The position numbers and the translations under genes were made by a program. This document shows, one piece after another, positions 1-64,000 of a stretch of 64,000 bases of DNA. Numbering within the stretch: position 1 is the stretch's first letter; every line of letters begins with the position of its first letter. The notes beneath the pieces were generated by a model, which saw nothing but the letters and a program-made list of their open reading frames with translations, ran no database searches and was not told the origin of the DNA. The stretch is from a virus (taxonomy: Duplodnaviria; Caudoviricetes): the IMG/VR virus record IMGVR_UViG_3300042866_001263. The stretch is one strand, 5' to 3'.

Positions 1-746
1 TGAAAAAAGTCATTACAACACTTGGGTTATTATTAACCTTTACTCTTCCAGTTAATGCAGAAAAAGTCATAAAGACTCAACCAACAGTTCCAGCATACAG
101 CCTTGCAGCGATGGGTTGTATGATACTGCTAGAATGCACAGAAGGAGTCGAACAACTTACATCAACATCTTCCATAATTTCTGGAAAAGAGTTTGATACT
201 TTTAGAGAAGAGATAAAATCAATTCTTGTCGGTCTTGATAAACTCGGCGTTCCAGTTTATGTTGCACCATCAAGATATTTTACTCCAAGAACAGTAGGAT
301 TATATAAACCAGAATACAATCGGTTCTTTGTAAATGAAGAATTACTCAAAGACCCTAGAGAGTTTCTAGGAACAATGAGACATGAAGGATGGCACGTTGT
401 TCAAGATTGTATGGGTGGTGGACTGAAAACCTCTTTCATGGCACAAGTTCACCAGGACGCAGAAATACCATCTTGGGTAATGAAAACTACACGACTTGCT
501 TATGAATCTATGGGCCAAAGTCGTGCTGTTCCTTGGGAAGCTGATGCAAATTGGGCAGAAGAACAATCAAATGTGACAGCACAGAAACTAGAAATGTGTG
601 CAAAAGGTCCATTGTGGGAACAGGTTCGTCCAACACCAATGACGATGGAATGGTTAATCGGTTGTGGATGGATGAAAGCACAGGAAGGATATAAAGAATA
701 CACACCAAATAAAAAATCAGATTATTGTGTAGAGGGAAAGTATTAA
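1..746 (+). CDS. Secreted zincin-like metallopeptidase (HExxH); true start lies at the window edge
   Basis: The frame is open upstream of the tracked 111 start, back to base 3, giving (M)KKVITTLGLLLTFTLPVNA, a signal peptide; the window begins TG of a probable ATG. Motif HEGWH plus downstream WEADA. Confidence 0.6.
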   Translation, partial: KKVITTLGLLLTFTLPVNAEKVIKTQPTVPAYSLAAMGCMILLECTEGVEQLTSTSSIISGKEFDTFREEIKSILVGLDKLGVPVYVAPSRYFTPRTVGLYKPEYNRFFVNEELLKDPREFLGTMRHEGWHVVQDCMGGGLKTSFMAQVHQDAEIPSWVMKTTRLAYESMGQSRAVPWEADANWAEEQSNVTAQKLEMCAKGPLWEQVRPTPMTMEWLIGCGWMKAQEGYKEYTPNKKSDYCVEGKY

Positions 747-747
747 C

Positions 748-756
748 ATAAATAAC
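748..756 (+). promoter_or_regulatory. T4-type late promoter (ATAAATA)
   Basis: cATAAATAa lies about 30 nt upstream of the 783 ORF. Confidence 0.55.
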
Positions 757-782
757 TTCAAAGAGGTTAATGAGTTTTTGAG

Positions 783-887
783 ATGTTGGATTTTTTTAAA
801 AAAACTTATAATAAAATAATCCAACATTTTGAAACTAAAAAACTCATTAAAGAACTTAAAAGAGAAGATCCTTTTATATACAAATAA
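783..887 (+). CDS. 34-aa micro-protein ending DPFIYK (copy 1), not in ORF track
   Basis: Hand translation MLDFFKKTYNKIIQHFETKKLIKELKREDPFIYK*; a paralogue lies at 16652-16756. Confidence 0.7.
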   Translation: MLDFFKKTYNKIIQHFETKKLIKELKREDPFIYK

Positions 888-895
888 ATTATATT

Positions 896-1759
896 ATGAT
901 TAATTTGAACACAATTGATTCTATAAGGAATAATGATCTTATTCCTTTTCCAAGCACATTTGTGCATAATTACGGAGAACCTGAAGTAATCCAGAGACCT
1001 TCCGTTGTAGGGTCTTGGGATTTCTATGGAATAGATACTTATGAGTTTTATAAAAAGAATTTAAAAAGACAACCTGAAGACTGGTACTATCGACATAATA
1101 AAATCAAGTACACTGTGAATACTTATGGATATAGAACAAAAGAATTTGAAGACATAGATTGGAAAAATTCAATCGTAATGTTTGGTTGTTCTCATGTATT
1201 TGGAACTGGAAATGATGATAGTCATACTATCCCTTACTTTTTAGAACAGAAGACTGGAATTCCAGTTATAAATCTTGGCGCTGGAGGATCTTCAATACAA
1301 TTCTGTCTTCATAACTCTTTAATGTTATATAAAAAATATGGAGTACCAAAATTAGTTATCTATTGTTGGACAGGAATTACTAGACATCTTATCTATCAAA
1401 AAGATTTTGTTTTGATGAATACAAAGTTTGAAGACATTTATGAACATCCACCAGAAGCAGTTGCAGCAGTTGAAGAATCAACTGGATCTGTTTTAAAACC
1501 TGTTAATGCACCAAAAGTTTTAGATCATTTGATTCCATTTAATATGGTAAATGTTGAGTTGATTAAAAATTTATGGGAGGATAAGTGTCCATTATATGAA
1601 TTTTCGACATTTCCAACAACATCAAAGTTATTAGGATGTGAGTTATATACTCCAATACCTAAAGATTATGGAAGAGATTTAGCTCATTATGGAAGACATT
1701 CCAATAAACTGTTCGCTGAAAAAATTTACAACCATTTAAAAAGTGAAAGACATTTATAA
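896..1759 (+). CDS. SGNH/GDSL-like hydrolase or acyltransferase
   Basis: Block I FGCSHVFG, block II NLGAGGSS, C-terminal DLAH. Confidence 0.6.
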   Translation: MINLNTIDSIRNNDLIPFPSTFVHNYGEPEVIQRPSVVGSWDFYGIDTYEFYKKNLKRQPEDWYYRHNKIKYTVNTYGYRTKEFEDIDWKNSIVMFGCSHVFGTGNDDSHTIPYFLEQKTGIPVINLGAGGSSIQFCLHNSLMLYKKYGVPKLVIYCWTGITRHLIYQKDFVLMNTKFEDIYEHPPEAVAAVEESTGSVLKPVNAPKVLDHLIPFNMVNVELIKNLWEDKCPLYEFSTFPTTSKLLGCELYTPIPKDYGRDLAHYGRHSNKLFAEKIYNHLKSERHL

Positions 1760-2459
1760 CCTAGATTGGGAAAAATATAATACTTCCGTATTCAATTCCA
1801 TATCTTATCAATATTATCCAAAAGAAGAATTGGATCTGCGTCCTGGGATGATGGTAGAACCTTTACTTGAATTGGAAGAGGAAAAAATAATCTATGTATC
1901 GATAGCTAAAAATGCTTCGACCTCGATTATAAATTCTTTAAATTTTACTCCAATAAAAATTCCTTTACAATTGGATTGTCCATTTTTAATAGACATTCCA
2001 GAAAAATATAGGAGTGGATATAAGTATTTTGTTGTTACTAGAGACCCAAAAGAAAGATGGATATCCGGAATAAATGAATTTTTAAATATCTATCACCATC
2101 AAGGAGTTGATTTCGATGGTGATAAGAAAGGATCTCGTAATAAGTTCTTAATGGAATTGAAAAATAATAAATTTATATTTGATGGACACACGGAACCACA
2201 AGTTTCGAGGATGAGATTTTGTTTTAAATATGATCTTGATATAACTTTTTTAAAGCTTGATGAAAATTTAAATGAAAAAATATCAGATATTTTAAAAAGA
2301 AAGATAACAATAACTCGTGATAATACATCTGAAAAATTTGAATTTAAATTAAAAAATTACAAATTCTGTCAAGATATTCTAAATGAGTATTGTATGAAAA
2401 ATAAACACTTCTTGGATTTGTATGAAATGGATTTTTATCTATATAATCATTCTTCCTAA
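1743..2459 (+). CDS. Sulfotransferase (Sulfotransfer_2-like)
   Basis: 5'-PSB-like YVSIAKNASTSI, 3'-PB-like VTRDPKERWISG, and DGHTEPQ. Confidence 0.7.
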   Translation: MKDIYNLDWEKYNTSVFNSISYQYYPKEELDLRPGMMVEPLLELEEEKIIYVSIAKNASTSIINSLNFTPIKIPLQLDCPFLIDIPEKYRSGYKYFVVTRDPKERWISGINEFLNIYHHQGVDFDGDKKGSRNKFLMELKNNKFIFDGHTEPQVSRMRFCFKYDLDITFLKLDENLNEKISDILKRKITITRDNTSEKFEFKLKNYKFCQDILNEYCMKNKHFLDLYEMDFYLYNHSS

Positions 2460-2488
2460 AATCATAAATATTTTGATGAAATAAAATT

Positions 2489-4036
2489 ATGGATAAATCG
2501 AAGGTAATAGACAGAACGGTTATCAATAAAGATATAACATTTTACGATATTACTGAAGAAGGAAAACTTATAAAGTATTCTTATAAAGAATTTGAAAGGT
2601 TAGTAGATCAAATAAAGAATTATTTTCTTTCTAACTACGAAATAAAATTAGGAGAAACTGTTTTAATTGGTTATTACGGAACTTGTTTACGTAAAGTAGC
2701 CAGTGTTTTTGCTTGTCTAGAATTAGGACTTTCCATTTCAATAATTGATTACAACATTACAGTAATCTCACCAGAATCTGCTACTAAAACTAAACTATTA
2801 TCTCCCATACATTATTTTATTTGTGAGGATGATGTGATTGCAAAAAATCATCCTAGGAGTAAGTTTGCTGTTCTTACTAGACATTGTTTAAACACGATTT
2901 ATTTTACAAATATAAAAAAACATCAGTACAATGAAAATATAAATTATGATATAAAAATTGATCCAAAATCAATTGCAATGAGATGTACATCCAGTGGAAC
3001 TACTGGAACTCCAAAGATTATAGAACATAGTCATGATTTTTTGTTTGATGTTTGTCAAAGAAACTCTAAAATGTTCTATGGAAATGTCGTAAATGAAAAA
3101 TGTTTGGGTCATGGTAGCGGTCCAGCTACATATTTTATTCCAACATTGATGTCAAAAGAAGTAAAAAATGTATTCAATTATTGGGGAGATTGTTCTGATT
3201 TCAATGATCAAAAATATTTCATGAGAAATAAAAACATTTTTGATCACATTATGATTCCATATACTTATGATATTGATGGATATTTGTCTGGAATTGATCC
3301 TGAGAATCCTCCATCAAAGACAACAATTTACACTCTATCTACAATTAAAAAAGAATGGATATCTTTTGTAAAAGAAAACAAAATAAAAAATATTATAAGT
3401 TTATTTGGAACTTCGGAAACTAGTGGACCAATATTCATAAATCAAGCAAGTGATAAAAATTTTGTTCAGAACAAATTTAATTTAATAGACGATTATTATA
3501 AAATTTCTTTTGCTGAAAGAAATCTTTTGGAAGTAAATATTCCAATTTATAATCAAAAAGTTTGCACAAATGATCAATTCATAATTAATTCAGATGGATT
3601 TTATCATAATGGCAGAGCGGATTTAATACGAATAAATGATCATGTTGTGGATGTAAATAGTTACAATGAGATATTAAAAGTATTTAAACCTATCATAGAT
3701 TCCAAATTTGTATACGATCCTGCAGTAAATGAAATATACTTAGCTATATGGAAAACTTCTATAGTAGGAAATTCTGAAGAAACTGGAAAATCTAATTTAG
3801 ATATTTTGATAAGGATTATCAATAATAATATAGGAAATGTTTGTTTGGTTCATCATATAAGTAAATATGAAATTTTAGATCCTAAGTTATTTTTTACCGG
3901 AGTTAAAATAGATGATCAATTGTTACGAGACTATTTTAGATCCCATGTAGAGATAAAATCCAATCCTTCAACATTTATTTTGGAACATAAAGAACAATAT
4001 TTAAGAAAATTTGAAGGGTTGGACTTAGATCCATAA
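2489..4036 (+). CDS. Stand-alone adenylate-forming (ANL/AMP-binding) enzyme
   Basis: Core motifs TSSGTTGTPK (A3), FGTSE (A5), TND (A7), GRADLIRIN (A8), GVKID (A10). Confidence 0.75.
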   Translation: MDKSKVIDRTVINKDITFYDITEEGKLIKYSYKEFERLVDQIKNYFLSNYEIKLGETVLIGYYGTCLRKVASVFACLELGLSISIIDYNITVISPESATKTKLLSPIHYFICEDDVIAKNHPRSKFAVLTRHCLNTIYFTNIKKHQYNENINYDIKIDPKSIAMRCTSSGTTGTPKIIEHSHDFLFDVCQRNSKMFYGNVVNEKCLGHGSGPATYFIPTLMSKEVKNVFNYWGDCSDFNDQKYFMRNKNIFDHIMIPYTYDIDGYLSGIDPENPPSKTTIYTLSTIKKEWISFVKENKIKNIISLFGTSETSGPIFINQASDKNFVQNKFNLIDDYYKISFAERNLLEVNIPIYNQKVCTNDQFIINSDGFYHNGRADLIRINDHVVDVNSYNEILKVFKPIIDSKFVYDPAVNEIYLAIWKTSIVGNSEETGKSNLDILIRIINNNIGNVCLVHHISKYEILDPKLFFTGVKIDDQLLRDYFRSHVEIKSNPSTFILEHKEQYLRKFEGLDLDP

Positions 4037-4048
4037 CAACTTAAAAAA

Positions 4049-4324
4049 ATGCATTTACAGATAATGACTAAATTTAACATAGTAAAAAAAAGTTTGATTC
4101 ATTTGGAGTCTAGTAAAGAAACTTATACAAGTCATTTATTATGGGCTTCTTATGCTGGATTTAAAATGATCTTTGTTGGTATTTCCAGTGTGATTCATGG
4201 AATTGTTCCGGCTTTATTCACAGGCACAGCAGCAAGAATGGTCATAGATTTTTATCACCAGAGATTGGTTAATCACCCAAATAAAGAATATGCAGATTAC
4301 ATTGCCAAACAATCGCATATATAA
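4049..4324 (+). CDS. Small membrane protein, DUF6356-like
   Basis: H..ETY..HL pattern, hydrophobic stretch, IHGIVPALF. Confidence 0.55.
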   Translation: MHLQIMTKFNIVKKSLIHLESSKETYTSHLLWASYAGFKMIFVGISSVIHGIVPALFTGTAARMVIDFYHQRLVNHPNKEYADYIAKQSHI

Positions 4325-4367
4325 GTAGAATAATGATACTATCTGAACTTTATTAATAAAATTAGTT

Positions 4368-5705
4368 ATGAGTATAAAATCCAGTAAAACTTTTTGTATG
4401 GCTCCTTGGGTTCATATGAATATAGGACCAAACGGAGATGTTTATCCCTGTTGCATGATGCCTATATGTGGAACAGAGGGAATTGATGAGGACACAAAAG
4501 AAACAACTGATTCAACTGATGAAACAAAAGAAGATGATAAACAATTAATAAATCCTTTGGAGATTGTTGCTACCGAATGTGCTGGTACTCCTAGAGATTT
4601 TAAAATGGGTTCTCTAATGAATGAATCTCTTAAAGAGATTTGGAACAACGAAAAAATGAGAGAACTTCGTAAAAACATGATGGAGGGAAAAGAATCTAGT
4701 TATTGCACATCATGTTACAAAGAAGAAGAAATAGGTCATGGTTCTTTACGATGCAGTATGAATCAGACTTATGCAGAACATTATAAGTATGTTTCAGAAA
4801 CAAAAGAAGATGGAACCTTTGAAAGATTTAATCTTGTCTATTGGGATTTTAGATTAAATAATGTCTGTAATTTTAAATGCAGAATGTGCAGTCCCGGATA
4901 CAGTAGTGCTTGGGAACGTGAAATGCGGAAGGAATTTAATATAGAAGGAGAATACCCAAAAATTGATGTAGATATGGTTCACCAAGATATTGAACCGTTG
5001 TATGATATTGTAGAAGAAGTTTACTTCGCCGGCGGAGAACCTTTAATCACAGACCATCATTATAAAATTCTACGCAAGTTAATTGAAAAAAATAGAAATA
5101 CATCTGTCAGATTATCATATAATACTAATTTTAGTACCTTAAAGTACAAGGATGATAATGTTCTTGAACTATGGAAAAAGTTTCCAAATCTATATTTGTC
5201 TGTAAGTTTTGATGGTACTGGTAAGAAGGGAGAATTAATTCGAAAAGGATTCGATTGGCAAAAGTTCCTAGATAATTTCAAACAATTTAGAAGTAAGTTC
5301 CCCCATACAAACGTAAAGATTAACTATGTCTTTCAAGCCATAAATTGTTTCCATACTATGGATGCCCATAAAGAACTTTATATGAGAGGTATCATTAATA
5401 GTTGGGATGATTTTTCTTTGTGCATATTGCACAATCCCGATTACATGTCAGTTTTAATTCATGATCTTGAATCTAGACGTTTATTGGCTCAAAAAATTAA
5501 ATATCATATAGAAAATTATCTCGTGCCTGCAAAAGCTAAAGAATCAATTAAACAATACATGTCAGTTCTCAAACTTTTGTCCGGTGAAGAAAGAAAAGAT
5601 CTTGTTCCGTATTTTAAATCTTATATGTCTGCACTTGATTGTATAAGAAATGAAAATTCTTTAGAAGTTTTTCCTGAGTTAGAGGGGATTTTAGGAGATG
5701 ATTAA
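4368..5705 (+). CDS. Radical SAM protein with N-terminal SPASM/twitch domain
   Basis: FCMAPW..GDVYPCC..CTSC; CNFKCRMC (CxxxCxxC); YFAGGEP. Confidence 0.85.
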   Translation: MSIKSSKTFCMAPWVHMNIGPNGDVYPCCMMPICGTEGIDEDTKETTDSTDETKEDDKQLINPLEIVATECAGTPRDFKMGSLMNESLKEIWNNEKMRELRKNMMEGKESSYCTSCYKEEEIGHGSLRCSMNQTYAEHYKYVSETKEDGTFERFNLVYWDFRLNNVCNFKCRMCSPGYSSAWEREMRKEFNIEGEYPKIDVDMVHQDIEPLYDIVEEVYFAGGEPLITDHHYKILRKLIEKNRNTSVRLSYNTNFSTLKYKDDNVLELWKKFPNLYLSVSFDGTGKKGELIRKGFDWQKFLDNFKQFRSKFPHTNVKINYVFQAINCFHTMDAHKELYMRGIINSWDDFSLCILHNPDYMSVLIHDLESRRLLAQKIKYHIENYLVPAKAKESIKQYMSVLKLLSGEERKDLVPYFKSYMSALDCIRNENSLEVFPELEGILGDD

Positions 5706-6942
5706 TAAAAATAAAGTCAATGTAAACGGAAAAATTTTTTGTGTTGCACCTTGGTTAGCTTTAGATATTCGACAGGATGGAGAAGTAAAACCATGTTGTG
5801 TCTCTGAATACACTTATGGTGACATTAAGGAAAAACCTTTATGGGAAATTTGGAACGATGAACCAATAAGAAAACTTCGAGAAAATATGTTAAATGATGT
5901 ACCTAGCGAACATTGTCAGGTATGTTATAACAATCAAGCAGCTGGAAAAAGTTCATTAAGAGAAGATTTCATTGGTGATTTATTTTCACAATATAAAAAA
6001 TTAATATATGGAACGAATGATGATTATACAGTAAGTCAACCTACTTTCGTTTGGTGGGATTTGAAATTAAGTAATAAATGCAATTTCAAATGTAGAATGT
6101 GTAGTTGGACTTCAAGTTCCAGTTTTGAGTTAGAACAGAATGGAAAAATTTCTGGGAGATGGAATGCTTCTGAAAAAACGTATGAAGAAGTCGAACAATA
6201 TCTCGGAATGGTTAATCACTTATATTTTTCTGGAGGTGAGTCTTTAATTATAGACGAACATTGGAAAATACTTGATAAACTAATTGAACTTGGTAGAAAT
6301 AATAAGGTTAGTTTGGCATACAATAGTAATTTTAGTAATCTTGTTTATAAAGGCAGACATATCTTTGATATGTGGGATCAATTCAACGAAGATCTGCAAG
6401 TTCACATCAGCGTTGATGGTATTGGTGCGAGAGGGGAATTAATTAGAAAAGGATTTAAATGGGATAGATTTGTTTCTCATGCACAACAATTTAGAGAAAG
6501 ATTTAAAGACAAAGAAGAGACTCACCAATTACACTTTGATTGTACAGTTCAAGCATTAAATATTTTTGAAGTTGTTAAACTTCACCAATATCTTTATACT
6601 AGTGGATTGATGAAAGACATCGATTTCTTCTTTCTAAATTTTATGCAAAATCCAAGAGAAATGTCAGTTTGGATTTTGGATAAACAGACAAAAGAAGCTG
6701 CAAAAGCAAACATAAGAGATCATATAGATAATTTTTTAATTCCTAATAAGTCCAGTAGATCAGTAATCTTCTATGAAAGTCTAATAAAATATATTGATTT
6801 GTATCAGGAACAACATTTGATCCCAGATTTCTTGAGATCAATGCGAAAGTTTGATAAATTACGAAATGAAAGTACTATTCAAACATTTCCAGAGTTTCAA
6901 AGGATCTGGAATGTCATTAAGACTAAACCTAAAACTTTATAA
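5698..6942 (+). CDS. Second radical SAM/SPASM-twitch paralogue
   Basis: FCVAPW..VKPCC..CQVC; CNFKCRMC; YFSGGES. Confidence 0.85.
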   Translation: MINKNKVNVNGKIFCVAPWLALDIRQDGEVKPCCVSEYTYGDIKEKPLWEIWNDEPIRKLRENMLNDVPSEHCQVCYNNQAAGKSSLREDFIGDLFSQYKKLIYGTNDDYTVSQPTFVWWDLKLSNKCNFKCRMCSWTSSSSFELEQNGKISGRWNASEKTYEEVEQYLGMVNHLYFSGGESLIIDEHWKILDKLIELGRNNKVSLAYNSNFSNLVYKGRHIFDMWDQFNEDLQVHISVDGIGARGELIRKGFKWDRFVSHAQQFRERFKDKEETHQLHFDCTVQALNIFEVVKLHQYLYTSGLMKDIDFFFLNFMQNPREMSVWILDKQTKEAAKANIRDHIDNFLIPNKSSRSVIFYESLIKYIDLYQEQHLIPDFLRSMRKFDKLRNESTIQTFPEFQRIWNVIKTKPKTL

Positions 6943-6944
6943 AA

Positions 6945-7094
6945 ATGACGCAAACAATCTCGGATAAAAAGGAAAAGGAACACAAAGAAGAAAGAAAGGA
7001 CAATATCTTTCTAGAAATTCTTTCTAATATTTTTATTCAACTTCCAGTTATAGCTATTGGGTGGATTATCTCACAGTTTACTTCAGAAGGATAA
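6945..7094 (+). CDS. 49-aa membrane micro-protein (cassette copy 1), not in track
   Basis: MTQTISDKKEKEHKEERKDNIFLEILSNIFIQLPVIAIGWIISQFTSEG; paralogue at 32293-32424. Confidence 0.6.
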   Translation: MTQTISDKKEKEHKEERKDNIFLEILSNIFIQLPVIAIGWIISQFTSEG

Positions 7095-7949
7095 TCTAGC
7101 TGATAATTTCTTAGCAATTTTTTTAGCAGGGGCAAAGAGAGACTTAAATCTTTCTTTGCCTTCTTTTGTAAACTTATCTTTGATAACATCATCAATAATG
7201 ATTTTATTATCAATCTCATAGAGAGAATTGATTTCAACTTGATCACGAATGTATTGTTCTACATTAGTTACTTGTTCTACTAAACGAGTTCCTTCTGCAG
7301 AATATTCAAAAACATCTATATGTCCACCTTCTGCCATAACATAATGCAGAACTGGTTTGACTTGTTTAATTTTAATTTTAAATTTATTTTTAGTTGCTTC
7401 CTTAATGATTGGTTCTGCTGCGTTTTTCAGGGCATTCAGAACAGTTGTTGATGCTATAGTAGCAGCAGTGGTAACTACTGCTACAGCACCAGCCGTAGCA
7501 ACAAGAGAAGGATCAGGTAAATTAATATCGATTCCACCGACAGTAAAGGTTGGAGTAGTAGGTTTATCTGCTGGTATCTCAGCAACTGGAACTTGGACAG
7601 AGGGGGTCTGAGTAACTTGAGGCAGTTGAGGTGGAGGGGTTGAATCCGGAAGTCCTCTATTTTTTGCTGCGTCTTCTTGTGCCTGTTTTTCTTTATCCGC
7701 TCTCACAGCAGCATCAAACTCTTCCTGTGTAGGAACATTGATGACTGGATACTTAATGGAAGTATCTGGCATTTCAAATACGGGAAGTGCCATTCCACGA
7801 ACAATTGGAACTTCTACGCTACGAAGTACTGGCTGTTCTATTGTTGAAATGACACTTGGACCATCAATACCAATTTTTGGTATTACCTTAGAATTATTTG
7901 GTATGTTGGCAATTCCATTGGTATTATTTATTGGCGGTATTGGATCCAT
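7083..7949 (-). CDS. Pro-rich single-TM protein (cassette copy 1)
   Basis: Pro-rich N-half, TM SLVATAGAVAVVTTAATIA; paralogue 32416-33282. Confidence 0.7.
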   Translation of the reverse strand: MDPIPPINNTNGIANIPNNSKVIPKIGIDGPSVISTIEQPVLRSVEVPIVRGMALPVFEMPDTSIKYPVINVPTQEEFDAAVRADKEKQAQEDAAKNRGLPDSTPPPQLPQVTQTPSVQVPVAEIPADKPTTPTFTVGGIDINLPDPSLVATAGAVAVVTTAATIASTTVLNALKNAAEPIIKEATKNKFKIKIKQVKPVLHYVMAEGGHIDVFEYSAEGTRLVEQVTNVEQYIRDQVEINSLYEIDNKIIIDDVIKDKFTKEGKERFKSLFAPAKKIAKKLSARLSF

Positions 7950-8493
7950 TTGGATACCTCACAACTATATCGGCACAGATTCTGTAGTATGGACTTTCTG
8001 GGTGAAATGTAATACCAGATTTGATTGCTTCGCCACACTTTAATAGTCTGACTAATTCAAAATCAAGTCTTGCTTTGTCTGCTTCTGCATTTTGTCGTTT
8101 GATTTCAGAACGGGCTCTTTCCTTACAGAGTTCGGTTAGTCCTCCATCTAAAGGAAAGTTGAAACCCATACTTACACCAGCGTTACCATTATGTGATTGA
8201 AATGTTGATGGGTCTTGACTGCCATTCATACTCCCCAATACAAAGGGAGAAAAACTCATGGTTGGTCCTTGGCAACTAACTCCTCCGCCGTAGGTATTGA
8301 CTGCATACGGTCCTTGTAAGACTTGGACAGCTTGGTTAGTAACATTACCTGTAGCGGAAGCAGAAGGGCCAGCGATATTAGTATTACTAGGAGCAGATTG
8401 AGAATAAGCCGCACCATGACATAATACTCCTATTGCGTAAAGACAGATATAGATGTAGTTGTTGATTGTGTTTCTGTGCTTCGATCTATCCAT
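7924..8493 (-). CDS. Exported beta-strand plus coiled-coil protein (cassette copy 1)
   Basis: Signal-like N-terminus, GNVTNQAVQVLQGP, ARLDFELVRLLKCGE; paralogue 33257-33826. Confidence 0.7.
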   Translation of the reverse strand: MDRSKHRNTINNYIYICLYAIGVLCHGAAYSQSAPSNTNIAGPSASATGNVTNQAVQVLQGPYAVNTYGGGVSCQGPTMSFSPFVLGSMNGSQDPSTFQSHNGNAGVSMGFNFPLDGGLTELCKERARSEIKRQNAEADKARLDFELVRLLKCGEAIKSGITFHPESPYYRICADIVVRYPNGSNTANK

Positions 8494-8789
8494 GTTTCTT
8501 TAGCCACTCCAGGTCCGAGATAAGTCTCACTAAACTGGAAAGGGGCACCTTGATTCATAATACTGTAATTTGCTCCTTGTTGAGGAGTGCCAGGAATGTT
8601 AATATTAGTTCCAGTCACAGTGTATGATGTGCCAGTTGTATATTCAACTTGGCGAATTGTTTCTATAACTTTTGTAGTTGATTCGGTTGTCGCGTTGATT
8701 GTACCCCTAGTAAAATTAGGTACAACACTTTCCGCTAGGGCAGGACAAGAAAACCCTAGCAGGAGAAGTCCCGCTAGGATATGTCTCAT
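8430..8789 (-). CDS. Secreted Thr-rich protein (cassette copy 1)
   Basis: Signal peptide ending PALA-ESVVPNFTRG; near-identical paralogue 33763-34122. Confidence 0.75.
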   Translation of the reverse strand: MRHILAGLLLLGFSCPALAESVVPNFTRGTINATTESTTKVIETIRQVEYTTGTSYTVTGTNINIPGTPQQGANYSIMNQGAPFQFSETYLGPGVAKETWIDRSTETQSTTTSISVFTQ

Positions 8790-9247
8790 TTGAATACGCT
8801 TAACTCAACTGTTCTTTGAGCTGTTGCAGTAGTTCCAGGACCACCAGCAGTTACAGTAGGAACACCAGTAGGCGATAATGTACCAGCGAGAGATCCTTTA
8901 TCTCCTGCTAACTGAGTAACACTATCCCCATAAAGGTTGGGAGAAGCAATAACTCCACCACTGACCGACTGAGTGGTGACTGGTGTATCAGCAGCATTGA
9001 AAGTTTCTGAGAAACTGAATGCTTGACCTGGAGTATTAATATTGTAACTTCCGGCACCATTTACGCCACCGAATGTAGTTGCTTGAATATTTGTTCCTGA
9101 AGCAGAATAAGATGCTCCAATTCTTGTTGATTGAACCGCTGCGCCCTGTACACCCAATTGAACGGAATCAGTAATTTTTGATGTAATTTCAGCAGCACTA
9201 ACAGGATTGATTAAGAATAACGAAAAGACGAGTAATAATCTTTTCAT
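8786..9247 (-). CDS. Secreted Gly/Ser/Thr-rich protein (cassette copy 1)
   Basis: Signal peptide ending PVSA-AEITS; paralogue 34119-34580; minus-strand late promoter at about 9272-9278. Confidence 0.75.
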   Translation of the reverse strand: MKRLLLVFSLFLINPVSAAEITSKITDSVQLGVQGAAVQSTRIGASYSASGTNIQATTFGGVNGAGSYNINTPGQAFSFSETFNAADTPVTTQSVSGGVIASPNLYGDSVTQLAGDKGSLAGTLSPTGVPTVTAGGPGTTATAQRTVELSVFK

Positions 9248-9288
9248 TGTTCTATGAATTAGTTGGCAGCTTATTTATCTACTTTATA

Positions 9289-11952
9289 TTATTTTGTGAG
9301 AAATCCCCTAAAAGACACATTACTTATACTTAATGTTCCTTGAAATGGTTCATTGCCAGTTAATGCGTCCCAAATAACAATGGGATCTCCACCTTCTAAA
9401 CTATTTACATTTGCCCAGTTTACATCATTTGCACTGGTTGATTCTACTCCAGTAAAAAATTGAGATGTATCTGCAGTTCCAACACTGTTCCTTAACCAAG
9501 TTCTCACATCTTGCCAAGTCCAAGTACGGTTGTATTGTAACTTAGTTGCAATCAATCCCGTTGCTACTGGACATGCGGAACTTGTGCCACTAAAAGCTTC
9601 ATCATATGAGGTTAATACACTATTAGAAACTCTAGCATTAGCCCCAAAATGAATATCAATTTGACTTGGACTTGCTTCATAAAAAGTTGCTTCATAAACC
9701 ATAGTAGGAGAACCAAGTGTTCCCCCAGTACTATTGGTCCCTTCCCATCTAATTCTATATGTTCTATTTGGAGAAGAACCTTCTGTACCATAATAAATTC
9801 TTTGACAAGAATTATCTGCACAAGACATCATAATTTTTCTGAATGCTGGGTTAGAAAAACTTAATCCATTGAATGCAGTTGATCCTCCACCAAAAGTAAT
9901 GTATGTATTTGTTCCTGGATAAACGATGTTTGTACTGAGTCCAGCAAATTGTATAGTAAATGGTAAAGTTAAGGTCCAAAATCCATCATCATTAGTTCCA
10001 TTAGTTGGAGTTGTTGCAGTGGATGCTAATCCTACAGCACCCAATAAATTTAATTCTAAATCGACAACAGTACCAATACCAGAACTTGTCGTAATTCTTT
10101 TCCCCGTATTTAATAGTAATCGGAAACCACTAGTTCCACTGAGTTCTGCACTGACACTGGCAATTCCAGTGAGTCCACTATCACTTGGAATCACTGATCC
10201 AGTATAAGTATCAGGTCTTGGTTGGTTTACTTGATTAGTTGCACTTAGAGTTCCATCTGCTGGTGCATAACAATCAATTTCATTTCCCATATCACTATAA
10301 TTGACTTTCCATTCTTTGCCAGTTAGATTAAATGCATCATCAAGAGCTCCAATATTGATAACAGGATAAATTAGATTACCTCCACCATCAGTATACATAC
10401 CCAATTGTTGTGGGTATCCTCTTCTGTTAGTCGTATTATATGCAGTAACACCAAATTCCGAATGTGTAGATTCTCCCAGTGTTGCTCCACTTCCAACAGT
10501 ACTCCAATAATTATTGAAATCTGGGTGAGTTTGACTTACTTGTTTTTGGTTGGAGTTCCCTGCTGCAGCAATAAAAATAACTCCGGCATCAATCATCTCT
10601 TTTCCTGCTGTTAATACAGAGTTTGGGAGATGTTCACCCTTCATTCTATTACCATCACCATAAACTCCAACATAATTCATGAATCCTGGCAATGTACTTA
10701 TAGTATAACTGGTTCCTATACCTTGACCACGATAAAAATACCATCCAGTAGTTCTATGAGATGTTGATCTATATCCCCAACTATTACTACTTATTGTTGG
10801 ATTTTTATTTCCATATCTTGGATTGATTCTTTTTGCTTGATGAAACAATTTCATCATGGTGAAATATGGTTCAAAATCTGTACCATCAGTTCCATAAGCA
10901 TTTACTGACCATTTGTTTGCATTATATGCCCATCCTTGAGTCCGGCCAACAGCGTTTGCTGTACACTGAGTACCATGAGTTGTAGTAATAGTTGGTCTAG
11001 CAGAAGAAGAACCATTACAACGAGCTCTCGTGTATGCGGATGTTACAGTAACCGTACCTATTGTAGAAAACCCTACAGATCTCTGCGATGAGTTTGACCA
11101 CCAAGTTCTAGCAACACTTTCTACTGGAACTCTAGTTCCATCCCACCGTAATGTTAATCTAGAAGCTGGCACAGCTTCAAACCATGCTGGATCAATCCAA
11201 TAAGGAGCATCTAAAACAAGATCTAAAAGATCACATGTCCCGTTTGTAGCAGAAGTTGCTAAAGTAGAAAATCCAACCGCTAATGCATTTCTTCCTTTAT
11301 AATCTCTTGGACCAGTTCCTGTTGCATTAGTTTGAAATTCTACATGACCAAACCAACATCCTTCATCACCAACTATGACATCAATATCTGTTCCATCACC
11401 ATATTGTGGAATTACATTGGTTAATATTTGATTTGATCCTGTAGATATGCCCGTATACCACGAATCGGATTTATTAACGCATCTTAGGAGTTGATATCCA
11501 CTTCTGTTTAATTCTGTTGCTCCAGGACTTGCGGGAAGTTGGTTATTATCACTCCAGTTTCTATATTGTCTTGTTGCAGTATTATAACGATTTTTTTTTA
11601 TATATCCCGCATGTAGTTCTTCTGGATCTGGTTTGTACTTGCAAGGATAACTTTCATAATTTTCATGAACATATTCTACTCTTGGATGTTTGAGTAGTTC
11701 ATTTGCTTCTTGGTCTGTCAATAGATAAACAGCCCTAGTTTCACTATGTTCTTTTAAGTCTGCACAATCGCAACATTCATGAGGAATATTGTCTTCTAAA
11801 GTACCATCTTGAACCAAAAGTTCATGGATATATTGCCAATCTTCTGAGGAATAACAACCAACTGCATATAATTTTTTGGCATTTGGATCCGTTGGATACT
11901 CGATACCTAATCCAATTTGATGATCGTATTCTTTTTTGATTTCGTTTTCCAT
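9289..11952 (-). CDS. Subtilisin-like (S8) serine protease, probable virion protein
   Basis: Catalytic motifs DVIVGDEG (Asp), THGTQC (His), AAAGNS (oxyanion Asn), FSGTSSACP (Ser). Confidence 0.8.
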   Translation of the reverse strand: MENEIKKEYDHQIGLGIEYPTDPNAKKLYAVGCYSSEDWQYIHELLVQDGTLEDNIPHECCDCADLKEHSETRAVYLLTDQEANELLKHPRVEYVHENYESYPCKYKPDPEELHAGYIKKNRYNTATRQYRNWSDNNQLPASPGATELNRSGYQLLRCVNKSDSWYTGISTGSNQILTNVIPQYGDGTDIDVIVGDEGCWFGHVEFQTNATGTGPRDYKGRNALAVGFSTLATSATNGTCDLLDLVLDAPYWIDPAWFEAVPASRLTLRWDGTRVPVESVARTWWSNSSQRSVGFSTIGTVTVTSAYTRARCNGSSSARPTITTTHGTQCTANAVGRTQGWAYNANKWSVNAYGTDGTDFEPYFTMMKLFHQAKRINPRYGNKNPTISSNSWGYRSTSHRTTGWYFYRGQGIGTSYTISTLPGFMNYVGVYGDGNRMKGEHLPNSVLTAGKEMIDAGVIFIAAAGNSNQKQVSQTHPDFNNYWSTVGSGATLGESTHSEFGVTAYNTTNRRGYPQQLGMYTDGGGNLIYPVINIGALDDAFNLTGKEWKVNYSDMGNEIDCYAPADGTLSATNQVNQPRPDTYTGSVIPSDSGLTGIASVSAELSGTSGFRLLLNTGKRITTSSGIGTVVDLELNLLGAVGLASTATTPTNGTNDDGFWTLTLPFTIQFAGLSTNIVYPGTNTYITFGGGSTAFNGLSFSNPAFRKIMMSCADNSCQRIYYGTEGSSPNRTYRIRWEGTNSTGGTLGSPTMVYEATFYEASPSQIDIHFGANARVSNSVLTSYDEAFSGTSSACPVATGLIATKLQYNRTWTWQDVRTWLRNSVGTADTSQFFTGVESTSANDVNWANVNSLEGGDPIVIWDALTGNEPFQGTLSISNVSFRGFLTK

Positions 11953-11972
11953 TCTTTAATTATTTAAAAAAT

Positions 11973-14756
11973 TTATGGGACTAAGACGGTACTCAAAACA
12001 CCAGAGTCATCAACAATCAAACGATATTTAGTACCATTTGGAGAAGTTAATATGACGCCTTGAGAGGTATTGATTCCAATTCTTGCATCACCAACAACAG
12101 TAAGTCTTGATGTTGCAATAGTAGTTCCTATGCCAGTGTTTCCACCAATAGTCAAGTCAGTGCTGATTGCAACTCTTGGCGTATTGATACTTATAGTGTC
12201 TGTTGATTCTATGATTGGTGTTCCCGCAGTTACACTATCAAACCTTGAAGCAGTAACTATACCCGTAAACTTACCACTACCAACAACATCAATGTTTGAA
12301 GTTGGTAGTGTAGAACCAATGCCTAGATTAGATCCAGAGTTAATAATAACTGTACCAACACCTGCGGTTGGACCAACACTGATTCTTGTAAATGAACCAG
12401 ATGCTCCGTTAGTACCTAAGTTAATTGTTTTAGTGCTTCCAGATGCAGTAACACCTGCTTGGATATCTGTTGTTTGAGAAACCGTCGAACGACCAAATGT
12501 AATTGCACCAGTACCAGAAGATCCTCCAAGTGTTATGGTCCCTGATGTCTGATTGCTACCAAATACATGTGTTCCTGTAGTATTGCCAGTTAAGTCAAGT
12601 GTAGCAGATGCAGTTAATGTATTTGAAAATGATTGTACTGCAGTGAAAGTCTGAGATAATCCAAGAACTGCTAGAGTATCAGTAGCAGTAATTACAGGTA
12701 AGTTTAAAGTTCTATCCGCAGTAATAGCTCCAGAAGTGATATTGTACTGGAAAGTATTTGCTGAGTTTCTTACTTTTAATCCAGTAGTTAAGAAAGTACC
12801 AATACCAGTTACATTCAGATTAGCTGTTGTTGTGATAGCAGAAACACTAAGTTGTGTAATAATACCAACTCCACCTATGACACTTGTAGAAATTCCTGCG
12901 GAAGTTGCAATACCAGCAGAAGTAGAATAACCAGCGATAGGTGAGTAACTTACATTTACTGTTACTATACCAACAGACTCAGGTGTTACGGAAATTCCTG
13001 TGCCAAAATTAATTGTTCCTGCACTTCCAACTAAAGAATTATCATCATTTACAATGATAGATGTACCTCCACCACCACCTCCAGAAATTAGAACGTTAGC
13101 GATGGAAGAAATTCTTCCATTTGAATCAACAACAATTTGAGGTACTGAAGTTGCATTACCATAAGTGTTTGCTGATGCTCCAGTCAATCCAGTTAAACTG
13201 GATGCAGAACCAATATAAGAAGTTGCTGTAATCACACCAGAAACTCTTACATCTCCACCAACAGTAAGTTTTGATGTTACATTTGTGGTTCCTATACCGA
13301 CACCAGTATTAGTAACTCTTACTTGTTCATTTTCTGCAAGAGTTCCCCCAGCAAATAGGGAAAGATATTTACTTGCAGATGCTGCACCTATTGATAGATT
13401 TCCATCAGACGTATATAAGTATCCATCTAATGCACCGTTGATGGTCCAACTTGTTGTTGTAAATCCAGTATTATTAATACCAAGATCAATGAAGTTAGAA
13501 GTATCTGTACCAGTATCTGTAGTTACAACAATATCACCAGATGCGTTAGTGCCTGAGAGAGAATTCCTTACGTTTAACTGGCCATATCCATTGACACTTG
13601 AAGTAAAATCTGCAATGGCATTTACAAGACCTTGGGTAATTGTAGCACCAATACCACTCACAGTCAATCTATAAGGTGGGTTGCCTGCAGTAGTTCCAAT
13701 GCCTACAGAATCATTGATTGCAACTCCGTTTTGGAAAGTTTGAAACTTTAAAACACTATCATAATAAAGTTCAACTCCAGCGTCATTATTGAAAACACCC
13801 ATTAATGCACCGGATGTTTTCTTTAATTGAATTCCAGTACCACTATCTCTAAGAATTAAATTTCCTGGACTTGCATTATCAATGTAACTATTGTTACCAT
13901 CATGGAAAATTTGCAGTTCATCGGTATCTCCAATTAATAGAGTACTTTCAAAGTGAACAGATTTTTGAAATGTTGAAGCCGCTCCAACGTTAATGGAAGA
14001 AGTAACACCTACTCTATATACATCAATACTTGGTGTTCCAGTGAGTCCTTGAGCTACTGTAGCGATACCAGCAGTGTTTGCATATCCACTATTAGTACTT
14101 CCAGGAACATTAGTAAGTAAAGATCCATCACCAATGAATTGAGTTGCTGTGACTACTCCCACATTAAGGTTTGGTGTTCCAGTAAGTCCCTGAGCTACTG
14201 TAGAGATACCAGCAGTATTTGCATAAGTAGATACTCCAGATACTCCAGATGAGTCCGCGTATAAAGCGGTAGTAACAATTCCAGTGACAGTTATGGATGA
14301 AGCAACTGAAATAGTTACTCTTCCAACTCCATCGGGTCCAGTGGATACAATATTATCACCAAAGTTTAATTCTCTTGCTACTCCTTTTCTGACATTATCA
14401 TCTAATACTTCTAAACCACCTACAAGTGCTGTAACATTTGTAAGTTGAGATCCATCACCCACAAATTGAGTTGCAGTAACTACTCCAGTAGAAGTAATAT
14501 TTCTTACTTCAATGTGTTCTGTAGTTGTAATGCCGGTGTTTAAAATACCACTGACGTTTATTCTTGGGGATCCTGTTAAATTTCTTGCAAGTGTAGAAAT
14601 TCCTGCAGTACTTGCGTAACTTATTAAATTATTTCCATCTCCTATTGTATTGTAAATTTCGGTAAAATTACTATTGATTTTACCCATTGCAATTCTTAAT
14701 GGATCGCCCTGACCATCATTTGGACTACTACCAGTGTTGATCCCGAGTCTAGACAT
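11973..14756 (-). CDS. Tail fibre-like virion protein with gp9/10-like N-terminus
   Basis: N-terminal GINTGSSPNDGQGDPLRIAMGKINSNFTEIY; G/T/S-rich repeats; YAxTAGIxTxAxxLTGxP occurs three times. Confidence 0.75.
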   Translation of the reverse strand: MSRLGINTGSSPNDGQGDPLRIAMGKINSNFTEIYNTIGDGNNLISYASTAGISTLARNLTGSPRINVSGILNTGITTTEHIEVRNITSTGVVTATQFVGDGSQLTNVTALVGGLEVLDDNVRKGVARELNFGDNIVSTGPDGVGRVTISVASSITVTGIVTTALYADSSGVSGVSTYANTAGISTVAQGLTGTPNLNVGVVTATQFIGDGSLLTNVPGSTNSGYANTAGIATVAQGLTGTPSIDVYRVGVTSSINVGAASTFQKSVHFESTLLIGDTDELQIFHDGNNSYIDNASPGNLILRDSGTGIQLKKTSGALMGVFNNDAGVELYYDSVLKFQTFQNGVAINDSVGIGTTAGNPPYRLTVSGIGATITQGLVNAIADFTSSVNGYGQLNVRNSLSGTNASGDIVVTTDTGTDTSNFIDLGINNTGFTTTSWTINGALDGYLYTSDGNLSIGAASASKYLSLFAGGTLAENEQVRVTNTGVGIGTTNVTSKLTVGGDVRVSGVITATSYIGSASSLTGLTGASANTYGNATSVPQIVVDSNGRISSIANVLISGGGGGGTSIIVNDDNSLVGSAGTINFGTGISVTPESVGIVTVNVSYSPIAGYSTSAGIATSAGISTSVIGGVGIITQLSVSAITTTANLNVTGIGTFLTTGLKVRNSANTFQYNITSGAITADRTLNLPVITATDTLAVLGLSQTFTAVQSFSNTLTASATLDLTGNTTGTHVFGSNQTSGTITLGGSSGTGAITFGRSTVSQTTDIQAGVTASGSTKTINLGTNGASGSFTRISVGPTAGVGTVIINSGSNLGIGSTLPTSNIDVVGSGKFTGIVTASRFDSVTAGTPIIESTDTISINTPRVAISTDLTIGGNTGIGTTIATSRLTVVGDARIGINTSQGVILTSPNGTKYRLIVDDSGVLSTVLVP

Positions 14757-14828
14757 TAATTTTCCTCAGTCTTTCCCTATTTTTATATTTATTGATGCTT
14801 ATAACTAGTAATAGAATTATTTGCAGTC

Positions 14829-15266
14829 ATGCAATTCAACTTTCAATTTGATAAAAAGAGACCAGATAAAAAACAACTTATTATAGTTGGAGTTGTAATA
14901 TCAACTATAATCGCAACACTCTCCCAGTGTTCGGGAGTTTCTGAGAATAGACTTTGGGACTTATTGGATGAACTTCAGAGAAAGTATTTTCCACAAACTA
15001 TTCTTAATGACATTATACTTCAAGATCCAGACAAAGTAAATCGTAGAGTTGGTAGAGATATTGATAAGGCTATACGAGATGTAGAAAAAGAATATGATAG
15101 GATTATTGCAGAGTCAGATAGAAAATATAAACCACGATACCTTGAAGAGAAGAACGATGAGTCTTTATGTTACTCGGAGGATTGCAAAAAACTTGCACCA
15201 CCAATCAGAATGTGTTCTCCAGTTTTTGAGAGAACGGATTGTTCCCAGAAACCTGAAGATAAATAA
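14829..15266 (+). CDS. Hypothetical membrane-anchored phage protein
   Basis: ORF with N-terminal hydrophobic segment and a C-terminal Cys cluster. Confidence 0.55.
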   Translation: MQFNFQFDKKRPDKKQLIIVGVVISTIIATLSQCSGVSENRLWDLLDELQRKYFPQTILNDIILQDPDKVNRRVGRDIDKAIRDVEKEYDRIIAESDRKYKPRYLEEKNDESLCYSEDCKKLAPPIRMCSPVFERTDCSQKPEDK

Positions 15267-15300
15267 ATAGAATTATAAAAGTACTTTTTATCGTAGACAA

Positions 15301-16566
15301 ATGAGAGCAGAAGAAGTCAAGGGCCTCATGGAGGCATATTCGCATGTTTATGAGACCCCTGAGGTTTCTGACGAACAAATTTTTGAAGATTGGATGTATT
15401 CATTTGTAGAAGAAGGATATGATTTAAGTGAGTTTGATTGGGACTCTTCTTATGATGAAACTCTTGATGAAGCATTTGGATCTGAATTTGTCCAAAGAGG
15501 TGGTATTGCTGGAGCTCTTGGTAGAGCACAAGCAAGAGCAAAACAAGACGGAGGTGCTTCCAATAGAGCTTGGTTAGGAAATAAAGTTAAAGGTTTCTTT
15601 GATGCACAATCCCGTTTTGTCCAAAGAGGTGGTATTGCTGGAGCTCTTGGTAGAGCACAAGCAAGAGCAAAACAAGATGGAGGTGCTTCCAATAGAGCTT
15701 GGTTAGCAAATAAACTTGGTTTTGGTGGTTCCAACAAACCTGCTGCTAAACCAGCAACACCCGCTAAACCTGCTGCTAAACCTGCTGCTCCTGCAGCTGC
15801 TGCTAAACCTGCTGCACCTGCAGCTTCTGCTAAACCTGCTGCTAAACCTGCTGCTCCTGCAGCTGCTGCTAAACCTGCTGCAACTTCTGCTGCTAAACCT
15901 TCTGCACCAACATCTCCTGCAGCTAAACCCATGTCTGCGATGGACCAGTGGGCAAAAGCAAATCCAAAACTTGCTCAAGCTCAAAAAATTAGACAACAAG
16001 GTGGTTCAAGAGCGGAAGTTAATAAAGTTCTTTATGATAAAGGAACCGCAGCTGCTGAAAAAACTCCTACGGTAGTAAAGGCTGGTGTAGACATCTTCGA
16101 TCTAGTCAAAGGTCACCTTCTAGATGAGGGCTATGCGGACTCTGAGGACGCTGCAATGGTCATCATGGTCAATATGAGTGAAGAGTGGAGAGAGTCTATT
16201 CTAGAGTCTTATAACGTCGAACTTGGTGAATCATCAAAAACAGATGATGCTACAAGAGCACGCATTAAAATGTTTGCTGGTAAGAAAGGAATTTCATTCG
16301 AACCTGGACCAAGATGGGATGCTTCTGCTAATCGTGGAAAGGGTGCTCACTTATCTGATAAACAAGTAGAGAAACAAAGAAGAAAGAAACTTCGTTCAGA
16401 AGAATATATGGATGAAGCCCAAGGAGCTCGTGAAAACCCAGAAGATCATGATAAGGAAGAAAAGAAAAAGTATGAAAAAGTTCGTGGAGAAAAGACCCCT
16501 ATGCCACCAAGAGGTGATAAGCGTAGAGAAGATTTTGAGAAGTGGTATCGTGCTAATGTTCGTTGA
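15301..16566 (+). CDS. Acidic/low-complexity protein with KPAA repeats, possible internal head protein
   Basis: LMEAYSHVY N-terminus, internal duplication, AKPAA repeats; late promoter ATAAATA about 15260-15268. Confidence 0.6.
   Translation: MRAEEVKGLMEAYSHVYETPEVSDEQIFEDWMYSFVEEGYDLSEFDWDSSYDETLDEAFGSEFVQRGGIAGALGRAQARAKQDGGASNRAWLGNKVKGFFDAQSRFVQRGGIAGALGRAQARAKQDGGASNRAWLANKLGFGGSNKPAAKPATPAKPAAKPAAPAAAAKPAAPAASAKPAAKPAAPAAAAKPAATSAAKPSAPTSPAAKPMSAMDQWAKANPKLAQAQKIRQQGGSRAEVNKVLYDKGTAAAEKTPTVVKAGVDIFDLVKGHLLDEGYADSEDAAMVIMVNMSEEWRESILESYNVELGESSKTDDATRARIKMFAGKKGISFEPGPRWDASANRGKGAHLSDKQVEKQRRKKLRSEEYMDEAQGARENPEDHDKEEKKKYEKVRGEKTPMPPRGDKRREDFEKWYRANVR
15487..15706 (+). repeat. 91-bp direct repeat (15487-15577 and 15616-15706), one synonymous mismatch
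   Basis: Read directly; encodes FVQRGGIAGALGRAQARAKQDGGASNRAWL twice. Confidence 0.9.
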
Positions 16567-16586
16567 GAACAATTAAAATATAACCC

Positions 16587-16609
16587 AGGGGGGATATCCC
16601 CCCTTTTTT
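16587..16609 (+). terminator. Intrinsic terminator
   Basis: GGGGGG-ATAT-CCCCCC followed by T6. Confidence 0.85.
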
Positions 16610-16651
16610 AATGTTCGGATAAATAAGTCTAAGTGATTCAAAAAACTTTTA

Positions 16652-16756
16652 ATGATTAGAAAACTTTGGAATCTTATTTCTGACTGGAAAAAAGAAAGAG
16701 ATTTTACTAAAAGACTTAAAAAACTTCAAAAAAGAGATCCGTTTATTTACAAGTGA
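16652..16756 (+). CDS. 34-aa micro-protein ending DPFIYK (copy 2), not in ORF track
   Basis: MIRKLWNLISDWKKERDFTKRLKKLQKRDPFIYK*; its TGA overlaps the GTG of the carbamoyltransferase; late promoter ATAAATA about 16618-16626. Confidence 0.7.
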   Translation: MIRKLWNLISDWKKERDFTKRLKKLQKRDPFIYK

Positions 16757-18177
16757 TTACCTGGGGAATATCTTCCGAAAGTCATAATGCTGCACTTTCT
16801 GTATTCATGAATGACACTCTCATTTTCGCTAGTGAAAGTGAGAGGTTTAGTGGTGTCAAGAATGATCACCAATTAAATGATGGTATAATTGAATATGCAT
16901 TAAAGTTTGGAAAACCAGAACTGGTCTGTTGGTATGAGAACCCGTATAAGAAAACACTTAGACAACTTCTTGCGGGTCAAGGATGGATCCAAAACGTCAA
17001 GAAGTATGTTGATGCTCCAATCAAGTATTATGATCACCATTATACTCATGCTTGTGCTGGTTATTTCACCAGCAAGTTTGATGAATGTTGTGTGGTGGTT
17101 ATTGACGCTATAGGTGAATTCCAAACACTTACTATCTGGGAAGCGAAAGGTAGTAACCTAAAACTAAAATTTCAACGTAGATATCCGCACAGCATCGGAC
17201 TTTGGTACTCTGCAATGACCCAAAGGTGTGGATTGAAACCAAATGAAGAAGAATATATCCTCATGGGCATGTCTGCTTACGGTGATAAGAGACGTTATGA
17301 GGATGCAATCTATGATGATTTTATAGGATGGAGAACGGCAACATTTAATAAAAACTTACATAAAGGTTGTAAGGATTGGAGACCAGATATTAAGAATACT
17401 TTTGATATTGCTGCCGCAACTCAAAGTATCTACGAAACAACATTTAGAGATATTTTACAGAGAGCATCTAATATTGTTGATAGTAAGAACTTGGTCTTGA
17501 TGGGTGGATGTGCATTGAACTGTGTTGCAAATCCAATTGCATATTATTACTTTGATAATGTGTGGATTATGCCTGCACCTGGAGACAATGGATCTGCGAT
17601 TGGTGCTGTACTTGCACATAAGAAGAAACATATTGATTGGCATGGTCCATATCTTGGTTATCATATAAAACCAGTTGCATCAAACGAAGAGATTGTTAAT
17701 CACTTGATGGATCATGGTCTCTGTGGAGTTGCAAGAGGTCGTGCAGAGTTTGGTCCTAGAGCATTAGGTAATCGAAGTTTGTTTGCTGATCCTAGAGATC
17801 AAAAGATTAAATCAATGGTCAACCGTATAAAACAAAGACAACAGTTTAGACCATTCGCTCCTGTGATTATGGAAGAATATGTTCATCAGTACTTTAGAAT
17901 GCCTACAAGTTCTTCACCATATATGCAATATGCGGTGAAATGTAGATACTCTAAAAAGTTTCCTGCAATTGTTCATATAGATAAGACAAGCAGAGTTCAA
18001 ACTATTAATAGACATCAAAACGCAGAACTCTATGATCTTTTGAAATTGTGGAACGAGAAAACTGGTTGTCCTATGTTACTGAATACCAGTTTGAATGTTA
18101 AAGGAAAACCAATGGTAAATGATGAGAAAGATTGTAAGGAATGGGAAGAGACTTACGGAGTTAAGGTGTTTTCATGA
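16753..18177 (+). CDS. Carbamoyltransferase (NodU/CmcH/TobZ family)
   Basis: SHNAA..SERFSGVKND, DHHYTHA, VIDAIGE, GGCALNC, GRAEFGPRALGNRS, LLNTSLN. Confidence 0.92.
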   Translation: MITWGISSESHNAALSVFMNDTLIFASESERFSGVKNDHQLNDGIIEYALKFGKPELVCWYENPYKKTLRQLLAGQGWIQNVKKYVDAPIKYYDHHYTHACAGYFTSKFDECCVVVIDAIGEFQTLTIWEAKGSNLKLKFQRRYPHSIGLWYSAMTQRCGLKPNEEEYILMGMSAYGDKRRYEDAIYDDFIGWRTATFNKNLHKGCKDWRPDIKNTFDIAAATQSIYETTFRDILQRASNIVDSKNLVLMGGCALNCVANPIAYYYFDNVWIMPAPGDNGSAIGAVLAHKKKHIDWHGPYLGYHIKPVASNEEIVNHLMDHGLCGVARGRAEFGPRALGNRSLFADPRDQKIKSMVNRIKQRQQFRPFAPVIMEEYVHQYFRMPTSSSPYMQYAVKCRYSKKFPAIVHIDKTSRVQTINRHQNAELYDLLKLWNEKTGCPMLLNTSLNVKGKPMVNDEKDCKEWEETYGVKVFS

Positions 18178-18929
18178 CTAAAATTTTACTTGCTTTTGGT
18201 GATAGTCACACAGGAGGTGCTGAAATAGATGAACAGTATTCATCTGAGTGTCATGATAGGGCTTATCCTGCACACATAGCTAAACATTATGGGTTTGATT
18301 ATGAAAACTATTCTGCTTGTGGTGGCAGCAATGATTGGATGATCAGACAATTTATGATAAGAATTCAAAATGCTTTGATGAAAAATCAAGAAGTTTTTGT
18401 TCTTTGTAATTTTTGTGAGGCTTCAAGAACTTATATTAAATTGCCAGGAAAACTTCATCATTGTACTTCTTCACACTTATTACAAGACAAAAATACTAAA
18501 AAAGAATTATTAATTGATTCCGATTTTATTGGACCTTATAAAAATTATATAGAAACAAACTCCGACAAATTTTTAAATTTTAAATCTTTATCTCAAATTT
18601 TTACAATACAATCAATATGTGATCAATACAGTATACCATATGTTTTTCATACAAGCACTCATTGGTATGAAGGAAATTGGCAACTAATTAATAAAAAAAA
18701 TTATTTTGGTCATCATGATACCGAAAGAGTAATTTATAACCAAGAAGAATCTTTTAAAAGTTATGCAAATTATTCTTATTGGGGAATAGCGACTCATCAT
18801 CCTGATTGGAAAAATTTAAGATATGATTCAAGATGGTCCATGCACTATCCAGAAGAATACCATAAGTTTTGGGCTCAATTATTAATTAACTTCATTGATG
18901 AACGGGGAATACTTGACACAGCCACTTGA
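18174..18929 (+). CDS. SGNH-like hydrolase or acyltransferase
   Basis: LLAFGDSHTGG, NYSACGGSND, C-terminal SMHYPEE. Confidence 0.6.
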   Translation: MTKILLAFGDSHTGGAEIDEQYSSECHDRAYPAHIAKHYGFDYENYSACGGSNDWMIRQFMIRIQNALMKNQEVFVLCNFCEASRTYIKLPGKLHHCTSSHLLQDKNTKKELLIDSDFIGPYKNYIETNSDKFLNFKSLSQIFTIQSICDQYSIPYVFHTSTHWYEGNWQLINKKNYFGHHDTERVIYNQEESFKSYANYSYWGIATHHPDWKNLRYDSRWSMHYPEEYHKFWAQLLINFIDERGILDTAT

Positions 18930-18995
18930 TGTGCAATAAAATAACTCTGTCAGGGTTCAAGGGATAAATAAGGCTCATATAATTTTAAGAGCTTT

Positions 18996-19433
18996 ATGAG
19001 CTATGAAAACCCTTGGCTCTACAATGGAGAGGTTTTTGAGTCTTCTGATATTCAAGATAATTTTGGTTTTGTTTATCATATTCACTGCAATAAAACTGGT
19101 CGTAGTTATATTGGTCGAAAGTATTTCTGGTCTTTCCGCACACCAAGAGGAAAATCTAGAAAAGTTAAGTCGGAGTCCGATTGGAAAAAGTATTACGGCT
19201 CCTGTCCTGAGCTCAAAGTCGAAGTTGACCTTTGGGGCAAAACATCCTTCAACAGAACAATACTTAGCCTCCATCGAACAAAAGGACAATGTAACTACGA
19301 AGAAACCAGACAACTGTTCTTAAACAATGTTTTGACTGAGGCCCTTGACAACGGAGAACCCAAGTACTACAATAGCAATGTTCTTGGTCGTTACTACAGG
19401 AAGGATTACTTTCATGGAAAACCAACTGATTGA
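18996..19433 (+). CDS. GIY-YIG superfamily nuclease-like conserved cyanophage protein
   Basis: GFVY..YIGRK..SDWKKYYGS pattern. Confidence 0.6.
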   Translation: MSYENPWLYNGEVFESSDIQDNFGFVYHIHCNKTGRSYIGRKYFWSFRTPRGKSRKVKSESDWKKYYGSCPELKVEVDLWGKTSFNRTILSLHRTKGQCNYEETRQLFLNNVLTEALDNGEPKYYNSNVLGRYYRKDYFHGKPTD

Positions 19434-19560
19434 TAGTGTTGAAGATCTAAAAGATAGTATCATTGACCGAATTCATTATCTTGCAGACATGGGGGATTAC
19501 CTTAATGCCTGTGCAGTTTATGAGGAGTTTCGAGAAACGATTCAAGACGCAAATAAGTGA
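19414..19560 (+). CDS. Small hypothetical protein
   Basis: ATG at 19414 (MENQLIDS) is preferred over the tracked 19345 start. Confidence 0.5.
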   Translation: MENQLIDSVEDLKDSIIDRIHYLADMGDYLNACAVYEEFRETIQDANK

Positions 19561-19620
19561 TTGTTAGTAACAAAACTAAATAATCACTTATAATGATCTT
19601 CGTCATGAGATTTTGAAGTG

Positions 19621-19689
19621 ACATTAGAGCCCAGGAAAGTGCCCTCCGAGAGGAGCGGTGTACCCCCTTTCTATTGGGATGTAGAGTTC
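19621..19689 (+). ncRNA. Structured 5' leader of the lysozyme-like gene
   Basis: Nested pairings ACAT/ATGT, CCCA/TGGG, GAAAG/CTTTC and a CTCC-GAGA-GGAG GNRA hairpin. Confidence 0.45.
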
Positions 19690-19700
19690 AATCGGAGTTA

Positions 19701-20366
19701 ATGCAAAATTTCTTTACAGTAGCCCTGCCCCTTCTGGCATCGGTTACAACCACAACGGCAACACTGCCATTCCAGAATTACAAGATGCAAGGGCCGCCGC
19801 CTCCTGTCCCAGGACAAGCGCCCTTTTCCATTATTAAGGAATTTGATCTTGTTAATGGTCAGAAGACAGCAATCCGCGAGGTTGCATTACCAAAGCCAAA
19901 AGAGAAAAGGCTTATTTGTAAAGGGTGTAATGAACATGAACAACTTGCTGTGGATTATTTCCAAGAGCAAGGAATTAAAGACAGAAACGCCCTTGCTACT
20001 ATCCTAGGTAATATTAAGCAGGAATCTATGTTCGTGCCTAATATTTGTGAAGGTGGTAGTAGGACTCAGTACCATCACTGCGGTCGTGGTTATGGTCTGA
20101 TCCAATGGACATCTGCCGATCGTTATTATGGATTGGGTGATTTTGCTAAGAAGTATGGTGGTTCTCCATCAACACTTCCAACGCAACTTCGTTATCTTAC
20201 GAATGAAGTTCAATGGAAACGAATTGAAGACAGGATGAAAACTCCTGGTAAATCTATCAATCGTTACATGGACTATGCGTATAGTTGGATTGGTTGGGGC
20301 ATTCATGGTGCCCGCACATCATATGCTCATGAATATGCTAACCGACTGATCACGGTAGAAGTTTGA
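19701..20366 (+). CDS. Phage tail lysozyme-like (Phage_lysozyme2) muralytic protein
   Basis: ILGNIKQES, GYGLIQWT..R, QLRYL; hydrophobic N-terminus; start ATG 19701. Confidence 0.7.
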   Translation: MQNFFTVALPLLASVTTTTATLPFQNYKMQGPPPPVPGQAPFSIIKEFDLVNGQKTAIREVALPKPKEKRLICKGCNEHEQLAVDYFQEQGIKDRNALATILGNIKQESMFVPNICEGGSRTQYHHCGRGYGLIQWTSADRYYGLGDFAKKYGGSPSTLPTQLRYLTNEVQWKRIEDRMKTPGKSINRYMDYAYSWIGWGIHGARTSYAHEYANRLITVEV

Positions 20367-20390
20367 TACAATAAAATAGGCAGAGGGGGC

Positions 20391-20419
20391 TTGACAAATG
20401 CTCCCTCTCCACCTATAAT
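20391..20419 (+). promoter_or_regulatory. Sigma70-type promoter
   Basis: TTGACA-17-TATAAT upstream of the tRNA trio. Confidence 0.85.
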
Positions 20420-20427
20420 ACTCTCAT

Positions 20428-20504
20428 GTCTTGGTAGCTCAGATGGATAGAGCCACTCACTTCTAATGAGTTGGTCGGGGGTTCGAGTCCCTCCCAAGAC
20501 GCCA
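20428..20504 (+). tRNA. trnR: tRNA-Arg(UCU), encoded CCA
   Basis: Cloverleaf; ACTCA-CTTCTAA-TGAGT. Confidence 0.93.
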
Positions 20505-20587
20505 GCTCCAGTGGTGGAACGGTAGACACAGCGGACTTAGAATCCGCCGCCTTAAAAAGCGTGGAAGTTCAAATCTTCTCTGGAGCA
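20505..20587 (+). tRNA. trnL: tRNA-Leu(UAG)
   Basis: GCGGA-CTTAGAA-TCCGC, long variable arm. Confidence 0.93.
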
Positions 20588-20590
20588 TTC

Positions 20591-20662
20591 GGGCGATTAA
20601 CTCAGCGGTAGAGTGGCCTCCTTACAAGTGGTAAGTCACTGGTTCGAATCCAGTATCGCCCA
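20591..20662 (+). tRNA. trnV: tRNA-Val(UAC)
   Basis: Acceptor GGGCGAT/ATCGCCC, loop CTTACAA. Confidence 0.88.
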
Positions 20663-20689
20663 TAAATTACATTAACTAAATGAATAAAA

Positions 20690-20941
20690 ATGTTATCGAT
20701 AAGATGTCGCATGTGTGGCAAGGAGCTAGAGGCTCACCCAGTCAAAACCAGATCATGTGGTTGTCCAAATATGGCAACCATTTGTGGCGATCAGATTACA
20801 GCAATTGATTTATCTGAAGTTGTATTGCTCAATTCTAACAACAATGTTAAGAAACAACCTTTGTTGTCAAATGCTGACCTAAAATACCAAGAGGAAAGAC
20901 GCAAACGAAAAGTTCGCAAACTAGATTTCGAGGTACGCTAA
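20690..20941 (+). CDS. Small Zn-ribbon-like hypothetical protein
   Basis: CRMC..CGC..C. Confidence 0.6.
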   Translation: MLSIRCRMCGKELEAHPVKTRSCGCPNMATICGDQITAIDLSEVVLLNSNNNVKKQPLLSNADLKYQEERRKRKVRKLDFEVR

Positions 20942-21141
20942 TGATCAATCTACACCAACGCTACAATCATTATCTTCATACTGATAAAAAGCATGATAGA
21001 ATAAATGAAAAAGTGATTGGATATGGTTGGACTGATGATGGAGAAAAACTTACTGGGTACTATGTCTTGACAGAAACCCACAAGTTGTTCTATAATCTAA
21101 AAGAACAATTCCAATACATGGAAGTGTGGCCGAGTGGTTGA
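20941..21141 (+). CDS. Hypothetical protein; 3' end overlaps tRNA-Ser
   Basis: ORF track; coupled to the previous stop. Confidence 0.5.
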   Translation: MINLHQRYNHYLHTDKKHDRINEKVIGYGWTDDGEKLTGYYVLTETHKLFYNLKEQFQYMEVWPSG

Positions 21142-21204
21142 AGGCACTTGTCTTGAAAACAAGCAACGTGAAAGCGTTCGTGGGTTCGAATCCTACCACT
21201 TCCG
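21120..21204 (+). tRNA. trnS: tRNA-Ser(UGA)
   Basis: CTTGT-CTTGAAA-ACAAG, long variable arm. Confidence 0.93.
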
Positions 21205-21223
21205 TTTCTTAACCTCCTTTTAA

Positions 21224-21252
21224 TTGACAAAATCTAAAGAGAGTGTTAAGAT
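21224..21252 (+). promoter_or_regulatory. Sigma70-type promoter of the porin gene
   Basis: TTGACA-17-TAAGAT. Confidence 0.65.
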
Positions 21253-21290
21253 ACTTGAGCCTTAAAGGCATGTCGTTTAATAAAATTTTT

Positions 21291-22799
21291 ATGAAACTCA
21301 ATCAACTGATGCTTGCACCCGTTGCTCTTGGTATGATTGCTCCTGTTGCTGCGAATGCCGCAGATCTCAATATTGCAGCAGTCAATCAATACTCGTCTGA
21401 GCAGGTTACAAGCGTCTCTCAACTGTCTGATGTTCAACCTTCGGATTGGGCATATCAGGCACTTACCAATCTTGTAGATCGTTACGGTTGCGTAGCTGGT
21501 TATCCTAACGGCACTTATGGTGGTGGTAAGGCAATGACCCGTTATGAGGCAGCAGCACTTCTGAATGCTTGCCTTGATCGTGTGACTGAAGTGACTGACG
21601 AACTCCAACGTCTTTCTGTTGAGTTCCGTGAAGAACTTGCAGTAATTCGTGGTCGTGTTGATAAACTGGAAGCAAAGGTTGGTCAACTGGAAGCAACCCA
21701 GTTCTCTACTACCACCAAACTCAAAGGTGAAGCATACTTCACTCTGAATGGTGTTGATGATGCTTACACCAAAACTGGTGCTGGAACTGCTGCTTCCAAC
21801 GTTGGTCACACTGCATTCAACTACGATCTTCGTTTGAACCTTGATACATCTTTCACTGGTAAAGATCTGTTCCGCACTCGTCTTCGTGCTGGTAACTTCA
21901 GTTCTCAACCTTTTGGTTCTTCGTCTTCGCTGTTCAAGCTTGACAAAGCAACCAATACTTCTGATGCTGTGAAGCTTGACCGTCTGTATTATCAGTTCCC
22001 TGCACTTGCTAAGGGCATTACCCTGACCGCTGGTGCTATTGTTGAGAACCATGATATGTTCTGGAAGCCTAGTGCATATGGTCCTCAGATCCTTGACTTC
22101 TTCACTGGAACTGCTGGTGCCCCTGGCGTGTTCAACAAAGCAGAAGGTGCTGGTTTTGGTGTTCAGTATGTCCAACCTGGCAAGAAAGGTGGCGTCATCG
22201 CTGGCGTAAACTATGTTGCTCAAAGTGGTAGCGATAGCACCAAAGGTGTTTTCGATGAGAACGGAGGTATCAACCTCCAAGCTCAACTTGGTTATCGTGC
22301 TCCTCAGTATGGTGCTGCATTCAGCTATCGTTATGGCACTGAAGGAACCCGTATGCGTAACTTCAATGCTGTGAACGGTGGTTCTGCTGCTCTTGCTCTG
22401 GGTCAAACCTCTAACAACTACGCTCTGAATGCCTATTGGCAACCCAAGACTTCTGGTATCATTCCTTCTGTGAGTGGTGCTTATGGTTGGAGTGAAGTTA
22501 GCAAGAATGCTGCTGGACAAGCAACTCCTACTGGTGCTACCAATGCTCAGACTTGGTTTGCTGGTCTTCAGTGGAGCGATGTGTTTGCCAAGGGTAATGC
22601 TGCTGGCGTTGCTGTTGGACAACCTGGCAACTCTACTGCTATCTCTGCTGATGCTACGATGTGGGAAGTCTTCTATAAGTATCGTGTAAGCGATAACATT
22701 AGCGTCACTCCTGCTGTTTTCTATGTCAGCAACAACCAAGCGTTCCAAGGTAACTCTTCTAACGTGGGTGGAGTGATCCAAACCAAGTTCACTTTCTGA
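21291..22799 (+). CDS. som: Cyanobacterial outer-membrane porin (SomA/B, iron-uptake porin family) with SLH domain
   Basis: Signal peptide; SDVQPSDWAYQAL..YGCVAGYP..TRYEAAALLNAC (SLH); coiled coil; QFSTTTKLKGE; C-terminal TKFTF; start ATG 21291. Confidence 0.92.
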   Translation: MKLNQLMLAPVALGMIAPVAANAADLNIAAVNQYSSEQVTSVSQLSDVQPSDWAYQALTNLVDRYGCVAGYPNGTYGGGKAMTRYEAAALLNACLDRVTEVTDELQRLSVEFREELAVIRGRVDKLEAKVGQLEATQFSTTTKLKGEAYFTLNGVDDAYTKTGAGTAASNVGHTAFNYDLRLNLDTSFTGKDLFRTRLRAGNFSSQPFGSSSSLFKLDKATNTSDAVKLDRLYYQFPALAKGITLTAGAIVENHDMFWKPSAYGPQILDFFTGTAGAPGVFNKAEGAGFGVQYVQPGKKGGVIAGVNYVAQSGSDSTKGVFDENGGINLQAQLGYRAPQYGAAFSYRYGTEGTRMRNFNAVNGGSAALALGQTSNNYALNAYWQPKTSGIIPSVSGAYGWSEVSKNAAGQATPTGATNAQTWFAGLQWSDVFAKGNAAGVAVGQPGNSTAISADATMWEVFYKYRVSDNISVTPAVFYVSNNQAFQGNSSNVGGVIQTKFTF

Positions 22800-22853
22800 T
22801 AATTAAACCTTATCATTATTCTTGATACAATCAAGATATAGCATATAGAGGGG

Positions 22854-22882
22854 TTGACATACCCCTCTTTTCTCTATATAAT
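22854..22882 (+). promoter_or_regulatory. Sigma70-type promoter inside a terminator-like hairpin
   Basis: TTGACA-17-TATAAT; the -35 sits in the loop of AGAGGGG/CCCCTCT. Confidence 0.8.
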
Positions 22883-22904
22883 ATAAGTCTTCCTAATTGG
22901 AACC

Positions 22905-23072
22905 ATGACAGAACAAACAATTTCAAAAAAATCAAAGACTTCAAAACGTCTTCTGGTTGCCGCTGCTGCTAGTCTTGCTATTGGTGGCGGACTTGTAAAT
23001 GCTGCTTTGACTAATGAAGGCGAAGGTCTTCTTGGTGAAGGTGTGAAGATGATGCTCCCACAAGCGAGGTAA
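22905..23072 (+). CDS. 55-aa membrane/secreted micro-protein, not in track
   Basis: MTEQTISKKSKTSKRLLVAAAASLAIGGGLVNAALTNEGEGLLGEGVKMMLPQAR. Confidence 0.6.
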   Translation: MTEQTISKKSKTSKRLLVAAAASLAIGGGLVNAALTNEGEGLLGEGVKMMLPQAR

Positions 23073-23077
23073 ATTAA

Positions 23078-23362
23078 ATGTCTAAATCTAATATTGCTAT
23101 TCTTTTTGGTGCTGCTATTGCTATTGCTCTTGGCGCTCCTATTGTAATTCGTGCTCTCACTACTGGTCCTCAAGCAACATCTACTGCTGAGGCTGTTACT
23201 GCTGGTGAAGCAGTTGCTGTTGATGGAGAACTTGCTCCATATCTCACTTGCTTTAAGGTAGAAGAGATCGTTAAAAAACTTGGTGAAGGTAAGGTGGAAT
23301 TCAAAGGTATTCCTGCTCCCCGCCACGTATGCTACAAAGGTGATGCTACTCTGAAACTTTGA
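23078..23362 (+). CDS. Small membrane-anchored protein with a Cys pair
   Basis: N-terminal TM, LTCFK..HVCYKG. Confidence 0.6.
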   Translation: MSKSNIAILFGAAIAIALGAPIVIRALTTGPQATSTAEAVTAGEAVAVDGELAPYLTCFKVEEIVKKLGEGKVEFKGIPAPRHVCYKGDATLKL

Positions 23363-23366
23363 TATT

Positions 23367-24026
23367 ATGTACTTGACGATTGAGGATCTTCTTAGTCAAA
23401 CTGATCTTGACAAAGCAATCAGAATTATTGAAGAAGAAGATCCTAAGTGGTGGGAAGATGGCACTACTACAGCTGGTGTTGCTGCTTCCCAAGTAAAAGT
23501 GAATAAACAACTCAATCAATTCTGTTCTTCATATGAAAAATTGGTTGGACTTGTTGGACATGTTCTTGGTAAGAATTTATTATTCAATTCATTTTCTGTT
23601 CCTAAAAAAATTCATTCTTTTATTTTCAGTAAAACAACTGAAGGTGGAAAGTATGGTGATCATGTTGATAATGCTTTTATTAATGGGCGACGAACTGATC
23701 TTTCATTCACTATATTCTTAAATGATCCAAGTGAATATGAAGGTGGGTATCTAGTATCAGAAGAATTTGATGGTATTAAGTTAAAATCTGGTGATGCCAT
23801 TCTATATCCTTCCTCTACATTACATGAAGTTACTGAAGTTACTTCTGGAACTCGACTTGTTTGTTGTGGTTGGGTTGAAAGTAGAGTTAAAGATCCCTAT
23901 CAAAGGGAGTTGCTTTTTGACTTGAATTCTGCTAAAATGTCTCTGTTGGCAAATCAGGGAAAGACTGAAGAGTTTGATTTGATTTGTAAGTCTCATAACA
24001 ACCTGCTTCGTATGTGGAGCATTTAA
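23367..24026 (+). CDS. piuC: PKHD-type Fe(II)/2-oxoglutarate hydroxylase (PiuC/YbiX family)
   Basis: YGDHVDNA..RTDLSFTIFLNDPSEYEGG..YPSSTLHEV..GTR..WVESRV..RELLFDL. Confidence 0.85.
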   Translation: MYLTIEDLLSQTDLDKAIRIIEEEDPKWWEDGTTTAGVAASQVKVNKQLNQFCSSYEKLVGLVGHVLGKNLLFNSFSVPKKIHSFIFSKTTEGGKYGDHVDNAFINGRRTDLSFTIFLNDPSEYEGGYLVSEEFDGIKLKSGDAILYPSSTLHEVTEVTSGTRLVCCGWVESRVKDPYQRELLFDLNSAKMSLLANQGKTEEFDLICKSHNNLLRMWSI

Positions 24027-24027
24027 T

Positions 24028-24101
24028 CGGAATGTAGCTCAGTTTGGTAGAGCACTCGCTTTGGGAGCGAGATGTCGCAGGTTCGAATCCTGTCATTCCG
24101 A
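24028..24101 (+). tRNA. trnP: tRNA-Pro(UGG)
   Basis: CTCGC-TTTGGGA-GCGAG. Confidence 0.94.
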
Positions 24102-24129
24102 TCTTTAATATATAATTTTTACGTGTCAT

Positions 24130-24375
24130 ATGTCATTCACCATCTATTCAAAACAAGGTTGCCCATTCTGCCAAAAATGTATTGCAGTAATGGAACATGA
24201 AGGGTTTACTCACGTTGTTTATGAACTAGATAAAGACTTTACCAGAGAAGAATTTTACTCTGAGTTTGGTGAAGGATCTACATTCCCACAAATTATGTTA
24301 GATGACATACGACTTGGTGGATGCCGAGAAACTATAAATTACTTACAAGAAAACGATGTCTGCTGTAATGTCTGA
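24130..24375 (+). CDS. grx: Glutaredoxin
   Basis: CPFC, TFPQI..LGGC. Confidence 0.85.
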   Translation: MSFTIYSKQGCPFCQKCIAVMEHEGFTHVVYELDKDFTREEFYSEFGEGSTFPQIMLDDIRLGGCRETINYLQENDVCCNV

Positions 24376-24616
24376 AGAAACAATCGAAATCACAGAATTA
24401 GAACTGGAAAAAAACTTTGATGAGATCATGGAACGTGTGGAGAATGGAGAAACATTCATCATTCGTAGAGATGATGGATCTGCTGTGGCTATGGTCCCAG
24501 CATCTCTCGTTCAGGAAGCAGGAGTTGATCTAAAGACACTTTCCAACGTGGCACAACCCCTTGACAACGATGACGAATTGTGGGATAATTACTTTGATCA
24601 CGACGATGCTTCATGA
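24356..24616 (+). CDS. Phd/YefM antitoxin-like protein
   Basis: ELEKNFDEIMERVENGETFIIRR..AVAMVP fits the Phd N-terminal pattern. Confidence 0.55.
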   Translation: MSAVMSEETIEITELELEKNFDEIMERVENGETFIIRRDDGSAVAMVPASLVQEAGVDLKTLSNVAQPLDNDDELWDNYFDHDDAS

Positions 24617-24852
24617 CCAAACCCACTGTAATCCTTGAACGTTCCCCCTATCGCTATGTCCAGTGTGGTCTCCTAGAGATTAATGGTAAACCTGATTACC
24701 GTATTCAAAAGTTCAACGAATGGACCAAGCGTTATATTGACATGTATTACCTTGACAACCAGATGCAACTTGATGTATGCTTAGAAGATCCTGAGTATAC
24801 AAAGTGGTTAGATCCAGACCCTGAAGTGGGTGCCTATCGTAAGTATGATTGA
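24613..24852 (+). CDS. Conserved cyanophage hypothetical protein
   Basis: YRYVQCG..NGKPDYRIQK. Confidence 0.6.
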   Translation: MTKPTVILERSPYRYVQCGLLEINGKPDYRIQKFNEWTKRYIDMYYLDNQMQLDVCLEDPEYTKWLDPDPEVGAYRKYD

Positions 24853-24857
24853 TTTAT

Positions 24858-25053
24858 AAGTCCTGGAATGACTTAAAACTTATCCTGGTGGAGTCAAATT
24901 TGACCCTATTATGCCCGTGATGGAGACACGTTAACAACCCTGGTCGGGAACCCCCTCGATGAGTTTCCAGTTTCTCTCAAAAACTGGTGGTGCGGATGGG
25001 GTTACTCCCGCCTGGTTTCTTGTTTCCAGTCAAAGAACAAGTGGCGAGCCTGC
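24858..25053 (+). ncRNA. Large structured RNA, resembles the manA RNA motif
   Basis: Hairpins AAGTC/GACTT, CGTG/CACG, CCAGT/ACTGG, GCGG/CCGC; crossing CTGG/CCAG and CTTGTT/AACAAG pairs; manA assignment is from memory only. Confidence 0.55.
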
Positions 25054-25081
25054 TCAACGGGGATTGACCATCCCCATCCCT

Positions 25082-25153
25082 GCGGACATAGTTCAGTGGT
25101 AGAACGCTATCCTTCCAAGTTAGATGTCGTCGGTTCGAATCCGATTGTCCGCT
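25082..25153 (+). tRNA. trnG: tRNA-Gly(UCC)
   Basis: Loop CTTCCAA, acceptor GCGGACA/TGTCCGC. Confidence 0.93.
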
Positions 25154-25228
25154 TATAAAAAATACTTTTTGATCAGTTTTGGGTGGCATAAATAAACCTG
25201 AGAACTAGTATCTATTTGGTAAGTATAA

Positions 25229-28200
25229 ATGGCTGACCGCTTCCCATTAATTGTTAATTCTGTTTCACTGAAGATAGAAGAATTGATATCTGGTGATAAC
25301 TTAAACTTAACTGGCAACAATATTATTGCTGCTAACTCTGGAGGTACTGCGGGACAGTATTTGAAGACTAATGGAACAACAGTTATCTGGGATAATCCTG
25401 GTGATGTATATTTAACTGCTCCTCAAACCATAACAAATAAGACGATTGAATCGTCTATCATTTCTGGAACCACGAATACATTCACGTTCATTCCAAATAG
25501 TGCTCTAGTCAACTCCTCAATTACTGTTAACGGAACTGCTATTTCTTTAGGTGGAACTGTAACAACTCCAGATAATAATACAACCTATACAATTTCTGCC
25601 CAAGATGGTGGTAACGCAGCAACCAAAGTTATTCGTTTGACTTCTGGTGGTAATGCTGGTGCTGGTGTTGATGATGACGTAAGTTTAGTAGCAGGAACAA
25701 ACGTTACATTATCAAGAACTGGCGATGCCATTACAATTAATTCTAGTTACGTTGATACAAATACCGTCACTCGTTTAGCAGCAAGTGGCGGTACTTTAGT
25801 TTCTGGCGATGTAACGATTGCTGCTTCTGGTGCAGCTTCAGTAGCTCAAGTCGGTCAAACCATCACAGTTTCTGCTACTGATACAAACACAGTTACTAGA
25901 CTAAGAGGAACTGCTGCAGGTACATATACATCTGGAGATCTTCAACTTCTTGCTAGTGGCGCTACATCAGTTACTCAATCAGGTTCTGATATTACTATTT
26001 CATCGACAGATACTATAACAAGAGTAAGAGGAACTGCTGGCACATATACATCTGGTGATATTACAATTGCTGCTACTGGATCTTCAACGGTATCACAAGT
26101 TGGTAGCACAATTACAATCAACTCAACCTATGTAGATACTATCACTAGGGTGAGAGGAACAACTGGTGGAACTTATACATCTGGCGATCTAACAATTGCT
26201 GCTGGTGGTGCAACATCAGTAGTTCAATCTGGTTCAACAATCACCATTAGTTCTGTAGATACTAATACCACATATACTGCTGGTACTGCCCTCACTCTAA
26301 CTGGAACAGTATTCTCACTCAAGAATAATGCCAACCTAACTGGCAATAGATTGCTCAAATGGGATAGTGGTAACTCACAGGTAACAAATAGCATTATTTC
26401 TGATGACGGATCCACAATTACTATTGCTGGAGACCTTACAGTTACTGGCTCTACAACTACAGTTTCAAGTCAGACTGTTGTAATTGAAGATGCACAAATT
26501 GAACTTAGAAAAGGATTAAATCTAACAGGAGTTGATGCTGGACTTCAAGTTAATAGAACCACAAACGGTTTAGGTGTTGTCTCAACCTACAGCGTAATGC
26601 AGTGGTTTGAATCTGGTGGATACTGGAGAGTTTATGATGGTTCAGTTGCCAACAGACTGGTAACAGAAGGTGAAACTCAAACTCTCACAAACAAAACTCT
26701 AAGCAATCCAATACTCACTACCCCAACTCTTGGTGCTGCTACAGCTACAACGATCAATGGATTAACAATCTCTCAGACTGTTACAGGAACTCTGACGATT
26801 GCTAACAACAAAACATTAACATGTAACAATACTCTAACCTTCAGTGGAACTGATGCTTCTACAGTTGGTTTTGGTACTGGTGGAACTGTGGTTTACACAA
26901 CCAATAACCTATCAGTATTTGGTTCAACAACTTCTGCACAACTTCGTGGTGTTCTGAGTGATGAAACTGGAACTGGTGTTGCTGTGTTTGCTACATCACC
27001 TAGTTTTACTACTAGTGTATTGAGTGCTAGCACTACCTTTGCTGTCTTCAACACAACAGCAACAACAATTAATGCTTTTGGTGCTGCTACTGCTGTCAAC
27101 ATCGGTGCAACAACTGGAACAACAACGATACGAAATAGTTTAACTGTAAATGGAACAACAAACTTAGGTGACGTTGTTGGTGATGTAGTTAATCTAAATG
27201 GAACTGTGGACTTTGTTAATGCTGACTTCACTATTCGTGGTGGTGGAGCAAACCCAATCGCAATTGGTAGAGGTGGTAACGCTATTGCCACTAACACTAG
27301 AATGGGTTACAACTGTCTGAATTCTAATACCTCTGGTAGTCAGAACGTTGCTATTGGTTATGAAGCTTCGAAGACAATTAACTCTGGTGCAGGAACAGTT
27401 GCTATTGGATATCAGGCACTCACAAATGCAAGTACAGGTCAGAATAACGTTGCTATTGGTAGATCTGCACTTACTGGTATTTTAACAGGTCAAAGAAACG
27501 TTGGCGTTGGATCCAATACTTTAGAAGGAAATACAACTGGAACTGATAACGTTGCTATTGGTTACTATGCTGGTGCTGGTGCTACTGGAAATGGTAACGT
27601 ATTGATCGGACCAGCACCAGATGGTAATAATACAAACGTAACTCACACACCACCAACACCATCAGGAGATAACCAGTTAGTTATTGGTTCTGGTACTGCT
27701 ACTTGGGTTCGTGGTGATGCTAACTTTGATGTTACGCTTCCACAAAATGCAAACGTTGGTGGTAATCTCACAGTTAGTGGTAACTTAATCATTAATGGAA
27801 CCACAACTTCAATCAACACAAACGTATTGAGTGTTGACGATAAACTAATTGATATTGCTGATGTTTCTGCAAGAACATTTACAGCAACTATCGTAAGTAA
27901 TAATGCAAACATTACTGCTATCTCGCCTGTTACGGGACTAATTCCTGGAATGGTTGTTAGCATCTCTACTGCTGGATTGAGTGTTCCTGTTGGCACGACA
28001 ATCGTTTCGATCACCAACAACACCGCTGTATTATCAAACCCAGTTACTGGATCATCTGGCACTGCGACATTTAACGCACAGGGAGCAACAGATACCACAG
28101 CTGACGGTGGTGGTATTCGTATCAAGGGAACCACAGACAAGTCTATCACTTATGTAAATGCTACAACAGCATTCACATCTACAGAACATTTTGACCTTGC

Positions 28201-28999
28201 TACTGGTAAAGCATATAGAATTGGTAACGTTCAGATTGCGAATGGATTAACAACCACAATCGGTCCTACTACTGGTGCTTGGAGTATTGGTGCTGGTGTC
28301 ACAAGTTCTAGTTTAACTTCTGTTGGTTCTCTAACAAGTCTAACTGTAAGTGGAACATCCACTTTTAATTCTGTTGGTAATGCTTCTTCTGGTTCAGTAA
28401 ACTTAACATCTACAGATCCATTCATCAGATATACTGTAAGTGGAGGAACAGCAAATCAAAGTAAATGGGATCTTCGTGCTTACAATAATAGTGGTGGTTA
28501 TTTTACATTCAGAACAGTTAATGATGCTAATACTGTATTTACTGAACGATTAACTATTTCTGCTTCTACTGGTGACGTAACTATGTTTGGCGGTCTTACT
28601 GTTACCACCACAACGAACCTCAAACAGATCACAGAAACTTCTGTAAATAATTTCAATACAACTCTTGCTCCTTCATCTGGAACACTTACTGTAGATACAT
28701 CGGCAGCAACTGTAGTTCTTGGAGATTTAAATGCTTCTGTAACTACTTGGGCATTCACTAATGTTCCAACAGACAACAGTAAGGCAACAACAGTAACTCT
28801 AATTATTGACGGAGATACAGCACAAACCTATGGTGATGCTTGTAGTGTAAATGGTTCCGCTGTTTCAGGTGGAGTTAAGTGGTCTGGTGGTACTGCTCCA
28901 ACAGCAACAAATAATTTCGATGTAATCACATTCACCATCGTAAGAGATGGTGCTGGAACCATCAACGTATTTGGTTCAGGCAATACAAACTTTAGCTGA
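25229..28999 (+). CDS. Long tail fibre / virion structural protein
   Basis: MADRFPLIV N-terminus, four tandem repeats of about 42 aa, NVAIG repeats, G/T-rich; late promoter about 25187-25195. Confidence 0.8.
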   Translation: MADRFPLIVNSVSLKIEELISGDNLNLTGNNIIAANSGGTAGQYLKTNGTTVIWDNPGDVYLTAPQTITNKTIESSIISGTTNTFTFIPNSALVNSSITVNGTAISLGGTVTTPDNNTTYTISAQDGGNAATKVIRLTSGGNAGAGVDDDVSLVAGTNVTLSRTGDAITINSSYVDTNTVTRLAASGGTLVSGDVTIAASGAASVAQVGQTITVSATDTNTVTRLRGTAAGTYTSGDLQLLASGATSVTQSGSDITISSTDTITRVRGTAGTYTSGDITIAATGSSTVSQVGSTITINSTYVDTITRVRGTTGGTYTSGDLTIAAGGATSVVQSGSTITISSVDTNTTYTAGTALTLTGTVFSLKNNANLTGNRLLKWDSGNSQVTNSIISDDGSTITIAGDLTVTGSTTTVSSQTVVIEDAQIELRKGLNLTGVDAGLQVNRTTNGLGVVSTYSVMQWFESGGYWRVYDGSVANRLVTEGETQTLTNKTLSNPILTTPTLGAATATTINGLTISQTVTGTLTIANNKTLTCNNTLTFSGTDASTVGFGTGGTVVYTTNNLSVFGSTTSAQLRGVLSDETGTGVAVFATSPSFTTSVLSASTTFAVFNTTATTINAFGAATAVNIGATTGTTTIRNSLTVNGTTNLGDVVGDVVNLNGTVDFVNADFTIRGGGANPIAIGRGGNAIATNTRMGYNCLNSNTSGSQNVAIGYEASKTINSGAGTVAIGYQALTNASTGQNNVAIGRSALTGILTGQRNVGVGSNTLEGNTTGTDNVAIGYYAGAGATGNGNVLIGPAPDGNNTNVTHTPPTPSGDNQLVIGSGTATWVRGDANFDVTLPQNANVGGNLTVSGNLIINGTTTSINTNVLSVDDKLIDIADVSARTFTATIVSNNANITAISPVTGLIPGMVVSISTAGLSVPVGTTIVSITNNTAVLSNPVTGSSGTATFNAQGATDTTADGGGIRIKGTTDKSITYVNATTAFTSTEHFDLATGKAYRIGNVQIANGLTTTIGPTTGAWSIGAGVTSSSLTSVGSLTSLTVSGTSTFNSVGNASSGSVNLTSTDPFIRYTVSGGTANQSKWDLRAYNNSGGYFTFRTVNDANTVFTERLTISASTGDVTMFGGLTVTTTTNLKQITETSVNNFNTTLAPSSGTLTVDTSAATVVLGDLNASVTTWAFTNVPTDNSKATTVTLIIDGDTAQTYGDACSVNGSAVSGGVKWSGGTAPTATNNFDVITFTIVRDGAGTINVFGSGNTNFS
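25754..26280 (+). repeat. Four coding repeats of about 125 bp (DTxTRxRGT..TYTSGD..) in the tail fibre
   Basis: Visible in the translation. Confidence 0.8.
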
Positions 29000-29007
29000 G
29001 GTCTAAC

Positions 29008-29934
29008 ATGAGCCCATTAGCATTTGGTTTAGGAAGTAGTAGAGCATTTGGCATAGGAAAAGCAACAATACTCCCAGCAGTTCCGTTGAATTGGGAAATG
29101 TTATTAGTTGGTGGTGGCGGAGGTTCTTATGCTCCATGGTATGGTACAGCATCTGATGATGATTTCATTTGGCCAACTTATTCTGGAGGCGGCGGCGGTG
29201 GTGGCGTAAGAACCACCAGCGGAACTACAGCAAACGGAAGTTCTTTATATCTTACTATTGGTGCTGGTGGTGCTGCTGCTGACAACTCTACTGGTAAAGG
29301 AAGTTCTACATATTATGCTTTATCTGCTGGCGGGGCTGCTGTTTTTACATCATTAGGCGGTGGTTCTGGGGGAAGTTCTGGCGCAGATAAAAATGGTAGT
29401 TCTGGCGGTGGTGGTAGTTCTTCTAGGTCATTTGGGTTTCCAACAGTAAGACTTACTGCGGGAACAGGAACTGCTGGTCAAGGTAATAATGGAGGTGGCG
29501 CAAATATCTTGGATTATGGTGGCGGCGGCGGCGGTGGATATGGAGGTGCTGGCACTACTACTAGCGTGGGACCTTTTGGTGGTACTGGAGGCAATGGTGG
29601 TGCCGCATATAATTTAACATCATTTTCTACTACTTCTGATAGTTATGTTGGATGGGGAGGCGGTGGAGCAGGTGAAGGTACTACTGGAGTTAATGGAGAT
29701 CCAACAAATAATCCATTCACAACAAATGCCCCAGCAAATAGTGGCGGTGGTGCTCATGGAGTAACTACTAATTTTTCAGCTTCTTCATCTAGTGGTGGTT
29801 CTGGGGTAGTTGTAATTCGATATCCTGGCACTGTTGCTAAAGCAACTGGAGGAACCATTACATATGTTACAGTGGGCGGAACTGCTTACGTTATACATAC
29901 CTTTATAGGTTCTAATACATTTACTGTTTTATAA
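29008..29934 (+). CDS. Glycine-rich tail-fibre-associated protein
   Basis: LLVGGGGG..GGSGVVVIRYP..ATGG..HTF. Confidence 0.7.
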   Translation: MSPLAFGLGSSRAFGIGKATILPAVPLNWEMLLVGGGGGSYAPWYGTASDDDFIWPTYSGGGGGGGVRTTSGTTANGSSLYLTIGAGGAAADNSTGKGSSTYYALSAGGAAVFTSLGGGSGGSSGADKNGSSGGGGSSSRSFGFPTVRLTAGTGTAGQGNNGGGANILDYGGGGGGGYGGAGTTTSVGPFGGTGGNGGAAYNLTSFSTTSDSYVGWGGGGAGEGTTGVNGDPTNNPFTTNAPANSGGGAHGVTTNFSASSSSGGSGVVVIRYPGTVAKATGGTITYVTVGGTAYVIHTFIGSNTFTVL

Positions 29935-29936
29935 TC

Positions 29937-30191
29937 ATGGCACACTTTGCTAAATTAGACGAGAACAACAAAGTAATCGAAGTTATTGTGGTATCTAACG
30001 ATGATATCGTTGACGAAAATGGAGAAGAAAACGAAGAAGTTGGTATTCAATTCTGTAGAAACATTCAAGGAGAAAATACTAACTGGAAGCAAACCTCATA
30101 TAATGGAAACACTAGAGGAAGGTATGCTGGTATTGGAATGTATTATGATGAAACAATTGATGAGTTTGTTATTCTTGCTGGAGATGAATGA
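29937..30191 (+). CDS. Small tail-fibre assembly-associated protein
   Basis: MAHFAKLDENNKVIEVIVV..WKQTSYN..YAGIG. Confidence 0.65.
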   Translation: MAHFAKLDENNKVIEVIVVSNDDIVDENGEENEEVGIQFCRNIQGENTNWKQTSYNGNTRGRYAGIGMYYDETIDEFVILAGDE

Positions 30192-30805
30192 ATATAAAAT
30201 TACTTGATAATCCATTCCCTCATGTATTAATTGAAAACTTTTATAGTGAAAAAGAGTTAGCATTAATACAAGAAGAAATTAAATTCTTATCATACTCAAA
30301 CAAATTATACAAACCAGGAGTTCATCACACTAGTAATGCAGAACTTACTGAAAGCAGAGCACTACACCTGGAAAGAGCATATGCTATACCAGAGTTATCT
30401 AATATTCTTCAAGTTACAAAGAAGACATTAGATACTCCATTCATATCAACAATCGTAAATAAATGGCCTCATTTATTACGTCTCAGATATGTTAATATGA
30501 TTATCACAAAGTTAAGATACTACCACGATGGAGAGGGATACCAACCTCATACAGATATTGGGCATGAGTTTTTAACCTTCTCATATTTCCACACCACACC
30601 AAAGAAGTTTAGTGGTGGCGAATTATACTTTCCACAATACAAATATCAAGTTGAATGCTCACATAATACTTTCATCTTATTGCCTGGATATGTAGAGCAC
30701 GGCGTAAAGAAAGTATCTATAAATGATGATGCTTATTGGAATGGTGATGGGAGATACTGCATATCTCAGTTTATGAGTGTAAAAAATAGTGATAATTATG
30801 TCTGA
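30188..30805 (+). CDS. 2OG-Fe(II) oxygenase (prolyl-hydroxylase-like)
   Basis: YQPHTD, FSGGELYF, HGV, GRYCIS. Confidence 0.85.
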   Translation: MNIKLLDNPFPHVLIENFYSEKELALIQEEIKFLSYSNKLYKPGVHHTSNAELTESRALHLERAYAIPELSNILQVTKKTLDTPFISTIVNKWPHLLRLRYVNMIITKLRYYHDGEGYQPHTDIGHEFLTFSYFHTTPKKFSGGELYFPQYKYQVECSHNTFILLPGYVEHGVKKVSINDDAYWNGDGRYCISQFMSVKNSDNYV

Positions 30806-31532
30806 ACAAATACATCAAATCTATCACGTAGCAAGGTGTGGTTCTACACTAATGACCTCATTGCTATCTACAGTATGTAAAGCATATGCTGAACCATCCT
30901 GGGCAAAGTCTTTATTGATTGGAACCGATCCATATAAAAACATAGAAAATTTCTATGGGTCTGTTGTTAAGTTTCCAAGCATGACTACTTGCTTTGAAAC
31001 AAACTTTCCTGGAAATAAAGTATTTCTATACAGACCTTTAGCACAACATCTGTGTAAAATTAAATCTGTAGATCCTATATGGGTTAAACAAAGATTATCT
31101 AAAACAGATTATATTTTTAAAAATCACAATCACCCAAAGTTATCTGATTGGAACTCAGAAGATGACTTGGACAAAATAACATACGTGTGGCTGTGTAGCG
31201 TATTTCGTATGTTAGATAGTTCAAATGTTTTGTGGATAACTACGAATGATTTTCTACAAGATAAAAAAGAAACTTTGAGGAAGATATGTAACCACTTTAA
31301 TTTACCAGAAGTAACTGACTTTTCTTTCTGTGATATTGATGTAAAAAAGACAAGATTAAATGGAAGAGATGATACAGTTATCGATACATTTAATCAAACA
31401 GAACACATAGAATACACATTCCCATCATATGGTTTGATAGAAACTAGTATGGCTTTGTATGACCTCGACATACAACGTAGAGTGAATGAGATAAGAGATA
31501 AATTCCTAGAAATAGAACAATTTTTATATTAA
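30798..31532 (+). CDS. Sulfotransferase-like P-loop protein
   Basis: IYHVARCGSTL, LYRP; ATG 30798. Confidence 0.55.
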   Translation: MSEQIHQIYHVARCGSTLMTSLLSTVCKAYAEPSWAKSLLIGTDPYKNIENFYGSVVKFPSMTTCFETNFPGNKVFLYRPLAQHLCKIKSVDPIWVKQRLSKTDYIFKNHNHPKLSDWNSEDDLDKITYVWLCSVFRMLDSSNVLWITTNDFLQDKKETLRKICNHFNLPEVTDFSFCDIDVKKTRLNGRDDTVIDTFNQTEHIEYTFPSYGLIETSMALYDLDIQRRVNEIRDKFLEIEQFLY

Positions 31533-31576
31533 AATCGAACACGTAATAAATATTACGGACCACATCACACGGACCA

Positions 31577-31915
31577 ATGACTAATAAGAAAAACGAAAAT
31601 GCTATGGGACAACTAATTCGTATATGTATTTTGGGTTGGTCTGCGGCTCTTCTAACTGCAAGCTATGCTGGCACTCTATCAAAGATGGATCCAACATTTA
31701 TTGCAACTGTTTTTACCGCCTCTGCTGCGACATTTGGTATCAACACTATGAAGAAAGGCGGTGATGAGGAAGACGAAAAGAAAGAAGAACCTAAGAGAGA
31801 GGAAGTTGTAGAAGCTCCACCTGTTGAACCAGTAGTAGAAGAAGTTGCAGCATCTCTTGAAGAAAGAGTTGAAGCACTTGAGGAAGGTTTCGTACAACCT
31901 CGCACAGGAGCATGA
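31577..31915 (+). CDS. Conserved two-TM cyanophage membrane protein
   Basis: ILGWSAALLTASY..MDPTFIATVFTASAATFGI, acidic tail. Confidence 0.65.
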   Translation: MTNKKNENAMGQLIRICILGWSAALLTASYAGTLSKMDPTFIATVFTASAATFGINTMKKGGDEEDEKKEEPKREEVVEAPPVEPVVEEVAASLEERVEALEEGFVQPRTGA

Positions 31916-32115
31916 TGCAAAAAGTATTTAATGCATTAGCAGTTGCCTCATTTGTATTGAGTGCAACTGCTGTAGGCGCTGGAGTTTATGCTTACATGAA
32001 TAGAGAAACTCTAATCGAGCAAGCAAAGCGTGAGATCATCGAGGCAGTTATGCCTAAAGGTGTCAAAGAAATTCAAGAAAAACTACCTATCAAACTACCT
32101 ATCAAATTGTTCTGA
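31912..32115 (+). CDS. Small membrane-anchored hypothetical protein
   Basis: N-terminal TM, ATGA-type coupling. Confidence 0.6.
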   Translation: MMQKVFNALAVASFVLSATAVGAGVYAYMNRETLIEQAKREIIEAVMPKGVKEIQEKLPIKLPIKLF

Positions 32116-32318
32116 TGTATATTGCTAAGAGAGAAGGGTTTGCTGGAACCTGGGATTACTTCCAAGACAACGTAAATGACAGTCCCAAATGGACAAAGGA
32201 TAAAGAGAAGGCACGTTTGTTTGCAACTCAAGACCAAGCGATGAAACATGCTAACCAGAGTGGTCTATATACTATAATTCTGGAAGTGGTAGATGGCACA
32301 AGCACCAGCGAAGGATAA
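32115..32318 (+). CDS. Hypothetical protein
   Basis: Coupled ORF in track. Confidence 0.5.
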   Translation: MYIAKREGFAGTWDYFQDNVNDSPKWTKDKEKARLFATQDQAMKHANQSGLYTIILEVVDGTSTSEG

Positions 32319-32424
32319 GCGTAAGGAAGAGAAAGATAACATATTTGTTGATATGTTATACAATCTTGTAGTATATCTTCCAGTAGTTATATTCTCTTGG
32401 GTTGTGGATAAATTTTCAGATTGA
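32293..32424 (+). CDS. 43-aa membrane micro-protein (cassette copy 2), not in track
   Basis: MAQAPAKDKRKEEKDNIFVDMLYNLVVYLPVVIFSWVVDKFSD; homologous to 6945-7094. Confidence 0.6.
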   Translation: MAQAPAKDKRKEEKDNIFVDMLYNLVVYLPVVIFSWVVDKFSD

Positions 32425-33282
32425 GAACTTTGCAGATAGTTTTTTAGCAATCTTTTTGGCAGGGGCAAATAGAGGTTTAAATCTCTTTTGCCCTTCTTTT
32501 GTAAATTTTTCTGAGATCACATCATCAATAATGATCTTGTTATCAATCTCATAGAGAGCATTGATTTCAACTTGATCACGAATATACTGCTCTACATTCT
32601 CTACTTGATCTACAAGTTTTGTTCCAGTATCAGAGTATTCAAACACATCTATGTGTCCACTCTCTGCCATCACATAATGTAGAACTGGTTTAACATGTTT
32701 GATCTTGAGTTTGAATTTGCTTTTGGTTGCTTCTTTTATAAGTGGCTCAGCAGCGTTCTTGAGGGTATTGAAGACCGTTGTAGCAGCCATGGTAGCAGCA
32801 GTCGTTACAACTGCCACAGAACCCGCTGTGGCGATTAGGGATGGGTCTGGTAGATCGATCTTCAACCCAGCAACTGTAAATGCAGGAGTTATAGGTTCTG
32901 TTGGAACCTCTATTTGGGGAGTTGTAGGTTGCGGTATTACCTGTTGAATAGAGGGGGGTAGATCTACTGGTTTAGGATCTGGAAGTCCTCTAGATTTTTC
33001 CTCCTTCTGCTCTTGTTCTTTTTGTTTATCTGCTCTTGCAGCAGCATCAAACTCTTCCTGTGTAGGAACATTGATGACTGGATACTTGATTGATGTATCT
33101 GGAGCTTGAAATACAGGTAATGCCAAACCACGAACAACTGGAACCTCTGTTGACCTAACAACTGGAGGATCTATTGTTGGGATAATAGATGGACCACCAA
33201 TGCCAATTTTTGGTATTCCATTGGCATTGTTTGATATATTGGCAATTCCGTTGGCATTACTTATTGGCGGTATGAGATCCAT
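32416..33282 (-). CDS. Pro-rich single-TM protein (cassette copy 2)
   Basis: Paralogue of 7083-7949, same length. Confidence 0.7.
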   Translation of the reverse strand: MDLIPPISNANGIANISNNANGIPKIGIGGPSIIPTIDPPVVRSTEVPVVRGLALPVFQAPDTSIKYPVINVPTQEEFDAAARADKQKEQEQKEEKSRGLPDPKPVDLPPSIQQVIPQPTTPQIEVPTEPITPAFTVAGLKIDLPDPSLIATAGSVAVVTTAATMAATTVFNTLKNAAEPLIKEATKSKFKLKIKHVKPVLHYVMAESGHIDVFEYSDTGTKLVDQVENVEQYIRDQVEINALYEIDNKIIIDDVISEKFTKEGQKRFKPLFAPAKKIAKKLSAKFSI

Positions 33283-33826
33283 TTGGATACCTCACAACTA
33301 CGTCGGCACATATCTTATAGTATGGACTGTCTGGATGAAATGTAACACCAGATTTGATTGCTTCGCCACACTTCAATAGTCTGACTAATTCAAAATCAAG
33401 TCTTGCCTTATCTGTTTCTGCTTTTTGTCTATCTATTTCTACCTTTGCTCTTGACTTACAAAGCTCCATTAGCATTCCATCTAAAGGTACGTTGATACCA
33501 GCAGAGATGCCCCAGTTATGATTTCTGGAAGGAAATGTCTCTGGATCATCACTAGCATTTCCACTTTGCAATACGAATGGAGATAGAGAAAATGTTGCCC
33601 CTTGACAACTCACTCCACCTCCATAAGTATTCAATGCGTATGGACCCTGTAAGACTTGAACTGCCTGATTGGTAACGTTTCCTGTAGCACTCGCACTCGG
33701 ACCAGCAATGTTAGTATTAGATGGAGCAGGAGTACTCTGAGCAAACGCACTACCAGACAATACTACTGCGTAAATACAGAGATTGATGTAGTAGTTGATT
33801 GTGTTTCTGTGCTGCGATCTATCCAT
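33257..33826 (-). CDS. Exported beta-strand plus coiled-coil protein (cassette copy 2)
   Basis: Paralogue of 7924-8493. Confidence 0.7.
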   Translation of the reverse strand: MDRSQHRNTINYYINLCIYAVVLSGSAFAQSTPAPSNTNIAGPSASATGNVTNQAVQVLQGPYALNTYGGGVSCQGATFSLSPFVLQSGNASDDPETFPSRNHNWGISAGINVPLDGMLMELCKSRAKVEIDRQKAETDKARLDFELVRLLKCGEAIKSGVTFHPDSPYYKICADVVVRYPNGSHTANK

Positions 33827-34122
33827 GTTTCTTTAGCCATTCCAGGTCCGAGGTAAGTTTCACTGAACTGGAATGGAGCACCTTGGTTCATGATACTATA
33901 GTTTGCTCCTTGTTGAGGAGTGCCAGGAATGTTAATATTAGTTCCAGTCACAGTATATGATGTGCCAGTTGTATATTCAACTTGACGAATTGTTTCTATT
34001 ACTTTTGTTGTTGATTCTGTGGTCGCATTGATTGTGCCCCTAGTGAAATTAGGCACAACACTTTCTGCTAGGGCAGGTGAAGAAAACCCTAGCAGGAATA
34101 AACCTGCTAGGATATATCTCAT
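33763..34122 (-). CDS. Secreted Thr-rich protein (cassette copy 2)
   Basis: 4 aa differences from 8430-8789. Confidence 0.75.
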   Translation of the reverse strand: MRYILAGLFLLGFSSPALAESVVPNFTRGTINATTESTTKVIETIRQVEYTTGTSYTVTGTNINIPGTPQQGANYSIMNQGAPFQFSETYLGPGMAKETWIDRSTETQSTTTSISVFTQ

Positions 34123-34580
34123 TTGAATACGCTCAGTTCAATACTACGTTGTGCAGTTGCGGTAGTTCCAGCACCACCAGCAGTTACAGTAGGAACACCA
34201 GTAGGTGATAATGTACCAGCAAGAGAACCCTTGTCCCCTGCTAACTGAGTAACACTATCTCCATAAAGGTTGGGAGAAGCAATAACTCCACCGTTAACGG
34301 ACTGAGTAGTGACTGGTGTATCTGCAGCATTGAAGCTTTCTGAGAAACTAAATGCTTGACCTGCTGTATTGATATCATAAGTTCCAGCACCATTTACTCC
34401 ACCAAAGGAGGTTGCTTGAACGTTTGTACCAGAAGCAGAATATGAAGCTCCAATTCGAGTTGATTGTACCGCAGCACCCTGAACGTTTAGTTGAACAGAG
34501 TCAGTAATTCTAGATGTAATTTCAGCAGCACTTACAGGAGTAACAAAGAATAACGAAAAGAGTAAAAGTGATCTTTTCAT
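34119..34580 (-). CDS. Secreted Gly/Ser/Thr-rich protein (cassette copy 2)
   Basis: Paralogue of 8786-9247. Confidence 0.75.
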   Translation of the reverse strand: MKRSLLLFSLFFVTPVSAAEITSRITDSVQLNVQGAAVQSTRIGASYSASGTNVQATSFGGVNGAGTYDINTAGQAFSFSESFNAADTPVTTQSVNGGVIASPNLYGDSVTQLAGDKGSLAGTLSPTGVPTVTAGGAGTTATAQRSIELSVFK

Positions 34581-34626
34581 TGTTCTGTATTATTTGAGAC
34601 CATATTTATTTATCCCGACAAGGAGC

Positions 34627-34655
34627 TTGACATTCCTTTACATTTCCTATATACT
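34627..34655 (+). promoter_or_regulatory. Sigma70 promoter with an HLR1 (RpaB)-like direct repeat over the -35
   Basis: TTGACA-17-TATACT; TTGACATT-CC-TTTACATT matches KTTACAWW-N2-KTTACAWW with one mismatch. Confidence 0.7.
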
Positions 34656-34681
34656 ATTGTTGTAAATCGTTACAAAACGAA

Positions 34682-34876
34682 ATGACTGTTACTACCAATG
34701 ATCGTGGGCAACAGAATATGTGGGCGCAAGAACCTACTATGTACTACGAAAACTACGGGATGGATACTCCCAACCAAGTAAAGGAGAAATATAATGGACG
34801 CTGGGCTATGGTCGGCATTGTTGCTGGTGCTCTTTCTTATGCTCTCACAGGTAAACTCTTCTTCGGCATCTTCTGA
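34682..34876 (+). CDS. hli: High-light inducible protein
   Basis: EKYNGRWAMVG..LTGKLFFGIF. Confidence 0.9.
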   Translation: MTVTTNDRGQQNMWAQEPTMYYENYGMDTPNQVKEKYNGRWAMVGIVAGALSYALTGKLFFGIF

Positions 34877-34962
34877 TGACTGAAGGTTTTTGGACCCTGA
34901 CAACAGTTGCCTTTCTTGTGCTTCTGTGCTATTCTATTGAGAAAGTTACCGAAACTTACTAA
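34876..34962 (+). CDS. 28-aa hydrophobic micro-ORF, not in track
   Basis: [28 protein letters not shown]; overlaps both neighbours by one base. Confidence 0.55.
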
Positions 34963-35255
34963 TGACTGTTTACAACGTTACGCTTCAAACCCCTGATGGA
35001 TCCGAAACGACTATCCAATGTCCTGAAGATCAATATATTCTCGACGCTGCTGAAGAAGCTGGCGTTGATCTACCTTCCAGTTGCCGTGCTGGTGCTTGCT
35101 CTGCTTGTGCTGGCAAACTGATCAGTGGTAGTGTAGACAATTCAGAGCAATCATATCTTGATGATGACCAAATGGAAGATGGTTGGGTGCTCACTTGTGT
35201 GGCATATCCTACTAGCGACTGTGTGATCTTGACCGAACAAGAAGAAAACCTGTGA
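34962..35255 (+). CDS. petF: Plant-type [2Fe-2S] ferredoxin
   Basis: [26 protein letters not shown]. Confidence 0.96.
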
Positions 35256-35461
35256 TGACAACTGGTGATATGTTAGGGCAACTCAGTATTGCCCTTCAAG
35301 AATTGGTAGAGAGTGGTGCTTGGACTAACGGACAAGATCTGGAAGTCAAGATTGCTGGCACACTCAAGAGTGACAAATTTATTGTTATCAAACCTATCAA
35401 AGAAAAACTTATTTGTAACCTTAATCCTGAACTGAAACAACAACATGACCCGAGTACCTGA
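35252..35461 (+). CDS. Conserved hypothetical protein
   Basis: Coupled ORF. Confidence 0.55.
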
Positions 35462-35969
35462 AGTATCTTTTAGAGACCGTCGCCCTTGCTACAATGGTGA
35501 CTATGATTGGTATAACCTTACTACATCTGAAATCTTTGATCAAAAACGTGTGGTTGTGTTTGCTCTGCCTGGAGCATTCACTCCTACCTGTAGCACTTTT
35601 CAACTGCCTGGTTATGATCTAGCATTCAACGAATTCAAGGCACTTGGTATTGATGAAGTGTGGTGTCTGTCTGTGAATGATGCCTTCGTAATGAACGCAT
35701 GGTTCAAATCACAGGACATTCAAAATGTCAAACCTATTCCTGATGGTAGTGGAGACTTTACCTATTCTATGGGTATGTCAGTTGCCAAGTGTAATCTTGG
35801 ATTTGGTTATCGTTCATGGCGTTATGCTATGATTGTGAATGATGGTGAAATTGAAATGATGTTCGAAGAACCTGGAAAAGTCGGAAATTGTCCGATTGAC
35901 CCTTACTCTGTGAGCAGTCCAGAGAATGTACTTGAATACCTCAAAAACACTTATACGAAGGAGAACTAA
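35445..35969 (+). CDS. prx: Peroxiredoxin (Prx5 / type II)
   Basis: FALPGAFTPTCS..LSVNDAFVM..RSWRYAMIV. Confidence 0.92.
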   Translation: MTRVPEVSFRDRRPCYNGDYDWYNLTTSEIFDQKRVVVFALPGAFTPTCSTFQLPGYDLAFNEFKALGIDEVWCLSVNDAFVMNAWFKSQDIQNVKPIPDGSGDFTYSMGMSVAKCNLGFGYRSWRYAMIVNDGEIEMMFEEPGKVGNCPIDPYSVSSPENVLEYLKNTYTKEN

Positions 35970-35970
35970 A

Positions 35971-36090
35971 ATGAAATTTGGATTTACCCCCGAGGCAGAG
36001 ATCCTCAATGCTCGTCTGGCTATGCTTGGTTTTGTAATTGCTGTTGGCACTTACTTCACCACTGGGCAGCTAATCCCTGGAGTGTGGTGA
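35971..36090 (+). CDS. hli: Second high-light inducible protein (39 aa), not in track
   Basis: MKFGFTPEAEILNARLAMLGFVIAVGTYFTTGQLIPGVW; SD AGGAG. Confidence 0.88.
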   Translation: MKFGFTPEAEILNARLAMLGFVIAVGTYFTTGQLIPGVW

Positions 36091-36115
36091 TAAATAAATC
36101 AAATATCGTCGCCGC

Positions 36116-36159
36116 TGGGGCGTCCTCTGCCAACTCACAGAGGATGCCCCATTTTTTTT
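36116..36159 (+). terminator. Strong intrinsic terminator before the psbA promoter
   Basis: TGGGGCGTCCTCTG/CAGAGGATGCCCCA followed by T8. Confidence 0.85.
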
Positions 36160-36184
36160 AGGTAAAAATACCTGACTTTGGGGC

Positions 36185-36235
36185 TTGACAGGTCTGAGGG
36201 GCAGGGGTTATAATAAATAGGTAAACAAATGTTAC
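36185..36235 (+). promoter_or_regulatory. psbA promoter: sigma70 plus overlapping late promoter plus reverse HLR1-like site
   Basis: TTGACA-18-TATAAT, ATAAATA, and minus-strand GTAACATT-TG-TTTACCTA (36218-36235). Confidence 0.65.
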
Positions 36236-36296
36236 GGATCTCTCATAATTCGTTACAAATGTTTTCTTACATGTAAACCTTACTGTCTTACTAACT

Positions 36297-37376
36297 ATGA
36301 CTGCTACTCTCGCTCAACAGCGACAAAGCAATACGTGGGAACAGTTCTGCGAGTGGGTCACCAGTACCGATAACCGCCTTTATGTTGGTTGGTTCGGAAC
36401 CCTGATGATCCCTACTCTTCTCGCTGCTACTATCTGTTTCATCGTTGCGTTTATCGCTGCTCCTCCTGTCGATATCGACGGTATCCGTGAACCTGTTGCT
36501 GGTTCTCTAATGTACGGTAATAACATCATCTCTGGTGCTGTTATTCCTTCCAGCAACGCTATCGGACTTCACTTCTATCCTATCTGGGAAGCTGCCTCTC
36601 TTGATGAGTGGCTATATAATGGCGGACCATTCCAACTGGTGGTCTTCCACTTTCTGATTGGCATTTATGCTTACATGGGTCGTGAATGGGAATTGTCTTA
36701 CCGACTGGGTATGCGTCCTTGGATTTGTGTTGCCTACTCTGCACCCGTTGCTGCTGCTAGCGCAGTGTTTCTGGTCTATCCCTTCGGTCAGGGATCCTTC
36801 TCTGATGCGATGCCTCTGGGGATTTCGGGAACTTTCAACTACATGCTTGTTTTCCAGGCAGAACACAACATTCTTATGCATCCTTTCCACATGCTGGGAG
36901 TTGCTGGTGTCTTCGGTGGTTCTCTTTTCTCTGCTATGCACGGATCTCTGGTCACCTCTAGTCTCGTTCGTGAAACCACAGAAAACGAATCCCAGAACTA
37001 CGGATACAAGTTTGGACAAGAAGAAGAGACCTACAATATCGTAGCTGCTCATGGTTATTTTGGTCGCCTGATCTTCCAATACGCTTCGTTCAATAACTCT
37101 CGTTCACTGCACTTCTTCCTTGCTGCATGGCCTGTAGTTGGCATCTGGTTCACTGCTCTTGGTGTTAGCACCATGGCATTCAACCTCAACGGTTTCAACT
37201 TCAACCAGTCCCTGCTTGATAGTCAGGGTCGTGTGCTCAACACTTGGGCAGATGTTCTGAACCGTGCTGGACTTGGTATGGAAGTGATGCATGAGCGCAA
37301 CGCTCACAACTTTCCTCTCGACCTTGCTGCTGCTGAGAACACGCCTGTTGCTCTCACTGCACCTGCAATCGGTTGA
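36297..37376 (+). CDS. psbA: Photosystem II D1 protein
   Basis: Unmistakable D1 sequence, uninterrupted. Confidence 0.99.
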
Positions 37377-37395
37377 TCTAAAAAAACAAATCATC

Positions 37396-37419
37396 AGGGG
37401 GTCTTCGGACCCCTTTTTT
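37396..37419 (+). terminator. Intrinsic terminator
   Basis: GGGGTC-TTCG-GACCCC followed by T6. Confidence 0.9.
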
Positions 37420-37433
37420 AATCAGGAGGTATA

Positions 37434-38495
37434 ATGGTTTCATCTACGCTTTCACAACCTATTTCGCAGAGAGGATGGTTCGATGTCTTGGATGACTGGC
37501 TTAAACGAGATCGCTTTGTATTTGTGGGCTGGTCTGGACTTCTTCTTTTTCCCACTGCTTATCTGGCCCTTGGTGGCTGGCTTACTGGCACAACGTTTGT
37601 TACCAGTTGGTACACCCACGGGTTGGCGTCTTCTTACCTTGAGGGTGCTAATTTCCTCACGGCAGCTGTGTCTACGCCTGCAGACGCTATGGGTCATTCT
37701 CTTCTTCTACTTTGGGGTCCTGAAGCTCAAGGAGATATTGTCAGGTGGTTCCAACTTGGGGGACTATGGCCTTTCGTGGCACTCCACGGGGCTTTCGCTC
37801 TAATTGGTTTTATGCTTCGTCAGTTTGAGATCGCCCGTCTTGTAGGCATCCGTCCTTATAATGCAATCGCATTCTCTGGTCCTATTGCAGTATTTGTTTC
37901 TGTATTCTTGATGTATCCTCTGGGACAATCCAGTTGGTTCTTCGCTCCTTCCTTTGGAGTGGCAGCGATCTTCAGGTTCCTTCTGTTCCTTCAGGGTTTC
38001 CACAACTGGACCCTTAATCCCTTCCATATGATGGGGGTTGCTGGTATTCTGGGTGGTGCGCTGCTCTGTGCCATTCATGGAGCAACTGTAGAGAATACTT
38101 TATTTGAAGATAGTGAACAAGCAAATACATTCAAAGCATTTGAACCTACACAAGAGGAAGAGACTTACTCGATGGTTACTGCAAACCGCTTCTGGTCACA
38201 GATTTTTGGTATCGCTTTTAGTAATAAGCGTTGGTTGCATTTCTTCATGCTTTTCGTTCCCGTTATGGGTCTTTGGACCTCTTCTATTGGTATTATTGGT
38301 CTGGCTCTCAATCTTCGTGCTTACGATTTCGTAAGTCAAGAGATCCGAGCAGCAGAAGATCCTGAGTTCGAAACCTTCTACACCAAGAACATTCTGTTGA
38401 ATGAAGGTCTCCGTGCTTGGATGGCGCCAGTAGATCAACCACACGAACAGTTTGTATTTCCTGAAGAAGTGTTGCCCCGAGGTAATGCTCTATGA
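37434..38495 (+). CDS. psbD: Photosystem II D2 protein
   Basis: Unmistakable D2 sequence ending [10 protein letters not shown]; SD AGGAGG. Confidence 0.99.
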
Positions 38496-38501
38496 TATAA
38501 T

Positions 38502-38526
38502 GGGGGTCGAAAGACCCTCTTTTTTT
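38502..38526 (+). terminator. Intrinsic terminator
   Basis: GGGTC-GAAA-GACCC followed by a T-run. Confidence 0.85.
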
Positions 38527-38646
38527 ATGTCTCACAATACTGAATACGAAAAGATGCCCGTGTGGGTAATCTGGGCAGGTGTAGGTATGATGGTATTTAC
38601 AATACTTTGCTTTGTCCTATTAACTGTTGGAATGATCTATGATTGA
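38527..38646 (+). CDS. 39-aa single-TM micro-protein
   Basis: ATG 38527: MSHNTEYEKMPVWVIWAGVGMMVFTILCFVLLTVGMIYD. Confidence 0.55.
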   Translation: MSHNTEYEKMPVWVIWAGVGMMVFTILCFVLLTVGMIYD

Positions 38647-38684
38647 GAGGGTACACAACTTAAAAATTTATTGGAATTGAAAAA

Positions 38685-39728
38685 ATGAGAGTTGGATTGA
38701 TTGGACTAGGACGAATGGGTGAAGGAATGTCTCGTCGTATGATGAAGGCAGGAATTGAAGTCTGGGGTTATCGAAGAAACTATGAAAAAGCACAAGAAGC
38801 ATTTGAAAACGGATATGTTAATGGTATTGCAGATACTATACAAAGCCTTGTTCAAGTAGTAAAACATGTTCAGAGTGGAGTATCTGACAAATATGGTCCA
38901 GGAATTTTTCAAATGGTTGTGCCAGCAGAAAATGTAGAGGAGACGATTAATGAGTTACTACGATATTGTGGTGAAGGAGATATTATTATTGATCATGGCA
39001 ATAGCAATTTTAAGGACAGTCGGAAGAGAGCAGAACGTCTGGCAAAAATGGGTATCCAATATATTGATTGTGGCACTAGCGGCGGTGTTTATGGTCTGGA
39101 TCGTGGATACTGTCTTATGGTTGGAGGTGGAGATACTGCAGTCGCCACTTGTAAAAGCATTTTTAATGCCCTCTCCCCAGGAATTACCGCTGCCCCCAGG
39201 ACTCAATTTGACACACTCGTAACTCCTGCTGAATATGGATGGTTGCATTGTGGTGGTCCAGGCGCAGGACACTTTGTAAAGATGGTGCATAATGGTATTG
39301 AGTATGGTATGATGCAGGCATACGCAGAAGGATTTAACATTATTAATAATGCAAATGCAGGTGCAAAGTATGTCAGCGAAGGAGATGCAGAGGTCGCCCC
39401 TATGGCAGATCCAGAAAGTTACTGCTATGATATTAACGTTGCTGAGGTTGCTGAGCTATGGCGTCGTGGTAGCGTTGTTGGTAGTTGGTTACTTGACCTT
39501 ACCGCTGATGTTCTACGGAATGATGGTCAACTTAAACGCTTCTCTGGTGGGGTATCCGACAGTGGTGAGGGTCGTTGGACTGTTTCTGCCGCTGTGGACC
39601 TTGGTGTACCCGCTCCTGTCATTACTACTGCCCTTTACGAAAGATTTAATAGTCGCAATCTGGGTACTTTCGCAGCCAAAGTTTTAAACGGAATGCGTTA
39701 TATGTTTGGTGGGCATCATGTTAGGTAA
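38685..39728 (+). CDS. gnd: 6-phosphogluconate dehydrogenase (short, decarboxylating type)
   Basis: IGLGRMG, IDHGNS, DCGTSGG, KMVHNGIEYG, VSDSGEGRW. Confidence 0.95.
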   Translation: MRVGLIGLGRMGEGMSRRMMKAGIEVWGYRRNYEKAQEAFENGYVNGIADTIQSLVQVVKHVQSGVSDKYGPGIFQMVVPAENVEETINELLRYCGEGDIIIDHGNSNFKDSRKRAERLAKMGIQYIDCGTSGGVYGLDRGYCLMVGGGDTAVATCKSIFNALSPGITAAPRTQFDTLVTPAEYGWLHCGGPGAGHFVKMVHNGIEYGMMQAYAEGFNIINNANAGAKYVSEGDAEVAPMADPESYCYDINVAEVAELWRRGSVVGSWLLDLTADVLRNDGQLKRFSGGVSDSGEGRWTVSAAVDLGVPAPVITTALYERFNSRNLGTFAAKVLNGMRYMFGGHHVR

Positions 39729-39763
39729 TCTAACTTGACAAGTCAAATTAAACCTGATAAACT

Positions 39764-39787
39764 GGGGGTCAAAAGACCCTCTTTTTT
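39764..39787 (+). terminator. Intrinsic terminator, preceded by TTGACA-17-TAAACT (39735-39763)
   Basis: GGGTC-AAAA-GACCC followed by a T-run. Confidence 0.7.
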
Positions 39788-40039
39788 ATGGAAATTATTG
39801 CTTACACTACACCAGGATGTTTCTACTGTGATCAACTAAAAGAACTTTTTAAGCGAGCAGATGTAGAATATCAGACGGTGGTAATTCAATCGGAACAAGA
39901 ACGAGAACAGTTTAGAAAAGACTTTCCTAGGGCTGGAGGATACCCATATGTCTTAGCTGATGGTAAACATGTTGGAGGTTTAGTTGAAACTGCAAAATTA
40001 TTTTTGGAAAAGGGTTTAGTATCATCAAATAAAAAATGA
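39788..40039 (+). CDS. grx: Glutaredoxin-like protein
   Basis: CFYC, YPYV..HVGG. Confidence 0.8.
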   Translation: MEIIAYTTPGCFYCDQLKELFKRADVEYQTVVIQSEQEREQFRKDFPRAGGYPYVLADGKHVGGLVETAKLFLEKGLVSSNKK

Positions 40040-40203
40040 AAGATTTGAAAATAAATAGAGGTATCGAACTCATGCTTAGGGGGGAGAGACCGAAGGTAAA
40101 AGAAAACCAAGACAAAGGTTTTTCAATCAGTAAATTTTTTTCTCTCCTAAAAAGAAAAGTCTACTTCAACTTGGAACTTAGGTGGAGCAAAGAAGATCAG
40201 TAG
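40036..40203 (+). CDS. 55-aa hypothetical protein, not in track
   Basis: MKDLKINRGIELMLRG..; ATGA coupling to the previous gene. Confidence 0.55.
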   Translation: MKDLKINRGIELMLRGERPKVKENQDKGFSISKFFSLLKRKVYFNLELRWSKEDQ

Positions 40204-40217
40204 TTCGGAGTTGAACA

Positions 40218-40445
40218 ATGGCACAGGCAACAATCGTTTACTTTTCAGCAACAGTTTCATTTATCTTTCTGTGTGTTGGAATTATTGCTGGATGGACGGC
40301 AAACGAGAAGCTACATGAGTTCATGTATCGTGGAGAAGTAGAAGAAAGACTTCATCCAGAAATGTATGATGAAGATGGACAATGGATCAACGAGGAACTA
40401 TTATCAGTTCGTTTCGTAGATGAGGACGAATACGACGACGAATAA
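40218..40445 (+). CDS. Small membrane protein with acidic tail
   Basis: TM then LHPEMYDEDG. Confidence 0.6.
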   Translation: MAQATIVYFSATVSFIFLCVGIIAGWTANEKLHEFMYRGEVEERLHPEMYDEDGQWINEELLSVRFVDEDEYDDE

Positions 40446-40470
40446 ATACACTTACGATATGATTTAAATC

Positions 40471-40902
40471 ATGCAATTATTACTCAATGAAGTGCTACAA
40501 AAAGTAAGCAACGCAAAAACAAAACCCGAAAAAGTTAAACTTCTTCAGGAATATAATACCCCAGCACTCAGACAAATTCTGATTGCTAATTTTGATGAGA
40601 GTATTGTATCCATGCTGCCCGAAGGCGAACCTCCATACACCCCCAACGAGGCGCCAGAGGAGACGGAACACACCCGTCTAGTGCATGAGTACCGTAAACT
40701 CTATCTCTTCTTCAAGGGCGGCGCAAACATCTCACAGAGCCGTCGTGAAACTCTTTTTGTTCAACTGCTTGAGGGTTTACAGAAAGGTGAAGCTGAAGTT
40801 CTATGTCTCATGAAAGACAAGAAGATTGGTAAGCGTTGGAAGATCACCAAGCAGTGTGTAGAAGAAGCTTTCCCACAAATTCAGTGGGGGAATAGAAGTT
40901 GA
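40471..40902 (+). CDS. Conserved T4-like protein (DUF6433-like)
   Basis: LPEGEPPY..RKLYLFFKGG..FVQLLEGL..EAFPQI. Confidence 0.65.
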   Translation: MQLLLNEVLQKVSNAKTKPEKVKLLQEYNTPALRQILIANFDESIVSMLPEGEPPYTPNEAPEETEHTRLVHEYRKLYLFFKGGANISQSRRETLFVQLLEGLQKGEAEVLCLMKDKKIGKRWKITKQCVEEAFPQIQWGNRS

Positions 40903-41150
40903 ATATTAAAATCATTCATCAAAATTGTGATCCAACTTTGGCAGAGGATGTAACTTTGCCATACACTGCATACATTGTAAAATATTATGTTGATGAACAA
41001 TATAATTACGATATCGTAATCTGTAATAAGAAAATAGATATCTTTGATTATTATTGGGATAAGTATAGAGAAGGACTTATTGAATTTAAACAAACACAAG
41101 GAAGAGTAAATCCTAAATTGTGGTCTCCAAGTAACAACAAGAAAAAATGA
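40899..41150 (+). CDS. Conserved hypothetical protein
   Basis: Coupled ORF, GRVNPKLW. Confidence 0.6.
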   Translation: MNIKIIHQNCDPTLAEDVTLPYTAYIVKYYVDEQYNYDIVICNKKIDIFDYYWDKYREGLIEFKQTQGRVNPKLWSPSNNKKK

Positions 41151-41413
41151 ACTCAGATCCACACGGCAATTGGTGCGTTTACTATTGTAAAAAAACTGAC
41201 ACTACTGCATGGAGCGTAATGAAATTACGACGTAGTGATGGTGTCATCGTATCAGCAAAAACTTATAATGATGCTTTTAAATTTGTCAAATATCAAGATG
41301 CATTTGATTTTGTTAGACAACTAATTACAGAAGAACCAGAACCAAAATATGATGCAACTGTAAAGAGAATTTGTCTTGCCAGAGAAGATGCTTTTTATCT
41401 TTCAGAAAATTAA
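41147..41413 (+). CDS. Hypothetical protein
   Basis: Coupled ORF. Confidence 0.55.
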   Translation: MNSDPHGNWCVYYCKKTDTTAWSVMKLRRSDGVIVSAKTYNDAFKFVKYQDAFDFVRQLITEEPEPKYDATVKRICLAREDAFYLSEN

Positions 41414-41415
41414 AC

Positions 41416-41447
41416 TGTATTCAAATTTACAAAGTTTGTATTATAAT
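41416..41447 (+). promoter_or_regulatory. NtcA consensus site over the -35 region of a TATAAT promoter
   Basis: TGTA-TTCAAATT-TACA (41416-41431); -10 TATAAT at 41442-41447. Confidence 0.6.
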
Positions 41448-41455
41448 TAGATATA

Positions 41456-41506
41456 CGTTCATTCGCTATTTCCAAATAGCGAACGGAAGTAAGACAACTC
41501 GGAACG
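41456..41506 (+). ncRNA. Glutamine riboswitch aptamer 1 (glnA-type)
   Basis: P1 CGTTC/GAACG, P2 TTCGCTATT/AATAGCGAA, conserved GGAAGTAAG. Confidence 0.85.
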
Positions 41507-41509
41507 GGT

Positions 41510-41678
41510 CGTTCATCTATGGAGACACTCATTCTCACATGCTTACAAGCACACTTGATTGCTGGGAGAGTTAATAAACAAGACATTCCCAGGCAAGCAA
41601 AGAATGATTTGATATGGGAGATCAAACAGATATCTCCAAAGGAGTGTAAGATAGACGCAAAGGTTGACTGAAGGAACG
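41510..41678 (+). ncRNA. Glutamine riboswitch aptamer 2 with a 130-nt P2 loop
   Basis: CGTTCA-TCTAT..ATAGA-CGCAAAGGTTGACTGAAG-GAACG. Confidence 0.7.
41519..41671 (+). CDS. 50-aa ORF nested inside aptamer 2, not in track
   Basis: METLILTCLQAHLIAGRVNKQDIPRQAKNDLIWEIKQISPKECKIDAKVD*. Confidence 0.6.
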   Translation: METLILTCLQAHLIAGRVNKQDIPRQAKNDLIWEIKQISPKECKIDAKVD

Positions 41679-41711
41679 CTCTTTAACCTAAACAACTAAG
41701 GAGAACCTCCC

Positions 41712-41861
41712 ATGTCACAAGCAACATATCGTGGTGTTCAATATGACACCGAAACAAAAAGAGAACAACTAGCAGCAAACTGGCTTCCAGTTATCCAAAA
41801 ACAAATTGAAAAACAGAATAAATTAAAAGAGGCACAACTTGCCATGGCGATGAAAATGTGA
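41712..41861 (+). CDS. DUF4278-like small protein downstream of the riboswitch, not in track
   Basis: MSQATYRGVQYDT.. (YRGVxY motif); SD AGGAG at 41699-41703. Confidence 0.75.
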   Translation: MSQATYRGVQYDTETKREQLAANWLPVIQKQIEKQNKLKEAQLAMAMKM

Positions 41862-41891
41862 TATAATATATTTCCGTGTGAAGGAAGTGAT

Positions 41892-41915
41892 GGGGAGGCG
41901 AAAGTCTCCCCTTTT
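41892..41915 (+). terminator. Intrinsic terminator
   Basis: GGGGAGGC-GAAA-GTCTCCCC followed by T4. Confidence 0.8.
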
Positions 41916-41928
41916 ATTTTGATAAAAA

Positions 41929-42474
41929 ATGAATTTTATACATCATCTAAAAGAAGCCTATCCAAAATCATCTTGCGAAAAGATGATAGAAATATTTGAC
42001 CAGAACAGTCCTTTCGCTGTAAGAGGAACTGCTGGAAAAGAATACCTTGATGACTTAGAATTAACTTTAGAAATTACAGATGCAGATTGCTATTCTGGAC
42101 TGGGAACAGCAGTTTATAAAGCAGTTGATGAATATAAAATTGTGTATCCATTAATCAATACTCACATCTCAAACTGGAAAGTAAATCCATATTGTCAGCT
42201 GATGAGATATGAACCTAACAATTATTATAGTAGGATACATTGTGAGAATGATGGAACCCCAGAATTCTCGACAAGAGTTTTTGCTTGGATGATCTATTTG
42301 AATGACATCCGAGAGGGAGGAGGAACACATTTCGTTTATCAAAATTTTACAGCACAACCAGTAGCAGGAGATCTTTATATTTGGCCTGCTCACTGGACGC
42401 ACTTTCATCATGGAGTTAATGCTCCATATGAAAAAAAGTATATTATAACTGGTTGGGTTGATTATGTGTTATAA
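41929..42474 (+). CDS. 2OG-Fe(II) oxygenase
   Basis: IHCEND, WMIYLND..GGT, WPAHWTHFHHG, KYIITGW. Confidence 0.85.
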   Translation: MNFIHHLKEAYPKSSCEKMIEIFDQNSPFAVRGTAGKEYLDDLELTLEITDADCYSGLGTAVYKAVDEYKIVYPLINTHISNWKVNPYCQLMRYEPNNYYSRIHCENDGTPEFSTRVFAWMIYLNDIREGGGTHFVYQNFTAQPVAGDLYIWPAHWTHFHHGVNAPYEKKYIITGWVDYVL

Positions 42475-42497
42475 TTAGTAGTGTATGTCATGCTACC

Positions 42498-42659
42498 ATG
42501 GACAAGGAAAGATTAAAACTTATAGTTAGAAACTTGAAACTCCTGGTGGAATCGTTAGAATCAGAGATACATTCTGATGTGGATGCTTACAAAGCAGGTC
42601 CTAGGTCAGACAAAATCTATTCTCACGAGGACAACGACGATGATGGTTACCCCGATTAA
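42498..42659 (+). CDS. 53-aa conserved cyanophage protein, not in track
   Basis: MDKERLKLIVRNLKLLVESLESEIHSDVDAY.. Confidence 0.6.
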   Translation: MDKERLKLIVRNLKLLVESLESEIHSDVDAYKAGPRSDKIYSHEDNDDDGYPD

Positions 42660-42870
42660 TTCTGATTGGAGATACAAGGATGATAACTTCCAGAAAAGAA
42701 GTTTTGTTTTGAGTGGATTTGTCAGAATGAAAATATCTTTGACTAAAGATGTATATGAATTTTGTGACTATATTATCAGTCAAGGATACCAATTTGATCT
42801 GGGTTCCTTGAACGTGGTAGATCAACAAATTAGAGAAGAGTTTAAAAAGTATATGGAGGCTTTTAAATGA
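42640..42870 (+). CDS. Hypothetical protein
   Basis: ATG 42640 preferred over the tracked start. Confidence 0.5.
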   Translation: MMVTPINSDWRYKDDNFQKRSFVLSGFVRMKISLTKDVYEFCDYIISQGYQFDLGSLNVVDQQIREEFKKYMEAFK

Positions 42871-43142
42871 GACTGAAGGACACCATTAAGGCAGCAAAGA
42901 AAGCAATAAAGCTTGCGGAAAATAACCCGATGCTGTATACTGATGAGGAGATCGTTTATATGAAGAGAGCACTTCGTCAGGCAAGAATGGATCTCCAACG
43001 CAAACGTGAAAGACTAGGTAAGGGATTTAAGAATGAATCAACAACATGGACAAGTCAAGTTAGTGTCAGTAACGCCACAGGCGGAACAGACGATGGGGTA
43101 CGTGGCGAGGGTGAGCAATCCCCAGAACCAGGAGAACCCTAA
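42867..43142 (+). CDS. Basic hypothetical protein; 3' part overlaps thyX
   Basis: ORF track, coupled start. Confidence 0.45.
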   Translation: MRLKDTIKAAKKAIKLAENNPMLYTDEEIVYMKRALRQARMDLQRKRERLGKGFKNESTTWTSQVSVSNATGGTDDGVRGEGEQSPEPGEP

Positions 43143-43683
43143 CGTCGCTGGTCTGCTCAAGTACTGTATCAAACATAATCATTGGTCGGTATTTGAGCAG
43201 GCACATATGTCGCTTGAGGTTGAAACTAACCGTGGTATCGCAGCTCAGATCCTGCGTCACCGTTCATTTACATTTCAGGAATTTTCGCAGCGATATGCTG
43301 ATACGAACCTGATTACAGAGAACATCCCTCTGCCAGAACTTCGCCGCCAGGATACCAAGAACCGTCAGAATTCTACTGATGATCTTGGTGACTATGTGAA
43401 ACTCAAGTTTCAGGCAGAGATCGCTGAACTCTTTACTCATTCCAACAATCTCTACAAGCGAATGCTTGAAGCAGGTGTGGCAAAGGAATGTGCAAGGTTT
43501 GTGCTTCCTCTGGCAACTCCAACTCGCATTTATATGACAGGATCTGTTCGTTCTTGGATCCACTACATAGATCTTAGGAGTGCTCATGGCACCCAGAAAG
43601 AACATATGGATATTGCTAACGCTTGTAAGCAAGTCTTTATTGAACAATTCCCTATTTGTGCTGAAGCTTTGGAGTGGATTTGA
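43033..43683 (+). CDS. thyX: Flavin-dependent thymidylate synthase
   Basis: HWSVFE, QILRHRSFTFQEFSQRY, ECARFVLP. Confidence 0.96.
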   Translation: MNQQHGQVKLVSVTPQAEQTMGYVARVSNPQNQENPNVAGLLKYCIKHNHWSVFEQAHMSLEVETNRGIAAQILRHRSFTFQEFSQRYADTNLITENIPLPELRRQDTKNRQNSTDDLGDYVKLKFQAEIAELFTHSNNLYKRMLEAGVAKECARFVLPLATPTRIYMTGSVRSWIHYIDLRSAHGTQKEHMDIANACKQVFIEQFPICAEALEWI

Positions 43684-43946
43684 TGGCTACGTATCCTGTA
43701 GTAAATAAACAAACTGGTGAACAGAAAGAAGTTGTCCTCAGTATTCATGACTGGGACCAGTGGAAGAAAGATAATCCCGATTGGGAGAGAGATTGGAGTG
43801 ATCCATCTACTCTTCCTGGATCTGGAGAGGTTGGTGATTGGCGAGACAAGATGAGAAAATCTCATCCTGGTTTCCATGATATCATCAAGAATAAAATTGG
43901 GGCACACGATCCTCGCAACCGAACCATTCACGACAAATATAACTGA
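43683..43946 (+). CDS. Conserved T4-like small protein (FmdB-like)
   Basis: MATYPVVNKQTGE..NPDWER. Confidence 0.6.
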   Translation: MATYPVVNKQTGEQKEVVLSIHDWDQWKKDNPDWERDWSDPSTLPGSGEVGDWRDKMRKSHPGFHDIIKNKIGAHDPRNRTIHDKYN

Positions 43947-43947
43947 T

Positions 43948-44703
43948 ATGCCAGTACGTAAGAAGACAGCTCACAAAGCACCTGGACAAGGTATGAGCTC
44001 AAAGCAAAAGAAACGTCGTAAACCAATTGATGAAGCATACATGCTTCCAGTTGAAGCACTTACTCACAATCAACAACTCTTTTTTGATGAGTGGGATAAG
44101 GGACAGATGCTCTATGCCTATGGTGTGGCAGGTACAGGTAAAACTTTCATTGCTCTGTACAAAGCACTCAAAGATGTGCTGAATGAGTACACACCATATG
44201 AAAAGATTTATATTGTTCGTTCTCTTGTAGCCACACGAGAGATTGGTTTTCTTCCTGGAGACCATGAAGATAAATCTTCTCTCTATCAGATCCCATACAA
44301 GAACATGGTTCAGTCTATGTTCGAGATGCCTGATGACAATTCATACGATATGTTGTATGACAATCTGAAACAACAGGAAACTATCTCGTTCTGGAGTACA
44401 AGTTTCATTCGTGGCACCACCCTTGATAATTCGATTGTAATTATTGATGAGTGCCAGAACTTGAATTTTCACGAACTTGATAGTATAATTACTCGTGTAG
44501 GACAGGATACAAAAATCGTTTTCTGTGGCGATGCTTCACAAACCGATCTTGTAAAGGTTAACGAACGTTCTGGTATTCTAGATTTCCAACGCATTCTTCA
44601 AAGGATGCCTGAGTTTTCACTTATTGAATTTGGTATTGAAGATATCGTCCGTTCTGGTCTAGTCAAGTCTTATATTATTAACAAAATCAATCTTGGTCTA
44701 TGA
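43948..44703 (+). CDS. phoH: PhoH-family ATPase
   Basis: GVAGTGKT, IGFLPG, FIRGTT, IDECQN, GDASQTD, DIVRSGLV. Confidence 0.95.
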   Translation: MPVRKKTAHKAPGQGMSSKQKKRRKPIDEAYMLPVEALTHNQQLFFDEWDKGQMLYAYGVAGTGKTFIALYKALKDVLNEYTPYEKIYIVRSLVATREIGFLPGDHEDKSSLYQIPYKNMVQSMFEMPDDNSYDMLYDNLKQQETISFWSTSFIRGTTLDNSIVIIDECQNLNFHELDSIITRVGQDTKIVFCGDASQTDLVKVNERSGILDFQRILQRMPEFSLIEFGIEDIVRSGLVKSYIINKINLGL

Positions 44704-45395
44704 AATTATTTAATCATGTTGGTGCTCTGACGCCAATTGAACTGGATGCTGTGATGGTAGACGGTAAGCGTTTATATCCAACACCCGATGGACAATTTCC
44801 GTCAGTCACTACCGTGATTGGTAATAACAAGGAAAAGATGGCAGGTATTAGTCGTTGGAGACAACGAGTGGGCGAGGAGAAAGCTAACAGTATTTCTGCT
44901 CGCTCCACTAATCGAGGAACAAAGTATCACTCTATTGTTGAAGACTATTTCAATAACATTCTGGACCTCAAAAAATACCAAAAGTTTCCTCTACCAGTGT
45001 TGATGTTTCAACACAGTCGTGATGTTCTTGATCGGATAAATAACATATACCTTCAGGAAGCCGCCCTGTACTCTAAACATCTTGAGTTAGCAGGTCGTGT
45101 AGATTGTATCGCTGAGTTTGATGGTGAGTTATCTATTATTGATTTCAAAACTGCTGCAGAACCAAAGCGAGAACAATACCTTTACGATTACTTTGTTCAG
45201 GAAACAGCATACGCTTGTATGTTTCAGGAACTTTATGGTTTGCGAGTAAAACAACTCGTGACAATCGTTGCTTGTGAAAATGGAGAAACTCAAGTCAAGG
45301 TGCTTCCACCTAAGAAAGAATATTTCATCAAACTGATGAGTTACATTTCAGAATACCAGGAACGATATGGACAAAAAACAATTATTAGAGGATAA
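44700..45395 (+). CDS. PD-(D/E)xK exonuclease
   Basis: PSVTTV, RGTKYH, AGRVDCIAE..IIDFKT, QETAYA. Confidence 0.85.
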   Translation: MKLFNHVGALTPIELDAVMVDGKRLYPTPDGQFPSVTTVIGNNKEKMAGISRWRQRVGEEKANSISARSTNRGTKYHSIVEDYFNNILDLKKYQKFPLPVLMFQHSRDVLDRINNIYLQEAALYSKHLELAGRVDCIAEFDGELSIIDFKTAAEPKREQYLYDYFVQETAYACMFQELYGLRVKQLVTIVACENGETQVKVLPPKKEYFIKLMSYISEYQERYGQKTIIRG

Positions 45396-45621
45396 ATTTA
45401 TGACATCTGCGAAATTCTCGCAGGAAGTGGAAAAGATTGCTCTAAACAATCCAGATATGAATTATATTGATTCGGTTATCCACTATTGCGAGACAAATGA
45501 AATTGAAATAGATAGTGTAGGTAAGTTGATTAGCAAACCTCTAAAGGAAAAGATCCGCCATGAGGCACAACAACTCAACTTCATCAAGAAAACAAGTCGT
45601 GCCAAGTTGATGTTAGTATGA
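45367..45621 (+). CDS. gp33: Late transcription co-activator
   Basis: YIDSVIHYCE..ISKPLKEKI..AQQLNF. Confidence 0.85.
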   Translation: MDKKQLLEDKFMTSAKFSQEVEKIALNNPDMNYIDSVIHYCETNEIEIDSVGKLISKPLKEKIRHEAQQLNFIKKTSRAKLMLV

Positions 45622-45959
45622 GCTTCTTTCAATCAGAATTAGTCCGTGGTGACATTCAAGAGATGGTGGAACTGCAACAGTTCTGCTTTCGTTCTGCAAT
45701 GAACTTTGTTCTTCTTGATCATGAAAGGAAAGTAGAATACTTTGATGCTCTCGAAAGACTAGTAGAGAAGCAGAAAGTATTTTATTATCGTATCAAACTT
45801 AGCGATGATCCTGAAGCTAAATCTGTTTGTGAAACGATGAAGCAAGGTGTTATCATGTTAGGTGCGACACCTGGAACACCAATTGAAGATATGTTTAATG
45901 AACTTTTGGAGAGAGTTCGCTTCATGAAAGACAAATTGAAAAGTGGCACAGGGGATTGA
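45618..45959 (+). CDS. DUF1825-like conserved cyanophage protein
   Basis: MSFFQSELVR..KQKVFYYRIKLSDDPEA. Confidence 0.7.
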   Translation: MSFFQSELVRGDIQEMVELQQFCFRSAMNFVLLDHERKVEYFDALERLVEKQKVFYYRIKLSDDPEAKSVCETMKQGVIMLGATPGTPIEDMFNELLERVRFMKDKLKSGTGD

Positions 45960-46040
45960 CACCCGACCCTGTGCCCTGCTATTATGAGTAAGTGATTGGG
46001 CGTCACACAAACCAAATCCAAACAAATCCGAGGTAATCCT

Positions 46041-46949
46041 ATGTCCTTTGCTGATCTTAAGCGCAAATCCCAGAACAACTTTGAGTTCCTCCAGAAGGAA
46101 CTTGAGAAGTCTGCCAGTGGTAAAAACGTTGATGAACGTTTCTGGAAACCAGAAGTTGATGCTGCTGGTAATGGTTATGCCGTGATCCGTTTTCTGCCTG
46201 CTCCTGAAGGGGAGACTGTGCCGTGGGCGAAAGTCTATTCCCACGCCTTCCAAGGTCCTGGTGGATGGTATATTGAAAACTCCCTGACTACTCTTAACGA
46301 GAAAGATCCCGTTGGTGAAGTCAACCGTCGTCTGTGGAACAGCGGTGGTGATGATGATAAAGAGACTGCCCGTAAGCAAAAGCGTAAGCTCTCTTACTAC
46401 AGCAACGTCTATGTTGTGAAGGATCCTAAGAACCCTGACAACGAGGGTAAGGTGTTCCTCTATAAGTATGGCAAGAAGATCCATGATAAGATCCTGACTG
46501 CTATGCAACCTGAGTTCCAAGATGAAACCCCTGTAAATGTGTTTGATCTTTGGGAAGGTGCTAACTTCAAACTGAAGATCAAGAAGGTTGCTGGTTACTG
46601 GAACTACGATAGTTCTGAGTTCGATAGTGTCTCTGCTCTCTCTGCAGATGATACTGCACTTGAGAAGATCTGGAAGAGTGAATACTCGCTCGCAGCTTTC
46701 ACTGCTGCTGATAACTTCAAGACCTACGAAGAACTAGAAGCACGACTGAACCTTGTGCTTGGTGTTACTTCCCGTCCTGCTCGTCCTTCCTACAGTGAAG
46801 ATGAGGAAGACTTCGAACCAGTTGCTGAAGCACCTGCATCTTCATTCCGATCTCGTGTTACTGCTGTTCCTACTCCTGTGAAGGAAGAAGCAGTCGTGGA
46901 TGATGACGATGCTCTCAGTTACTTCGCTCGCCTTGCTGAAGAAGACTGA
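46041..46949 (+). CDS. gp32: Single-stranded DNA-binding protein
   Basis: MSFADLK, GNGYAVIRFLP, YIENSLTT, YGKKI, GANFKLK, acidic tail; promoter TTGACA-18-TATTAT at 45956-45985. Confidence 0.95.
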   Translation: MSFADLKRKSQNNFEFLQKELEKSASGKNVDERFWKPEVDAAGNGYAVIRFLPAPEGETVPWAKVYSHAFQGPGGWYIENSLTTLNEKDPVGEVNRRLWNSGGDDDKETARKQKRKLSYYSNVYVVKDPKNPDNEGKVFLYKYGKKIHDKILTAMQPEFQDETPVNVFDLWEGANFKLKIKKVAGYWNYDSSEFDSVSALSADDTALEKIWKSEYSLAAFTAADNFKTYEELEARLNLVLGVTSRPARPSYSEDEEDFEPVAEAPASSFRSRVTAVPTPVKEEAVVDDDDALSYFARLAEED

Positions 46950-46974
46950 TTTCAAAATAGAAACCTGATTTTCG

Positions 46975-47007
46975 TTGGCGGGAAAAAAATTTTCCGCCAA
47001 TTTTTTT
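46975..47007. terminator. Hairpin terminator between convergent gp32 and gp53
   Basis: TTGGCGG-GAAAA..TTTTC-CGCCAA followed by T7. Confidence 0.7.
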
Positions 47008-47018
47008 GTCTAAAAAGT

Positions 47019-47648
47019 TCAACCAGTTTTCTTTAGCTGCTGAGTAACATAGTTACCAGACTTCTTGTAGAGATTTTGCTTTCTGAAATCATCTACAAAT
47101 GACTGTAGATATCTTGGTTTTAGAAGATATACCTTTCTTTTTTTCTCATTCTCTGCTGTGTAATGCTCAATGATTGTAACTGGTCTACACAATTCGTTTC
47201 CAGATTTAGTTACAATTTGACCATTTACGTTTAGTTTATGTGTTTTGTTGTAGAATGCTTGATCTACATGCAATCCATCAGGATATGGACCATATTCATA
47301 AGTTTCGTAGTGATGAATGGTGCCATATGGGTCGCTGAATTCTTTTTCTACTACCTTGGACAATTCATAATTAGTCATTGGCCAGTCGTACTGAGCATTG
47401 ACCATGTTGTTTGTTAGTAAGATAACCCAATCATAGAATGGATTGCCATATAGTTTGTCTGCTAATGTATCTGGTCTTTCACCATCGTTGATTGTATATT
47501 TTGTGAAGAATACAACGTAAGAGAATACTTCATCATTAACTTTGTATCTACGAAAGAAGTTCTTAGCAGTAATGAAGTCTGCTTCAGAGAAAGGATAACT
47601 GATTGGTTTCTCATCGTATGAGATATTGGGAACGATTGAAAAAAACAT
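47019..47648 (-). CDS. gp53: Baseplate wedge subunit
   Basis: DGERPDTLADKLYG..YDWVILL.N. Confidence 0.85.
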   Translation of the reverse strand: MFFSIVPNISYDEKPISYPFSEADFITAKNFFRRYKVNDEVFSYVVFFTKYTINDGERPDTLADKLYGNPFYDWVILLTNNMVNAQYDWPMTNYELSKVVEKEFSDPYGTIHHYETYEYGPYPDGLHVDQAFYNKTHKLNVNGQIVTKSGNELCRPVTIIEHYTAENEKKRKVYLLKPRYLQSFVDDFRKQNLYKKSGNYVTQQLKKTG

Positions 47649-47649
47649 T

Positions 47650-48741
47650 TTAGTATCCTGCGTCTACGTCTTCTCTGAAGATGAGTTTTGTTTCTTGGAA
47701 GTTTAAACTCATTTGATAAGCAACCATGCGACCATCTCTTGTTGTGGAATATGCTCCATCTGGAGTATAATTTACATCAACCTGAGTAAGGGCACACATT
47801 TTATACTGTGGTACATTCTTATTTAAGTCCGAACCTCTCATGAATGTAACTTTTACTAAGTCGGGGACTTTAATAAATCCAGATTGATAACCTATACTAT
47901 CAAATGATTCTTTCAAAGCTTCTGCTCCAGAATTAGCATAGGGAAGCATTGCTTTTTTAAATGTTGTAATAATTTCCTCTATTTGATTAGCTTCGCCTTC
48001 ACTTCTTGGAACTAATTTATACGATAGTGTAAAATTTCTCAGATCCAATCCAGTAAATAATAACTCTGTATTTGGATTGAGAATTACTCCACGAGTACTT
48101 GAAAAAATATCATCTAAAGAAACACTTTCGCCAGTAATTTTGCCAATTGCTGCTGATATTAATTGAGCTCCAGCGATTGTTGTAAATCTATCCAAACCTT
48201 CATTTGCAGTTTCTCCAAAACTTTTGAGTTTTGCCATCATACCTTCACCACCAACAGTTCTCAAAATTCCAGCACCAATATTACTGAAGTTTTTACCAGT
48301 CCAGTTTGCCTTGAAACCAGTTGATATATCTTCTGGCATGTATAGAATAACTGATCCTAAACCAGTTGAATTATATTGCTCAACGGAAGAGTTATACTTT
48401 GCTAAAGATTCTAATCCAAAAGCAGAAGTGCTGCCATCATTTTTAAAAGGAGGATTGTATTCAAAAAATTCAAAAACTACATAATCAGTTTCTGCGCCTA
48501 TTCCTGGTTCACTTGGATAACGTAATGTTGTTTTACTAGCTGTTGATGCGTTTATGCCAGATGCTTTTGGACCAGATATAGTAATTTTTTCTTGATCTTT
48601 TTTTGAATTGGCATTACTTTCAGCATTTGCTACGCCAGCTGGTTTGGAAATACCGCCAGGATTAGTTCCAATTGTTTCGCTTTTTGTTTTAGATCCCCCA
48701 GTTCCTGGGGGATTTGGATTTGCTCCTGGTGTGCCAGCCAT
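47650..48741 (-). CDS. gp48: Baseplate tail-tube cap
   Basis: LNPNTELLF..RNFTLSYKLVPRS..EA; CALTQVDVNYTPDG. Confidence 0.8.
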   Translation of the reverse strand: MAGTPGANPNPPGTGGSKTKSETIGTNPGGISKPAGVANAESNANSKKDQEKITISGPKASGINASTASKTTLRYPSEPGIGAETDYVVFEFFEYNPPFKNDGSTSAFGLESLAKYNSSVEQYNSTGLGSVILYMPEDISTGFKANWTGKNFSNIGAGILRTVGGEGMMAKLKSFGETANEGLDRFTTIAGAQLISAAIGKITGESVSLDDIFSSTRGVILNPNTELLFTGLDLRNFTLSYKLVPRSEGEANQIEEIITTFKKAMLPYANSGAEALKESFDSIGYQSGFIKVPDLVKVTFMRGSDLNKNVPQYKMCALTQVDVNYTPDGAYSTTRDGRMVAYQMSLNFQETKLIFREDVDAGY

Positions 48742-49427
48742 TACTTGCTCATCTCTCTACTTTGTTTTGTTCCGTATCCTTTGATAACTACGTGACCAGT
48801 AAGTTTGTCATAGTATTTGTCAAGCGTTTCCCTCCATACTTCTTCTTTGTTGATTGGAAACTTGATGCCATTCACATCTTTGACAAAATCTTCTGTTGGC
48901 AGAAGAATGGCAGTATCCCATTCAGCAGAGGCAAGATCAATATACAGTCCCTGGACATGATTGTGTATGTATTTATGGAAACATACCTTGGGTATGTCAA
49001 TTTTACCTTCCATTAACTTCTTCACACAAAGTATTCTTTTTTTAATGGGAAGGTAGTGTAAGTTAGCACCCCAGAATTCTTCTTTTGAAGATTTGATTAC
49101 ATAAACAAGAGGAAATCGATCATAATAAGGCAACCATTTCATTTTTGCCTTGTACTCATACATGTAAAGGTGACCTTCGACGACATACTTTCTCAACTCG
49201 TTCTGGTCTTGCTGCTTGGCAATTCCTCCCTTGTCACCTTTCTCATCTAATACATACTTATCAAAATTTTTCTTGTATTTTCCTGCTTCTGATTTGACAG
49301 CAGAAAGATACCAACTATAACTTTTCTTTTCTCCACCAGTTGCTGTTGTTACTCTTTCAAAGAGTGTTTTGTATCCTGGTTCTTTATTAACTTTGTTTTT
49401 TTGAATTTCTGAGAATCCTTGTGCCAT
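48741..49427 (-). CDS. gp2: DNA end protector protein
   Basis: YDRFPLV..FWGANLHYL. Confidence 0.85.
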   Translation of the reverse strand: MAQGFSEIQKNKVNKEPGYKTLFERVTTATGGEKKSYSWYLSAVKSEAGKYKKNFDKYVLDEKGDKGGIAKQQDQNELRKYVVEGHLYMYEYKAKMKWLPYYDRFPLVYVIKSSKEEFWGANLHYLPIKKRILCVKKLMEGKIDIPKVCFHKYIHNHVQGLYIDLASAEWDTAILLPTEDFVKDVNGIKFPINKEEVWRETLDKYYDKLTGHVVIKGYGTKQSREMSK

Positions 49428-49429
49428 TG

Positions 49430-49861
49430 TTATACTCCTAAATGGTCTTCGGTGAGTATCAAGAAGTTCATCTGCCTGTCTTCACAATACTCACGAGCAG
49501 CGGACCATTTAGCTTGGTTCTTTGCGAATGTTAAAACTGCATTACGATAGGCAGTAGTACGTTTATTTTTTTCATTCGGGGGTTGTGTTTGTCTTTTGGG
49601 TTTGATCTCGATAATATATTTGCTTATCGCTCCAGTTTTTTCACGAACTTTAATATAAAAATCTGGATAGTATCGTCTCACTTTTCCATCGGGAGCACGA
49701 TATGGGATGATTACCTCTTCGCTTCCCCACTCCATTATCGAGGGGTTGTTATCACAGAACACCATGAACTTTCGTTCCCATAGCGACCTATAGATAACAC
49801 GAGTTGGATTTCCACGATACTTACTAGGATTTACAGGTTTGTATAACCCAGAGTATGCCAT
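49430..49861 (-). CDS. gp4: Head completion nuclease
   Basis: Start ATG 49861 (MAYSGLYKP); YRSLWERKFM..WGSEE..YYPDF. Confidence 0.9.
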   Translation of the reverse strand: MAYSGLYKPVNPSKYRGNPTRVIYRSLWERKFMVFCDNNPSIMEWGSEEVIIPYRAPDGKVRRYYPDFYIKVREKTGAISKYIIEIKPKRQTQPPNEKNKRTTAYRNAVLTFAKNQAKWSAAREYCEDRQMNFLILTEDHLGV

Positions 49862-49889
49862 AAATATAGTTGTACCAACATAGGTATTT
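49859..49889. promoter_or_regulatory. Overlapping divergent late promoters for gp54 (+) and gp4 (-)
   Basis: ATAAATA on + at 49860-49866; TAAATA on - at 49884-49889. Confidence 0.55.
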
Positions 49890-49892
49890 AGC

Positions 49893-50630
49893 GTGTCAGT
49901 AAATAACTTCATCAATACTATTGCTAAGTATGGCGGAATGTCATACAGTAATAACTTTGAGGTTAAGTTCATTAATCCAAAAGTTACTTTTAATGAGTTA
50001 GATACAATCGTCTCATTATTTTGTGATGAGGCACAATTGCCCAATAGTAATACTGCCCAGGGATCCGTTAATGGATTGTATGTTGGCAGTGGCACTGTCC
50101 AGTATCCACATACACGAGTGTATACTGAGATACAACTTGGATTTATGTTGGATGCTAATCTATCAGCACTAAAATTTTTAAATAAGTGGTTGGATTTTAT
50201 TTTTAGTGGCGATGGTAAGTTAGGAACTGTTCAAGAATGGCAGGATCAGCAAAATAATAAATCTTTAGCGCAATTACAATCTTTAGCAACGACAAGTATA
50301 CGACCAGAAAATAGAGCAGTGCGTCTCAAGTATAGAAATGAATATGCTTGTACTATGTTGATCAGTAAAACGGAGCAAGGACCATACGCAGCAAATCAAA
50401 GAGCTCCAATTACATATGTTCTAGAAAATGCGTATCCATATGCTATTGACGCCATACCACTATCATATGGCAACTCTCAGATAACAAAGGTATCAGCTCA
50501 ATTCTCATATTCAAGACATTATACTGTTCCAAATAATATTACATCTGTTGCTGGAACTCTTGGTGGAATGTACAATCCAACGCAGAGAAGACAAGTTGAA
50601 CAGAGGGTTGTTCCTGGAAAACAAAATTGA
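49893..50630 (+). CDS. gp54: Tail-tube initiator (gp54/gp19-like)
   Basis: SNNFEV, CDEAQLP, YPHTRVY, NAYPYAI..LSYG..FSY. Confidence 0.7.
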   Translation: MSVNNFINTIAKYGGMSYSNNFEVKFINPKVTFNELDTIVSLFCDEAQLPNSNTAQGSVNGLYVGSGTVQYPHTRVYTEIQLGFMLDANLSALKFLNKWLDFIFSGDGKLGTVQEWQDQQNNKSLAQLQSLATTSIRPENRAVRLKYRNEYACTMLISKTEQGPYAANQRAPITYVLENAYPYAIDAIPLSYGNSQITKVSAQFSYSRHYTVPNNITSVAGTLGGMYNPTQRRQVEQRVVPGKQN

Positions 50631-50722
50631 TTTTTCAATTACATGAAATTGGAAAAAAATTTTCCGCCAAAAAATCGTTAAAAAAGACGAACTAAATATA
50701 CATATGATCTGGTCTAAACATA

Positions 50723-51439
50723 ATGGCATTACCACAAGTTGTTCTTCCAACGTATGAGTTGGAAATCCCTTCATCTGGCAAAAAAATCAAATATCGCCCA
50801 TTTGTAGTAAAAGAAGAGAAACTACTTTTGCTGGCACTAGAGACAAATGATGAAAAGCAAGTAGAAGATGCTTTGAAGACTTTATTGAAAGGATGTATCC
50901 AAACAAAAGGCGTCAAAATCGAAGAATTAGCATCATTTGATCTGGAATACATTTTTCTTCAAATTCGTGCTGTTTCTGTTGGTGAAGTCGTTGAGATGAA
51001 TATCACTTGTAGAGATGATGAAGAAACAGTGGTGAAATATAATCTCAATTTGCTTGAAGTAAAGGTAACAAAACCAGAAGGACATTCTAATAAAATTGAA
51101 TTGACTGATAAAATGGGTGTAATTATGAAATACCCAGCATTTGATGATTTTGTGAAAAATTCTATTTTAGGTACTTCAGTAACTGCTGATGGTGTAATTG
51201 AAAATATCGCTTCTTGTATTGATCAGATTTATGATGGTGAAGAAGTCTATGATAGTTCAACGACAAGCAAAAAGGAATTTGTAGATTTTGTTGAAGGCTT
51301 CACAAATCAACAATTTGAGAAAGTTCAGCAGTTTTTCAACGATACTCCAAGACTAGAACATACGTTTTCTATCAAAAATCCCACAACTGGAGTTGTGTCA
51401 GAATACACTATTTCGGGACTAACAAATTTTTTCGGATAG
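50723..51439 (+). CDS. gp26: Baseplate hub subunit / assembly chaperone
   Basis: YELEIPSSGKKIKYRPFVVKEEKLLL, FDLEYIFLQIRAVSVGE, GLTNFF. Confidence 0.9.
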   Translation: MALPQVVLPTYELEIPSSGKKIKYRPFVVKEEKLLLLALETNDEKQVEDALKTLLKGCIQTKGVKIEELASFDLEYIFLQIRAVSVGEVVEMNITCRDDEETVVKYNLNLLEVKVTKPEGHSNKIELTDKMGVIMKYPAFDDFVKNSILGTSVTADGVIENIASCIDQIYDGEEVYDSSTTSKKEFVDFVEGFTNQQFEKVQQFFNDTPRLEHTFSIKNPTTGVVSEYTISGLTNFFG

Positions 51440-51615
51440 CACTCTTCCATAATAGTTTGGAAGGGTATTATAAAACCAACTTTGCCTTGATGCAGCACCA
51501 TAAATATAGCTTGATCGAGATTGAAAATATGATGCCTTGGGAGAGACAAGTTTATACTACTCTTTTAATGCAATACTTGGAACAAGTTAGACAAGAACAA
51601 GAACGAGCAGCGTAA
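51436..51615 (+). CDS. gp51: Baseplate hub assembly protein in the -1 frame, no ATG before its conserved core; not in track
   Basis: IALFHNSLEGYYKTNFALMQHHKYSLIEIENMMPWERQVY..; possible TTG start at 51457. Confidence 0.8.
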   Translation: MALFHNSLEGYYKTNFALMQHHKYSLIEIENMMPWERQVYTTLLMQYLEQVRQEQERAA

Positions 51616-51620
51616 AGCTA

Positions 51621-54395
51621 ATGGCACACGGTTTTCTTACACCACAATCAGTATCTGGAGACAGATTTTGGCAAAATCCAAGGGATCTTTATAATTTATA
51701 TAAAAGAATAAAAGAACTTCTTCCAAAAAAGCAAGGTGGACCAGAAGAAAAAGGTGGATCTTTAGCAACAACACAAAAAGGTGGAATTGTTGATGAAGGA
51801 TTAAAGGCAGTAAGAGTTACTGATATCGGTAGTTCAAATCAACCACCAGCACTAAAAATGCTAAACCAGTCTGCTGTTGCTGGTTTTCTAAAATCTGGAA
51901 TTCCATCATTATCACCTGGAGGTCCAGGTGGTGTATCACCAACAAAAGGTGGAACTTTTACAAATATTCCTGGCATTTCTGCTGCTCCAAAAAAATTAGA
52001 TAGTGAAGCGTTTTTTAAAGCAGCACAAACTGGAGTAGATCCACAAACTGGGAGATACTTAACTTCAGAAGAGAGAAAAGAATATTTAAAGAAATCAAAA
52101 GCACAAATGAATGCTACTGCGAGTGTAGCATCTGCTGGAGCTTCAGGTATTTCAAGTGCTTCACTAGTAACGAAAGGTGATGCGGCAGTTGTAGGATCTG
52201 TAGAAAATCTCACAAATGTAGTTGGTTCTCTAGTTGACGCTGTAAAAGCACAGACAGCAGCAGATAAGCAAATTGCTCAAAATGCAAAAGCATCGGCAGA
52301 AAAGATAGCGAATAGATCTTTAGCAAGAGATGAAGAAAAGGCGTTAGAAGCAGGATCTGATAATTCTGGTTTTATCACACCAACTGGTGGTTTGGGATCA
52401 CTTACTGGCGGCAATCGTGGCGGTGGAGGCGGTGGATTAGGACTAGGAACTGCTCTGGGTGCCGCTGGAAAGATTATTGGTAAAGCTGCTCCTGGTGTTG
52501 GCGCCAGGGGCGTTGCTAGGGCATTACCTAGGGCAGGAGCAGCAGTTGCTGGTAAAGGTGGCGCCAAGGCATTAATGAAAATGGGAGGAAAAACAGCAGC
52601 AAGAATGATCCCAGGTGCTCAAACAGCAATCGGTCTCGGTTTAGCGGGTGAAGCACTAAGTAGGGGAGATATCTTAGGTGCTGCTTTATCAGCAGGATCT
52701 GCTATTCCAGGACCAATTGGATGGGGATTTCTAGCAGCTGATGTTGCTAGAGATTTAACTGGTGGTCAAGGAAAAGGATATGCTAGTGGTGGATTGGTAA
52801 CTGGTGGTAATAGAAGCGTTATTGATGATGTGCCAATTCGTGCCGATGAAGGTGAAGTGGTGATGAGTAATGCCGCTGGTAATACTTGGGGAAGAAGCAC
52901 GTTGTTGGCAATGAATGCCATGGGTGGAGGATCGAATAAACCAACTGGAGGTAGAGGGTATGCTGAAGGTGGTTTAGTTGGTGGAGATAAAGCAAAATCC
53001 AAACAAATGTTTAGATTGTTTGGTGAAGGAATGATTGATGCTCAAAAAGCAAATAGTAGAGATTTTGCGAGAATTCAATCTCAAGGATTGAGGCAATATT
53101 ATGAAAATGAGGGTGGTTTCGAAAAAATGGGAAAAGGTCTTGCTGATGTTTGGGGAAAAATTAAAGGTTTTATGGGTGGATTATTCAGTGCTTTAACTGG
53201 TGGAAGTGCGGCTGCAGCAACAGGAAATCCAGCAGATTATCTTACTGGAGGTGGAGATTTTAGTGGATCTAGCGGACAAGCTCAGGCAATGAATTATTTC
53301 ATGAGCCAAGGTTTAACGAAAGATCAGGCAGCTGGAATTGTTGGTAACTTGATGCAGGAATCAACTGCTGCTATTGATCCAAAGGCAAAAAATGCTTCTG
53401 GACATCGTGGAATTGCTCAGTGGGATGCTAATAGATGGGGCAATTTTGAAAAATGGGCTAAGACAAATAAATTGGATGTTAATAGCAGAGAAGCACAACT
53501 CCAATGGATCATGGAAGAGATGCGAACTGGTTCTGGTGGTTTGAGTTTAAAAACTCTTAAAGGAGCAAAGACTTCTAGAGAAGCTGCTGATCTATTCTTG
53601 ACTAGATTTGAAAGATCTGGAGAAAAAGCAGGATCGGCAGGATATGAAAATAGAATGAACAATGCTGCTAAACTTGCTGCTATTAAAGATTTTGGTAGTA
53701 CTATGGGAGCTGGTGGCGGATCAAAATTAGAAAAAGATATTCTTGCTTTTAGACAAGCTAGAACTAAATTTAAGGTTAGTGGAAATAGAGTTGCTACAGA
53801 TGCGTCTTTTAATCTAGCAATTAGAGAACTTAGAGGAGCTTCTGGTGGATCTAGCATCAATCCACTGGCTGATGATAAAAGTTATCAGGATGTTCACAGA
53901 GGAGAAGCGCATAAAAAAGGATATGGATTTGACGTTCCTATTGCTAACAGAGAACAAGCTGAATTTGTAATTAATTTTTGGAGAGCAAGAGGATATGAAA
54001 CTATTCATGGTAGAGGAGAAGATCCAAGTGGAGGACATGATCACCATGTTCATGTTCAGGCTCCAAAGTCTAAAGCGAAAGAATTTTTAGAAGCAACTAA
54101 ACCAAAACCAAAACCAAAACCAGCACAAGGATCTCCAACAGCAGCACAAACAGGGGCAAGGACAAAAGCAGATTTGATGGGCAGTGCCCGTCAACCAACT
54201 CCTGCTGGACAACAGTTGTCACAAGCATCTACAGAGGATGCTATGACACAAAGAAGAAGAACCAAAGCAGATACAGTAGGAAACACAACAATTATTAATA
54301 ATAATGGTGGCGGTGGCGCTCAAGTAGCATCGGCAGGACCATCGGGTGGATCCAGTTCTATGGGACTGGCTGCTCTAGCACTAAGAGTATCGTAA
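51621..54395 (+). CDS. Tape-measure/baseplate hub-like protein with lysozyme and probable peptidase domains
   Basis: Long Ala/Gly-rich helical protein; AAGIVGNLMQES..GIAQW..FERS; HKKGYGFD..HVH. Confidence 0.7.
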   Translation: MAHGFLTPQSVSGDRFWQNPRDLYNLYKRIKELLPKKQGGPEEKGGSLATTQKGGIVDEGLKAVRVTDIGSSNQPPALKMLNQSAVAGFLKSGIPSLSPGGPGGVSPTKGGTFTNIPGISAAPKKLDSEAFFKAAQTGVDPQTGRYLTSEERKEYLKKSKAQMNATASVASAGASGISSASLVTKGDAAVVGSVENLTNVVGSLVDAVKAQTAADKQIAQNAKASAEKIANRSLARDEEKALEAGSDNSGFITPTGGLGSLTGGNRGGGGGGLGLGTALGAAGKIIGKAAPGVGARGVARALPRAGAAVAGKGGAKALMKMGGKTAARMIPGAQTAIGLGLAGEALSRGDILGAALSAGSAIPGPIGWGFLAADVARDLTGGQGKGYASGGLVTGGNRSVIDDVPIRADEGEVVMSNAAGNTWGRSTLLAMNAMGGGSNKPTGGRGYAEGGLVGGDKAKSKQMFRLFGEGMIDAQKANSRDFARIQSQGLRQYYENEGGFEKMGKGLADVWGKIKGFMGGLFSALTGGSAAAATGNPADYLTGGGDFSGSSGQAQAMNYFMSQGLTKDQAAGIVGNLMQESTAAIDPKAKNASGHRGIAQWDANRWGNFEKWAKTNKLDVNSREAQLQWIMEEMRTGSGGLSLKTLKGAKTSREAADLFLTRFERSGEKAGSAGYENRMNNAAKLAAIKDFGSTMGAGGGSKLEKDILAFRQARTKFKVSGNRVATDASFNLAIRELRGASGGSSINPLADDKSYQDVHRGEAHKKGYGFDVPIANREQAEFVINFWRARGYETIHGRGEDPSGGHDHHVHVQAPKSKAKEFLEATKPKPKPKPAQGSPTAAQTGARTKADLMGSARQPTPAGQQLSQASTEDAMTQRRRTKADTVGNTTIINNNGGGGAQVASAGPSGGSSSMGLAALALRVS

Positions 54396-54399
54396 TATC

Positions 54400-55824
54400 A
54401 TGGCAGAATTTCAATCTACGACAGATTTTAAAATATCATCCATCAGCATAACATCTGCTGACGGAAAGAAGTCCTTTGACATTAAAAATCTCGTTCAGGT
54501 TTTTAATTATGTTGAAAGCACAAATTTTGCTTTTCTGATGGGAACGATGGCGGTTGTTGATAGTGGTGGTCTTATCAACTCTATGCCCATACAAGGTGGT
54601 GAAATAGTAAAGATAAAGATACAAACCAATACCAATCAGTCTGGTGAAGAATATTCATTGCGTGTATGGAAGATTGGAAATAGATATGTAAAAAATCAAG
54701 ATCAATCTTATACACTAGGATTAATTTCCGAAGAGGCATTAAACAATGAATGTGTAAGAGTTGAGGTCCCATTAAATGGAAAACCAGATGAAATTATCGC
54801 AAAACTCTTGAAAGAATACTTAAAGACAGGAAAGCAATTTAATACAGAACCATGTTTATTTGAAACAAAGTTAATCGCTTCTAGAAAAAGAGTTTTTGAT
54901 ATCGCAGCAATGTTGATGCCAAAATCTGTGCCATCATCACAAAAGAGCGTTTCCACTCCAACTTCATCTAAAAAAAGTTCTACGGCAACCGAAGGTCAGG
55001 AACAAACTGTGGGTGGAAGTGCTGGATTTTTCTTCTGGGAAAATAAGAGAGGATTTAATTTTTATTCTGTTGATACTCTTTGTTCTGATACTCCATCTGC
55101 CGAGTATAATGTTCAAACATGGGGTCCATATGTAGAAAAAATACTAAATCGAGATGATGGAGCAGATGATAGATTTACAATTAGTGAAATTACTTTTAAT
55201 TCGGAAGTGGATCTAATATCTGGATTGAGATTTGGTAAGTATTCTACTAAAATGTGCTTTTTTAACCATTCTACTGGTCAATATGATGAGTACGTTTACA
55301 ATATGAAGAATGCTTTTGATGATATGAAGCATTTGGGTAGTCAGGAAGAACCATCAACAGTAAGATTATCTGCTAATAAAACACTAGCAGATTATCCAAC
55401 TAAAATCATGTCCATGCTGTTGGATCATGAAACTTGGTACAACGAAGATAAACCAGCATCTCCCTACGAAAAGGATGGAGCAACAAATCCATCTCAATAT
55501 TCTGATAGACATTTAGAATATGCTGCTCAATCAAAAGCTAGATATGAGACATTATCAAATCAAAGTGTTACAATTGTTATACCAGGAAATTCTCAAATCT
55601 GTGCTGGTGATAAAATAGATATTCGTATCACAAATAAACAACCAAGCAAATTTGCTAAAGATGATCCATTTGATCCAGAATATAGTGGTGTATATCTAAT
55701 CATGGAAGTAACACATTCATATGATACTCTAGTTGGATCAAATGGTAGATTTACAACAACTCTTCGTCTTTCTAGAGATACTCATGGTGCAAAAGATCGC
55801 ATCTCTTATCACGGCACTAAATAA
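54400..55824 (+). CDS. Baseplate hub / tail protein (gp27-like)
   Basis: Position, plus FFFWENKRGFNF and PGNSQICAGD..YSGVYLI..TH motifs. Confidence 0.65.
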   Translation: MAEFQSTTDFKISSISITSADGKKSFDIKNLVQVFNYVESTNFAFLMGTMAVVDSGGLINSMPIQGGEIVKIKIQTNTNQSGEEYSLRVWKIGNRYVKNQDQSYTLGLISEEALNNECVRVEVPLNGKPDEIIAKLLKEYLKTGKQFNTEPCLFETKLIASRKRVFDIAAMLMPKSVPSSQKSVSTPTSSKKSSTATEGQEQTVGGSAGFFFWENKRGFNFYSVDTLCSDTPSAEYNVQTWGPYVEKILNRDDGADDRFTISEITFNSEVDLISGLRFGKYSTKMCFFNHSTGQYDEYVYNMKNAFDDMKHLGSQEEPSTVRLSANKTLADYPTKIMSMLLDHETWYNEDKPASPYEKDGATNPSQYSDRHLEYAAQSKARYETLSNQSVTIVIPGNSQICAGDKIDIRITNKQPSKFAKDDPFDPEYSGVYLIMEVTHSYDTLVGSNGRFTTTLRLSRDTHGAKDRISYHGTK

Positions 55825-55844
55825 TGTAACAGGAGGAAACTAAA

Positions 55845-56057
55845 ATGGAAAACATTGACGTACATATTCAACAAGATAAGAAAATTCTTGATGATCCACA
55901 GACATCCCCACAAGCTCGCAGGCATACACAAGAAGAACTTACCGCTCTAGAAGCATACAAAGAGCGTCATCCAAATGATGATCGTGATCCAACATCACTA
56001 GAACTTTTCTGTGATAGCAATCCAGGTGCTTTAGAATGTAGAGTATATGATGATTGA
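55845..56057 (+). CDS. cp12: Calvin-cycle inhibitor CP12 (phage type)
   Basis: C-terminal LELFCDSNPGALECRVYDD; SD AGGAGG. Confidence 0.88.
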   Translation: MENIDVHIQQDKKILDDPQTSPQARRHTQEELTALEAYKERHPNDDRDPTSLELFCDSNPGALECRVYDD

Positions 56058-58915
56058 GTAATATGGATCAATTATTATCTCAACTCATCCCAACACAGAG
56101 GATTGGCAACGATGGGTTTAATTGGTGGGTAGGTCAAGTAGAAGGAACTGCCGCTGATGAACCAAACAACAAAGGGGGAACTCGCTACAAGGTAAGAATT
56201 GTTGGTGAGCATCCCCAGAGTAAAGAGTTGCTTGATACTAAAGATCTGCCATGGGCAAATGTCATGATGCCCGTGACAGTTCCTTTCATGCCAGGAAATG
56301 AAGGTGGAGCAAATTCACAGTTAAAACCTGGATGCTGGGTTGTTGGATTTTACTTAGATCCAGAAAAACAAAAACCATTGATTATTGGATCAATTGGTCA
56401 AACTCCTGGTGCTACAACAATCGTTAAAAATGCTAGACCAGATGATCTACCATTTACAACCGCTATTCCATCAACTGTAAATCCAGCAACTGATGGACAA
56501 CCAGCTCCAGAAAATCCACAAGGCGGACAATCAGAAGAAACAAACAAAAGCACTGGTGGAATGCCAGATGGCACAACAGGAAAAGATGGAAAACCAAGAG
56601 TTCCTGTCAGTACAAGAAAAGAAGATGGTATAAACAGAGAAAATTGGTGTCAGACAGTAGCAGAGAAGTGCTCTAAAGAAGACATGAAAACAAAAGCAAC
56701 TAGCATATTAAGCGAGTTGTTTAATGAAATCAAAAACAATGGTGGAAACTTAGGATCTTATCTGGTCAATAAATCAACAGGAGCAGTTTATAGTAGTGTC
56801 AATATTGTAAGAAGATATGTCAATAAGTTTTTGACAGTAATTCGTCATTTCATCGCTAAGGTTAAAGGATTTATTATTGACAAATTAAAGGCAGCAGTCA
56901 ACGATTTAATTAAGGCGTTAATCTATCCATCAGAGGAAGGAAATGTCCTAACACCAGTAACTCAATGGTTCAATAATCTCCTCAAAGATCTCGGTTGTAG
57001 AATGGCAGATCTTGGAGATCGTTTGGCTGAGTGGTTGACAAACGTTCTAATGGATCTTGTTAATCAAATCTACAGATCTGTTGCTTGTCAGATTGATACT
57101 CTTGTAAATGGCATTCTTTCAAAGATTAACTCATTAATGAATGAACTTCTAGATGCTGTCTTGGGACCTCTACAAGAGGTTTTACAAGCAATTTCTGGAC
57201 CTCTGGATATTATTGGTGGAGCAATTAGTTTCGTTCTAAATCTTCTTGGTATTTCTTGTTCTGGTCCCGATCAAACATGCGCTAAATATAAGAGTGTTTG
57301 TGTTGATGGTAGTAAGAAGGAAGGAGAAAACGACGAAGACTTCTTGGATAACTTATTATCAAGTATTGACAACTTATTCCCAGCAACTGGTGCAGATTAT
57401 ACACAATATACATGTGCTGAGGCATATTCTGGTGGTCCTTTAGCAATCACGACGATTGGATTTACTGGTGGTGTTCCCATACCAACTGGCAGTGGATCAA
57501 CAACGGAAGCACTCAAGATTATCTACACAATTGATGATATTGATGTAGAAGAAGGAGACGAAGCTACATTTACAGTATCCAGATCTGGATATACCGAAGT
57601 TGCCTCTTCTGTAAATTATAAAACTCTAAAGAAAGGAACTGCTACACCAGGCGTAGATTATTATTCCGACGAGGGAATTCTCGGATTTGCTCCAAATGAA
57701 ACACAAAAGCAAATCAAAGTTAAAACATTCTACAATGTTCAATCAGAGGGAGATGAAGATTTCTTCGTATTTCTCTCATTAAATACTCCAACTCCATCTG
57801 GCGGAGTAAAAACAAATTTCTCTAAAAATATTGGAAGATGTCGTATTGTAGAGAGAAATATTTTAGAACCAGGAAATCCATATACTCCAAAGGATGTAAA
57901 TCCTTTTGGGACACTACCAAATGTATTTCCGCCAGATCAAGTTGATGTATTGGATGATGGTCCTGGTACTAAAGATCCTTCCCAATCAAATAGTGAACTG
58001 ACGCCATCGTACAGAGTTACTTCTGATAGAAGCACTGTAAGGGAAGGTGAATTTGTCATCTATACTATCAGCACAACGAATGTGAAAAATGGTACGATTG
58101 GTTATTATACGTTATCTGGCAATGGAATAACACCAGCAGATATTATTGGCAACAAACTTACAGGAAGTTTTGTTGTAAACAATAATGCCGCTTTTGTGAC
58201 AGTTGGAATTGAAGAAGATAATACACCAGAGGATACAGAAACATTAACATTTACAATCAACGGCACAGGAGCTGCTGTAAGTGTTCTGATTGTTCCTGAT
58301 GATGGAGAAGGAGCAAATCTTGATGATTACGATATATCAATTGGCGACAGTTTGGATACTGTCTTCTCTGGATTTAAGCCACCAACTGTAATTCCATCTA
58401 AGATTATAACAGATGGTAATGGTGGAATTATTGAGATACCTATTGACAATCCTGGTTCTCCATGGGCAGAACCACCATATGTGTTTGTTGGTGGATCTGG
58501 AATTGGAGCCACTGCTACAGCACTATTAGATCAAGATGGTTTCCTCACAGAAATACGTGTAAAATCTAGTGGATATGGTTACAAGAAAAATCTAGCAACT
58601 GATAATGATGTTCGTTGTATTATTGATGCCTTTACTGTTATTAGACCAGGAATTGGATATACTGAAATTCCAGATCTTTACATTAATGGGGAACTTGGAG
58701 TTGCTGAAGCATTGATTGACGATAATGGTTTCGTAATTGGAGCAAGAATTTTAGATAGACAAAGAACATTTGACGAATTCCCTGAGATTATTGTTGTAGG
58801 TGGCGGTGGATATGGAGCAAAACTTCTTCCATCTCTTGCTTGCCTAGATACAGAAGCACTATCTACTATTGGTTCTACTAAGATTGGAACTGGACGTTAC
58901 GTTGATTGCCCATGA
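56054..58915 (+). CDS. gp5: Baseplate hub/spike gp5-like protein, N-terminal OB fold plus Calx-beta-like domains
   Basis: FNWWVGQVE..RYKVRIVG..DLPWA..GCWVVGFYLD; EGDEATFTV..GVDY..EGDEDFFV. Confidence 0.8.
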   Translation: MSNMDQLLSQLIPTQRIGNDGFNWWVGQVEGTAADEPNNKGGTRYKVRIVGEHPQSKELLDTKDLPWANVMMPVTVPFMPGNEGGANSQLKPGCWVVGFYLDPEKQKPLIIGSIGQTPGATTIVKNARPDDLPFTTAIPSTVNPATDGQPAPENPQGGQSEETNKSTGGMPDGTTGKDGKPRVPVSTRKEDGINRENWCQTVAEKCSKEDMKTKATSILSELFNEIKNNGGNLGSYLVNKSTGAVYSSVNIVRRYVNKFLTVIRHFIAKVKGFIIDKLKAAVNDLIKALIYPSEEGNVLTPVTQWFNNLLKDLGCRMADLGDRLAEWLTNVLMDLVNQIYRSVACQIDTLVNGILSKINSLMNELLDAVLGPLQEVLQAISGPLDIIGGAISFVLNLLGISCSGPDQTCAKYKSVCVDGSKKEGENDEDFLDNLLSSIDNLFPATGADYTQYTCAEAYSGGPLAITTIGFTGGVPIPTGSGSTTEALKIIYTIDDIDVEEGDEATFTVSRSGYTEVASSVNYKTLKKGTATPGVDYYSDEGILGFAPNETQKQIKVKTFYNVQSEGDEDFFVFLSLNTPTPSGGVKTNFSKNIGRCRIVERNILEPGNPYTPKDVNPFGTLPNVFPPDQVDVLDDGPGTKDPSQSNSELTPSYRVTSDRSTVREGEFVIYTISTTNVKNGTIGYYTLSGNGITPADIIGNKLTGSFVVNNNAAFVTVGIEEDNTPEDTETLTFTINGTGAAVSVLIVPDDGEGANLDDYDISIGDSLDTVFSGFKPPTVIPSKIITDGNGGIIEIPIDNPGSPWAEPPYVFVGGSGIGATATALLDQDGFLTEIRVKSSGYGYKKNLATDNDVRCIIDAFTVIRPGIGYTEIPDLYINGELGVAEALIDDNGFVIGARILDRQRTFDEFPEIIVVGGGGYGAKLLPSLACLDTEALSTIGSTKIGTGRYVDCP

Positions 58916-59952
58916 CAAAATATTCTTATGCTGCCAGTAAAAGAGTATATGATACCTTATACGCAAATGGTCCAGCAAAACCAACCACACCAGACGAAAC
59001 TCAACAGCTAGATAAAGCACCAAGATACAATACTTGGTACAAAGGTGCTTTAACTAGGTCAGAGATCTATGAAAGAATGTTTCCTGATGGTCAGACTTGT
59101 GCTCTACGCATTGATGGACCTAGTGATGGATTTATCACATTTGATAATACTGGAAGCATTAAAATCGTAACTGGAATACATGATCCAGAGATTGGCGCTG
59201 GCAGTGGAAAATTAGCAATTAGAACCCATGGTCAGCAGCAACAGCATCTTGAAAGAACAGATATTGAATACAGCGCAGGAACAGATGGTGAAGGTCAGGC
59301 GCTGAATATCATTGCTTATGGTGATGTTGTTGAAAGTGCTACTGGAAGTGAGAGGCATATTTACGCACAAAAAATTATTATATCCGCTGCTGAAGAATTA
59401 ATTATAGCAGGACAGACAGTAAAAATTCAAGCTAACAATGGTGCTGGTACTATTGAATTATATGCTGGAAGTGTAGAAAAAACAACTACCAATGATAAGG
59501 AAGTTGTGACAGGTCAAAAGATGACCTTTGGAGCATCCGAGACTACTAATCTACAATTTGATCCTCGTGCTTCTGTCAATTGGATATCACCTGGGCATGT
59601 AAATTGGAAGATACTTGGGGATTATCAGCAGTGGGTTGGTGGGGCGTCTCAACAAGTTATTGCTGGTGGAAAACCAGTTCCTCCACTAATTAAAGATAGA
59701 TCCGAAACATATCAGGTTAGCACCCTTCTTGGTGGTATTAGATTTACTGCTGCTACAGAAGATATCACATTTGCTGCAACAACTGGTGGATTTTATGGTT
59801 ATAGCGTTACTGGTATTGATCTTGCATCTACTACTGGAGATATTCTAATCAGTTCTGGTGCTGGAAGTATTGATATTATCTCTGGAGCTAATGTTAACAT
59901 CACTGCTACTGCAAATGTTGCTATTCAAGGTGCTTTAATTCTTCTCAACTAA
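58912..59952 (+). CDS. gp5 C-terminal spike-like beta-repeat protein
   Basis: Coupled to gp5; repetitive beta-strand C-terminus ending IQGALILLN. Confidence 0.65.
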   Translation: MTKYSYAASKRVYDTLYANGPAKPTTPDETQQLDKAPRYNTWYKGALTRSEIYERMFPDGQTCALRIDGPSDGFITFDNTGSIKIVTGIHDPEIGAGSGKLAIRTHGQQQQHLERTDIEYSAGTDGEGQALNIIAYGDVVESATGSERHIYAQKIIISAAEELIIAGQTVKIQANNGAGTIELYAGSVEKTTTNDKEVVTGQKMTFGASETTNLQFDPRASVNWISPGHVNWKILGDYQQWVGGASQQVIAGGKPVPPLIKDRSETYQVSTLLGGIRFTAATEDITFAATTGGFYGYSVTGIDLASTTGDILISSGAGSIDIISGANVNITATANVAIQGALILLN

Positions 59953-59977
59953 ATATACCAGTAGTGAAGGGGTTTTT

Positions 59978-60304
59978 ATGCTATCTACCCAATATCGTCT
60001 TCGCTTAGAAGCGATCTGTGACAAGATTATAGCACAAGAAGGAGTGAGTTTGGAAGATATGATATGGGCAGAAAAGTTAGCAAAATCCAATAGATCAGCA
60101 GCAACAATTCTCCGTCAAGCAAGAAGAAAAGCAGAAAATCCTGACATGGTTGAGGGAGATATGGATGACTTCTTAAACCAACTTGATATTGGTGGGATTG
60201 GTCACGAAGCAAAAGGTATTGCTCGTTTCAATTCTGTAGATGAAATTGTTGATTTCTTCACAGATGACAGAGACAAACCCGAAGACTGGCGCCAAAGGGA
60301 TTGA
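59978..60304 (+). CDS. Conserved cyanophage hypothetical protein
   Basis: MLSTQYRLRLEAIC..DMIWAEKL. Confidence 0.65.
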   Translation: MLSTQYRLRLEAICDKIIAQEGVSLEDMIWAEKLAKSNRSAATILRQARRKAENPDMVEGDMDDFLNQLDIGGIGHEAKGIARFNSVDEIVDFFTDDRDKPEDWRQRD

Positions 60305-60329
60305 CAGAACCTCAGAAAACGAGTAGGAT
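60301..60329 (+). promoter_or_regulatory. Sigma70-type promoter
   Basis: TTGACA-17-TAGGAT. Confidence 0.6.
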
Positions 60330-60355
60330 AACTCTGTTCACGGTTCGGGTAAGTA

Positions 60356-60559
60356 ATGGCTTTAGGAAAACAAGTTCAAGAGAGCCTTAAAGAGGCAGAA
60401 GCTTCTTTACGTAATGCTCTCGCTTTTGCTGCTAGGCAAGAACGACCAGTAGTATGCAGTCAAATCGCTAAGTTGATTAACGAGATTGACCATATCGGAT
60501 CATTTGATGGTATAATGGATAAGTTAGAGGAGATGACTAATGACAAAGAAAAATTTTAA
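60356..60559 (+). CDS. Small hypothetical protein
   Basis: SLRNALAFAARQERP. Confidence 0.6.
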   Translation: MALGKQVQESLKEAEASLRNALAFAARQERPVVCSQIAKLINEIDHIGSFDGIMDKLEEMTNDKEKF

Positions 60560-60680
60560 GCGCATCGACAGCAAAGGTCATGAGGAAATTTGGGAATGGG
60601 ATGAGACGCCTGAGCTCAAAGCATTCATCAAGTCCCAGACCACTTCAAAAATTGTCACACCCCCTGTGCGCCCTACATAG
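60540..60680 (+). CDS. 46-aa hypothetical protein, not in track
   Basis: MTKKNFKRIDSKGHEEIWEWDETPEL..; SD GAGGAG upstream. Confidence 0.5.
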   Translation: MTKKNFKRIDSKGHEEIWEWDETPELKAFIKSQTTSKIVTPPVRPT

Positions 60681-60716
60681 TATGTGCTATAATTACTAGG
60701 TAATCGAGACGAGACG

Positions 60717-60845
60717 ATGACTACGCTTCCAAACTGGCAACACCACTCCAATAAAGAGCAGAAGCGTAGTCTGAAACCTCAGGCATTACGCCAAGCAAAG
60801 AAACGCAAGCAGGCATTAAAAGCGAAACTATTAGTGCGAATATGA
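60717..60845 (+). CDS. 42-aa basic protein, not in track
   Basis: MTTLPNWQHHSNKEQKRSLKPQALRQAKKRKQALK.. Confidence 0.55.
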   Translation: MTTLPNWQHHSNKEQKRSLKPQALRQAKKRKQALKAKLLVRI

Positions 60846-60871
60846 TACCCTTATAGATGATATCCCTTTGC

Positions 60872-60943
60872 GGGAGTGTCGCCTATGGGTTAAGGCCATC
60901 GCCTTATAAGCGGTAGAACTGGGTTCAAGTCCCAGCATTCCCA
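60872..60943 (+). tRNA. trnI: tRNA-Ile(UAU)
   Basis: ATCGC-CTTATAA-GCGGT; acceptor GGGAGTG/CATTCCC. Confidence 0.85.
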
Positions 60944-60995
60944 TTAGTTAGAGCAGTCGTATAAATAGTATTGATCTAACTAACTAATTAAAAAA

Positions 60996-61373
60996 ATGAT
61001 TGGTAAGTGTGTAACCTGCGAAAAAGAGTTCAAGTATATGCCGTCACAATCGACAGGTAAATACTGCTCTCGCAAATGTCAGCAAGACAACCAAGATCGT
61101 AAATATATTACAGAATGGTTGAACGGCACAAAATCTGGTATAATAAGGGGTAACTCACTCTCTGGTTATGTTAGAAGGCATTTGCTAGAAGAAGCAGAAT
61201 ACAAGTGCTCTCAGTGTAGTTGGTCTGGTGTTAATCCAGTTTCTGGTAATACAACATTAGAAATTGACCACATCGATGGCAATAGAAAAAATGCCAGTAA
61301 AGACAATCTTAGAGTATTATGTCCTAACTGTCATTCGCTAACGCCCACTTATCGAGCATTAAACATCAAGTAG
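60996..61373 (+). CDS. HNH endonuclease inside the tRNA array
   Basis: CSQC..LEIDHIDGNRKN..NLRVLCPNCHS; N-terminal CxxC..YCSRKC. Confidence 0.9.
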   Translation: MIGKCVTCEKEFKYMPSQSTGKYCSRKCQQDNQDRKYITEWLNGTKSGIIRGNSLSGYVRRHLLEEAEYKCSQCSWSGVNPVSGNTTLEIDHIDGNRKNASKDNLRVLCPNCHSLTPTYRALNIK

Positions 61374-61445
61374 CTCCTTTAGCAATCTGGCGAATGCACC
61401 GAACTCATAATTCGGCTAAGGTGGGTTCGATCCCCTCAAGGAGCA
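61373..61445 (+). tRNA. tRNA with CAU anticodon (elongator Met or lysidine Ile2)
   Basis: CCGAA-CTCATAA-TTCGG; no initiator GGG/CCC stem. Confidence 0.85.
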
Positions 61446-61450
61446 CCTAC

Positions 61451-61523
61451 GCCCGTGTAGTCCAGCGGAAGAGACAGAGGACTTAAAATCCTTCCAGGGT
61501 CGGTTCGAATCCGACCACGGGCA
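61451..61523 (+). tRNA. trnL: tRNA with UAA anticodon (Leu) and a short variable loop
   Basis: GAGGA-CTTAAAA-TCCTT; 5-nt variable region; 73 nt. Confidence 0.85.
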
Positions 61524-61567
61524 TTCCTGTGTAAATAGTAACAGGAAATTTTGAGAGATCAAATGTA

Positions 61568-61849
61568 ATGACAACAATTAAGTACACCATCACTCGAAAG
61601 CATGTCTTTGTTGACAACGAACCAGTGTTGATGTATTATATTGAAAATATGCCATTCGCATTTGATCTTTTAGATCAAGATGAAAAACATGACAAATGGA
61701 TTTTGGCTGAAGCAGCACTAAATCAAGAATATACTATGGAAGATATCTTCCGTTATTCTGACTATCTTATCGCTGAAGAATGCCACCCAGTTTTGTTTGA
61801 ATTGCCCTTAGTTAATCCTGAAGTTTTGCCAGATGAACCAGTTTCTTGA
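61568..61849 (+). CDS. Conserved hypothetical protein
   Basis: ORF with late promoter GTAAATA about 61531-61537. Confidence 0.6.
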   Translation: MTTIKYTITRKHVFVDNEPVLMYYIENMPFAFDLLDQDEKHDKWILAEAALNQEYTMEDIFRYSDYLIAEECHPVLFELPLVNPEVLPDEPVS

Positions 61850-62357
61850 ATACCTTGAAGGCACCTTTGCTAACAAACATCAAGCACAGTCTCATCCTAC
61901 TCGTTATGCTCACATTCGTGTAAGTCATCGTCGTATTGGTGAGAAACGGTTTTATGGTGAACAGGCATATAACTATCTTCTAAATAACCCATATCGTCAG
62001 TTTGTAATTGACGTTGAGGTTGAGAAGGGGCAATTTCGTCTCAAAAATTATGAGATTGAAGATCCTAAACGTTTTGCGGAATGTAAAGATCTCGAACTCA
62101 TTACGGACGACATCTTGACATATCGCCAGGGTTGCGATATAATTATTACACAGACTGGACCAGAAATGTTCCAGGGTGGTACATCTACTTGTGAGTGTTG
62201 GGTTGATTGGCAAGGCATAAAAACCTATGTTCAAAATGAAGTCACACTCACAAAAGATGAATACCATGTAGTTGATAAAGGACTACATGCTGAAACCCAC
62301 GAAAAGATTTGGGGTTCCGATTGGGGAGCGTTCAAATTTGTTAGAATGCCCTTGTAG
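61833..62357 (+). CDS. cpcT: T-type phycobiliprotein lyase (CpcT/CpeT)
   Basis: GTFANKHQA, EQAY..PYRQ, GCDI, DKG..IWGS..FKF. Confidence 0.85.
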   Translation: MNQFLEYLEGTFANKHQAQSHPTRYAHIRVSHRRIGEKRFYGEQAYNYLLNNPYRQFVIDVEVEKGQFRLKNYEIEDPKRFAECKDLELITDDILTYRQGCDIIITQTGPEMFQGGTSTCECWVDWQGIKTYVQNEVTLTKDEYHVVDKGLHAETHEKIWGSDWGAFKFVRMPL

Positions 62358-62419
62358 CTCAGTGGTAGAGCAGCGGTTTTGTAAACCGCTGGTCGTCTGT
62401 TCGAATCAGATCGGGGGCT
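62348..62419 (+). tRNA. trnT: tRNA-Thr(UGU)
   Basis: GCGGT-TTTGTAA-ACCGC. Confidence 0.92.
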
Positions 62420-62422
62420 CTT

Positions 62423-62587
62423 GAAAGGACTGGAAATATTCGGTTCTTTCTCGAAATCCTAAGTTTTCTTAGGTCGGGGATTTGATCACCCCCGCTCGTA
62501 GGAACCAAAACCTCTCCTTGGTCTTAGTATTCTGTGTCCAAGTGAAGTAAAGAGGGGGGCTTAAGGTGATGCTCCCCCCTCCTACCA
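62423..62587 (+). ncRNA. Unassigned multi-stem RNA between tRNA-Thr and tRNA-Ala
   Basis: Six complementary stems; the last domain is closed by GTAGGA/TCCTAC and ends in CA. Confidence 0.45.
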
Positions 62588-62590
62588 TTA

Positions 62591-62663
62591 GGGGAATTAG
62601 CTCAGTTGGTAGAGCACCTGCTTTGCAAGCAGGCTGTCAGGAGTTCGAGTCTCCTATTCTCCA
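62591..62663 (+). tRNA. trnA: tRNA-Ala(UGC)
   Basis: CCTGC-TTTGCAA-GCAGG. Confidence 0.95.
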
Positions 62664-62682
62664 TGAGTTTACTATAACTCTT

Positions 62683-62838
62683 ATGTCTCTCATTTCAAAA
62701 CCTGACCGAGATCTCGCCATCGAGGCGCTAGATTTTTACCTTTTCAATAAACAGTATGACATCAGTGAAACAAAAAGAATGGAAATCAACGCCCTTCTTA
62801 ATTGGCTCAAACTGGAAAATTTCAAACATGAAAATTAA
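62683..62838 (+). CDS. Small hypothetical protein
   Basis: ATG 62683 (MSLISKPDR); the tracked start runs through tRNA-Ala. Confidence 0.55.
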   Translation: MSLISKPDRDLAIEALDFYLFNKQYDISETKRMEINALLNWLKLENFKHEN

Positions 62839-62998
62839 TCTCTGGTATTGCGTTGAAATGAAGCAATGGCGCTGGTCTCTTACAGATGATCATCGTCCGA
62901 TTGTTCGCCAAGAAAGCGGACAACGACCACATCTACGTGATGCTATGAATGACATAGCAAATACTGTAGAATATATGATGGACAGTCAACAGTCCTGA
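62828..62998 (+). CDS. Small hypothetical protein
   Basis: ATG 62828 (MKINLWYC..QWRWSL). Confidence 0.55.
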   Translation: MKINLWYCVEMKQWRWSLTDDHRPIVRQESGQRPHLRDAMNDIANTVEYMMDSQQS

Positions 62999-63006
62999 TT
63001 TTTCAT

Positions 63007-63078
63007 TCCCCTATAGCTCAACGGCAGAGCAGAGAGCTGTTAACTCTAAGGTTCCTCGTTCGAATCGAGGTGGGGGAG
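63007..63078 (+). tRNA. trnN: tRNA-Asn(GUU)
   Basis: Loop CTGTTAA. Confidence 0.92.
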
Positions 63079-63081
63079 TTT

Positions 63082-63163
63082 GGGTAGGTGTCCGAGTGGT
63101 TAATGGAAACGGACTGTAAATCCGTCGGCTCCGCCTTCGGGGGTTCGAATCCCTCCCTGCCCA
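63082..63163 (+). tRNA. trnY: tRNA-Tyr(GUA)
   Basis: ACGGA-CTGTAAA-TCCGT, long arm. Confidence 0.92.
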
Positions 63164-63351
63164 TATAAATATACACACAATGGTGAACATCATGTCTAAC
63201 TTCAGCAAGCAAATTGAGATTAAGATTAGCGATTGCCGCCAGGATATCGCCAAATCCCTCCTGCTTGCTAATATGTAACAATCGATACATAAGCAAGATT
63301 TATCAGGGGGGCAGTTGACAAAACCGCCCCCCTATTTTATTGTAGATACAT

Positions 63352-63385
63352 CGGTGGGGGATCCACCACGGTGGGGGATCCACCA
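63352..63385 (+). repeat. Perfect 17-bp tandem duplication CGGTGGGGGATCCACCA
   Basis: Read directly. Confidence 0.9.
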
Positions 63386-63408
63386 GCACCTTGAAAATTT
63401 AATCTCAT

Positions 63409-63481
63409 GGGTCTGTAACTCAGTTGGTAGAGTAGCGGGCTTTTAACCTGTAAGTCGTCGGTTCGAGCCCGACCAGACCCA
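63409..63481 (+). tRNA. trnK: tRNA-Lys(UUU)
   Basis: Loop CTTTTAA. Confidence 0.93.
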
Positions 63482-63484
63482 TTT

Positions 63485-63556
63485 GACCCTATAGTGAAGC
63501 GGTTATCACGCCACCCTGTCACGGTGGTATCACGAGTTCAAATCTCGTTAGGGTCG
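63485..63556 (+). tRNA. trnD: tRNA-Asp(GUC)
   Basis: CCACC-CTGTCAC-GGTGG. Confidence 0.93.
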
Positions 63557-63604
63557 TTGCTACGCTGCCTGTGGAGTGCCCCTCTTTGGCGGTTGTAGCA
63601 TCAA

Positions 63605-63676
63605 GTTCCTATCGACTAGCGGTTAGGTCACCACCCTTTCAAGGTGGCAGCACGGGTTCGAATCCCGTTAGGAATA
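63605..63676 (+). tRNA. trnE: tRNA-Glu(UUC)
   Basis: CCACC-CTTTCAA-GGTGG. Confidence 0.93.
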
Positions 63677-63680
63677 CTAT

Positions 63681-63752
63681 GGAACCGTAGCTCAGCGGTA
63701 GAGCACTCGGCTGATAACCGAGCGGTCACAAGTTCAAATCTTGTCGGTTCCA
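63681..63752 (+). tRNA. trnI: tRNA-Ile(GAU)
   Basis: CTCGG-CTGATAA-CCGAG. Confidence 0.94.
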
Positions 63753-63756
63753 CCTT

Positions 63757-63843
63757 GGAAGATTGGCTGAGAGGTCTAAAGCAACGGTTTGCTAAACCGT
63801 CGAAGGATTAATCCTTCCGTTGGTTCGAATCCAACATCTTCCG
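63757..63843 (+). tRNA. trnS: tRNA-Ser(GCU)
   Basis: ACGGT-TTGCTAA-ACCGT, long arm. Confidence 0.93.
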
Positions 63844-63931
63844 TAGGACTCCAGCAATGTGCTTGCTAGGATATAAAAGACTGACGCCTCCCTCTGCAGA
63901 AAGAGTAACCATCAGGTCAGCGTCCATGTAA

Positions 63932-64000
63932 TCTGAGGTCGCCAAGTGGTAAGGCAGCGGGTTTTGGTCCCGCTATTCGTGGGTTCGAATCCTACTCTCA
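63932..64000 (+). tRNA. trnQ: tRNA-Gln(UUG), truncated by the window end
   Basis: GCGGG-TTTTGGT-CCCGC; T arm complete, acceptor 3' strand cut off. Confidence 0.88.

Follow-up and report, generated by a model that had tools for sequence, protein, structure and literature searches.

A protein gene nested in the loop of a predicted composite glutamine sensor RNA of cyanophages

The closest described relative of the RNA discussed here is the glutamine-I riboswitch (glnA RNA, RF01739; Weinberg 2010, PMC2864571), of which the leader of the Synechocystis gifB/IF17 gene is an example (PMC6212724). In the gifB leader glutamine turns translation on, probably because the linchpin C is then drawn away from an anti-SD helix (PMC6212724). 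The linchpin is the G23-C60 pair of Ren 2015 which, in the account given by the same source, joins a G in J2/3 to the C that follows P1. Tandem glnA RNAs have also been described, and these were reported as giving more digital control (Weinberg 2010, PMC2864571). The locus analysed here resembles them in as much as two glnA-like units follow each other head to tail, a few bases apart, but its units pair with each other and are not two self-contained aptamers. We found no mention of a nested gene in Weinberg 2010 (PMC2864571) or in the cyanophage genome papers searched, and neither pairing across units nor a glutamine aptamer that contains a gene is described in the full-text literature searched, the coverage of which did not extend to Ames and Breaker 2011 and Ren 2015.

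The textbook riboswitch is a non-coding leader for downstream genes, whereas here a protein gene appears to be part of the aptamer. Reading frames in the loops of structured RNAs occur elsewhere, i.e. as the homing-endonuclease and maturase genes of group I and group II introns and as the tag ORF of tmRNA. In those cases, as here, a coding sequence is enclosed by a long-range helix of a functional RNA; however, the RNAs are ribozymes or tmRNA, none of them a metabolite sensor, and start and stop codons are not known to lie in a ligand-binding core. The earlier note on this DNA regarded the combination of riboswitch and leader-ORF logic as undescribed, but a system of this sort, though different in kind, is already published: the Salmonella mgtA leader is a Mg2+ riboswitch in which a short ORF, mgtL, is embedded (Park et al. 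2010 and Cromie et al. 2006, as cited in PMC6460261). The similarities are threefold: the ORF lies inside a ligand-sensing leader, its codons double as pairing partners of the riboswitch, and translation and RNA folding interact. The differences concern the ORF, which is situated here within a helix loop of the aptamer core itself and encodes a protein of 50 aa on which purifying selection acts and for which a fold is predicted; a conserved run of regulatory codons is absent. By comparison, mgtL has 17 codons and senses the supply of proline, and its peptide is not known to play any part itself.

The window, i.e. the whole stretch of 64,000 nucleotides that was analysed (IMG/VR record IMGVR_UViG_3300042866_001263), comes from a T4-like cyanophage from lake water; it includes a wcaG RNA and many tRNAs, its DNA is present in lake metagenomes, and among cultured phages its closest relatives are DSL-LC02, DSL-LC03 and S-SRM01, all of the Kyanoviridae. 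The sensor belongs to a small operon in which a promoter-like site, the sensor, a YRG/IF17-like gene and a terminator-like hairpin follow each other (Table 1). A TAnAAT box ends 7-10 nt upstream of CGTTCA in most relatives that possess such a box, and the transcript start, predicted at about 41454-41456, would thus let the sensor begin at the 5' end of the RNA. The downstream gene, which the earlier note had called DUF4278-like, is confirmed as a YRG/DUF4278-like gene: it lies 3' of the sensor in nearly all relatives, its product matches PHROGs 545 and 5049, and its SD (AAGGAG) is placed 8 nt upstream of its ATG. Note that the DUF4278 match (PF14105; 14.4 bits, E 0.05) stays under the Pfam gathering threshold of 25.3 bits and that the similarity is confined to the N-terminal YRG motif and does not cover the whole domain. 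In two metatranscriptome libraries there are contigs of relatives (85-95% identical) that span 41505-41734, which we do not count as expression, DNA carry-over being possible.

Table 1. Coordinates of the elements of the sensor and of its operon in the window
Feature	Position	Strand	Evidence
Promoter-like site TTCAAA-16-TATAAT	41420..41447	+	10/12 matches
CGTTC(1), 5' strand of outer-core P1; proposed partner GAACG 41674-41678, alternative GAACG 41502-41506	41456..41460	+	sequence, RF01739 alignment
P2(1), plain 9-bp hairpin TTCGCTATT / AATAGCGAA, loop TCCA	41462..41483	+	covaries in relatives
J(1) CGGAAGTA, 5' half of E-loop; linchpin G41486 pairs with C41679	41484..41491	+	covariation
P3a AGACAACT, 5' strand of shared P3; 7/8 positions pair with 41662-41669	41492..41499	+	covariation
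GAACG(1), loop GGT, CGTTC(2) (CGTTCA, 41510-41515); proposed inner P1 hairpin; G41507 linchpin with C41658	41502..41514	+	helix invariant, pairing presumed
P2(2) 5' strand TCTAT, holds A and T of the start codon	41516..41520	+	pairing and compensatory changes
Nested gene, 50 codons and TGA (ATG 41519-41521; TGA 41669-41671), putative PHROG 504, predicted helical hairpin	41519..41671	+	coding signature
P2(2) 3' strand ATAGA, encodes part of Ile45 and Asp46	41651..41655	+	pairing and compensatory changes
J(2) CGCAAA, without GUA of the E-loop; linchpin C41658; encodes part of Asp-Ala-Lys	41656..41661	+	
P3b GGTTGACT, 3' strand of shared P3; encodes Val-Asp and T of the stop	41662..41669	+	
GAAG (3' half of E-loop), GAACG(2) (41674-41678; 3' strand of outer P1), linchpin C41679	41670..41679	+	
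Expression platform: predicted helix of CTCTTTA (41679-41685) and TAAGGAG (41697-41703), SD of the YRG gene	41679..41703	+	constrained fold; presumed role after the gifB model
YRG protein gene, 49 aa (MSQATYRGVQYD...), DUF4278/IF17-like	41712..41861	+	
Intrinsic terminator-like hairpin and T run, operon end	41892..41911	+	

Rfam reports unit 1 alone (41454-41510; RF01739, 34.4 bits against a gathering score of 35) and misses unit 2 because of the insert. The same second unit is found with a plain hairpin in S-CREM1, where the units score 33.5 and 20.4 bits against RF01739; the gathering threshold of 35 bits is reached by neither unit. The features in common with the glutamine-I riboswitch are nevertheless many: a CGUUCA...GAACG P1 with P2 directly after CGUUCA, the E-loop halves ACGGAAGUA and GAAG, a G-C linchpin that links J2/3 to the base following P1, the leader position in front of a DUF4278/YRG gene and an anti-SD helix that starts from the linchpin C. 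The last of these is a 7-bp anti-SD:SD helix that begins at C41679, and CTCTTTA...TAAGGAG recurs in most lake relatives. What differs is the distribution of the parts. P1 (CGUUC/GAACG) and a P2 directly after CGUUCA both occur twice, but the E-loop halves GGAAGUA and GAAG enclose P3 in the composite alone: unit 1 has GGAAGUA without GAAG, while unit 2 has GAAG and carries CGCAAA in the place of GGAAGUA. The same split of the E-loop is seen in the insert-free sensor of S-CREM1. In short, compared with the known class neither unit is complete here, there are two cores with one P3 and exchanged linchpins, one P2 loop measures 130 nt and contains a protein gene, and the composite form is essentially confined to phages.

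The earlier note had assumed two separate aptamers. This picture was not upheld, as covariation between the units shows two predicted cores interlocked in one sensor, with a common P3 and exchanged linchpins; the units are halves, none of them independent. In the window the pairs that cross the units are G41486-C41679, G41507-C41658 and AGACAACU with GGUUGACU, the latter at 7 out of 8 positions. The third base of J1 and the base after the last GGAACG form C-G in 53 and G-C in 29 unique loci, with 0 exceptions, and on 25 sensors without ORF the same linchpin is GC in 13 and CG in 12. The C of J2 faces the G after the first GGAACG in 79 out of 82 unique loci and in all 25 ORF-less sensors (25/25). 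Long-range linchpins are thus found across the units, whereas within a unit only 48% are paired. The shared P3 consists of the 8-mer after AGUA(1), antiparallel to the 8-mer before GAAG(2), and its end pairs covary (U-A, A-U, G-C at one end; A-U, G-U, C-G at the other). Pair 8/1 is AU in 10, GC in 10 and UA in 5 cases, and in S-SRM01 the A-U at pair 1/8 is replaced by C-G; a P3 hairpin of the same unit, formed within the 8-mer, would be paired at 20%. On the alignment of the 25 ORF-less sensors the whole cross-unit structure is 96.6% paired and 10 pairs have changed on both sides; none of 500 shuffles matched this value, and controls with slid registers fell to 29-45%.

The pairing of P1 is a different matter. 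The earlier note had proposed to look for covariation of P1 and P2, and this was found for P2, while P1 is invariant and its partner is not fixed by it: with invariant bases, covariation cannot separate a nested P1 (41456-60 with 41674-78, and 41502-06 with 41510-14) from a tandem P1 with kissing contacts. In terms of nearest-neighbour energy the nested scaffold comes out at -18.9 kcal/mol versus -12.3 kcal/mol for the tandem one, and the unconstrained minimum-energy fold is a different structure (-71.9 versus -60.0 kcal/mol). The cross-unit pairing suggests that many phage tandem glutamine riboswitches are single interlocked structures. This would change how such RNAs are modelled, searched for and tested. 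The Rfam model misses the second core.

The second P2 closes around an open reading frame. The layout described in the earlier note, i.e. an ATG in the 5' strand of P2, a stop codon in the conserved GACTGAAGG and a loop of 130 nt enclosed by a 5-bp stem of TCTAT and ATAGA, is correct by sequence in every element. The stem incorporates the A and T of the ATG, which directly adjoins the junction. In the TGA the T closes GGTTGACT and the GA opens GAAG; the last five nested codons (D-A-K-V-D) and the stop coincide with J2, P3b and the first bases of the E-loop. The bases of P2(2) likewise double as the start codon and as the C-terminal Ile/Trp-Asp codons. Among 114 unique ORF-bearing loci, pairs 1-5 of this stem are paired in 100, 100, 100, 95 and 89%, respectively, and the compensatory sets TCTAT/ATAGA, TCCCA/TGGGA and TCCTCA/TGAGGA are found. 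A GGAG, GAGG or AGGA core is absent from the 20 nt upstream of the nested ATG. The P2(2) stem of this particular window has merely 5 bp.

Judging from sequence comparisons, the nested ORF is a true gene, as the earlier note had supposed, and is under purifying selection. The analysis made use of an insert-blind sample, i.e. a scan with the 3' half of the sensor only, with counts made on loci first fetched in this way. It contains 45 unique sensors with a long loop (138-195 nt) and 26 with a short hairpin, so that the gene-bearing loop is the majority state of this sensor type. The frame GAC GCA AAR is open in 44 out of 45 unique long loops as opposed to 1/45 and 0/45 for the other two frames, and an in-frame ATG lies at most 10 nt from CGTTCA in 45 out of 45. 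Every indel among the lake-type nested ORFs is a multiple of 3. In the lake clade the median dN/dS is 0.28, and the variability at the three codon positions amounts to 0.92, 0.53 and 1.23 bits (entropy). The open frame and the dN/dS value supply the codon-level conservation of the insert that the earlier note had asked for, and to these the in-frame indels and the invariant cysteines described below can be added. Three cultured phages share the insert, one of them with an in-frame 3-nt indel; in S-SRM01 the nested stop is lost and the ORF extends by five codons. An exact 15-mer across the nested start is present in more than 119 IMG/VR contigs, and the full nested ORF (50-57 codons) is present in 99 out of 101 loci that also have the 3' half, the 2 others being broken. 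Such a recurrence goes well beyond what chance would give.

The peptide itself has conserved features of its own. In a 50-sequence alignment of lake-type relatives M1, E2, C8, C43 and a C-terminal D-A-K-x-D are invariant, and the marine peptides at the same position also bear an N-terminal and a C-terminal Cys. A profile search with the nested peptide gathered 425 protein clusters, 0 of which had a Pfam domain, and a Pfam search with the peptide itself gave no match at E <= 1. The window peptide matches PHROG 504 weakly (E 0.005, 17.5 bits; its residues 6-48 align to positions 10-52 of the 53 in the profile), whereas the marine nested peptides at the same position match it at 1e-7 to 1e-16. 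An AlphaFold2 model predicts two helices (residues 8-20 and 25-38; mean pLDDT 82.9). Foldseek comparison of this model with PDB and AlphaFold/Swiss-Prot returned generic helical-hairpin matches alone (E > 1), an ESM Atlas search gave no usable match and a search of cellular genomes found nothing. A complex prediction of the nested peptide with the YRG protein scored 0.02, which weighs neither way. An NblA-like function, raised by the size of the peptide and the nitrogen context, has no Pfam match in its support. Attenuation at Gln codons was rejected because the Gln residues at positions 10 and 12 are not conserved, being absent from the marine families. A leader peptide in the usual sense would stall ribosomes at specific codons and would itself be unconserved; purifying selection, the predicted fold and the absence of Gln codons 10/12 in marine families all disagree with this. 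The product may rather be a folded helical hairpin protein with two cysteines, i.e. more than a mere leader peptide.

How could such an arrangement work? Initiation at 41519 would need a single-stranded junction, and a ribosome finishing at 41669-71 would cover P3b, the E-loop, the outer P1 and the linchpin. Since the sensor core includes the last five codons and the stop, translation and folding would exclude each other, and no single RNA molecule would have a folded sensor while a ribosome is on its nested gene. The earlier note had put forward that ribosomes unfold the RNA. That part can be retained, as the start, the last codons and the stop consist of sensor RNA, which translating ribosomes must unfold; the timing of a separate aptamer 2 cannot. 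At high glutamine, the stabilised fold would bury the nested ATG and turn the nested gene off, and C41679 would leave the anti-SD helix (CUCUUUA:UAAGGAG), which turns the YRG gene on. At low glutamine, the fold would be loose, the nested gene would be translated and its ribosomes would keep the sensor open. The opposite outputs follow from applying the glutamine-ON model of gifB to this sensor. Taken as a whole, the statement that 41456-41679 form a composite glnA-type sensor with a real gene inside, interlocked cores, mutual exclusion of ribosome and fold, and reciprocal output has, in our estimate, a probability of roughly 0.55. The reciprocal output as such, i.e. one sensor driving two genes in opposite directions, is based on analogy and is put forward, tentatively, as the preferred reading; equally tentatively, the whole may be regarded as a phage-specific nitrogen toggle made of two domain-swapped aptamers, in which the ribosomes of the inner gene would hold the sensor open. 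A coupling of ligand sensing to translation could give opposite outputs or, as another outcome, a threshold that depends on translation.

One may ask whether the gene is simply a passenger, i.e. whether the P2 loop tolerates insertions, a small phage gene has come to lie in it, and the sensor folds on untranslated RNAs with no selected regulatory link. The 26 unique sensors of the same type that have a plain hairpin fit such a view, and imply that the nested gene is dispensable for sensing; the range of loop lengths (138-195 nt), the great diversity of the peptides and the ability of either P2 loop to carry genes agree with it as well. However, a mere passenger should be able to occupy any place in the loop and to bring an SD and a stop codon of its own, whereas the ATG is at most 10 nt away from CGTTCA in all families (45/45 loci) and the frame always passes through J2 and P3b to a stop made of sensor bases. 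Moreover, the physical exclusion between ribosome and fold would hold independently of the evolutionary origin of the gene. On balance we regard a mere passenger as unlikely.

The nested gene could also act as an upstream ORF, with a coupling of the opposite sign. A nested ribosome terminating at 41669-71 would unwind the outer P1 and the anti-SD (41679-85) and open the SD of the YRG gene, in which case both genes would co-vary and the sensor would mainly control entry at the nested ATG. The geometry is suitable: the stop is 8 nt upstream of the anti-SD and 41 nt upstream of the next ATG, an anti-SD:SD helix is predicted, and a ribosome footprint reaches about 12-15 nt 3' of the A site. A terminating ribosome would thus cover the anti-SD, and the YRG gene would possibly be on, not off. 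Against this, S-SRM01 has lost the stop and has an ORF that is five codons longer, so the exact placement of the stop is inessential, and sensors without a nested gene still precede the same YRG genes. Furthermore, the published logic of the class is a direct glutamine-ON effect on the SD (PMC6212724). Positive coupling therefore seems rather improbable to us.

The serial relay proposed in the earlier note fares worse. It held that an SD, GGAACGGG, is hidden or freed by an aptamer 1 that works independently, and that ribosomes on the peptide then time an independent aptamer 2. It is true that GGAACGGG is part of a P1 strand 11 nt upstream of the ATG and that unit 1 by itself reaches 34.4 bits against RF01739. 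But the units are cross-paired through a shared P3 and crossed linchpins, each without one half of the E-loop, so no separate aptamer 1 is there to decide first; and GGAACGGG lacks an SD core, owes its conservation to being a P1 strand with the linchpin G, and has no upstream equivalent for the homologous ORFs in the first P2 of relatives. We consider the relay very unlikely. Finally, a non-coding insert, whether an ORF that arose by chance or an enlargement of P2 by structured RNA, is hardly conceivable: other 50-aa ORFs do exist nearby on both strands of the window and the region folds better than shuffled sequence (z = -3.96), but the reading is already contradicted by the comparative data, i.e. 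frame-specific openness, in-frame indels, dN/dS and the invariant Cys, and alifold detects no conserved RNA structure inside the ORF (-0.3 versus -0.11 +/- 0.33 for shuffled columns).

The reading preferred here, a composite sensor that interlocks with its own gene, concerns more than a single phage. The nested ORF is found in about 100 viral contigs as well as in the three cultured phages; as the layout is common in viral contigs from lakes and oceans and is also present in model phages with cultured hosts, the idea is directly testable. A DNA search of 185,579 species genomes with the 3' half of the sensor gave six matches, all of them on MAG or SAG contigs that are probably phage DNA, and the sensor type thus appears to be essentially phage-specific.

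The first P2 can bear a gene, too. This is so in about 30 lake relatives and in the marine phages P-HM2 and P-SSM4, in both of which both P2 loops carry genes: P-HM2 has the three genes PHM2_179, PHM2_180 and PHM2_181, and P-SSM4 has PSSM4_169.2, 169.3 and 170, which are the T4-like gene clusters 429-431. If our reading is true, many marine cyanophages, these two among them, use the other P2 loop in the same manner. Two orphan cyanophage gene families, PHROG 504 and PHROG 6471, thereby gain a regulatory context, and they probably have a part in how the phage deals with the nitrogen status of its host. The product of the first-P2 gene has 60-72 aa, a hydrophobic N-terminus and two Cys, and in its marine forms it matches PHROG 6471. 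A remote relationship to the PHROG 504 peptides, with which it aligns Cys to Cys, is possible (hhalign probability 47%, E 2e-4).

The first P2 element of the glnA-type glutamine sensor is a plain hairpin in the window, whereas in many relatives its loop carries a gene of its own (see the table). The layout in these loci runs from CGTTCA-TCCT-ATG through 60-72 codons to ATAGGA-CG[G/C]AAGTA. The encoded protein begins with a signal-peptide-like stretch (MTKALLLLAWVPLLS...) and carries two Cys residues that are conserved; its marine forms match PHROG 6471.

In S-SRM01 (L003, 628-805) the nested gene of the second P2 loop has lost its TGA (GACGGAAGG), and the nested ORF is therefore five codons longer; the matching base at the opposite end of P3 is changed from A to C, so that the pair is retained (A-U to C-G). 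Early stops, leaving 20 and 17 codons, were found in 2 of 101 loci (L055 and L078), in both of which the RNA elements are retained. Several 50-aa peptides among the relatives of the nested peptide (P0003, P0030, P0051, P0056, P0071, P0082 and P0105) bear the JGI name "indole-3-glycerol phosphate synthase". A helical hairpin of 50 aa is incompatible with such an enzyme, and the name thus looks like an annotation error.

Features of the window and of related loci
Feature	Location	Strand	Remarks
Gene in first P2 loop	L019:5616-5813	-	relative locus
Gene in first P2 loop	L222 (P-HM2) 60-263
Gene in first P2 loop	L223 (P-SSM4) 56-256
Gene in first P2 loop	L022, L028, L035 and ~30 other loci		relatives
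NtcA-type palindrome GTA-N8-TAC	window 41417-41430		ends 11 nt upstream of -10 box
Promoter-like site TTGCCA-17-TATAAT, TG extension	window 41839-41867		11/12 matches, strong
2OG-Fe(II) oxygenase gene	window 41929-42474		next after sensor operon; PF13640, E 1.9e-9; PHROG 61
wcaG RNA	window 24959-25055		100.9 bits
tRNA genes (at least 19, three groups)	window ~20.4-21.2 kb, 24.0-25.2 kb, 60.9-64.0 kb		spans 20428-21204; 24028-24101; 25082-25153; 60872-64000

The NtcA-type palindrome of the window is a common feature of the related loci, as 151 of 168 unique loci have a GTA-N8-TAC in the 80 nt that precede the sensor, its most frequent start being 58-62 nt upstream of CGTTCA. Host NtcA probably also controls the sensor operon. 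The promoter-like site at the other end of the operon overlaps the last part of the YRG coding sequence, with the terminator hairpin some 25 nt downstream, and would give rise only to a very short RNA.

The phage-type sensor was also seen on four short contigs (L224, L226, L227 and L228) binned in MAGs of Acetobacteraceae, Dehalococcoidia, Bacteroidota and Acidimicrobiaceae; these contigs are probably mis-binned cyanophage DNA. Elsewhere in the window, the wcaG RNA and the many tRNA genes are typical for T4-like cyanophages.
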